This document shows, piece after piece, positions 1 through 12,397 of a stretch of 12,397 nt of DNA. Within the stretch, counting starts at the first letter, position 1. Every line of letters starts with the position of its first letter. Below the pieces are notes generated by a model, which was given only the letters and a program-made list of their open reading frames with translations, did no database searches and had not been told where the DNA came from. Both the position numbers and the translations under genes were made by a program. The stretch is from a virus (taxonomy: Duplodnaviria > Heunggongvirae > Uroviricota > Caudoviricetes), in the IMG/VR virus record IMGVR_UViG_2619619132_000012. One strand, given 5' to 3'.

Positions 1-1293
<1,293 letters not shown>

Positions 1294-1409
1294 TACCCAA
1301 TTTTTCTGAATCTAAAAAGCGCCTGCGGGCGCTTTAAGTAGAGGTTTAATCATTTGAAAATAAATGGATTTTATTTTTAAGTGTCCATATAACGTCCATC
1401 TTTGAATGC

Positions 1410-1450
1410 AAAAAGCCCACAGCTTCTATGCTGTGGGCTTTGTTTTTTGG
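1410..1450. terminator. rho-independent terminator downstream of serS, probably bidirectional
   Basis: Stem gcccacagc (1415-1423), loop ttctat, stem gctgtgggc (1430-1438), then tttgttttttgg; A-run upstream makes it usable from either strand. Confidence 0.6.
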
Positions 1451-1472
1451 TGTCCTCATGAGTGAGGGAACC

Positions 1473-1506
1473 AAAAAGAAAACCCGCAGTTTTTACGCTG
1501 CGGGCT
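1473..1506 (-). terminator. rho-independent terminator for the minus-strand hok transcript
   Basis: On the minus strand: stem cccgcag, loop cgtaaaaa, stem ctgcggg, followed by ttttctttttgg; lies about 95 nt downstream of the hok stop. Confidence 0.5.
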
Positions 1507-1598
1507 TGTTGTTCACGTCAACTGGAAATAGGGTGCCTTTTCGACCTTTACCCTGGCAACCGATTGACGGGGAAGTTGCCTTCCCCGTCGCGGTTTCC

Positions 1599-1739
1599 TT
1601 ACTGCTTACACTGTAAGAACGCCGCAAACTCCGCTCCCCAGAAACTCATCCGTATTTCACACAGCGAACCGTGCAGCATCCAGATGATGAGGATTGCCGT
1701 CACGCAGAATGTGATGGCCGTAAGCGATTTTTGCGACAT
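1599..1739 (-). CDS. Hok-family type I toxin (small membrane peptide), 46 aa
   Basis: Hand-translated, absent from the ORF track (too short): MSQKSLTAITFCVTAILIIWMLHGSLCEIRMSFWGAEFAAFLQCKQ. Hydrophobic N-terminal helix plus the SLCEIR motif and AAF block as remembered for plasmid R1 Hok (…[22 protein letters not shown]…). AGGAG sits 8 nt upstream of the ATG. Confidence 0.75.
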   Translation of the reverse strand: MSQKSLTAITFCVTAILIIWMLHGSLCEIRMSFWGAEFAAFLQCKQ

Positions 1740-1842
1740 AGCGCTTGCTCCTTTTTCGGGGAGGCGCTAACCTATCACTTGCTGAGGGTAGATGGTTAGG
1801 GCCTCGGGTTAACGTTAAAGTTGACTCGGGGCCTTTCCACAT
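1657..1842 (-). CDS. mok-like overlapping reading frame (translational coupler for hok)
   Basis: 61-aa ORF starting 103 nt upstream of hok in a different frame and ending inside hok, the arrangement known for mok/hok. No sequence homology asserted. Confidence 0.4.
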   Translation of the reverse strand: MWKGPESTLTLTRGPNHLPSASDRLAPPRKRSKRYVAKIAYGHHILRDGNPHHLDAARFAV

Positions 1843-1930
1843 CTGGCCTTCGGGTATTCCCTCCGACCATCAGCCGAAAGGCACCCGCGCGTAATCTATC
1901 GCTTTTTTGTTACTCCGGCAATTCTGCCTG

Positions 1931-2191
1931 TTAATTCTGAGGTAAAGGCAAACTCATCTGATTGTTTCCCCTGTGTGAAGCTGGCAGCTCATGCCACGGG
2001 ATACCTTCTGAAGAGTGAACGCCGGAGGCGTGTTTTGATGTGAATTTATGGAAAGCTTCCAGTGTTGAGAAGCATACGCCGCATTCCAGATTGTTACACT
2101 GGTAATACTTTTGCCGCACGGTGTTTGAATCATTTTCCGGACGACTGGTGCGGATACGGGCAGATGCGCCACAAAGCGGACAACGGAACAT
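1931..2191 (-). CDS. ogr: Ogr/Delta-family zinc-finger late transcription activator
   Basis: 86-aa ORF MFRCPLCGASARIRTSR…YQCNNLECGVCF…; the CxxC…CxxxxC motif and N-terminus resemble P2 Ogr as remembered. GGGAGG SD 6 nt upstream. Sits immediately downstream of D as in P2. Confidence 0.8.
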   Translation of the reverse strand: MFRCPLCGASARIRTSRPENDSNTVRQKYYQCNNLECGVCFSTLEAFHKFTSKHASGVHSSEGIPWHELPASHRGNNQMSLPLPQN

Positions 2192-2231
2192 AGCGACCTC
2201 CCTTAACGTGGTGCTGCCTATTCTAAGTTGC

Positions 2232-3341
2232 TCACTCTGTTTCCGCTATCCATTCCGGGATTTTTGCCTCAAGCTCAAGCTGCGTGGTAAAACCGCTGTT
2301 ATCAATGGTGTGCTCGGCTTTTGCAATGATCCAGTCCTGATTATCAATCTCGCTTTTAAATCCTGTTACCGTGCCATGCATTTCGGGGTAGAGTTCTGCA
2401 CGTCCACGCGCCAGCGTGATGGAGAATGATGCGGCTCCGCGTTGTAGTTGCTGCCACTTTGCCGCCGCTGCGCGTCTTGCTGCCTGCTCGTTCTGATAAG
2501 TCTTGCGTAACACAAACACATTGCCTTCCGCGCCTTCCATATAATCACCTTCACGGCTGCTGCTTTTCTCCTTTTTGGGTTTTGGCGGTTTACGGCGTTT
2601 CACGCTGACTTTTTTCTTTTTCCCGTAATTAAGATCAAGCCAGTAAGCGCGTACCCCCGTATACGCTTCGCGGTCAGCAATGCGGAACTGATGGCGATCG
2701 CCGCTGCTGCGTGTGATGGCAAACGATGGCAACGGCTGGCCCTGTGCGTTCACGCCACCGCCGGGCATGATGAATAACAGATTACCGCTTTTTACCGTGG
2801 TGATTGCGCCCAGCATTTCCGCCATGCGCGTAAGGAAGGACATATCGCTTTCTTCGGTCTGGTCGGCGTGGTCGATTTCGATATCCATCAGCATTTCGCT
2901 GATTTGCGGTTTCAGACCGTACCGATGAGCGATGGCGGATACCACGCGCTCAACGGTCACATCATGCCAGGACACCTCACGTTTAACGTTAAATTCATCC
3001 CGAAAATCTGCGCTTCTGGCTGAAACCGTCAGCCTGTCCGGCGGTCCTTCGTGAGCGATTTCATCAACAATGTAAGTGCCTTTTTCTGTCAGCGGTTCGC
3101 CTTTCCAGCCAATGAGAACCGTCAGACGCGCGCCCCGTGGCGGTAGCTGCAACTGACCATCCGCATCATCCAGCGTGATGGTGAGCTGGTCCGCTTCAAA
3201 TCCCCGGTTGTCGGTCAGTGACAGACTCATCAGGCGCTCTGCCACGCCGGACAGCGTTTCCCCCTCCGCGAGAATATCAAAATCCGGCATTTTCACGGGG
3301 TCTGTGCTCTGACTGAGCAATTGCATGGTGGTGTTGGTCAT
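2232..3341 (-). CDS. D: P2 gpD-like tail protein (late control gene D)
   Basis: ORF track 2232..3362; start moved to the ATG at 3339-3341 (MTNTTMQLL…), preceded by GGGAGGGAAAG. Translation resembles P2 gpD throughout (LSLTDNRGFEADQL, SARSADFR, lysine-rich KKKKVSVKRRKPPKPKK linker, SGFK…QDWLIAK C-terminal block). Confidence 0.9.
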   Translation of the reverse strand: MTNTTMQLLSQSTDPVKMPDFDILAEGETLSGVAERLMSLSLTDNRGFEADQLTITLDDADGQLQLPPRGARLTVLIGWKGEPLTEKGTYIVDEIAHEGPPDRLTVSARSADFRDEFNVKREVSWHDVTVERVVSAIAHRYGLKPQISEMLMDIEIDHADQTEESDMSFLTRMAEMLGAITTVKSGNLLFIMPGGGVNAQGQPLPSFAITRSSGDRHQFRIADREAYTGVRAYWLDLNYGKKKKVSVKRRKPPKPKKEKSSSREGDYMEGAEGNVFVLRKTYQNEQAARRAAAAKWQQLQRGAASFSITLARGRAELYPEMHGTVTGFKSEIDNQDWIIAKAEHTIDNSGFTTQLELEAKIPEWIAETE

Positions 3342-3497
3342 CTTTCCCTCCCTGTGCGGCATGGTCGCATGTGCGTGCGGAGTGGGTTACTGCTTTTTGT
3401 TGTCGCCGTGGCGGGAGAACGGCGCAGGGGTGAGATTACGCGCGTGGTGGGTGATGATTGTTGCCGAATCATTTAACGGATACAAGGGGCTGAAGCT

Positions 3498-4682
3498 ATG
3501 AGTGAAACTCGTTTTCATGGTGCCCGTGTTACGGAAAGTACCGACCTGGTAACAGCGATTAATGATGTTGATTCCAGCGTTATCGGTATCGTGGCAACGG
3601 CGGATGATGCGGACGCGAAGCTGTTCCCGCTGAACAAGCCCACACTGCTGACCCGCGTCAATGACGTGCTGGGAAAATGCGGGACAACGGGGACGCTTTA
3701 TCGTGCGCTTAAGGCCATCGCAGACCAGGTGAGCACAAAGGTGATCGTCGTTCGCGTGGCTGAACACAAAGAAGAAAACGGAAAGACGCAGGATCAACTG
3801 GTTATCGGTGGTTCTGAATCTGACGGCAGCTATACGGGGATGTATGCGCTGCTTGTTGCAGAGCAGGATGAAAGCATCGGATACCGTCCGCGTATTCTGG
3901 CCGCGCCGGAGCTGGACACGGAGGCGGTGACAAAATCCCTGTGCGTGATTGCGGGTAAACTGCGCGCGTTTGTGTATGCCACATGTCATGGTTGTAACAC
4001 GATGGCTGAGGCGATTACCTACCGCCAGAAATTCAACGAACGTGAGGTGATGCTCTTATGGCCTGACTTCATCGCCTACAACCCGAAAAGTGGCAAAAAC
4101 GAAACGTTCCCCGCGCCTGCTTATGCGTGCGGCCTTCGTGCGTACATTGACCATGAGCAGGGCTGGCACAAATCGCTGTCCAACGTTCCGGTTAAAAATG
4201 TGCTGGGGATGTCGAGGCATGTGTTCTGGTCGTTACAGGCCGAAGACAGTGATGCCAACAGCCTCAACAACAAAGAAATCACGACCATTATTCGTCGTAA
4301 CGGGTTCCGCTTCTGGGGCAACCGCACACCGGAAACGAACGCCTACATCTTTGAGGTGTATACCCGAACCGCACAGGTGCTGGCTGATTCAATTGCGGAA
4401 GCGCAGTTTGAAACCATCGACAGTCCACTGACACCTGCGAACGTGAAGGATGTTATCAGCGCCATCAGAGCAAAACTGGATTCGCTGGTTACTGTCGGGA
4501 AACTGATTGGTGCGGAGTGCTGGTATGACGTGGTGGATAACAGCACCACGGGTTTACGTCAGGGGCGTGTGCGTATTCGCTACAAATATACGCCCGTTCC
4601 TCCGCTGGAAGACATGGAGCTTTACCAGTCGTTTACTGATGAATTCTTTGGTCCCGCATTTGCGGTGCTGGGAGGTGCCTGA
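3498..4682 (+). CDS. FI: contractile tail sheath protein (P2 FI-like)
   Basis: 394-aa ORF; translation shares blocks remembered from P2 FI (FPLNKP, LRAFVYA, YRQ.F..RE, WPDF, GWHKSLSNV, IRRNGFRFWGNRT, YTRTAQV, YTPVPPLE). Confidence 0.93.
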   Translation: MSETRFHGARVTESTDLVTAINDVDSSVIGIVATADDADAKLFPLNKPTLLTRVNDVLGKCGTTGTLYRALKAIADQVSTKVIVVRVAEHKEENGKTQDQLVIGGSESDGSYTGMYALLVAEQDESIGYRPRILAAPELDTEAVTKSLCVIAGKLRAFVYATCHGCNTMAEAITYRQKFNEREVMLLWPDFIAYNPKSGKNETFPAPAYACGLRAYIDHEQGWHKSLSNVPVKNVLGMSRHVFWSLQAEDSDANSLNNKEITTIIRRNGFRFWGNRTPETNAYIFEVYTRTAQVLADSIAEAQFETIDSPLTPANVKDVISAIRAKLDSLVTVGKLIGAECWYDVVDNSTTGLRQGRVRIRYKYTPVPPLEDMELYQSFTDEFFGPAFAVLGGA

Positions 4683-5194
4683 TGGCTGTACCAAAACATC
4701 TTCGCTTTTTTACGCTGTTTGTGGATGGTGAAAACGAAGTGGGTAAGGTGACGTCCGTCACTCTGCCTAAGCTGACGCGCAAAACCGACAGCTACCGGGG
4801 TGGTGGCATGATGGGTGCGGTAAGTATTGATCTCGGTCTGGACGACTCCGCGCTTGATGCGAGCTTTGTCATGGGGGGCGCAGTTCGTGAGCTGTTCCTT
4901 AAGTATGGCGGCACGATTGACGGCACGCTGCTGCGTTTTGCGGGTGAATACTACACCGATGCAGAAAGCGACCTGTATGAAGTCGAAATGCGCGGACGTG
5001 TGACGGAAATTGATATGGGGGAAGCCAAACAGGGCGAAGCCACATCACACACTTACGCCATTAAAAACACCTACTACAAGCTGAGTGTTAACGATCGCCC
5101 GTTGTGGGAGATTGACCTGCTGAACTTCATTTACCGGAAGGACGGCAAGGACATTGTGCCCGATCGCATCCGTTCCGCGCTCGGGCTTGGCTGA
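4682..5194 (+). CDS. FII: tail tube protein (P2 FII-like)
   Basis: 170-aa ORF; start overlaps the FI stop (TGATG) with a GGAGG SD; contains the VTSVTLPKLTRKTDSYRGGGM block typical of FII. Confidence 0.9.
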   Translation: MAVPKHLRFFTLFVDGENEVGKVTSVTLPKLTRKTDSYRGGGMMGAVSIDLGLDDSALDASFVMGGAVRELFLKYGGTIDGTLLRFAGEYYTDAESDLYEVEMRGRVTEIDMGEAKQGEATSHTYAIKNTYYKLSVNDRPLWEIDLLNFIYRKDGKDIVPDRIRSALGLG

Positions 5195-5248
5195 TAAGTA
5201 ATATGCAGGCGGCGCAGTGCGTCGCCTCTGACTGAAAGGAGTTTCCTG

Positions 5249-5614
5249 ATGAAAGAGACGAAAAACATCGATACCGAAAACACGGTAGTTACTGACACTG
5301 TGAAAGAAACCAGTGAGCGTGGCGTAAAACTTACCCAACCAATTGAGCGAGGCGGCGAAAAAATCACGTATGTGGAGATCACCGGGGCTATTGAGCAGGC
5401 TGGATCTCTGCGAGATTTGTCGCTGTCTGATGTGCTGAATCTGAAAGCGGAATCCATGTTTACGCTGCTGTCACGCGTGACATCACCGCGACTGGATGAA
5501 GTGACGATCAAAAAAATGGCATCCCGTGACTTTATTCAGTTATGTGCGGTTGCCGTAAATTTTTTGAGCGGTGCGGACTCTGGCGGGAAGAACGAACAGG
5601 CGACGGAAGCCTGA
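5249..5614 (+). CDS. E: tail assembly chaperone (P2 gpE-like), zero-frame product
   Basis: 121-aa ORF between tube and tape-measure genes, AAGGAG SD; positional equivalent of P2 E / lambda G. Confidence 0.75.
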   Translation: MKETKNIDTENTVVTDTVKETSERGVKLTQPIERGGEKITYVEITGAIEQAGSLRDLSLSDVLNLKAESMFTLLSRVTSPRLDEVTIKKMASRDFIQLCAVAVNFLSGADSGGKNEQATEA

Positions 5615-5778
5615 TCACGGTTGTGTGCTTTGAGCACATAGAAGACTTTGTGGCAGATATTGCCGCCATTTTTAACTGGTCGCCCGCCGAAATCTTCATG
5701 ATGACGCCCGGCGAAGTGGTTAGCTGGCGCGAGCGGGCGGCACTTCGCAGCGGGAATGCAGACAATGAAGACTCTTGA
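5249..5778 (+). CDS. gpE+E' fusion chaperone made by programmed -1 ribosomal frameshift
   Basis: The -1 frame relative to E is open from 5542 to 5778 and overlaps the start of T. Slippery heptamer T_TTT_TTG at 5560-5566 lies in frame X_XXY_YYZ relative to E. Confidence 0.6.
5560..5566 (+). other. slippery heptanucleotide TTTTTTG for the E/E' -1 frameshift
   Basis: aaT TTT TTG in the E reading frame; the -1 frame continues FFERCGLW… to the stop at 5776-5778. Confidence 0.6.
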
Positions 5779-8569
5779 TATCCGGGTCGCTTTCAGCGCC
5801 GTTGACAGGCTGACCCGGCCTGCCGAAAACGCCCGCCGCCTGATGGGGCAGTTTGGTGACTCCATCCAGCGAACGCAGGGGGCGATCAAAAATCTCGAGC
5901 GTCAGGCGCGTTCATTTGAGCGCGCCCGCGACGCTGTCAGTAAAGCGGATGCGGGTATCGTGAAAGCACGACGCCAGCTTAACGCCCTTAATCAGTTACA
6001 ACGCACGGGTACAGTGCTCAGCGAAAAACAACAAAAGCTGATGCAGCAGTTAAGCACCCGGCTTGAACGCCTGAATGAATCGCGCACACGGGAAATTCAG
6101 AAAATGCGGGAACTTGGCGGAGAGCTGAAACGCCACGGCATTTCCCTGACAGGCAGCGATAACACAATCCAGCAGGCCATCAGACGCACTGAACAGTACA
6201 ACAACCAGCTTGAACGCGAACGGCAGGCGCTTGCGCGTGTAACGCGGGCGCGTGAGCGGTATTCGCGCGCGCAGGAAACCGCGGGAAAACTGAAAACAGG
6301 TGGTGCGCTGGCAATTGGTGCTGCAGCGGCTGGCGGCTATGCTGCCGGGCGTTTTTTGCAGCCTGCGATCGGGTTCGGCAAAGAGATGTCCCGCGTTCAG
6401 GCACTGACGCGAATCGACAAAAACAGCCCGCAGTTTAAGGCGCTGCGTGAGCAGGCGTTAAAACTTGGTTCTGAAACACAGTTTACTGCGAGTGATGCCG
6501 CCAGTGGGCAGAGCTTTCTGGCAATGGCTGGTTTTACTCCGCAGGCCATTCAGGCCGCATTGCCCGGTGTTCTTAATATGGCGCTGGCAGGTGGCGTCGA
6601 ACTCGGCGAGACGGCGGATATAGGCTCCAATATCCTCACACAGTTCAACCTGACAGCCGATCAAATGGACCGGGTTGGCGATACGCTGACAGCGGCATTC
6701 ACCCGGACCAATACTGATTTACGCGCGCTGGGCGAAACCATGAAGTATACCGGTCCGGTTGCCGCAAAACTTGGTATCAGTCTTGAAGAAGCGGCAGCCA
6801 TGGCCGGGATGCTTGCCAATAATGGTCTTCGTGGAAGCGATGCTGGTACGGCCATGCGCGCAAGTCTGTCCCGCCTTGCATCACCGCCAAAAGCTGCGGC
6901 TGATGCACTGAAAGAGCTGGGGGTGTCAGTTGCTGACGCCAGAGGCAAAATGCGCCCGATGGAGGATGTGCTGCTTGATCTCTATAAGGCGACACAAAAA
7001 TACGGACAGGTGGACCAGGTCTCCTTCTTCAAGGACATCGCCGGAGAAGAGGCGTTCGTTGGTTTACAGACGCTTGTTGCGGCGGCTGGTTCAGGAGAGC
7101 TGCAAAAACTGACCAGAGAATTGCAGGGGGCAAGGGGAGAGGCCGATCGCGTTGCAAAAGTAATGGCCGATAATCTTGATGGGGACCTGAAAAATCTCGA
7201 CAGCGCATGGGAAGGTCTTCGTATTCGCATCAGTGATCTGGTTGACGGTCCGCTGCGTTCTGTCACGCAGTGGCTCACGCGGGTGCTTGAAAAAATCACC
7301 TCGCTGGCGCAGGCCCATCCGGTACTGACGCGCCAGCTACTGATAGCAGGCGGTGCGTTGCTGGCAATGACTGCAACGATTGGCTCGTTGTCGCTGGTTA
7401 TTGGGGTGCTTTACGGAAAGCTGGCCACCCTGCGTCTTGGTTTTGACATTCTTACCCGGTCAATGAATGTCGTCCGGGTGTTGCCTGCGCTGTGGGGAAT
7501 GCTGACGGGTTCTGTTTCTTTGCTGGGAGGCGCTATCGGGGCGCTGTTCAGTCCGGTTGGATTGATTGCTGCTGCGTTTGTGGCTGCGGCGGTTCTCATC
7601 TGGAAATACTGGGAACCCATTAAGGCGTTTTATGCCGGGGTGTTCAACGGGATTATGGAAAGGCTGACCCCGTTGCGCGAAACCTTTGAACGGTTTGGTC
7701 CTGTTTTTGACGCAATCGGGAGCGGGATCAGCCAGGTGTTTAACTGGTTTAAATCGCTGCTGTCACCGATGGAGTCCAGCAAGGAAACGCTGGATAAATG
7801 TACCAGTGCTGGCGAGATATTCGGTAGCGTTCTTGGCGGTGCGTTACAGCTTGTTCTGACACCTGCAAAAATGCTGCTGGATACGCTGGCGTGGATACTT
7901 GAAAAACTTGGCGTCCTTCCGGATGAAGCGGAAAGGGCGCGCAAGAAAATCGAAGACGCACAGCGTGCGGCCATTCTTCAGGACAAGGTTGCCTTGCTTC
8001 AGGGGGACCTGGCGAAAATCAATCCGCCGAAGCCTGTGGAAAATGGCAATGGCACCGGAGGTGATAACCCCAAAGACAATAAACCGCTCACAGACAGCAA
8101 TACCGGTACGCTGCGCAGACTCAGCAAAATTGCTGATAACACAGGTAAGCTGGTTGATGAGACGAAAAAACGCATTGGCCCCGGCGATATTGTCTTTAAG
8201 AACCTGCCCCGCGCACTTGCTGTTCGTGGGGAGTGGCAGGAGCGGAAGATTGCGCAGGTCAGTAAGCCCCCCGCAATTAATATCACACCCGTGGTCCCGG
8301 CTCCGCTGCCTCCGGCGCTGGTCCCTGTTGTTGCGGCCAGCTCCCGCCCGGTGGCGGAGGCCATACGATCTCCAGTGGCATCAGTTCCTGTAACTTCCCG
8401 TAACCGGGAGCCTGTTGCCTCCGGATTTGGTGGTGAAATTCATGTTCATCTGCATAACGTTGTTACGCAGAATCCCCGCGAACTGGCGAAACTGGTCGGT
8501 GAAATGGTCAGGGCAGAAATGGAACGGCGCGCCCGTGCCGGGCGTGGCAGTTTTTACGATAAAGATTGA
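5756..8569 (+). CDS. T: tail tape measure protein (P2 gpT-like)
   Basis: 937-aa ORF; coiled-coil N-terminal part, central hydrophobic/glycine-rich block, position between chaperone and U. The start could instead be the ATG at 5765. Confidence 0.88.
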   Translation: MQTMKTLDIRVAFSAVDRLTRPAENARRLMGQFGDSIQRTQGAIKNLERQARSFERARDAVSKADAGIVKARRQLNALNQLQRTGTVLSEKQQKLMQQLSTRLERLNESRTREIQKMRELGGELKRHGISLTGSDNTIQQAIRRTEQYNNQLERERQALARVTRARERYSRAQETAGKLKTGGALAIGAAAAGGYAAGRFLQPAIGFGKEMSRVQALTRIDKNSPQFKALREQALKLGSETQFTASDAASGQSFLAMAGFTPQAIQAALPGVLNMALAGGVELGETADIGSNILTQFNLTADQMDRVGDTLTAAFTRTNTDLRALGETMKYTGPVAAKLGISLEEAAAMAGMLANNGLRGSDAGTAMRASLSRLASPPKAAADALKELGVSVADARGKMRPMEDVLLDLYKATQKYGQVDQVSFFKDIAGEEAFVGLQTLVAAAGSGELQKLTRELQGARGEADRVAKVMADNLDGDLKNLDSAWEGLRIRISDLVDGPLRSVTQWLTRVLEKITSLAQAHPVLTRQLLIAGGALLAMTATIGSLSLVIGVLYGKLATLRLGFDILTRSMNVVRVLPALWGMLTGSVSLLGGAIGALFSPVGLIAAAFVAAAVLIWKYWEPIKAFYAGVFNGIMERLTPLRETFERFGPVFDAIGSGISQVFNWFKSLLSPMESSKETLDKCTSAGEIFGSVLGGALQLVLTPAKMLLDTLAWILEKLGVLPDEAERARKKIEDAQRAAILQDKVALLQGDLAKINPPKPVENGNGTGGDNPKDNKPLTDSNTGTLRRLSKIADNTGKLVDETKKRIGPGDIVFKNLPRALAVRGEWQERKIAQVSKPPAINITPVVPAPLPPALVPVVAASSRPVAEAIRSPVASVPVTSRNREPVASGFGGEIHVHLHNVVTQNPRELAKLVGEMVRAEMERRARAGRGSFYDKD

Positions 8570-8575
8570 GGAGTC

Positions 8576-9070
8576 ATGGCCATGATGATGATCTACGGCA
8601 TGTTTGTTTTTGAGCTGCGCACGTTGCCGCATCAGCAGTTACAGCAAAACAAAAGCTGGCGGCATGTGAAAAATGAGCGCGTAAACCGCTCAGCAAGCTG
8701 GCAGTATATCGGTGCAGGTGATGATCGCATCGTGCTTTCTGGCGTGCTTTATCCTGAAATTACAGGTGGCGAAGTGTCGCTTTCGTTGCTGACCACGCAG
8801 GCATATACAGGACGCCCCTGGCCTCTGATTGATGGTGTCGGGCAGATTTACGGCATGTATGTACTGACTGAAACGAATACGACCCGTTCCGAGTTTGATC
8901 GCTACGGTAAGGCGAAAAAGATAGAATTTTCACTGACTCTTGAACGCTGTGATGAGGATTTGCGGGAGCGCCTGCAATCCTCATCGTTCAGTGATATGCT
9001 GTCCGGCTTCAAAGATAAGGTCACATCATCCCTCAACAGCGCGGCCAGCTCCGTTAAAGGGCTGTTTTGA
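8576..9070 (+). CDS. U: tail protein gpU-like
   Basis: 164-aa ORF MAMMMIYGMFVFELRTLPHQQL…SWRH…; resembles the P2 gpU family N-terminus; GAGGAG SD upstream. Confidence 0.82.
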   Translation: MAMMMIYGMFVFELRTLPHQQLQQNKSWRHVKNERVNRSASWQYIGAGDDRIVLSGVLYPEITGGEVSLSLLTTQAYTGRPWPLIDGVGQIYGMYVLTETNTTRSEFDRYGKAKKIEFSLTLERCDEDLRERLQSSSFSDMLSGFKDKVTSSLNSAASSVKGLF

Positions 9071-9077
9071 TTAACGC

Positions 9078-9106
9078 AAAACCGCTAATGGTCAGATTAG
9101 CGGTTT
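9078..9106. terminator. bidirectional hairpin between convergent U and invertase
   Basis: aaaaccgctaat-ggtcag-attagcggtttt; the stem overlaps the invertase stop codon (9097-9099), with A/T runs on both sides. Confidence 0.5.
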
Positions 9107-9696
9107 TCATTTTCCTGAGTCTGCCTGGTTGTTTCTTCAGCCTGTATATCGCCTACAGGGTGATAACGATAAATCGTCGATATGCCGATGTCGTAAATGA
9201 TCGCCAGTTGTTTCCTGTCATGACCGTTTTTAATCAGCCTCGCTATTTGCTCGTGTTGTTCTTTTGTCAACTTCGGGCGACGTCCGCCAATGCGTCCTTG
9301 TGCGCGTGCTGCTGCCAGCCCGGCCAGTGTACGTTCTACAATTAATTCACGTTCCATTTCGGCTAAAGCCCCCATGACGTGAAAAAAGAAACGCCCCATG
9401 GGTGTTGACGTGTCAATGCTGTCCGTCAGACTACGGAAATTAACACCTTTTTCCCGCAATTCCTCAATAAGCGTGATCAGGTGTTTCATACTTCTGCCCA
9501 GTCTGTCCAGCTTCCAGACAACCAGCGTATCTCCTTCTGATAGCGTTCTGAGCAGTTTTTTCAATCCCGGTCTGGTTGATTTCGTTCCGCTGATTTTATC
9601 TTCAAAAATCAGTTCACATCCTGCGCAGTTCAGTGCATTGCGTTGTAAATCCGTGTTCTGGTCGTTTGTTGACACACGAATATAGCCAATTTGCAT
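9097..9696 (-). CDS. serine DNA invertase (Hin/Gin/Pin/Cin family), copy 1
   Basis: Start set at MQIGYIRVSTNDQNTDLQRNAL… (AGAGGA SD), not the longer 9825 ORF. Strong resemblance to Pin/Gin as remembered: catalytic-Ser motif GYIRVST, VVWKLDRLGRSMKHLI, SLTDSIDTS.PMGRFFFHVMGALAEMERELI.ERT, C-terminal HTH. Confidence 0.93.
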   Translation of the reverse strand: MQIGYIRVSTNDQNTDLQRNALNCAGCELIFEDKISGTKSTRPGLKKLLRTLSEGDTLVVWKLDRLGRSMKHLITLIEELREKGVNFRSLTDSIDTSTPMGRFFFHVMGALAEMERELIVERTLAGLAAARAQGRIGGRRPKLTKEQHEQIARLIKNGHDRKQLAIIYDIGISTIYRYHPVGDIQAEETTRQTQENENR

Positions 9697-9769
9697 AAAA
9701 AACATCCTCTTTGTTTCGTGAAAAATACAGAGTTGGTATAGGTAGGGATAAAAACGAAAACGTTGGTTT
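9259..9769. repeat. left arm of a perfect inverted repeat (pairs with 11887..12397)
   Basis: Reverse complement matches 11887..12397 at every stretch compared by eye (position sum 21656); first mismatch is 9770 vs 11886. Left limit is set only by the window end on the partner arm. Confidence 0.85.
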
Positions 9770-10280
9770 AGGAGAAGGCTCGGCGCTACCCGTTGGTGTG
9801 CCTGTTCCGTGGCCCACCGCCACACCGCCAGCAGGCTGGTTAAAGTGCGACGGGCGCGCCTTTACAAAAGAACAATATCCTGTTCTGGCCAGAGTCTACT
9901 CGACCCTCCGTCTTCCCGATTTGCGCGGTGAGTTTATCCGTGGATGGGACGACGGGCGCAAAGTTGATACAGGACGTAAGTTGCTGTCCGCACAAGGGGC
10001 AACGCTGTTAAGAACAGCAATGCTGGATTATTATAACCAGGACACTACGGGAACCTCGGGGATAGTCGGCATGGGATTCAACAATGAAGATTCCATTACA
10101 GACCTTCGTGAGGGCAGCTTTAAAATGCCGGACGGGACAACATTCAGCAATCCTGTCATGGCAATGTCAGACAATGGTATGCAGGCTACTATTCTGACCT
10201 CTATCAGAAGCGGGTATGCGAAGGGTATCACTGTCAGACCCCGTAGCATTGCACTTAATTACATTGTGAGGGCAGTTTAA
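9711..10280 (+). CDS. tail-fibre C-terminal cassette A (promoterless segment)
   Basis: Open frame from 9699, no credible start or RBS; conserved junction block GLGEGSALPVGVPVPWPTATPPAGWLKCDG…LPDLRGEFIRGWDDGRK then a variable C-terminus ending NYIVRAV. Confidence 0.8.
   Translation: MFREKYRVGIGRDKNENVGLGEGSALPVGVPVPWPTATPPAGWLKCDGRAFTKEQYPVLARVYSTLRLPDLRGEFIRGWDDGRKVDTGRKLLSAQGATLLRTAMLDYYNQDTTGTSGIVGMGFNNEDSITDLREGSFKMPDGTTFSNPVMAMSDNGMQATILTSIRSGYAKGITVRPRSIALNYIVRAV
9751..9776. other. putative invertase crossover site A (hix/gix-like, 12-2-12)
   Basis: aaaacgaaaacg-TT-ggtttaggagaa; resembles hix (ttcttgaaaacc-AA-ggtttttgataa) in the AAAAC…GGTTT core around a central dinucleotide. Inverted relative to sites B and C. 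Confidence 0.5.
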
Positions 10281-10894
10281 TGAGTAACACTGCAGTTCTG
10301 GATGAAAACGGTATCGCCACTGTAGCGGGCGATATCACTGTATATCACTATGACGAGGAAACCCGGGAATACACCTCATCCTCTGTGGAGTATCTCGCCC
10401 TTGGGGTGGGTACTCCGGCACATTCGTGCGCCGATGCACCGCCGGAGGCAATTTCGGGTTACGTGGTTTGCCGGACTGCCACGCTGAACGGGTGGGAGCA
10501 TGTGCCTGATCACCGCGGCGAGACGGTATACAGCACGGAGAACGGTAACCCTGTTCTGATTACCCAACCGGGTGATTACCCGGCGGACACCACCACAAAA
10601 CAGCCAGCCACGCCATGGGATACCTGGAACGGTGAGGCGTGGGTAACCGATACTGAACGGCAGCGAGCCGCAGAACTGGAGGTTGCCAGACAGCAACGCC
10701 AGCAACGGGTGAAACAGGCGATGGCGTCAGTCGATCTTATCAACCTCAAACTGCGTGCTGGTCGCAGTCTGACACCAGAAGAAACGGCAAAACTGAACGC
10801 CGTGCTGGATTATATCGACGAGCTGAACGCACTGGATATCAGCACGGCACCTGAAATCAGCTGGCCGGAAGCGCCACTGGCACTTGCCAGTTGA
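10280..10894 (+). CDS. tail-fibre assembly chaperone (Tfa / Mu U / P2 G-like)
   Basis: 204-aa ORF; start overlaps the cassette A stop (TAATG); motifs HVPDHRGETVY, WNGEAWVTDTE, DISTAPEISWPEAP match the tail-fibre assembly family. Confidence 0.88.
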   Translation: MSNTAVLDENGIATVAGDITVYHYDEETREYTSSSVEYLALGVGTPAHSCADAPPEAISGYVVCRTATLNGWEHVPDHRGETVYSTENGNPVLITQPGDYPADTTTKQPATPWDTWNGEAWVTDTERQRAAELEVARQQRQQRVKQAMASVDLINLKLRAGRSLTPEETAKLNAVLDYIDELNALDISTAPEISWPEAPLALAS

Positions 10895-10900
10895 ACGGTA

Positions 10901-11384
10901 TCACGCCGCCCTCACGATATAGTTAAACGCGATATTGCGGGGGCGGGTTATGTTAAAGAATGCTCCGTTTAATTCGGCTTTTGCGCGACTGTTTGTTCCA
11001 CCCAGAATTACGTACCACAAATAATCGCTACGGTAATTCCCCGCAAACACCTTATCGCCGCCATAGTCAATATTATTTCCGTTACTCATGTACGAGATAT
11101 CAAGCGAAGAATCGTTATCGTCATGACCGCCGACCAGTGTACCTTTCTGCCATGAAAGCAACTTACGCCCCTCGTCAATCTTGCGCCCGTCGTCCCATCC
11201 ACGGATAAACTCACCGCGCAAATCGGGAAGACGGAGGGTCGGGTAGACTCTGGCCAGAACAGGATATTGTTCTTTGGTGAACGTAGCTCCGTTGCACTGT
11301 AACCAGCCTGCTGGCGGTGTGGCAGTGGGCCACGGAACAGGTACACCAACGGGCAGCGCCGAGCCTTCCCCCAAACCAACGTTT
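10901..11384 (-). CDS. tail-fibre C-terminal cassette B (silent, no start)
   Basis: Frame opens immediately after the cassette C stop codon (TAA at 11385-11387) in the same frame: KNVGLGEGSALPVGV…; same conserved block, different variable tail ending NYIVRAA. Confidence 0.75.
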
Positions 11385-11391
11385 TTATGCG
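11366..11391. other. putative invertase crossover site B
   Basis: ttcccccaaacc-AA-cgtttttatgcg; inner half-site and central dinucleotide match sites A and C, outer half differs. Confidence 0.45.
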
Positions 11392-11945
11392 GCCCTTACG
11401 ATGTAATTAAACGCAACATTGCGGGGGCGCATTGATATCCATGCCCCGGTAAAATTATCCTCCGCTGTCCTTTGAGTACCCATTATGGAGTTATCTGCTG
11501 ATGCAGGAACATAATCGCTATTATTTCCTGCTTTAGGATTAGCTGGGTTTCCAACGGTTATAACAGAATCAGCAGTAGCAAAAGCGATACCTACTTTGAC
11601 ATTAGTATTCAGATCGTAACCGTAATAATCCTGCAAAGCTGTACGAATAAATGTTGCAGCCTGACCACTTAGCAATGAACGCCTCGTATCAACTTTGCGC
11701 CCGTCGTCCCATTCACGGATAAACTCACCGCGTAAATCAGGAAGACGGAGGGTCGGGTAGGCTCTGGCCAGAACAGGATATTGTTCTTTTGTAAAGGCGC
11801 GCCCGTCGCACTTTAACCAGCCTGCTGGCGGTGTGGCGGTGGGCCATGGAACCGGTACACCAACAGGCAATGCAGAGCCTTCCCCCAAACCAACGTTTTC
11901 GTTTTTATCCCTACCTATACCAACTCTGTATTTTTCACGAAACAA
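11385..11945 (-). CDS. tail-fibre C-terminal cassette C (promoterless segment)
   Basis: 186-aa frame with the same N-terminal junction block as A (protein identical through …KEQYPVLAR) and a distinct variable C-terminus ending NYIVRAA. Confidence 0.8.
   Translation of the reverse strand: MFREKYRVGIGRDKNENVGLGEGSALPVGVPVPWPTATPPAGWLKCDGRAFTKEQYPVLARAYPTLRLPDLRGEFIREWDDGRKVDTRRSLLSGQAATFIRTALQDYYGYDLNTNVKVGIAFATADSVITVGNPANPKAGNNSDYVPASADNSIMGTQRTAEDNFTGAWISMRPRNVAFNYIVRAA
11880..11905. other. putative invertase crossover site C
   Basis: ttcccccaaacc-AA-cgttttcgtttt; reverse complement of site A apart from the outer fibre-side half. Confidence 0.5.
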
Positions 11946-12397
11946 AGAGGATGTTTTTTATGCAAATTGGCTATATTCGTGTGTCAACAAACGACCAGAA
12001 CACGGATTTACAACGCAATGCACTGAACTGCGCAGGATGTGAACTGATTTTTGAAGATAAAATCAGCGGAACGAAATCAACCAGACCGGGATTGAAAAAA
12101 CTGCTCAGAACGCTATCAGAAGGAGATACGCTGGTTGTCTGGAAGCTGGACAGACTGGGCAGAAGTATGAAACACCTGATCACGCTTATTGAGGAATTGC
12201 GGGAAAAAGGTGTTAATTTCCGTAGTCTGACGGACAGCATTGACACGTCAACACCCATGGGGCGTTTCTTTTTTCACGTCATGGGGGCTTTAGCCGAAAT
12301 GGAACGTGAATTAATTGTAGAACGTACACTGGCCGGGCTGGCAGCAGCACGCGCACAAGGACGCATTGGCGGACGTCGCCCGAAGTTGACAAAAGAA
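11887..12397. repeat. right arm of the perfect inverted repeat (pairs with 9259..9769)
   Basis: See left arm; identity runs to the last base of the window, so the true extent is unknown. Confidence 0.85.
11960..12397 (+). CDS. serine DNA invertase, copy 2 (5' partial, runs off window)
   Basis: ATG at 11960 with the same SD; the 146 codons present are nucleotide-identical to the reverse complement of copy 1 (MQIGYIRVSTNDQ…RRPKLTKE). Confidence 0.9.
   Translation, partial: MQIGYIRVSTNDQNTDLQRNALNCAGCELIFEDKISGTKSTRPGLKKLLRTLSEGDTLVVWKLDRLGRSMKHLITLIEELREKGVNFRSLTDSIDTSTPMGRFFFHVMGALAEMERELIVERTLAGLAAARAQGRIGGRRPKLTKE

What the first reader, a model, noticed from the sequence alone, without database searches (positions are those of the whole stretch)
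1599..1842. Intact hok/mok-type type I toxin locus between serS and the prophage end, missing from the ORF track
A 46-aa ORF on the minus strand has the Hok hallmarks (transmembrane N-terminus, SLCEIR, AAF), a strong SD, an overlapping mok-like frame and a terminator at about 1473-1506. A Sok-like antisense RNA would be expected on the plus strand around 1780-1870. It sits at the chromosome/prophage junction, so it may belong to either, and it appears uninterrupted whereas chromosomal hok loci are often inactivated.
Basis: partly seen in the sequence, partly recalled or inferred. Interest (0 to 1): 0.55.

Follow-up and report, generated by a model that had tools for sequence, protein, structure and literature searches.

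The report
Prophage-borne Hok toxin with Sok antisense
This is a real, intact copy of a well-known small "host-killing" toxin gene with its antisense RNA antidote, carried as the last gene of a P2-like prophage; it is already annotated and catalogued, so it is ordinary except that it seems to lack the usual helper reading frame (mok).

Summary
The 46-aa ORF (1599-1739, minus strand) is a genuine Hok/Gef toxin: Pfam HOK_GEF 29.9 bits (cut-off 22) and PHROG 251 at E 1e-22. RefSeq annotates it (WP_000078916.1), and about 957 of 5,426 complete E. coli genomes hold most of this stretch. The identical peptide (72_1621) was cloned for a toxicity assay in a 2026 preprint and is not among its three non-toxic constructs.

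It belongs to the prophage, not the chromosome. The att core is the serS terminator (1316-1335), repeated 36.6 kb away beside the integrase. Free P88-like phages carry the same ogr-hok arrangement.

The RNA anatomy is hok/sok-like. A roughly 410-nt mRNA (1886 to ~1475) is closed by a 5'-3' fold-back, supported by coupled covariation in 50 copies. A roughly 57-nt Sok-like antisense RNA (1780-1836, plus strand) has promoter boxes matching annotated sokW.

33 of 50 distinct copies have no leader ATG, and no frame stays open. It is not positioned like mok.

The characterised hokW-sokW is a different locus; the nearest Stx-phage relative is a largely unannotated copy beside lom.

Verdict: confirmed, already known, low interest. 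How ribosomes reach the hairpin-sequestered hok SD without mok is unresolved.

The parts
1316..1335 (.). att core (attL copy): AAAGCGCCTGCGGGCGCTTT, which is the serS terminator hairpin and marks the prophage boundary
   Evidence: K-12 identity ends at 1335. The same 20 bp recur as a direct repeat next to the integrase and dmsA, 36.6 kb away, in the identical genome NZ_CP059332.
1412..1441 (+). Strong hairpin followed by GTTTTTTGG, inside phage DNA between the att core and the hok terminator. It is a candidate terminator for serS read-through, which would otherwise be antisense to hok.
   Evidence: Terminator scan. Fold of -23.1 kcal/mol, z -4.9. The role is inferred.
1475..1886 (-). Predicted full-length hok mRNA (+1 = G1886; about 412 nt)
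   Evidence: The 5' end coincides with the start of the Rfam RF01794 hit and lies 7 nt after the -10 box. MFE is -172.6 kcal/mol, z -6.35. The unit is conserved in 50 distinct copies.
1473..1507 (-). Intrinsic terminator of the hok mRNA (CCCGCAG...CTGCGGG followed by TTTTCTTTTT)
   Evidence: Compensatory changes in the stem are seen in alignment A3.
1531..1546 (-). fbi box (GGUCGAAAAGGCACCC), which pairs with the mRNA 5' end
   Evidence: MFE. RNAalifold. In A3, 97.7% of cells pair and 0 of 500 shuffles reach the covariation score. In A4, 87.4% of cells pair in the helix.
1599..1739 (-). hok CDS, 46 aa, identical to WP_000078916.1 and to peptide 72_1621
1739..1769 (-). Hairpin that sequesters the hok SD (GGAG, 1748-1751) against GCCUCC (1762-1767). 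The stem base reaches the start codon.
   Evidence: -13 kcal/mol. The outer stem pairs in 99.7% of cells, with wobble-only changes. It is predicted closed in every state tested.
1745..1773 (+). Promoter of the Sok-like RNA: -35 TTGCTC (1745-1750), 17-nt spacer, -10 TAACCT (1768-1773)
   Evidence: Same boxes and spacing as upstream of the annotated sokW of 933W, which reads TTGCCT-17-TAACCT. Kept in 16 of 16 copies and 48 of 50 copies. It is below the threshold of the generic promoter scan.
1780..1836 (+). Predicted Sok-like antisense RNA, about 57 nt: an 18-nt single-stranded 5' tail, then a 16-bp hairpin (1798-1835) containing G.U pairs, then a UUU run at 1834-1836 that overlaps the 3' arm of the hairpin
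   Evidence: -26.8 kcal/mol, z -5.2 on the plus strand, against -12.2 for the minus strand of the same interval. The same asymmetry is seen in 16 of 16 copies. Expression was not tested.
1761..1805 (-). Target hairpin predicted in the 3'-processed mRNA. It presents the complement of the Sok 5' tail in a 14-nt loop.
   Evidence: In A4 the helix pairs in 83% of cells, with 5 pairs changed on both sides.
1828..1840 (-). Internal box (GUGGAAAGGCCCC) that pairs with the 5' end once the fbi is removed; the counterpart of ucb
   Evidence: In A4 the helix pairs in 91% of cells, with 4 pairs changed on both sides. The same 5' columns also covary with the fbi box.
1874..1886 (-). tac-like 5' end (GGGUGCCUUUCGG)
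1893..1921 (-). Putative hok promoter: -35 TTGCCG (1916-1921), 17-nt spacer, -10 TAGATT (1893-1898)
   Evidence: Read directly from the sequence. The -10 box TAGATT/TAGAAT is conserved at the same distance in the copies. It matches 8 of 12 consensus positions, so the generic scan misses it.
1657..1842 (-). It is present here but is a minority allele.
   Evidence: No family hit in Pfam, NCBIfam or PHROGs.
1931..2191 (-). ogr/Delta late-gene activator; its stop codon lies 10 nt before the hok -35 box (context)
   Evidence: Pfam Ogr_Delta, 52.4 bits. 74 of 80 viral contigs have an Ogr homolog just upstream of hok.
2232..3362 (-). P2 gpD-type tail/baseplate hub protein (context)
   Evidence: Pfam Phage_GPD, 63.1 bits.

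Best explanation
The locus is an intact hok/sok-family type I toxin-antitoxin module. It is carried as the terminal cargo gene of a P88-like (Xuanwuvirus, P2-like) prophage integrated into the serS terminator.

Shown by sequence and comparison:
- The minus strand encodes a ~410-nt hok mRNA. Its 5' end pairs with a box about 340 nt downstream (tac:fbi), which closes the molecule.
- The same 5' end can instead pair with an internal box (+47 to +59).
- The hok SD sits in a conserved hairpin.
- The plus strand carries a promoter homologous to the sokW promoter, followed by a hairpin and a short U-run. This predicts a ~57-nt antisense RNA complementary to +51 to +107 of the leader.

From the literature:
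- The identical 46-aa peptide was cloned for a toxicity assay and is not among the three constructs reported as non-toxic.

Inferred by analogy with R1 hok/sok and hokW/sokW:
- The full-length mRNA is stable and inert.
- Slow 3' trimming removes the fbi. The 5' end then refolds and a hairpin exposes the Sok target.
- While the prophage is transcribed, the labile Sok RNA pairs there and the duplex is destroyed.
- When Sok supply stops, the processed mRNA is translated and Hok damages the inner membrane. Supply could stop through loss of the element, host transcription shut-off by an infecting lytic phage, or prophage induction.

Unlike R1, hokW and hokA, this subfamily (Hok cluster 72) has no conserved mok frame. 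How ribosomes open the hok SD hairpin is not known.

Biological role (inferred): my first choice, about 0.5, is a moron that favours the lysogen or prophage through addiction or abortive infection. A lysis-helper role at induction, as reported for hokW, is about 0.3.
For: - Toxin identity: Pfam HOK_GEF is above its gathering score and PHROG 251 gives E 1e-22. 67 homologs are all named Hok/Gef. The RefSeq annotation is WP_000078916.1.
- Toxicity: the identical peptide 72_1621 was cloned as LRP137. 42 of 45 tested homologs were toxic and 72_1621 is not among the three exceptions.
- Prophage ownership: K-12 identity ends at 1335, while P88 and Chuche identity starts at 1473 and 1466. The 20-bp att repeat flanks a 36.6-kb P2-like prophage with its integrase. 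74 of 80 viral contigs have ogr just upstream, and 47 of 80 end 3 nt after the hok stop. The same D-ogr-hok order occurs in Salmonella prophages.
- RNA structure: MFE z -6.35 with a 5'-3' closing helix. The fold-back pairs in 97.7% of cells, with 24 cells changed on both sides against 8.9 in shuffles and 0 of 500 shuffles reaching it.
- Two states in 50 copies: the closed state pairs in 86.8% of cells and the open state in 87.7%, against 33-54% when partners are slid. The 5' variable box covaries with both partners.
- Sok-like RNA: its promoter boxes and spacing match annotated sokW and are kept in 48 of 50 copies. Its hairpin is far more stable on the plus strand.
- Leader homology: Rfam RF01794, which models the hok leader in the sense orientation, hits 1726-1886 at E 4.6e-8.
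Against: - No expression data exist for either RNA.
- The Rfam hit (42.8 bits) is below its gathering score (59). It also scores below R1 (87) and hokW (113.5).
- The NCBIfam HokA and Hok models score far below their cut-offs.
- There is no conserved mok. In R1, mok translation is mandatory for hok translation (PMC9841398).
- The SD hairpin is predicted closed in the full-length, processed and Sok-blocked states in 7 of 7 copies. The translation route is therefore unexplained.
- Most of the covariation reflects one split, between E. coli-type and Salmonella-type copies, so it amounts to few independent events.
- The Sok terminator has only three U residues.
- Chromosomal hok loci tested earlier did not mediate post-segregational killing (as cited in the preprint).
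Confidence: 0.85

Rival explanations
1. It is a classical three-gene hok/mok/sok locus. On this view the 61-aa ORF (1657-1842) acts as mok: its translation opens the hok SD hairpin, and Sok represses it.
For: - In this window the ORF does run through the hok SD and start codon, ending 80 nt into hok.
- Its AUG (+45) lies 4 nt outside the Sok-complementary stretch, so a Sok duplex could block initiation.
- The AUG is predicted to open after 3' processing, with P(unpaired) rising from 0.18 to 0.66.
- The hok SD stays closed in every predicted state, so some unmasking device is needed.
Against: - Only 9 of 80 viral contigs with the identical toxin have a leader ORF that reaches hok. Most stop at -45 or -30, and 4 have no ATG.
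- 33 of 50 distinct copies have no leader ATG at all.
- No frame is stop-free back to -57 in most copies.
- The ATG is not at the mok position, which is about -57, inside the target of Sok's 5' tail.
- The G of this ATG is a covarying stem position (C14-G47 against U14-A47), so RNA structure alone explains it.
- The ORF has no family hit.
Confidence: 0.12
2. It is an inactive relic. The peptide can kill when forced, but the native locus is no longer expressed or regulated, as was reported for several chromosomal hok loci.
For: - Chromosomal hokA, hokB and hokC did not mediate post-segregational killing in earlier work (as cited in the preprint).
- The locus lacks mok, and its SD is predicted always closed.
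- Clearly decayed relatives exist: L252-L259 have an uncompensated 5' end and have lost the Sok promoter.
Against: - The promoter boxes, tac, fbi, internal box, SD hairpin, Sok promoter and Sok hairpin are all kept across E. coli, Salmonella, Klebsiella and Citrobacter copies, with compensatory changes.
- 48 of 50 copies keep an intact 46-codon ORF.
- The unit travels with viable phages (P88, Chuche) and is duplicated in tandem.
Confidence: 0.08
3. It is a chromosomal, serS-linked hok locus that merely abuts the prophage.
For: It lies only about 300 bp from the serS stop codon.
Against: - The empty K-12 site has no hok, and identity ends at 1335.
- The att core repeat brackets the locus together with the prophage.
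- Free phage genomes carry it next to ogr.
Confidence: 0.01

Closest known systems
Hok cluster 72, peptide 72_1621 (Escalera-Maurer et al., bioRxiv 10.1101/2025.08.07.668861); RefSeq WP_000078916.1 'Hok/Gef family protein'; PHROG 251
   Same: The 46-aa sequence is identical. The cluster is listed as abundant. The peptide was cloned as LRP137 for the toxicity assay. The preprint reports that hok is enriched in prophages and occurs in multi-copy islets.
   Different: Nothing differs at the protein level. The preprint explicitly did not analyse Mok, Sok or the mRNA, so the RNA anatomy and the absence of mok described here are not covered by it.
Second hok unit beside lom in Stx phages (933W AF125520 45491-45841; Sp5/VT2-Sakai and many other Stx-phage records)
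   Same: 85% nucleotide identity over 1556-1907 and 74% amino-acid identity. It has the same tac, fbi, Sok promoter and SD hairpin.
   Different: It sits in lambdoid phages next to lom rather than in a P2-like phage next to ogr. The region 3' of the fbi differs. It is unannotated in many of the records listed and, as far as I found, uncharacterised.
hokW-mokW-sokW of Sp5/933W (Takada et al. 2021, PMC8621323)
   Same: It is a prophage-borne hok/sok. The Sok promoter has the same boxes and spacing (TTGCCT-17-TAACCT). It shows 5' GGGUGC... / ...GCACCC end pairing. It offers a tested precedent for a phage-related role: HokW is made on induction and phage release halves without the locus.
   Different: It is a different locus. 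HokW is 51 aa and only 28% identical. It has a mok ATG at -57, inside the target of Sok's 5' tail. Its leader scores 113.5 bits on RF01794, against 42.8 here.
hok/mok/sok of plasmid R1
   Same: It has a membrane toxin with the LCE motif and a cis-antisense Sok. It uses tac:fbi closure with an alternative tac:internal-box pairing. A further hairpin follows the fbi.
   Different: 33% peptide identity. In R1, mok is required for hok translation and Sok targets the mok initiation region. Here there is no conserved mok. R1 is a plasmid-stability element, not phage cargo.
hokA/sokA of E. coli (best NCBIfam match)
   Same: It is the closest named subfamily by profile (NF007290, E 2e-8). It shares motifs such as WM..SLCE and AAFL.CK.
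   Different: It scores 34 bits against a cut-off of 89, so this is not a HokA equivalog. tblastn gives 42.5% identity. K-12 hokA is annotated with a mokA and is disrupted by IS150.
tisB/istR-1 and zorO/orzO (type I systems without a leader ORF, in which the antitoxin binds far upstream of a structured initiation region)
   Same: They share only a geometry. The antisense target (+51 to +107) lies 30-90 nt upstream of a hairpin-sequestered SD, and no coupling ORF is conserved. This comparison rests on my own knowledge of those systems.
   Different: There is no sequence relationship. In those systems the antitoxins are trans-encoded or divergently encoded, and a standby-site mechanism has been shown experimentally. 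Nothing of that kind was tested here.

Membership tests
Hok/Gef toxin family (Pfam PF01848) | Profile match at or above the curated gathering score | tested here: met
   29.9 bits against a cut-off of 22, E 4.1e-7, covering residues 7-44 of 46.
Hok/Gef toxin family (Pfam PF01848) | A peptide of about 50 aa with an N-terminal hydrophobic helix and the conserved C..T, L-C-E and downstream E residues | tested here: met
   Residues C12, T14, L26, C27, E28 and E37 correspond to the conserved C16, T18, L30, C31, E32 and E41 of the family logo. The hydrophobic stretch is LTAITFCVTAILIIWML.
Hok/Gef toxin family (Pfam PF01848) | Toxic to the cell when expressed | not testable with these tools
   The identical peptide 72_1621 (construct LRP137) is in the preprint's test set. 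42 of 45 homologs were toxic, and it is not among the three listed non-toxic ones.
NCBIfam HokA equivalog NF007290 / Hok subfamily NF007279 | Score at or above the curated cut-off | tested here: not met
   34 bits against 89, and 21.6 bits against 73. This is a separate subfamily, cluster 72.
PHROG 251 'MokW-like host killing' | Profile match | tested here: met
   E 1.3e-22, 80.6 bits, full length. Despite the name, the match is to the Hok peptide and not to a Mok extension.
[quoted passage not shown] | hok mRNA leader matching Rfam RF01794 at its gathering score | tested here: not met
   42.8 bits against 59, although E is 4.6e-8 and the whole model (1-157) is matched. The model is the sense-strand leader.
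[quoted passage not shown] | 5'-3' fold-back (tac:fbi) closing the full-length mRNA | tested here: met
   87-98% of cells pair, four pairs have compensatory changes, and slid controls pair in 28-48% of cells.
[quoted passage not shown] | Alternative pairing of the 5' end with an internal box after 3' processing, with coupled covariation | tested here: met
   91% of cells pair. The same 5' columns (10-14) covary with both the fbi box and the internal box. The 3' processing itself is not testable here.
[quoted passage not shown] | Cis-encoded short antisense RNA (Sok) with its own promoter and terminator, overlapping the leader | tested here: inconclusive
   Sequence evidence is strong. The promoter boxes and spacing equal those of annotated sokW and are kept in 48 of 50 copies. 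The hairpin is stable only on the plus strand. No transcript data are available, and the U-run is short.
[quoted passage not shown] | mok leader ORF that starts in the Sok target and is translated through the hok initiation region | tested here: not met
   There is no start codon at the mok position. 33 of 50 copies have no leader ATG, and only 3 of 50 have an ATG-ORF that reaches hok. No frame stays open back to -57 in most copies.
P2-like (Peduoviridae, Xuanwuvirus/P88-like) prophage cargo | Lies within the att-bounded element and is shared with free phage genomes | tested here: met

The most novel reading that the evidence does not exclude
Cluster-72 hok loci are a mok-less branch of the hok/sok family. 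They include this one, its Salmonella, Klebsiella and Citrobacter relatives, and the copy beside lom in Stx phages. On this reading, Hok synthesis is controlled directly on an mRNA whose own SD is locked in a hairpin. Sok would act 30-90 nt upstream, for example by blocking a ribosome standby site in the target-hairpin loop or by triggering RNase III decay. It would not act by shutting off a coupling leader ORF. That would make the textbook requirement for mok a feature of only some Hok lineages.
Probability: 0.4. Interest if true: 0.45.

Novelty: already known. Interest (0 to 1): 0.2.

Why it matters
As a gene call it adds nothing new. The toxin is annotated in RefSeq and in phage records, is catalogued as Hok cluster 72, and has been cloned for a toxicity assay.

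Three points have modest value.

- The module is phage cargo at the ogr/att end of P88-like prophages. About a sixth of complete E. coli genomes hold most of this stretch, including O25b:H4 strains. Questions about its role, whether prophage addiction, exclusion of other phages or help with lysis, are therefore questions about a very common lysogen trait.
- The characterised hokW-sokW is not this locus. Annotation labels such as 'MokW-like' invite that confusion. Stx phages carry a second copy of this type that is largely unannotated.
- This subfamily keeps the hok RNA folding pathway but has no conserved mok. If confirmed, that would show mok-coupled translation is not universal in the family, and it would give a natural system for asking how a hairpin-locked toxin SD is opened.

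Tried and rejected
1. I assumed the 85% Stx-phage relative was the characterised hokW. That is rejected. The primers from PMC8621323 and the 933W annotation place hokW at 58460-58734. Our relative is a separate copy beside lom, unannotated in 933W.

2. I argued that canonical mok is in frame with hok while ours is not. I withdrew this as a criterion. The R1-like copy and hokW have the mok ATG at -57, in frame. But the R1 coordinates in PMC9841398 imply -58, out of frame. Position relative to the Sok target is what distinguishes them.

3. I tested an 'anti-anti-SD switch'. In this model GAGGC (+81-85) competes with the SD for GCCUCC, and Sok sequesters GAGGC. It is attractive in the window, and one copy changes three columns together (56, 87 and 127 in alignment A3, the last being 128 in A4). 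However, partition-function folding shows the SD closed in the full-length, processed and Sok-blocked states in 7 of 7 copies. I do not adopt it.

4. I looked for a leader ORF with a non-AUG start. No frame is stop-free back to -57 in most copies.

5. My first filter for alignment members required GGGTGCC and GGCACCC. That discarded exactly the variant copies, so I redid the alignment with them included as A4.

6. The generic sigma-70 scan found no promoters. The boxes were found only by homology with sokW and by conservation.

7. A scan of viral contigs with a 15-nt 5'-end pattern returned mostly chance matches. Only 7 of 120 loci held a hok.

8. PADLOC has no model that matches the peptide.

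9. Codon-position variation (27, 19 and 34 variable sites at positions 1, 2 and 3) shows only weak purifying selection. It is also confounded by RNA-structure constraints, so I did not use it as evidence.
Full report
**Observation**

The window opens with serS (1-1293, plus strand). A 46-aa ORF lies on the minus strand at 1599-1739 and reads MSQKSLTAITFCVTAILIIWMLHGSLCEIRMSFWGAEFAAFLQCKQ. It is preceded by GGAG, 8 nt upstream. A 61-aa ORF at 1657-1842 overlaps it in another frame. A terminator-like hairpin with a T-run lies at 1473-1507 (-16.3 kcal/mol, z -4.4).

**Is it a Hok?**

- Pfam HOK_GEF scores 29.9 bits against a gathering score of 22.
- PHROG 251 matches the full length at E 1.3e-22.
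- The NCBIfam HokA and Hok models match only far below their cut-offs, at 34 against 89 bits and 21.6 against 73 bits.
- The peptide is 33% identical to Hok of R1, 28% to HokW, and 42.5% by tblastn to K-12 HokA. It is a distinct subfamily.
- A search of 5.8 billion proteins returned 67 relatives in E. coli, Shigella, Salmonella and Klebsiella. All that carry a name are called Hok/Gef. Their alignment keeps M1, Q3, K4, G24, C27, E28 and the C-terminal AE.AA.LQCK.

**Already known**

- About 957 of 5,426 complete E. coli genomes hold most of the 938-bp stretch. In the records listed, RefSeq annotates the ORF as 'Hok/Gef family protein', WP_000078916.1.
- Phage records (P88, Chuche, Xuanwuvirus P884B11, 500465-2) annotate it as 'MokW-like host killing'.
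- A 2026 preprint (10.1101/2025.08.07.668861) catalogues 1,264 Hok peptides in 61 clusters. The identical sequence is its 72_1621, in an abundant cluster, and was cloned as LRP137.
- That preprint found 42 of 45 tested homologs toxic, and 72_1621 is not among the three exceptions.
- It also reports that hok is enriched in prophages and occurs in multi-copy islets. It states that Mok, Sok and the mRNA were not analysed.

**Chromosome or prophage?**

- K-12 identity ends at 1335, inside the serS terminator. Identity to phages P88 and Chuche begins at 1473 and 1466.
- In the genome identical to the window, the 20-bp sequence AAAGCGCCTGCGGGCGCTTT (1316-1335) recurs as a direct repeat 36.6 kb away. 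It sits between a phage integrase and dmsA, and the two copies bracket a complete P2-like prophage.
- The hok unit is therefore phage DNA. It is the last cargo gene between ogr and attL, and the 3' end of its mRNA lies about 140 bp inside the boundary.
- Of 80 viral contigs encoding the identical peptide, 74 have an Ogr homolog just upstream and 47 end 3 nt after the hok stop.
- Salmonella P2-like prophages at several other integration sites show the same gpD-ogr-hok order.

**Closest relatives**

The window shares 85% nucleotide identity over 1556-1907 with Stx phages. This relative is not the characterised hokW-sokW of Sp5/933W (PMC8621323). That locus is annotated at 58460-58734 of 933W and encodes a 51-aa HokW beginning MKQQKAM. 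Our relative lies at about 45491-45841, beside lom, and is unannotated in 933W and many other records.

**RNA anatomy**

- Rfam finds nothing at gathering thresholds.
- With relaxed filters, RF01794 'sok' matches 1726-1886 on the minus strand at 42.8 bits (gathering score 59), E 4.6e-8.
- Calibration on an R1-like plasmid copy (87 bits) and on hokW (113.5 bits) shows this model is really the hok leader in the sense orientation, from +1 to the hok AUG. The hit therefore marks a divergent hok leader that starts at 1886.
- That position lies 7 nt after a TAGATT box with TTGCCG 17 nt upstream. The box is conserved as TAGATT or TAGAAT in the relatives.
- The 414-nt RNA from 1886 to 1473 folds at -172.6 kcal/mol, z -6.35. 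GGGUGCCUUUCGGCU at the 5' end pairs with GGUCGAAAAGGCACCC at +341-356. R1 and hokW have the same layout, including a further hairpin after the fbi.

**Covariation**

- In 16 copies, RNAalifold recovered the fold-back. Four pairs had compensatory changes.
- On that helix, 97.7% of cells pair. There are 24 cells changed on both sides against 8.9 in shuffles, with 0 of 500 shuffles reaching that number. Slid controls pair in 28-47% of cells.
- My first filter had excluded copies with variant ends. I rebuilt the alignment with 50 distinct copies, including them.
- The closed-state leader plus fold-back pairs in 86.8% of cells. The open state predicted after removal of the fbi pairs in 87.7%. Slid partners give 33-54%.
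- The variable 5' box (columns 10-14) covaries with both the fbi box and an internal box at +47-59. This coupled covariation is the signature of the hok folding pathway.
- Two caveats apply. Most of the signal comes from one split between E. coli-type and Salmonella-type copies. The structures were also derived from one of the aligned sequences.

**The antisense gene**

- Upstream of the annotated sokW lie TTGCCT, a 17-nt spacer and TAACCT, with the start 7 nt further on. The window has TTGCTC (1745-1750), a 17-nt spacer and TAACCT (1768-1773).
- That predicts an RNA starting at 1780/1781. It has an 18-nt single-stranded tail and a 16-bp hairpin, and it ends in a UUU run at 1834-1836.
- The plus-strand RNA folds at -26.8 kcal/mol (z -5.2). 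The minus strand of the same interval folds at -12.2, because several pairs are G.U on the plus strand and C.A on the minus strand.
- The promoter boxes and this asymmetry hold in 16 of 16 copies. The boxes hold in 48 of 50.
- After 3' processing, the leader is predicted to form a hairpin that shows the complement of the Sok tail in a 14-nt loop.

**mok**

- In the R1-like copy and in hokW, the mok ATG lies 57 nt upstream of hok, inside the target of Sok's 5' tail. The R1 coordinates in PMC9841398 give 58 nt. That paper shows mok translation up to the hok SD is mandatory in R1.
- Here the corresponding position reads CCATCT. The frame of hok itself is closed by a TAG at -30 in 28 of 50 copies, and in no copy is it stop-free back to -57.
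- The 61-aa ORF starts at -103, beyond the 3' end of the Sok-complementary stretch.
- Among 80 viral contigs with the identical toxin, the ATG opens a 10-24-codon ORF that stops upstream of hok in 67 cases, usually at -45 or -30. It reaches hok in 9 and is absent in 4.
- Among 50 distinct copies, 33 have no ATG anywhere in the leader and 3 have an ATG-ORF that reaches hok.
- No frame is stop-free back to -57 in most copies: 0, 14 and 13 of 50 for the three frames.
- The G of the E. coli-type ATG is itself a covarying stem position.
- I conclude that a mok is not a conserved part of this subfamily. A mok-like role for the window's own allele cannot be excluded. Its AUG is predicted to open on processing, with P(unpaired) rising from 0.18 to 0.66. 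I give that 0.12.

**What remains unexplained**

The hok SD lies in a conserved hairpin (-13 kcal/mol; the outer stem pairs in 99.7% of cells). I tested a switch in which GAGGC (+81-85), which lies inside the Sok target, competes with the SD for GCCUCC. One copy changes three columns in concert in a way that keeps both pairings. But partition-function folding keeps the SD closed in the full-length, processed and Sok-blocked states in 7 of 7 copies. I do not adopt the model. How ribosomes reach the SD without mok is open.

**Mechanism and role**

These are inferred by analogy with R1 and hokW.

- The full-length mRNA is stable and closed.
- Slow 3' trimming then lets the 5' end refold and exposes the Sok target.
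- Labile Sok pairs with it, and the duplex is degraded while the prophage is transcribed.
- Hok is made when Sok supply stops.

For hokW, induction removes sokW, HokW reaches the inner membrane, and phage release halves without the locus. For this locus I rate a role in addiction or abortive infection at about 0.5, and a lysis-helper role at about 0.3. The ogr stop codon lies only 10 nt before the hok -35 box. Late read-through could therefore give 5'-extended transcripts that cannot form the tac:fbi closure. This is an untested idea.

**Verdict**

It is wrong about mok, and the ownership question is resolved in favour of the prophage. The locus is already known, so interest is low (0.2). The most novel reading not excluded is mok-independent control in Hok cluster 72 (probability 0.4, interest 0.45 if true).

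Noticed in passing
L004 1501-1851 (= AF125520.1 45491-45841, beside lom); most of the 195 phage records are Stx phages: Stx phages carry a second hok/sok-type unit of this same subfamily beside lom. It is separate from the annotated hokW/mokW/sokW at 58460-58734 and is left unannotated in 933W and many other records.
   Followed up: partly
L024 hok starts at 1505, 2003 and 2501; also L022, L023, L244, L245, L248, L250 and L251: Salmonella carries tandem arrays of two or three complete hok units of this subfamily, about 495-500 bp apart and each with its own leader and fbi. L024 and L025 sit after gpD-ogr of a P2-like prophage.
   Followed up: partly
L252-L259 (gene at 1501-1641 in each): A common E. 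coli variant looks decayed. Its 5' end reads GGACACC without a matching change in the fbi. The Sok promoter boxes and hairpin are lost. The peptide carries W20L, M21I and F41I substitutions.
   Followed up: partly
window 1726-1886 (-); L007 432-603 (+); L008 13611-13785 (-): Rfam RF01794, named 'sok antitoxin', matches the strand that encodes hok in R1-like, hokW and this locus. It spans +1 to the hok AUG. In effect it models the hok leader, not the antisense RNA.
   Followed up: yes
window 1316-1450: The phage integrates into the serS terminator. At attL the hairpin is kept, but its T-run is replaced (GCGCTTT then AAGTAG). A strong hairpin with a T-run lies on the plus strand at 1412-1441, inside phage DNA. 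There it would stop serS read-through, which would otherwise be antisense to hok.
   Followed up: no
window 9097-11945: A serine recombinase (Resolvase plus HTH_7 domains, 9097-9825, minus strand) lies next to three tail-fibre C-terminal cassettes with Collar domains on opposite strands, and a tail-fibre assembly gene. This looks like an invertible host-range switch of the Gin/Cin kind.
   Followed up: partly
L018 and L019 about 2330-2500; L144 and L202 (A4 columns 327-367): Some copies are rearranged. L018 and L019 have the tac-containing 5' end replaced by unrelated sequence. L144 and L202 have an internal duplication of about 40 nt in the 3'-UTR hairpin region.
   Followed up: no
L227-L230 (gene at 1501-1641): A copy of this subfamily lies next to a TraI-type relaxase gene. 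The subfamily is therefore not confined to prophages.
   Followed up: no

Follow-up and report, generated by a model that had tools for sequence, protein, structure and literature searches.

An old inversion of the FI-U tail gene block in P88-like prophages and a putative Ogr box predicted to serve two divergent late promoters

In phage P2 (Peduovirus P2, NC_001895), the tail genes are co-directional in the order H G FI FII E T U D ogr. FI to D belong to a single operon transcribed from pF, U overlaps D, and D, ogr and the attachment site lie at the genome end. The late promoters of P2 are marked by GTTGT-N12-xxAAC boxes some 55 bp ahead of the transcription start, and one such dyad (site 3057-3087) lies midway between the divergent promoters pP and pO, 55.5 bp from each of the annotated starts (3016 and 3127). 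A different order, invertase, then U T E' E FII FI, then D ogr hok, is found in the temperate, plaque-forming phage P88 (Xuanwuvirus P88, NC_026014) and in 500465-2, P884B11, Citrobacter phiSM, PhiR44_2 and Chuche. SEN4 and SEN5 (Senquatrovirus), the Klebsiella phages of Reginaelenavirus and Reipivirus, and the Serratia PP4/KSP20 group likewise have an inverted FI-U block with divergent D-ogr. P88, phiSM and SEN4/5 have been isolated as plaque-forming phages (PMC5285337; PMC6456863; PMC5261728), and virion production is documented for these and for PP4 (PMC5285337; PMC6456863; PMC5261728; PMC9826266). Finally, the G segment of Mu, the C segment of P1 and the Min system of p15B combine a serine invertase of the Gin/Cin/Hin/Pin/Min type with alternative C-terminal fibre cassettes and Tfa, and their crossover sites, with an AAACx-NN-GGTTT core, lie inside the fibre reading frame.

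In the window analysed here (the whole stretch of 12,397 nucleotides), the Escherichia coli serS gene gives way to a P88-like (Xuanwuvirus, Peduoviridae) prophage, which is inserted at the serS terminator and represented by its ogr-proximal end (Table 1). All seven of the P2-type genes, FI, FII, E/E', T, U, D and ogr, align with their P2 counterparts at 32-48% identity in tblastn, so that the full orthologue set of the Peduoviridae, including the Ogr/Delta zinc-finger activator, is present. The P2-type programmed -1 frameshift is also recognizable at the sequence level: E stops at 5614, a slippery TTTTTTG lies at 5561-5567 as in P2, and the -1 frame extends to 5778 to give E+E'. Positions 1473-9696 are 93-95.5% identical in nucleotide sequence to P88 and 500465-2, with identical gene order and strands from the invertase through to hok. 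With regard to the genus, for which the ICTV criterion is about 70% identity over the full length, the value of 93% to P88 covers only the part shared with the window (1473-9690), about 25 kb of prophage lying beyond it. The SEN4/SEN5, Reginaelenavirus, Reipivirus and PP4/KSP20 phages are distant at the nucleotide level, with D proteins 63-73% identical. Members of the P88 group differ in integration site, integrase module and fibre cassettes; the invertible segment of P88 has two cassettes whereas that of the window has three, with one Tfa. The RefSeq record of P88 leaves its ogr gene unannotated. Next to ogr, the gene at the MS10860 position equivalent to 1599-1739 is annotated by PGAP as 'Hok/Gef family protein', and regions of Stx-converting phages match positions 1556-1907 at 85-86% identity, some records carrying the annotation 'MokW-like host killing'; a search of this region against Rfam gave no match.

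Table 1. Features of the window and the evidence for each.
Feature	Coordinates	Strand	Basis or remark
serS (seryl-tRNA synthetase), host chromosome	1-1293	+	Pfam tRNA-synt_2b and Seryl_tRNA_N; serS annotation in E. coli genomes
Attachment core AAAGCGCCTGCGGGCGCTTT, the serS terminator hairpin	1316-1335		20-mer recurs at integrase end of MS10860 prophage
hok/gef-family toxin gene	1599-1739	-	within hok/mok-like region (~1556-1907)
ogr-type late activator gene, 86-aa zinc-finger protein	1931-2191	-	Pfam Ogr_Delta 5e-14; 36% identity to P2 Ogr
D (tail/baseplate hub), 369 aa, intact	2232-3341	-	Pfam Phage_GPD; 48% identity to P2 gpD
Divergent control region, 156 bp, proposed bidirectional late promoter pair pD/pF	3342-3497		conserved blocks in 42 distinct relatives
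Predicted pD extended -10 (TGC + GACCAT)	3361-3369	-	predicted start near 3354
Ogr-type activator dyad GTTGT-N12-AGAAC, centre 3409.5	3399-3420		form as in P2-annotated activator sites
Predicted pF -10 (GATGAT)	3453-3458	+	predicted start near 3465
FI, tail sheath	3498-4682	+	Pfam sheath domains; 45% identity to P2 FI
FII, tail tube	4682-5194	+	Pfam Phage_tube 7.5e-47
E and E+E' tail chaperones	5249-5778	+	tblastn to P2 E; Pfam GpE in -1 frame
T, tape measure protein	5756-8569	+	Pfam PhageMin_Tail; 33% identity to P2 T
U, tail protein	8576-9070	+	Pfam Phage_P2_GpU; 46% identity to P2 U
Hairpin between U and invertase, 12-bp stem, A-run one side, T-run other	9078-9107		terminator scan
Hin/Gin-family serine DNA invertase, 199 aa	9097-9696	-	Pfam Resolvase (PF00239, 4.5e-51) and HTH_7 (PF02796, 2e-12); 'DNA invertase' in P88 annotation
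Invertible fibre segment, C-terminal cassettes and one Tfa	9711-11945		Pfam Collar and Caudo_TAP; site searches
Cassette HcA	9711-10280	+	
Tfa	10280-10894	+	
Cassette HcB	10901-11374	-	
Cassette HcC	11385-11945	-	
Crossover sites	9751-9776; 11366-11391; 11880-11905	+; -; -	
Inverted copy of 9259-9769, exact (invertase 5' part, upstream flank, crossover half-site)	11887-12397	+	runs off window

A sequence-only reading of this DNA had contrasted it with the co-directional order of P2, which the annotated P2 record bears out, and every feature of the layout that it described is indeed present: D and ogr are on the minus strand, divergent from FI across a 156-bp spacer, and U is followed by a convergent invertase. 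Comparison of the strands with those of the P2 record confirms that FI-U (3498-9070) is inverted relative to both D-ogr and P2, and the single pF operon from FI to ogr does not exist in the window. The same reading took the fibre/Tfa module to have been displaced; the module does lie after U, but in complete relatives it still directly follows V-W-J-I-H. FI-U alone has been flipped, in place, and the fibre/Tfa module is unmoved.

By the yardstick that this reading itself had set, the order counts as a normal arrangement of its lineage, because it recurs in many independent related prophages. In the clade, V W J I H is followed by reversed U T E FII FI and then by D ogr; of 47 loci carrying related D genes, drawn from more than 20 Enterobacterales genera, 44 are arranged in this way. 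The D/FI junction is contiguous in a quarter of the complete E. coli genomes (1358 of 5426) as well as in isolated phages. The canonical order is thus typical of P2 and not a requirement for membership in the Peduoviridae, since four ICTV-named genera of the family, Xuanwuvirus, Reginaelenavirus, Reipivirus and Senquatrovirus, have the inverted one. The flipped block belongs to the usual genome plan of a P2-like branch with many members, P88 and its relatives; it is therefore unremarkable and in all likelihood represents neither a recent rearrangement nor a misassembly nor a tailocin. The two types of phages are cleanly separated by D identity: phages with a D at least 62% identical to that of the window (SEN5, Kp4871-3, Kp4847-1) have the inverted order, and those with a D at most 52% identical (500465-1, ST11-OXA48phi15.3, YenM_42.18, P2) have the canonical one. 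Identity to P2 is even across the breakpoints (D 48%, FI 45%, U 46%, the remaining prophage 25-63%), which indicates that the block was flipped, not imported. Taken together, the window very probably represents a P88-like serS prophage in which the segment pF-FI-FII-E/E'-T-U was inverted long ago, with a normal functional layout, in which one Ogr box may serve both pF and pD. As a result, the genome runs from V W J I H, with the fibre cassettes and in some cases an invertase, into oppositely oriented U T E FII FI, and closes with D, ogr and the attachment site.

The sequence-only reading had suggested an inversion driven by the invertase or the large repeat, and a Hin-family invertase does adjoin one breakpoint; the enzyme, acting on pseudo-sites, or recombination across the large inverted repeat could have flipped FI-U recently or recurrently. 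Strain 4/0 demonstrates the ability of invertible fibre segments to participate in large inversions of the chromosome between two prophages. This origin of the FI-U orientation is nevertheless hardly credible. An invertase is present in only about 6 of the 44 inverted-order loci, most members, including SEN5 (which has none between Tfa and U) and a 98-99% identical Salmonella prophage, lack it, and the canonical-order phage 500465-1 possesses one. Site scoring detected no gix-like pseudo-site at either FI-U breakpoint: the best score in the spacer 3342-3497 is 1.6 bits, compared with 22.7-26.1 bits for the three real crossover sites, and the strongest off-target sites, at 13.0 and 11.0 bits, are within chance (the maximum reaches at least 13 in 19% of shuffles). 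The large repeat is confined to the region right of U and is not positioned on both sides of FI-U. The rarity of the invertase in the inverted clade, its presence in the canonical 500465-1 and the absence of a pseudo-site from the spacer identify the flip as an old trait common to the whole clade.

The invertase flips only the fibre cassettes and has no part in the FI-U inversion. It has the resolvase catalytic domain and C-terminal helix-turn-helix of serine recombinases, and the three crossover sites, which also show the AAACx-NN-GGTTT core, lie inside the fibre gene, flanking the alternative C-terminal cassettes and Tfa, one of them inverted relative to the other two. The resemblance to Mu, P1 and p15B is limited to 9097-12397 and is unrelated to the orientation of FI-U. 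In place of the constant N-terminal part of the fibre gene H, which relatives have, the invertase flank occurs again next to the outer site (11880-11905). The last 511 bases of the window are an exact inverted copy of the invertase region; in the 775-nt repeat all 40 mismatches fall beyond the crossover site, and comparison with MS8345 is further evidence for the copy. This right end (11887-12397) resembles a chimeric path across the invertible fibre segment, so the concern about a chimeric contig raised by the sequence-only reading is apt there. Its extension to the D/FI junction is not, and the probability that either the D/FI or the U/invertase junction is an assembly chimera is vanishingly small: both run uninterrupted through closed genomes, with MS8345 matching the window at 100% across each of them, and the U/invertase junction recurs in 621 genomes and, like the D/FI junction, in isolated phage genomes.

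Capsid, lysis and integrase genes are missing from the window, its right end, in the fibre segment, is without the constant part of H, and in strain 4/0 the corresponding half of the prophage is parted from the remainder by an inversion. These observations could suit a domesticated tailocin-like remnant in which the tail genes, D and ogr were kept beside the chromosome, as had been suggested. Such a remnant is very improbable. In at least two closed genomes inspected, MS10860 and strain 4/0, the element occupies the interval between serS and dmsA; MS10860 has a complete 37-kb prophage there, 99.6% identical and bounded at both ends by the 20-bp attachment core, and strain 4/0 has all prophage genes, split by inversion. 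MS8345 carries the same phage, again complete, at a different attachment site (btuC-ihfA) with a different integrase. Integrase, replication, capsid and lysis genes are all present in the serS-dmsA relatives, and the complete relatives also supply the baseplate genes expected beyond the window. Moreover, every tail gene of the window is intact, with 92-100% identity to its counterpart in P88, which forms plaques, and an ogr gene beside the attachment site is the canonical arrangement of P2. The completeness of the window's own prophage is deduced from these relatives, because the window does not include the remainder and is anomalous at its right end. Overall, the FI-U inversion and the need of D for its own promoter stand; a recent or invertase-driven event, a D/FI chimera and a tailocin remnant are not supported.

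Since pF cannot feed D in this layout, D needs a promoter of its own, and the spacer contains a conserved candidate that plausibly meets this requirement. The longest D reading frame begins at 3362, but we prefer the start at 3341, which is preceded by a Shine-Dalgarno sequence (GGAGGG, 3347-3352) and corresponds to an aligned CAT column common to 42 relatives; with this start the spacer is exactly 156 bp. Across relatives its length ranges from 128 to 199 bp. The GTTGT half of the dyad is retained in 40 of 42 relatives, the N12 being variable. The interval between dyad and FI start codon measures 78-88 bp; the P2 value is 83 bp. The dyad lies exactly midway between the hexamers GACCAT (minus) and GATGAT (plus), whose 3' ends are each 48.5 bp from its centre. 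An nAnnnT hexamer occupies the equivalent D-side position in 38 of 42 spacers; for the F side the figure is 40 of 42. These 42 distinct spacers are related by descent, and the counts are therefore not independent tests. In a scan of the full prophage, the dyad pattern was confined to the D/FI and O/P spacers (four strand-wise matches, against a mean of 0.25 in shuffled sequence), and the separate pV box of P2 was not found. The rule 'dyad centre +/- 55.5 bp' predicts the P2-annotated starts of pP, pO, pV and pF within 0-3 nt. The D/FI spacer has a conserved box at the correct spacing and the symmetry of pP/pO.

We propose that the inversion moved the activator box of pF to just upstream of D, where one dyad-symmetric Ogr box may drive two divergent late promoters: pF, rightward from about 3465, and a new promoter, pD, leftward from about 3354, much as the single box of P2 serves pP and pO. 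The predicted pD start would leave D a leader of only about 13 nt in the window's phage. Reading on into ogr, pD would preserve the late positive feedback that P2 obtains through read-through from pF. This model is drawn from the geometry and conservation of the sequence. Unlike pP/pO, the predicted leftward promoter additionally has a TGn extended -10: TGn stands before the D-side hexamer in 37 of 42 spacers and never before that of the F side. Promoters with an extended -10 can function without a -35 element or activator, and ogr, located downstream of D, is needed before late-gene activation; pD might then be self-sufficient and Ogr-independent, its symmetry around the dyad incidental, and D and ogr would be expressed earlier or constitutively. 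We regard this as rather unlikely: in more than 20 genera the D-side hexamer stays exactly 48.5 bp away from the centre of the dyad, although the spacer otherwise varies in length and sequence, and the leftward pP of P88 has an equivalent layout around the only other dyad of the genome. On the preferred reading of a shared Ogr box, the F operon would be shortened and end at the hairpin after U. This hairpin folds at -17.6 kcal/mol (z = -2.6) and probably terminates transcription arriving from either side, from U or from the invertase. D, which overlaps U in P2, here has its own start and Shine-Dalgarno sequence.

In the annotated record of P2, the canonical reference phage, the genes H, G, FI, FII, E, T, U, D and ogr follow one another on a single strand, with U overlapping D. 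The sequence-only reading had given this order correctly, and the layout that it described for the window is accurate in every coordinate: ogr and D occupy the minus strand, FI to U lie on the plus strand across a spacer of 156 bp, and U is followed by a convergent invertase, so that the FI-U block is indeed inverted relative to D-ogr. The same reading had treated this arrangement as unusual, but it recurs in many related prophages. Region 1473-9696 is 93-95.5% identical to Escherichia phages P88 and 500465-2, with the same order and orientation, and 92-95% identical to P884B11, Citrobacter phiSM, PhiR44_2 and Chuche. The P88 genome runs from int through Q P, O N M L X, the lysis genes and R S V W J I H G to G' H', the invertase, the reversed U T E' E FII FI, and finally D (with ogr) and hok.

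Features of the window and predicted promoter elements
Feature	Position	Strand	Remark
serS (E. coli)	1-1293		Host gene opening the window (Pfam)
Attachment core, 20 bp	1316-1335		AAAGCGCCTGCGGGCGCTTT; coincides with the serS terminator hairpin
hok/gef-type toxin region	~1556-1907		hok CDS ~1599-1739, minus strand
ogr	1931-2191	minus
D	2232-3341	minus
D/FI spacer	3342-3497		156 bp
Predicted pD -10-like hexamer	3366-3361	minus	GACCAT, preceded by TGC; ends exactly 48.5 bp from dyad centre
Predicted pF -10-like hexamer	3453-3458	plus	GATGAT; ends exactly 48.5 bp from dyad centre
FI, FII, E/E', T, U	3498-9070	plus
E/E' slip site	5561-5567		TTTTTTG
Hairpin, likely terminator	9078-9107
Hin-family invertase	9097-9696	minus
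Invertible fibre segment	9711-11945		Three C-terminal cassettes and one Tfa gene
Crossover sites	9751-9776, 11366-11391, 11880-11905		Core AAACG-TT-GGTTT

A 751-bp probe spanning the D/FI junction was contiguous in 1358 of the 5426 complete E. coli genomes searched, and a probe for the U/invertase junction in 621, which argues against a chimeric contig at D/FI; the inverted layout is thus present in about one in four complete E. coli genomes. When the D protein was searched against one genome per bacterial species and the neighboring genes were classified by tblastn, 47 loci were recovered, 44 of which showed the reversed U T E FII FI followed by D and ogr, with V W J I upstream; the other three were too short for interpretation. 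More than 20 genera contribute inverted loci, among them Salmonella, Citrobacter, Klebsiella, Enterobacter, Kosakonia, Serratia, Erwinia, Pantoea, Pectobacterium, Brenneria, Edwardsiella and Symbiopectobacterium. Among named phage genera, the two orders separate cleanly: Xuanwuvirus, Reginaelenavirus, Reipivirus and Senquatrovirus SEN5 (the latter three with 73, 69 and 63% identity in D, respectively) are inverted, whereas Wadgaonvirus 500465-1 (52%), Kapieceevirus (51%), Firavirus (51%) and P2 (48%) are canonical. Given its recurrence across loci, E. coli genomes and phage genera, the inverted order is a normal lineage arrangement, the very outcome that the sequence-only reading had specified as its refutation. 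Two records labeled as Firmicutes, a Vagococcus sp. WN89Y contig (L007), which holds the full tail module, and the Planococcaceae MAG UBA3378 (L048), contain this enterobacterial prophage at 96-99% protein identity; these copies almost certainly reflect contamination or mis-binning.

Reference phages deposited from 2014 onwards already show the inverted layout, which is very common. The papers on P88, phiSM, SEN4/5 and Serratia PP4 are silent on tail-gene inversion, orientation and synteny, and a phrase search of the literature for an earlier description returned no relevant result; in the papers searched, we found no comment on this layout. The main value of the present observation is a correction: departure from the textbook P2 order does not point to rearrangement, misassembly or domestication when a whole sub-lineage agrees.

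As far as relatives show, the locus is not a tailocin, a possibility that had been raised in view of ogr lying next to the chromosome; ogr adjoins the attachment site in P2 as well. The window covers only one end of this copy, but E. coli MS10860, which is 99.6% identical over the shared part, carries between serS and dmsA a complete 37-kb prophage encoding integrase, repressor/cox, replication proteins, parM/R, portal, terminase, capsid, lysis, baseplate and fibre functions. Essentially the same phage (99.7%) is present in MS8345 at btuC-ihfA. P88, phiSM, SEN4/5 and Serratia PP4 are reported to be temperate phages that produce virions (PMC5285337, PMC6456863, PMC5261728, PMC9826266).

The P2 counterparts of all seven tail/late proteins are 32-48% identical to those of the window. 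The longest D open reading frame starts at 3362, but 3341 is the better-supported start: a GGAGGG Shine-Dalgarno sequence precedes it at 3347-3352, and the start codons of 42 relatives align with it, which makes the spacer exactly 156 bp long. PGAP annotation shortens D to an 801-nt 'VgrG/Pvc8 family' gene in several E. coli genomes (MS10860 prophage locus L002, 5115-5915), although the 1110-nt frame is open there and its 5' region is identical to the corresponding part of the window. In the RefSeq record of P88, ogr is unannotated but detectable by tblastn at 99% identity (L001, 34476-34733). Annotation pipelines truncate D in P88-like prophages, and ogr is omitted from the P88 RefSeq record.

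The invertase, which had been suspected of driving the rearrangement, is not responsible for the FI-U inversion. Of the 44 loci with the inverted order, only about 6 have it between Tfa and U, and it is missing both from SEN5 and from a 98-99% identical Salmonella prophage, each with the inverted order; conversely, phage 500465-1 has an 82%-identical invertase at the same place, yet retains the canonical order. The fibre cassettes have a conserved motif, KNENVGLGEG, and the crossover core falls within it. A half-site matrix derived from the three real crossover sites, which themselves score 22.7-26.1 bits, was run over the whole window and detected no gix/hix-like pseudo-site at the inversion breakpoints; in particular, the best match in the D/FI spacer, where the sequence-only reading had suggested looking for such a site, scores 1.6 bits. 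The strongest off-target matches, one within D (3192-3217, 13.0 bits) and one at the end of U (9049-9074, 11.0 bits), are at chance level (a maximum of at least 13 bits is reached in 19% of shuffles), and such pseudo-sites were accordingly rejected. The proposal that the large repeat was the driver likewise finds no support. Foreign origin of the block was rejected as well: its similarity to P2 matches that of the genes on either side (D 48%, FI 45%, U 46%; rest of the prophage 25-63%), with no jump at the breakpoints. The block was turned round in place rather than brought in from elsewhere.

The inference that D needs its own promoter holds: upstream of D on the minus strand lie a terminator and then 5.6 kb of tail genes read in antisense, so the promoter must lie within the spacer. 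The spacer contains a single dyad, GTTGT-N12-AGAAC (3399-3420, center 3409.5), of the same form as the annotated activator sites of P2, e.g., GTTGT-N12-CCAAC at pF. The strict TGT-N12-ACA form is not matched in the spacer of this phage but is found in many relatives. Calibration on P2 places the transcription start 55.5 bp to either side of the dyad center. For the divergent P2 promoters pP and pO, this rule yields 3016 and 3127, exactly the annotated starts, and it is nearly exact for pV (10307 vs 10308) and pF (17625 vs 17626-17628). Applied to the window, it predicts starts near 3465 for the rightward promoter (pF) and 3354 for the leftward one (pD), each with a -10-like hexamer.

Among 42 distinct spacers of the clade, which vary in length from about 128 to 199 bp and share common ancestry, so that the counts measure conservation and not independent replication, GTTGT is retained in 40, while the N12 varies freely. 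The motif nAnnnT occurs at the exact 48.5-bp distance in 38 of the 42 on the D side and in 40 on the F side; an upstream TGn accompanies it in 37 and 0 spacers, respectively. The main rival explanation builds on this TGn, holding that an extended -10 element would render pD independent of Ogr, the late activator. A generic sigma-70 promoter scan of 1294-3700 yielded no match in the spacer. Its sole match, GTAACA-18-GATAAT (2369-2340, minus strand), falls within the 3'-terminal part of D, some 150 nt ahead of the ogr start, and may be the early promoter of ogr itself; in P2, the ogr promoter is located within the D-ogr gap, which here is only 40 bp.

Throughout the MS10860 prophage, the pattern GTT[GC]T-N12-A[CG]AAC occurs in two places only, the D/FI and O/P spacers (4 strand-wise matches against a shuffled mean of 0.25), and no third activator dyad was found. 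The S-V gap measures just 11 bp (L002, 18494-18504). P88-like phages thus seem to have no separate pV promoter. Returning to the shared box, we slightly favor a scheme in which just two Ogr boxes, P/O and D/FI, each acting in both directions, would drive all late genes of the P88/SEN4 branch; the D/FI box would have been created in one step when the inversion moved the dyad-symmetric box of pF before D. On the simplest reading, a single inversion with breakpoints upstream of the pF box and between U and D would have put the symmetric box ahead of D, and a -10 element would then have turned it into a second bidirectional late control region, similar to pP/pO. As far as our literature searches reached, no paper describes this two-box scheme; the proposed shared-box pD/pF pair is the one mildly new element. 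If true, this would be a clear example of an inversion tolerated since the activator site acts both ways, showing how a late operon could be split with activator control kept.

All DNA to the right of the attachment core is prophage, and in MS10860 a second copy of the 20-bp core marks the integrase-bearing end of this prophage. The core coincides with the terminator hairpin of serS, and integration leaves a regenerated copy of that terminator at both ends. The near-identical phage at btuC-ihfA in MS8345 has a different integrase. The hok/gef-family toxin locus between ogr and the attachment site is 85-86% identical to part of many Stx-converting phages; an Rfam scan of the window gave zero matches, with no Sok or hok mRNA family at threshold.

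The invertible segment comprises three alternative collar-domain C-terminal cassettes, three crossover sites and a single Tfa gene. The middle site begins right after the stop codon of the neighboring cassette; in some flip states, judging from this layout, the expressed fibre would be without Tfa downstream on its own strand. A 775-nt inverted repeat (9259-10033 vs 11623-12397), one arm of which forms the right end of the window, has an overall identity of about 95% that is not uniform: all 40 mismatches fall beyond the crossover site, and 9259-9769, with the 5' portion of the invertase gene, the flank upstream of it and a crossover half-site, is the 100% reverse complement of 11887-12397; the window stops inside the second copy. 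Compared with MS8345, the junction of the invertase flank with cassette Hc1 represents one flip state and the junction of cassette Hc3 with the invertase flank at the window end the other, and the constant part of H is absent from the right end. Probably, this end is a chimeric assembly path through a segment flipping in the sequenced culture; invertible fibre segments can produce misleading contig ends. The anomaly lies outside the junctions relevant to gene order. A real second copy, or recombination between two prophages, is less likely, although real events of the latter kind do occur. In the closed E. coli genome 4/0 (NZ_CP023849.1, ~945-1035 kb), a P88-like prophage lies at serS in two separated parts, after its fibre segment recombined with that of a Mu-like prophage beside aroA. 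The resulting inversion of about 45 kb includes dmsABC to aroA and the int-to-H part of the prophage, joining the fibre-inversion systems of two unrelated prophages in one chromosomal inversion.

Follow-up and report, generated by a model that had tools for sequence, protein, structure and literature searches.

A two-invertase palindrome around a multiple tail-fibre inversion segment, very probably two inversion states chained in one draft contig

Why would an invertible tail-fibre segment carry an invertase gene on both flanks, set in a perfect palindrome? The question is raised by a stretch of 12,397 nucleotides (the window, meaning throughout the whole of the DNA analysed), whose last 511 nucleotides are perfectly complementary to an earlier stretch of the same length (511/511, position i pairing with j = 21656 - i). 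A perfect inverted repeat of this length cannot have arisen by chance. A preliminary description had recognized a perfect inverted repeat of at least 511 bp, which the comparison bears out, and had offered two readings of it: either the palindromic duplication is real, or the contig strings both inversion states together. Of these, chaining is the better supported. Very probably, the second invertase appeared when an assembler chained the two states, and is not a real duplicate.

The window corresponds to the final 12,397 bases of the draft Escherichia coli contig JHDL01000022.1 (GCA_000601335.1; handle L010), positions 37997-50393 of 50393, with 100.000% identity (12397/12397). Its Pfam matches are Ogr_Delta, Phage_GPD, Phage_sheath_1, Phage_tube, Phage_P2_GpE, PhageMin_Tail, and Phage_P2_GpU, so the window holds the tail and late-control genes of a P2-type phage: ogr, D, FI, FII, E/E', the tape measure gene T, and U. 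The host element is a P88/P2-like prophage integrated adjoining serS. An Rfam scan of the whole window gave no match, and thus no RNA element is involved.

Table 1. Features of the invertible tail-fibre region, in window coordinates
Feature	Position	Strand	Remarks
Complete serine DNA invertase gene, 199 aa, Gin/Cin/Pin/Min (Din) family	9097..9696	-	Pfam, structure match
Left arm of perfect 511-nt inverted repeat	9259..9769		partner 11887-12397
Invertase gene nt 19-86, homologous to annotated cin recombinational enhancer of phage P7	9611..9678	-	sequence comparison
Crossover site A, 26 bp, AAAACGAAAACG TT GGTTTAGGAGAA	9751..9776	+	core TT 9763-9764
Tail-fibre C-terminal cassette A (Collar)	9765..10280	+	Pfam Collar E=1.4e-15
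Tail-fibre assembly (chaperone) gene	10280..10894	+	Pfam Caudo_TAP E=3.5e-28
Tail-fibre C-terminal cassette B (Collar)	10901..11377	-	Pfam Collar E=1.4e-15
Crossover site B	11366..11391	-	core TT 11378-11379; left half = cassette C 3' end (GCCGCATAAAAACG)
Tail-fibre C-terminal cassette C (Collar)	11385..11891	-	Pfam Collar E=2.9e-16
Crossover site C	11880..11905	-	core TT 11892-11893
Right arm of perfect 511-nt inverted repeat	11887..12397		cut off by contig end
Second invertase copy, partial, 146 codons, identical to first	11960..12397	+	ends at draft contig end

Judged from its domains and structural matches, the recombinase is a Gin-like serine invertase of the Din family. The complete gene (Table 1), annotated in RefSeq genomes as WP_001375851.1 and transcribed away from the invertible segment, encodes an amino-terminal catalytic domain (Pfam Resolvase, E=2.4e-51) and a carboxyl-terminal helix-turn-helix (HTH_7, E=1.4e-12, residues 138-180). 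The protein matches the Hin DNA-binding domain 1hcr (E=1.6e-11) and, with residues 1-185 aligned, the Mu Gin structures 4m6f and 3uj3 (E=2.4e-91); the motif YIRVSTNDQ, in which Ser9 lies within VSTNDQ, is conserved relative to Gin 4m6f. Part of the coding sequence may also serve as a recombinational enhancer. The phage P7 record AF503408 annotates the cin enhancer at nt 19-86 of the gene, and the same interval of the window invertase is 77.9% identical to it, against 54.7% for nt 87-150, a comparison confounded by protein-coding constraint. The similarity to P7 makes this stretch a candidate for the Fis-dependent enhancer that such invertases use in cis.

The segment itself contains three promoterless fibre cassettes and a single chaperone gene, the latter downstream of cassette A and annotated in RefSeq genomes as a tail fiber assembly protein. 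All three crossover sites share one form, a left half followed by TT GGTTT(A/G)GG(A/G)GAA: each is 26 bp long with a 2-bp core, and oppositely oriented sites are present. These sequences fit the consensus for Mu, P1, e14, and p15B given in PMC4134206. Because a third site, B, is present, the segment is of the three-cassette multiple-inversion type.

Comparison with related records shows where the exchanges occur. The left half of site A lies next to the invertase and the right half belongs to cassette A; that left half is joined instead to cassette C in L001, L002, and L003, and to cassette B in L004, with the swap falling exactly at TT. At site C the window's left half is the second invertase-proximal half, whereas in L008 and L009 the cassette half of this site is joined to a half-site from the constant part of fibre gene H (CTCAATTACC TT; H-constant half-site sequence GTCCTCAATTACCTTGGTTT). 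Left and right half-sites are variously combined in L001, L002, L004, L008, and L017, and the exchange is always at TT.

The cassettes accordingly meet the constant region in different genomes. Cassette A, which in the window orientation has neither promoter nor constant region, joins the constant part of H in FDAARGOS_1077 (L017), where the tail fiber protein is encoded at 2698-4521; cassette B is fused to H in MS10860 (L001, 20415-22199); and cassette C is fused to H in L008, giving a 516-aa fibre, and in L009. With slashes marking junctions and tfa the assembly gene, the isomers read inv/A-tfa-B-C/H in L008, inv/C-B-tfa-A/H in L017, inv/C/A-tfa-B/H in L001, and inv/B-tfa-A/C/H in L019. At least four arrangements of the segment, with its three sites and three cassettes, therefore exist in finished genomes or long contigs, and both orientations of the whole segment are among them. 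The proposal that every cassette is silent fits the contig as it stands but probably does not apply to the strain.

The limits of the palindrome coincide with these sites. The first mismatch between the arms pairs 9770 with 11886, so that perfect identity stops 5 nt (GGTTT) beyond the TT core, just as the preliminary description had placed it relative to sites A and C. Past the arms, identity is 91.3% (190/208) across 9770-9977, in keeping with the estimate of about 90% for cassettes A and C, and is gone by about 10030. The further claim that the breakpoint lies at the crossover position gains support from other genomes, where the half-sites swap at this same dinucleotide. On the outer side, the left limit at 9259 is determined solely by the end of the window at 12397. 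The right arm stops 504 nt past the crossover core, at the last base of JHDL01000022.1, and within the contig it does not run on into U, T, and E. Since the window ends where the draft contig ends, the second invertase is only a 146-codon fragment (L010 gene 12250-12687, a partial Resolvase call truncated by the contig edge). Invertase sequence does flank the segment on both sides in opposite orientation, as described, when the contig is read literally; its second copy is this truncated piece at a contig terminus.

Each junction of the window, taken singly, is a familiar one. L008 and L009 are 99.8% identical to the window over positions 1-11893; at the TT core they enter the H constant region and continue into I, J, W, and V. 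The finished genome FDAARGOS_1077 matches window positions 9757-12397 in one piece (99.2%), in the order H::A - tfa - B - C / invertase - U - T. This single-piece match identifies the right-hand C/invertase junction as the normal flipped state of a locus with one invertase; past the invertase come U and T in reversed order, which is what would be predicted if the arm belongs to this same locus. The left junction (invertase/A) thus fits one orientation and the right junction (C/invertase) the other; the latter also occurs in finished genomes and metagenome contigs. Most likely, then, both invertase copies represent one single-copy gene, the second having been read on molecules whose segment was flipped.

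Copy number was surveyed in finished genomes. Identical invertases covering both arms occur in 0 of 5,426 finished E. coli genomes, and among the 30 best records listed for the invertase allele, 29 have just one copy. TUM13770, the only listed finished genome in which the invertase query falls in two places, was considered as a two-copy case and rejected: its serS locus has one invertase and represents another isomer.

These observations suggest how the contig could have formed. The locus has three promoterless cassettes (A with the chaperone gene, B, and C), each with a 26-bp TT-core site at its 5' end; on the chromosome there would be one Gin-like invertase, and the far side of the segment would be the constant part of H. 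Inversion between oppositely oriented sites fuses a different cassette to H. The sequenced DNA, presumably from a mixed culture, would have held both orientations, invertase/A...C/H and invertase/C...A/H. The assembler then probably entered the segment through invertase/A, left it through the C/invertase junction of the other orientation, and so came back into the single-copy invertase region from the opposite direction, covering 504 nt before the contig ended. With orientations chained in this manner, the two-invertase palindrome would belong to the contig and not to any single DNA molecule.

Similar effects have been documented elsewhere. Of the reads from E. coli EC958, about 50% showed prophage fibre segments flipped to the other orientation, and spurious contigs resulted; the authors warn of artefactual duplications in phage regions (PMC4134206). 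Identical site halves, TCCTCAATTACCTT GGTTTAGGAGAA and GAGAGATAAACGTT GGTTTGGGGGAA, are listed in that paper. A metagenome k127 unitig (L006) equals window positions 9763-12013; its first bases are the TT of site A and it runs 126-127 nt past the first base specific to C, as expected of a unitig from a mixed-orientation sample. A de Bruijn k-mer overhang (k=127) was considered as the source of arm length; it fits this unitig, and was rejected for JHDL01000022.1, with its 504/511-nt arm. That mismatch between the 504-nt re-entry and a simple overhang counts against chaining, as does the demonstration, in strain 4/0, that an invertase-segment-invertase arrangement can be real.

Strain 4/0 (NZ_CP023849, finished) has the order inv1, cassettes, inv2, followed by aroA...dmsA in inverted orientation, with breakpoints at TT cores; the reciprocal junction, H, cassettes, H2, lies 45 kb away. 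Two prophages have here undergone a real inversion of 45 kb, which gave the strain its two different invertases; no other such case occurs among the 5,426 finished genomes.

Might the window record a comparable event? One chromosome would then hold two same or near-identical prophage copies (or invertase plus shufflon ends) in inverted orientation, and recombination of site A with site C would have inverted the intervening chromosome. Strain 4/0 establishes that these sites can drive recombination between prophages, and the window breakpoint lies exactly at the core. Yet the 4/0 invertases are only 77-80% identical, whereas the window arms are 100% identical over 511 nt, and the survey above found the allele almost always single, with identical copies on both sides in none of the finished genomes. 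The contig, moreover, extends without a break across 38 kb of chromosome and the end of the prophage, which is unlikely for a short-read assembly of a prophage present twice, and the arm stops after 504 nt at the contig end. Inversion between two prophages is therefore unlikely; it predicts a reciprocal fibre-segment-fibre junction elsewhere. A real local palindromic duplication has still less to recommend it and is very improbable. It would have arisen by sister-chromosome recombination (A x C) or through replication folding back where the cassette 5' ends form an inverted repeat (roughly 230 nt, 91%). Site geometry suggests that an A x C exchange between two molecules could yield invertase-segment-invertase with its breakpoint at the core, but the product of sister exchange is a head-to-head chromosome dimer, which cannot segregate; fold-back replication would not set the junction precisely at the TT core; and the finished genomes contain no such structure. 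Gin, Hin, and Cin need both sites and a Fis-bound enhancer on one supercoiled molecule, and to our knowledge recombination between sites on different molecules is essentially absent. This need for sites in cis, together with a product that could not be inherited, led to the rejection of a dimer formed by the invertase from sister chromosomes.

There is equally little probability that the palindrome arose without the invertase, as a technical hairpin chimera produced by library or read fold-back at the contig end. Such contig-end artefacts are recognized, and the EC958 authors screened for them (PMC4134206). A random fold-back, however, would not turn exactly at two cores separated by 2.1 kb of non-palindromic sequence, and the C/invertase junction it would have to create exists in finished genomes and metagenome contigs; a random chimera was rejected on both counts. 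The chaining of two inversion states is left as the reading that the evidence favours.

As a discovery the locus has little importance; its value is practical. The invertible tail-fibre system itself is of a textbook kind, and the same site sequences appear for closely related E. coli prophages in the EC958 genome paper. What it illustrates is that, when a culture contains an invertible segment in both orientations, draft contigs can terminate in false inverted duplications that look like uncommon palindromes when genomes are scanned. Strain 4/0 shows that these sites now and then bring about real inversions as well, spanning tens of kilobases from one prophage to another, and it serves as a positive control for a real two-invertase arrangement, in which the invertases differ, one flank is chromosomal, and fibre meets fibre at a reciprocal junction. 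Were the two-prophage reading true, the window would be the second independent case, after 4/0, of phage host-range switches driving bacterial chromosome rearrangement.

How does the locus compare with known inversion systems? The preliminary description contrasted it with Mu G, P1 C, e14 P, and Salmonella H, characterized as having a constant 5' fibre gene on one side, a single invertase on the other, and only short crossover sites as inverted repeats. This is slightly off on two counts: hin lies within its own segment and is unrelated to fibres, and the P1 C segment is bordered by long inverted repeats. The Mu G/Gin system does resemble the window in having its invertase gene outside the segment and reading away from it, the fibre constant region opposite, and a 26-bp site with a 2-bp core. 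Mu G differs in having two sites and two cassette-plus-chaperone pairs; the window has three cassettes, one chaperone gene, a TT core, and a P2-like rather than a Mu-like phage. The label "shufflon" is apt loosely, in that cassettes are permuted, and inapt in the strict sense, which calls for the tyrosine recombinase Rci. A strict R64/IncI1 shufflon (Rci, sfx sites, pilV) was rejected: the recombinase here is a serine invertase and the cassettes are phage fibre Collar domains.

Among relatives, the P88-like phages of the P2 family (Xuanwuvirus; P88, NC_026014, and P884B11) share with the window a gpU gene followed directly by a DNA invertase gene, at 86-88% nucleotide identity, and the P2-type tail module D, FI, FII, E, T, and U. 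Their records leave the cassette region unmatched, only window positions 8576-9690 aligning. The EC958 prophage is like the window in its H-constant half (TCCTCAATTACC TT) and cassette halves (GGTTTAGGAGAA and GGTTTGGGGGAA), its Phage_fibre_2 constant part with Collar cassettes, and its mixed orientations leading to spurious contigs; there the alternative orientation formed separate extra contigs in a long-read assembly (PMC4134206), whereas in the window the states are apparently chained in one draft contig. Strain 4/0 shares the invertase-cassettes-invertase order with breakpoints at TT cores, and differs in its distinct invertase genes (77-80%), the chromosomal flank (aroA) past the second of them, the reciprocal junction, and its finished state.

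The p15B Min system has six sites and resides on a P1-like plasmid. As far as the Sandmeier review of Din-family inversion systems, the source for p15B Min, is cited in PMC4134206, Min resembles the window in having a Din-family invertase, more than two sites, and several promoterless fibre C-terminal cassettes permuted by inversion. The window differs in its three sites, three cassettes, single chaperone gene, and chromosomal P2-like prophage, the comparison being one of organization. The locus is thus of a known kind: a Gin-like invertase with a Min/p15B-type multiple tail-fibre inversion, carried by a P88/P2-like prophage.

The inverted repeat at the end of the window is as the preliminary description reported: bases 9259-9769 and 12397-11887 are perfectly complementary (511/511, with base i paired with base 21656 - i), and two invertase copies lie in opposite orientation. 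One copy is complete, the other partial. The first mismatched pair is 9770 and 11886; perfect identity indeed ends 5 nt past the central TT of crossover sites A and C. The break lies within AAAACGAAAACG TT GGTTTAGGAGAA (site A) and AAAACGAAAACG TT GGTTTGGGGGAA (site C). Beyond the arms, the resemblance between fibre cassettes A and C, put earlier at about 90%, measures 91.3% (190/208) up to 9977 and is gone by about 10030.

Features of the window, and inversion endpoints in strain 4/0
Feature	Position	Strand	Remarks
serS	1-1293		window starts at serS ATG
Hok/Gef-family toxin ORF	1599-1739	-	46 aa; annotated in RefSeq relatives
ogr, D		-	end of P2-like prophage
D (late control / baseplate hub)	2232-3362	-	full 376-aa ORF
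Sheath FI, tube FII, E/E', tape measure T, U	within 1931-9070 (with ogr and D)	+	
Invertase	9097-9696	-	complete gene, 199 aa
Cassette A, tail-fibre assembly gene, cassettes B and C			order past U and invertase; A with Collar domain; B and C on - strand
Site B (third crossover site)	11366-11391		
Second invertase copy	from 11960	+	146 codons, runs off window
Strain 4/0 inversion endpoints	L002 18113-21506; L016 35167-39072		TT crossover cores

Other genomes contain the same segment in different arrangements. Two long contigs (L008 and L009) are 99.8% identical to window bases 1-11893 and diverge exactly at the site C TT; past it lie the constant region of H, the tail-fibre gene, then I, J, W, V, and the remainder of the prophage, giving a fibre of 516 or 472 aa with cassette C as its C-terminus. 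The finished genome FDAARGOS_1077 matches bases 9757-12397 in one piece (99.2%), in the order I, H fused to cassette A, assembly gene (tfa), B, C, invertase, and reversed U and T: a flip of the whole segment relative to L008. The order is invertase / C / A-tfa-B / H in MS10860 and invertase / B-tfa-A / C / H in TUM13770. The three-cassette segment (window 9751-11905) is found as four isomers in these finished or long contigs (L008, FDAARGOS_1077, MS10860, and TUM13770). Left half-sites are of three kinds (invertase-proximal, 3' end of cassette C, and H-constant), one each per genome. Every kind is joined to differing cassette halves, and the swap always falls at TT. TT is therefore the exchange point, as the earlier placement of the breakpoint at the crossover position had implied, and the segment is a multiple-inversion system. 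Among the compared genomes, only the window arrangement has the invertase-proximal half twice and lacks the H-constant half.

The cassette A ORF leads to contig JHDL01000022.1 (50,393 bases; draft GCA_000601335.1), whose final 12,397 bases are identical to the window (12397/12397, 100.000%); the window end is therefore the contig end. Only 504 nt of contig lie past the site C TT core, and the second invertase, called right at the contig edge, is an incomplete gene. The preliminary description had asked whether the palindrome continues beyond 12397; JHDL01000022.1 ends at that base.

The bracketing by two invertases is most likely an artefact. Very probably, a single-invertase locus in mixed orientations was assembled by chaining flank, segment, and reverse flank. 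The strain would hold a normal locus with one invertase, and the DNA that was sequenced would have included molecules of both whole-segment orientations. The invertase flank would join both segment ends in the assembly graph, making the walk flank - segment - reverse flank valid; the assembler presumably took this walk and broke off once it had re-used 504 nt of flank. What has been observed is how the sites are built, that exchange falls at TT, that finished genomes exist in each of the two states, and that the contig ends here; the mixed culture and the assembler's path are inferred. The preliminary description had left a choice between a real palindromic duplication and chained inversion states: the contig end, H in L008 and L009, and the flip in FDAARGOS_1077 favor the chaining and disfavor the duplication.

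There is also evidence that both orientations coexist in samples. A metagenome unitig (ENA ERZ927271, k=127) equals window 9763-12013. Its left boundary is exactly the site A TT, and its right boundary lies 126-127 nt beyond the first base specific to C. These boundaries, expected of a de Bruijn unitig with A on two left halves and the invertase half on both A and C within one sample, are the signature of such coexistence in nature. In the EC958 genome paper (PMC4134206), whose listed crossover sites have the same halves as those of the window, about half of the long reads covering three prophage fibre segments showed the alternative orientation. Spurious contigs resulted, and the paper warns that merging such contigs creates artefactual duplications in phage regions.

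A real inversion in cis, involving two copies of a prophage whose invertases are identical, is unlikely. Strain 4/0 (NZ_CP023849) demonstrates that such an event could in principle occur: among 5,426 finished E. coli genomes, it is the only one with a real two-invertase arrangement. There, invertase 1, cassettes, and a second recombinase are followed by an inverted aroA, serC ... dmsA stretch; about 45 kb on lies the remainder of the P2-like prophage, whose H faces the fibre gene of a second, different myovirus prophage across another cassette set. This is a real inversion of about 45 kb (aroA...dmsA) between crossover sites of two prophages, and its two ends are invertase 1-cassettes-invertase 2 and fibre-cassettes-fibre. 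The window differs in every diagnostic respect: the 4/0 invertases are only 77-80% identical to each other, chromosomal genes follow the second, and strain 4/0 has the reciprocal fibre-segment-fibre junction. None of the 5,426 genomes carries identical invertases on the two sides. Against a two-prophage origin of the window stand its perfectly identical arms, the single-copy state of the invertase allele in finished genomes (29 of the 30 best records carrying it are single-copy), and a contig that passes from prophage to chromosome without a break.

A sister-chromosome or fold-back palindrome is highly improbable. Gin-type invertases require their sites in cis, with which such an event conflicts, and its product would be a non-inheritable chromosome. 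Just as improbable is a random hairpin chimera, which leaves unexplained why the turning points fall exactly on two crossover cores.

FI-FII-E-E'-T-U lie on the plus strand, versus D and ogr (with H-I-J-W-V in relatives) on the minus strand; canonical P2 has FI to D as one co-directional block. Many E. coli genomes share this gene orientation, which is thus a lineage feature rather than an assembly error. The D locus of MS10860, 4/0, and TUM13770 is annotated in RefSeq only as an 801-nt 'VgrG/Pvc8 family' CDS plus a pseudogene fragment. The Hok/Gef-family ORF sits between serS and the prophage ogr; scanning with Rfam gathering thresholds gave no Sok-type antisense RNA. The assembly gene is downstream of cassette A only; fibres with B or C ends would have no same-strand downstream chaperone gene.

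The invertase matches Mu Gin structures 4m6f and 3uj3 over residues 1-185 (E=2.4e-91), with a conserved active-site serine motif and a C-terminal HTH_7 domain; it is a close relative of Mu Gin. The other tested features of the Din invertase family are present; for the enhancer, the evidence is only suggestive. Nucleotides 19-86 of the gene (window 9611-9678, minus strand) share 77.9% identity with the cin enhancer annotated in phage P7, versus 54.7% for the next 64 nt of coding sequence, values compatible with a predicted Fis-dependent enhancer conserved inside the gene. In KI522272.1 (GCA_000485695.1; 13342-14020), a relative, the invertase is split into two ORFs (98 aa and 93 aa), with an unaligned stretch of about 30 nt that corresponds to window 9396-9425; this copy may be inactivated.

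The underlying inversion system is already known, and its site sequences have been published for E. coli ST131 prophages. P88-like P2-family phages share the adjacency of U and invertase (86-88% identity). In the strict sense (R64/Rci), the segment is no shufflon. Rather, it works like the Gin, Cin, Pin, and Min systems; having three sites and four observed isomers, it most resembles Min of p15B in logic.

Follow-up and report, generated by a model that had tools for sequence, protein, structure and literature searches.

An invertible tail-fibre region of Min/Pin type, probably from a P2-like prophage next to serS, with invertase sequence at both ends

The window analysed here, a stretch of 12,397 nucleotides, most probably contains the invertible tail-fibre region of a P2-like (Peduoviridae) prophage located next to serS. 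We regard it as a multiple-inversion system of the Min/Pin type in which the gpH flank is replaced by a mirror-image invertase flank, and assign to this reading a probability of roughly 85%.

Three tail-collar fibre C-terminal cassettes lie within positions 9751-11905 of the window. Cassette A (9765-10280, + strand), an alternative fibre C-terminus without its own start, is read forward, while cassettes B (10901-11377, - strand) and C (11385-11891, - strand) are in reverse orientation and in tandem. An invariant block, NVGLGEGSALPVGVPVPWPTATPPAGW...PDLRGEFIR.WDDGRK, is common to the three cassettes and corresponds to the Pfam Collar domain, with E-values from 1e-15 to 3e-16. At the DNA level, the conserved blocks span 215-230 bp and are 87-95% identical. 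They are followed by divergent middles of about 85-100 amino acids, and all three cassettes share a 14-residue C-terminal motif, RPR(N/S)(I/V)A(F/L)NYIVRA(A/V), that was absent from the initial annotation. The latter had described three alternative fibre C-termini with a shared junction block and differing variable parts, A being forward and followed by Tfa, B and C being reverse and in tandem. Both the elements and their layout are found at these positions, with Pfam Collar in every cassette. On the other hand, this layout had been considered unusual, which does not hold: three cassettes with B and C in tandem and a single Tfa are normal for this prophage lineage, including the prophage of EPEC E2348/69. 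The frame of cassette B opens at a TAA, 8 nt before the stop codon of cassette C. Hence, cassette C has its 3' end inside crossover site B.

Each cassette begins at a 26-bp site with an AA/TT core. Written as cassette half, core and outer half, site A (9751-9776, - strand, core TT at 9763-9764) reads TTCTCCTAAACC AA CGTTTTCGTTTT. The internal site B (11366-11391, + strand) reads TTCCCCCAAACC AA CGTTTTTATGCG, its outer half being the 3' end of cassette C, and site C (11880-11905, + strand) reads TTCCCCCAAACC AA CGTTTTCGTTTT. The 20-nt core pattern has three matches, against 0.00 expected from 200 shuffles. The proposal of a 26-bp site with the same TT/AA core at each junction is borne out, and so is that of sites B and C being direct repeats, as their orientation indicates; site A is inverted relative to both. 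An alignment of the junctions to hix/gix-family sites, which had also been suggested, gave a match to published pix and mix sites. Site A matches the Din/mix sites of PMC3241671 (Table 3), and site B is identical at 24 of 26 positions to the p15B mix sites TTCCCCTAAACC AA CGTTTTTATGCC, as listed in the same table. The cassette halves of the three sites match TTC---AAAC- -A -GTTT---GAA (12 + 2 + 12), the Din-family consensus; the outer halves keep GTTT, not GAA, as do published mix sites (PMC3241671). Judged from their letters, the sites are of the Min/Pin type and near-identical to p15B mix sites. The outer half of site C is the invertase-side one, where intact prophages have the gpH-side half GGTAATTGAGGA.

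A complete DNA invertase of 199 amino acids, starting with MQIGYIRVSTNDQ, is encoded at 9097-9696 on the - strand (Pfam Resolvase, 3e-51; HTH_7, 1e-12). It displays the two features of small serine recombinases, a resolvase catalytic domain with the serine in a Y-x-R-V-S-T motif and a C-terminal HTH. The search against PDB structures matched Gin 4m6f with an E-value of 8e-91, the two Gin structures 4m6f and 3uj3 both scoring at about 1e-90. The protein is 82% identical to PinE, 74% to Cin and 72.5% to Gin, and is classed, on its sequence, as a Gin/Pin-family serine invertase. Its DNA is 100% identical to that of three complete prophages (L003, L004 and L005). An invertase-side flank of 54 nt (9697-9750) separates the ATG of the gene from the crossover site; the 60-nt stretch 9691-9750 that includes it is 100% conserved in L001, L002, L003 and the EPEC locus L011. 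Between the convergent gpU and invertase genes, a hairpin with a 12-bp stem and T runs (9078-9107) looks like an intrinsic terminator, as suggested by a consensus scan. An Rfam scan of the whole window returned no family at its gathering score. In addition, alignment to the enhancer annotated at nt 19-90 of P1 cin points to 9607-9678 (- strand) as a candidate recombinational (Fis) enhancer equivalent. This stretch is identical to cin at 56 of 72 positions and to pinE at 62 of 72, as compared to 69-73% for the rest of the gene. It also encodes the conserved catalytic N-terminus, and a putative enhancer role is here inseparable from coding constraint. Din-family systems depend on Fis and on a cis-acting recombinational enhancer with two Fis sites, and the same may hold here.

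The gene for the tail-fibre assembly protein Tfa (204 amino acids; 10280-10894, + strand; Pfam Caudo_TAP, 3.5e-28) follows cassette A, whose stop codon overlaps the tfa ATG (TAATG). It is the sole tfa in the segment, one Caudo_TAP gene for three cassettes, in agreement with the earlier description of a single Tfa, unlike the paired Sv-U / U'-Sv' modules of Mu. Its counterparts in homologous loci carry the annotation "tail fiber assembly protein", and a PDB sequence search with Tfa gave no meaningful match. The sigma-70 promoter scan found one match, against 4.3 expected, and gives no support for a separate tfa promoter or an invertase promoter. The FI-U late operon converges on the segment in this lineage, with tfa downstream of a late operon in either orientation, and we speculate that this position might allow one Tfa to serve all cassettes. 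The chaperone supply for the B fibre, with tfa always pointing the other way, is a question relevant to phage engineering with P2-type fibres.

In the mechanism that we propose, the Gin/Pin-family serine invertase would bind the 26-bp sites located at the 5' edges of the promoterless cassettes for fibre C-termini, cut the 2-bp AA/TT core and exchange strands between inverted sites. The intact prophage has one fixed site beside the invertase, one site ending the gpH constant part and one internal site. Two overlapping inversions, of 2129 and 1615 bp here, would then generate four arrangements in which A, B or C may be joined in frame to gpH (...DVLNYL/GLGEGSALPVG...), the single Tfa being downstream of A only. 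Such cassette switching would be expected to change the host range.

Neither the constant 5' part of the fibre gene (gpH) nor a gpH-side crossover site was found in the window. Beyond site C stands a mirror copy (11906-12397, + strand; Pfam Resolvase). It repeats the invertase-side flank at 11906-11959, then 438 nt from the start of the invertase gene at 11960-12397, where the end of the window truncates it. Where the initial annotation had counted one invertase, the window thus holds a complete copy (9097-9696, - strand) and this partial second one. The mirror arms, 9259-9769 and 12397-11887, show 100% reverse-complement identity over 511 nt. Identity over 511 bases is compatible with two prophages, the invertase being 99-100% conserved in the lineage. 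The arms first differ at 9770, a position 6 nt beyond the core TT and within the cassette half of site A. Similarity to gpH-bearing prophages ends at 11893, in the core AA of site C. Because the gpH constant part is absent and the invertase flank is present at both ends, no fibre can be made from the segment as assembled. Accordingly, this window does not allow the claim of three or more host-range states provided by one invertase, which holds only for intact relatives (L018, L003 and L004).

The likeliest cause of the mirror copy, and one that we favour with some reserve, is that two coexisting inversion isomers were merged into a chimera during assembly. The large inversion would have been present in its two orientations in the sequenced culture, with the L/A junction of one isomer joined by the assembler to the C/L junction of the other at a contig end. 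This reading draws on the 100% identity of the mirror arms, with their first mismatch in site A, and on that of positions 1180-9769 to the MS10860 prophage, which is single and intact. The right end of the window is probably such a contig end, since the IMG/VR proviruses of this lineage have their left end cut exactly at the serS ATG and the window stops inside the mirror copy. Draft contigs of relatives also break in this region. An exact-protein search with the tape-measure protein retrieved three contigs, none identical to the window, and two exact-pattern scans of IMG/VR retrieved only relatives of it. The window end was also considered as the natural boundary of a real inverted repeat, and this was ruled out: none of the invertase alleles of relatives diverges near mirror position 9258.

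A real mirror invertase is possible, but we consider it rather doubtful. Two prophages with the same invertase would have undergone a crossover between a gpH-side site and an invertase-side site, inverting the chromosome between them and leaving invertase-cassettes-invertase here and gpH-cassettes-gpH at the other junction. This arrangement exists elsewhere. The complete strain 4/0 genome has inv1-cassettes-inv2 on the serS side, followed by aroA in inverted order, and the reciprocal gpH>segment<gpH junction, with two gpH-side sites inverted, is found 45 kb away; L025 is a second real invertase-cassettes-invertase case. Moreover, the window breakpoint falls at the core AA, and the invertase alleles of the lineage are 99-100% identical, so that two copies could match perfectly. 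However, in strain 4/0 and L025 the DNA identity between the two invertases reaches only about 74-79%, as compared to 100% in the window, and the window arrangement is covered at 80% or more in only 1 of 5426 complete genomes. The second copy also stops precisely at the window end, where no related allele diverges, and a short-read contig that had crossed one identical repeat of at least 500 nt would be unlikely to end midway through the other.

The two origins would have different consequences. A real palindrome, doubtful as it is, would mean a decapitated fibre gene and a hybrid switch shared by two prophages after a large chromosomal inversion. Tail-fibre invertases would then have repeatedly driven chromosome-scale inversions in E. 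coli, with strain 4/0 and L025 as further instances. In strain 4/0, the same sites have recombined between different prophages, an occasional event that ties the host-range switch to chromosome rearrangement. On the chimera reading, which we favour, the mirror copy would itself record the coexistence of two isomers. Contigs ending in or near such segments can have mirror-image ends that resemble gene duplications or palindromes, and reads are needed before any biological interpretation.

The same cassettes occur in other permutations in complete E. coli genomes, with breakpoints falling on the core dinucleotide. Per locus, relatives contain 3 to 4 crossover sites. Isomer L018 is arranged as L/A tfa B'/C'/H (99.92% identity), L004 as H-A tfa B' C'/inv and L003 (MS10860) as inv/C/A tfa B'-H, the cassettes of the last two being at least 99% identical. 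In every isomer, the cassette half-site (TTCTCCT or TTCCCCC) moves with its cassette, and the outer half (CGTTTTCGTTTT, GGTAATTGAGGA or CGTTTTTATGCG) remains with its flank; exchange between the two halves is seen in the natural isomers L003, L004, L018 and L011. Each of the cassettes is found fused to full-length gpH in other genomes. Among 5426 complete genomes, the fusion to A occurs in up to 327 (in frame in L004), that to B in up to 103 (including MS10860, L003) and that to C in up to 75 (including L018 and MS8345). These counts are upper bounds, some of the places covered at 80% or more being two-piece joins, for example gpH with another cassette, then A in tandem. Ordinary homologous recombination between the 215-230 bp blocks, in place of site-specific inversion, might be invoked for these arrangements, as the blocks are similar and long enough for RecA. 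However, the exchanges all map to the outermost edge of homology, bounded on one side by the half-site polymorphism, at 6 nt from the core, and on the other by the base that immediately follows AA, and none lies inside the conserved block. In addition, an intact Gin-family invertase adjoins the segment, and the EPEC homologue switches within single colonies (PMC4272514). With all breakpoints at the core, recombination within the blocks was rejected as highly improbable.

We give just as little weight to the idea that the locus is the dead remnant of a decayed prophage, without inversion or expression. In its favour, gpH is missing from the window, as are genes for head, lysis, replication and integrase. 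However, the invertase, sites, Tfa and three cassette frames are intact, positions 1180-9769 show 100% identity to the MS10860 prophage, whose set of P2-type genes is complete, and the other phage genes are missing because the window ends at 12397.

Comparison with known systems places the locus among the phage tail-fibre switches. The initial annotation had called it a shufflon. Its core statement, a tail-fibre switch driven by a serine invertase at multiple sites of the hix/gix family, with one Tfa, is retained, but the term is acceptable only as an analogy. The R64 shufflon relies on the tyrosine recombinase Rci acting on 19-bp sfx repeats in pilV, whereas the window encodes only a serine invertase, with no recombinase of the Rci type, and its target is a phage fibre. 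Mu Gin and P1 Cin belong to the same recombinase family (72-74% identity) and share the 26-bp site design and the position of the invertase beside the segment; in P1, the enhancer is contained in the 5' portion of the invertase coding sequence. Mu and P1 differ from the window in having two sites, paired Sv-U / U'-Sv' modules and, for gix, a GA core instead of AA/TT; the window combines three cassettes and Collar-type tips with one Tfa. Another relative is the Pin / P-segment of the cryptic prophage e14 of E. coli K-12. PinE is 82% identical to the invertase of the window, the invertase adjoins the segment and is transcribed away from it, and pixR, TTCTCCCAAACC AA CGTTTATGAAAA, is close to the sites described here. 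However, the e14 segment carries a pair of sites and a pair of cassettes, with a separate Tfa for each cassette (tfaP, tfaE).

A further relative is the Min multiple-inversion system of plasmid p15B, reportedly described by Sandmeier et al. in 1990. Our comparison with Min rests on the site table of PMC3241671 (Table 3). Both systems have more than two crossover sites with an AA core, and the half-sites are the same: TTCCCCCAAACC, the internal CGTTTTTATGCC and the constant-side GGTAATCAAGAA. The invertible segments of Min overlap because its internal sites extend over the 3' end of the cassette before them; here, site B lies over the stop codon of C. Min differs by its six sites and by its location on a P1-related plasmid instead of a P2-like prophage. 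Its constant 5' fibre part lies outside the segment, which has no equivalent in the window, where gpH and the gpH-side site are both lacking. In intact relatives (L002-L005, L011 and L018), the gpH constant part is outside the segment, with alternative 3' parts fused to it.

The closest system is that of the P2-like prophage of EPEC O127:H6 E2348/69 (NC_011601.1, 1891695-1893703). It has the synteny of the window lineage, namely gpT, gpU, invertase, three Collar cassettes with one Tfa, gpH, gpI and gpJ. Its invertase DNA is 99.2% identical, its invertase-side flank is 100% identical, and the same three kinds of sites are present. In contrast, the cassette alleles differ, with blocks about 70-74% identical and unrelated variable parts, and the EPEC locus has gpH where the window has the second invertase copy. 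Four coexisting variants with three C-termini were demonstrated in EPEC by whole-genome sequencing and PCR (Goldberg et al. 2014, PMC4272514), the switch operating by one large and one small overlapping inversion (PMC4272514). Overall, the biological stake of the window is small: the switch belongs to the textbook mechanisms by which phages vary their host range, and the design, a three-cassette, one-Tfa switch, is already known from EPEC, where its inversion has been established experimentally.

Cassettes A (9765-10280, +), B (10901-11377, -) and C (11385-11891, -) are indeed three alternative tail-fibre C-termini, as the initial annotation had proposed. They have in common an invariant N-terminal block carrying a Pfam Collar domain, whereas their middles diverge. 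The invariant block also matches the T4 gp37 collar domain (2xgf) and a solved short tail fibre. At the C-terminal end, all three cassettes finish with RPRNIAFNYIVRAA or a close variant, 14 residues being common to them. The claim of a single tail-fibre assembly protein also stands: the sole Caudo_TAP gene, tfa (10280-10894, +), follows A, and its start overlaps the stop of A.

The DNA invertase (9097-9696, -; 199 aa, Resolvase and HTH_7 domains) matches solved Gin structures at an E value of about 1e-90, with identities of 82% (PinE of e14), 74% (Cin) and 72.5% (Gin). At 9711-9764 and 11892-11945, the invertase-side flank opens a TTG frame, MFREKYRVGIGRDKNEN, into whichever cassette adjoins the invertase. 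RefSeq labels such flank-cassette frames of 504-519 nt “phage tail protein”; if made, they would be headless fragments.

A 26-bp site is found at the start of each cassette, written here as cassette half, core and outer half: TTCTCCTAAACC AA CGTTTTCGTTTT for site A, TTCCCCCAAACC AA CGTTTTTATGCG for site B and TTCCCCCAAACC AA CGTTTTCGTTTT for site C. These junction sites had been described correctly, with an AA core in all three, B and C as direct repeats and A inverted relative to both. A 20-nt core common to the sites occurs 3 times versus 0.00 expected, and the outer half of site B coincides with the final codons of cassette C and its stop. When aligned, the junctions agree with the sites tabulated for the Din family (PMC3241671 Table 3), among them pixR (TTCTCCCAAACC AA CGTTTATGAAAA), the internal mix sites of p15B (TTCCCCTAAACC AA CGTTTTTATGCC) and mixQ''R' (TTCCCCCAAACC AA GGTAATCAAGAA), the p15B counterpart of the gpH-side site in these prophages. 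Given these matches and the relatives of the invertase, the system is a Min/Pin-type multiple inversion system. The proposed term “shufflon” holds only by analogy, because there is no Rci-type tyrosine recombinase.

In complete prophages of the lineage, gpU is followed by the invertase, the cassettes with tfa, a full-length gpH fibre gene oriented toward the invertase, and gpI, gpJ and further genes. Intact loci each have a single site on the invertase side (outer half CGTTTTCGTTTT), a single one on the gpH side (outer half GGTAATTGAGGA or GGTAATCAAGAA) and one or two internal sites. Cassettes A, B and C, at ≥99% identity, are found in differing permutations among prophages. With L for the invertase-side flank, slashes for crossover sites and arrowheads for reading direction, these are L/A> tfa> <B/<C/gpH in the related locus L018 (99.92% over window 8128-11893), L/C>/B> <tfa <A/gpH in FDAARGOS_1077 and L/C>/A> tfa> <B/gpH in MS10860. 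In each permutation, the cassette half-site (TTCTCCT for A, TTCCCCC for B and C) moves with its cassette and the outer half-site remains with its flank, so that exchange maps to a few bases around the core AA. The gpH-cassette fusion is in frame (...DVLNYL/GLGEGSALPVG). Synthetic gpH-A, gpH-B and gpH-C queries were covered at ≥80% in up to 327, 103 and 75 of 5426 complete genomes, respectively, which are upper bounds because some matches are two-piece joins.

Cassette number varies among relatives, perhaps because direct-repeat sites on sister chromosomes occasionally recombine. The E. coli MS8345 locus (L005, 3992-6660) has four cassettes, one copy of C being fused to gpH and a second one lying next to the invertase; another relative (L007) has two cassettes, and two more (L019 and L024) have four sites.

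From the site positions, three sites should give four arrangements, with tfa pointing the same way as gpH when A is fused to gpH and in one of the two arrangements that fuse C to it, and always opposite to gpH in the gpH-B state. Tfa proteins reportedly bind the distal end of the fibre. Together with the 14 shared C-terminal residues, this would be compatible with recognition of all the tips by one Tfa. A promoter scan of the window found no promoter-like site for tfa. That the converging FI-U operon might transcribe it by read-through in the gpH-B state is only speculative, since a terminator-like hairpin (9078-9107) lies between gpU and the invertase.

The window begins at the ATG of serS (1-1293), followed on the minus strand by a Hok/Gef-type gene (1599-1739), an Ogr-type zinc-finger gene (1931-2191) and gpD (2232-3362). 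The P2-type tail genes are on the plus strand: FI sheath (3498-4682), FII tube (4682-5194), E (5249-5614), tape measure (5756-8569) and gpU (8576-9070), directly followed by the invertase and cassette segment. Within 2232-9070, the FI-FII-E-T-U operon is oriented against gpD and ogr, and it faces the gpH operon, with the invertible segment between the two, an order common to all relatives fetched; in canonical P2, FI through D are co-linear. The Hok/Gef-family toxin gene, located between serS and the ogr-like gene, encodes 46 aa and is so annotated in homologous loci; no Sok-type RNA was found in the window at the Rfam gathering score. The stretch 1180-9769 shows 100% identity to a complete P2-like prophage that occupies this site in E. 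coli MS10860, whereas serS differs from its MS10860 counterpart by 24 substitutions, all within 102-1179. This suggests either that the host background of the same prophage differs or that a recombination boundary lies close to the serS 3' end. In addition, gpD is an intact 376-aa frame in the window; for MS10860, where this DNA is identical, RefSeq lists a gene of 801 nt and, on the opposite strand, a pseudogene of 93 nt, apparently an inconsistency of annotation.

Neither gpH nor a gpH-side site was found in the window. Past site C, the invertase-side flank and the initial 438 nt of the invertase gene appear instead in mirror image, extending to the last window base. The two arms of this inverted duplication (9259-9769 and 12397-11887), which also take in the outer half-site, show 100% identity over 511 nt and bracket the whole invertible segment, the second copy being cut by the window end. 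Their first mismatch is at 9770, just within the cassette half-site, and homology to gpH-bearing prophages stops at 11893, in the core AA. Both segment ends are thus invertase ends and, as assembled, none of the three cassettes is expressible as part of a fibre. This structural oddity, overlooked by the initial annotation, is more likely of technical than of biological origin.

We favor, with a probability of about 0.6, an assembly chimera of two coexisting inversion isomers. The left junction (L/A) would derive from an L018-type isomer, and the right junction (C/L, read backwards) from the fully inverted isomer, as in FDAARGOS_1077. In a culture with both isomers, as in EPEC colonies, an assembler could pass from cassette C into the flank where it had started, in reverse complement. 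The perfect identity of the arms, the identity of the window prophage to one single intact prophage and the breaks of relatives' draft contigs in the invertible region argue for such a chimera. So do related IMG/VR proviruses cut exactly at the serS ATG, which points to a gene-boundary cut at the left end of the window, the right end, inside a gene, probably being a contig end. A further point in favor is that, among related invertase alleles, no divergence was found near the mirror of the window end.

A real inversion between two prophages is less likely, although comparable structures exist. Strain 4/0, whose genome is complete, has inv1-cassettes-inv2 on the serS side, then aroA and serC in inverted order. 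The reciprocal junction is 45 kb further on and reads gpH> cassettes <gpH of a second myovirus prophage, its two gpH-side sites being inverted. A second, similar double-invertase locus is IMGVR_UViG_2654587728_000014. However, in each of these two loci the paired invertases share only about 74-79% DNA identity, and the window's arrangement was covered at ≥80% in only 1 of 5426 complete genomes. In E. coli 4/0 itself (NZ_CP023849.1), two different prophages have their invertible fibre segments at L001 12198-15591 and L009 30167-34072, with a roughly 45-kb chromosomal inversion (dmsABC...aroA) between these segments and like sites paired at each junction.

Coexisting isomers have been described in EPEC E2348/69, by paired-end sequencing and PCR of single colonies (Goldberg et al. 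2014, PMC4272514). There, one P2-like prophage carries three 215-bp homologous inverted repeats and undergoes large and small overlapping inversions; four coexisting variants give three alternative C-termini, in a system that the authors named a shufflon, and colonies hold both orientations at about 90:10. Overall, the initial annotation read a known system correctly and overstated its novelty. The EPEC locus has the gene order and the three site types of the window lineage, its invertase DNA is 99.2% identical to that of the window, and the 60 nt upstream of the site, including the 54-nt invertase flank, are 100% identical. A single Tfa and a tandem cassette pair are therefore nothing peculiar to the window but the norm for the lineage, and the sole difference noted from the EPEC locus concerns the cassette alleles.
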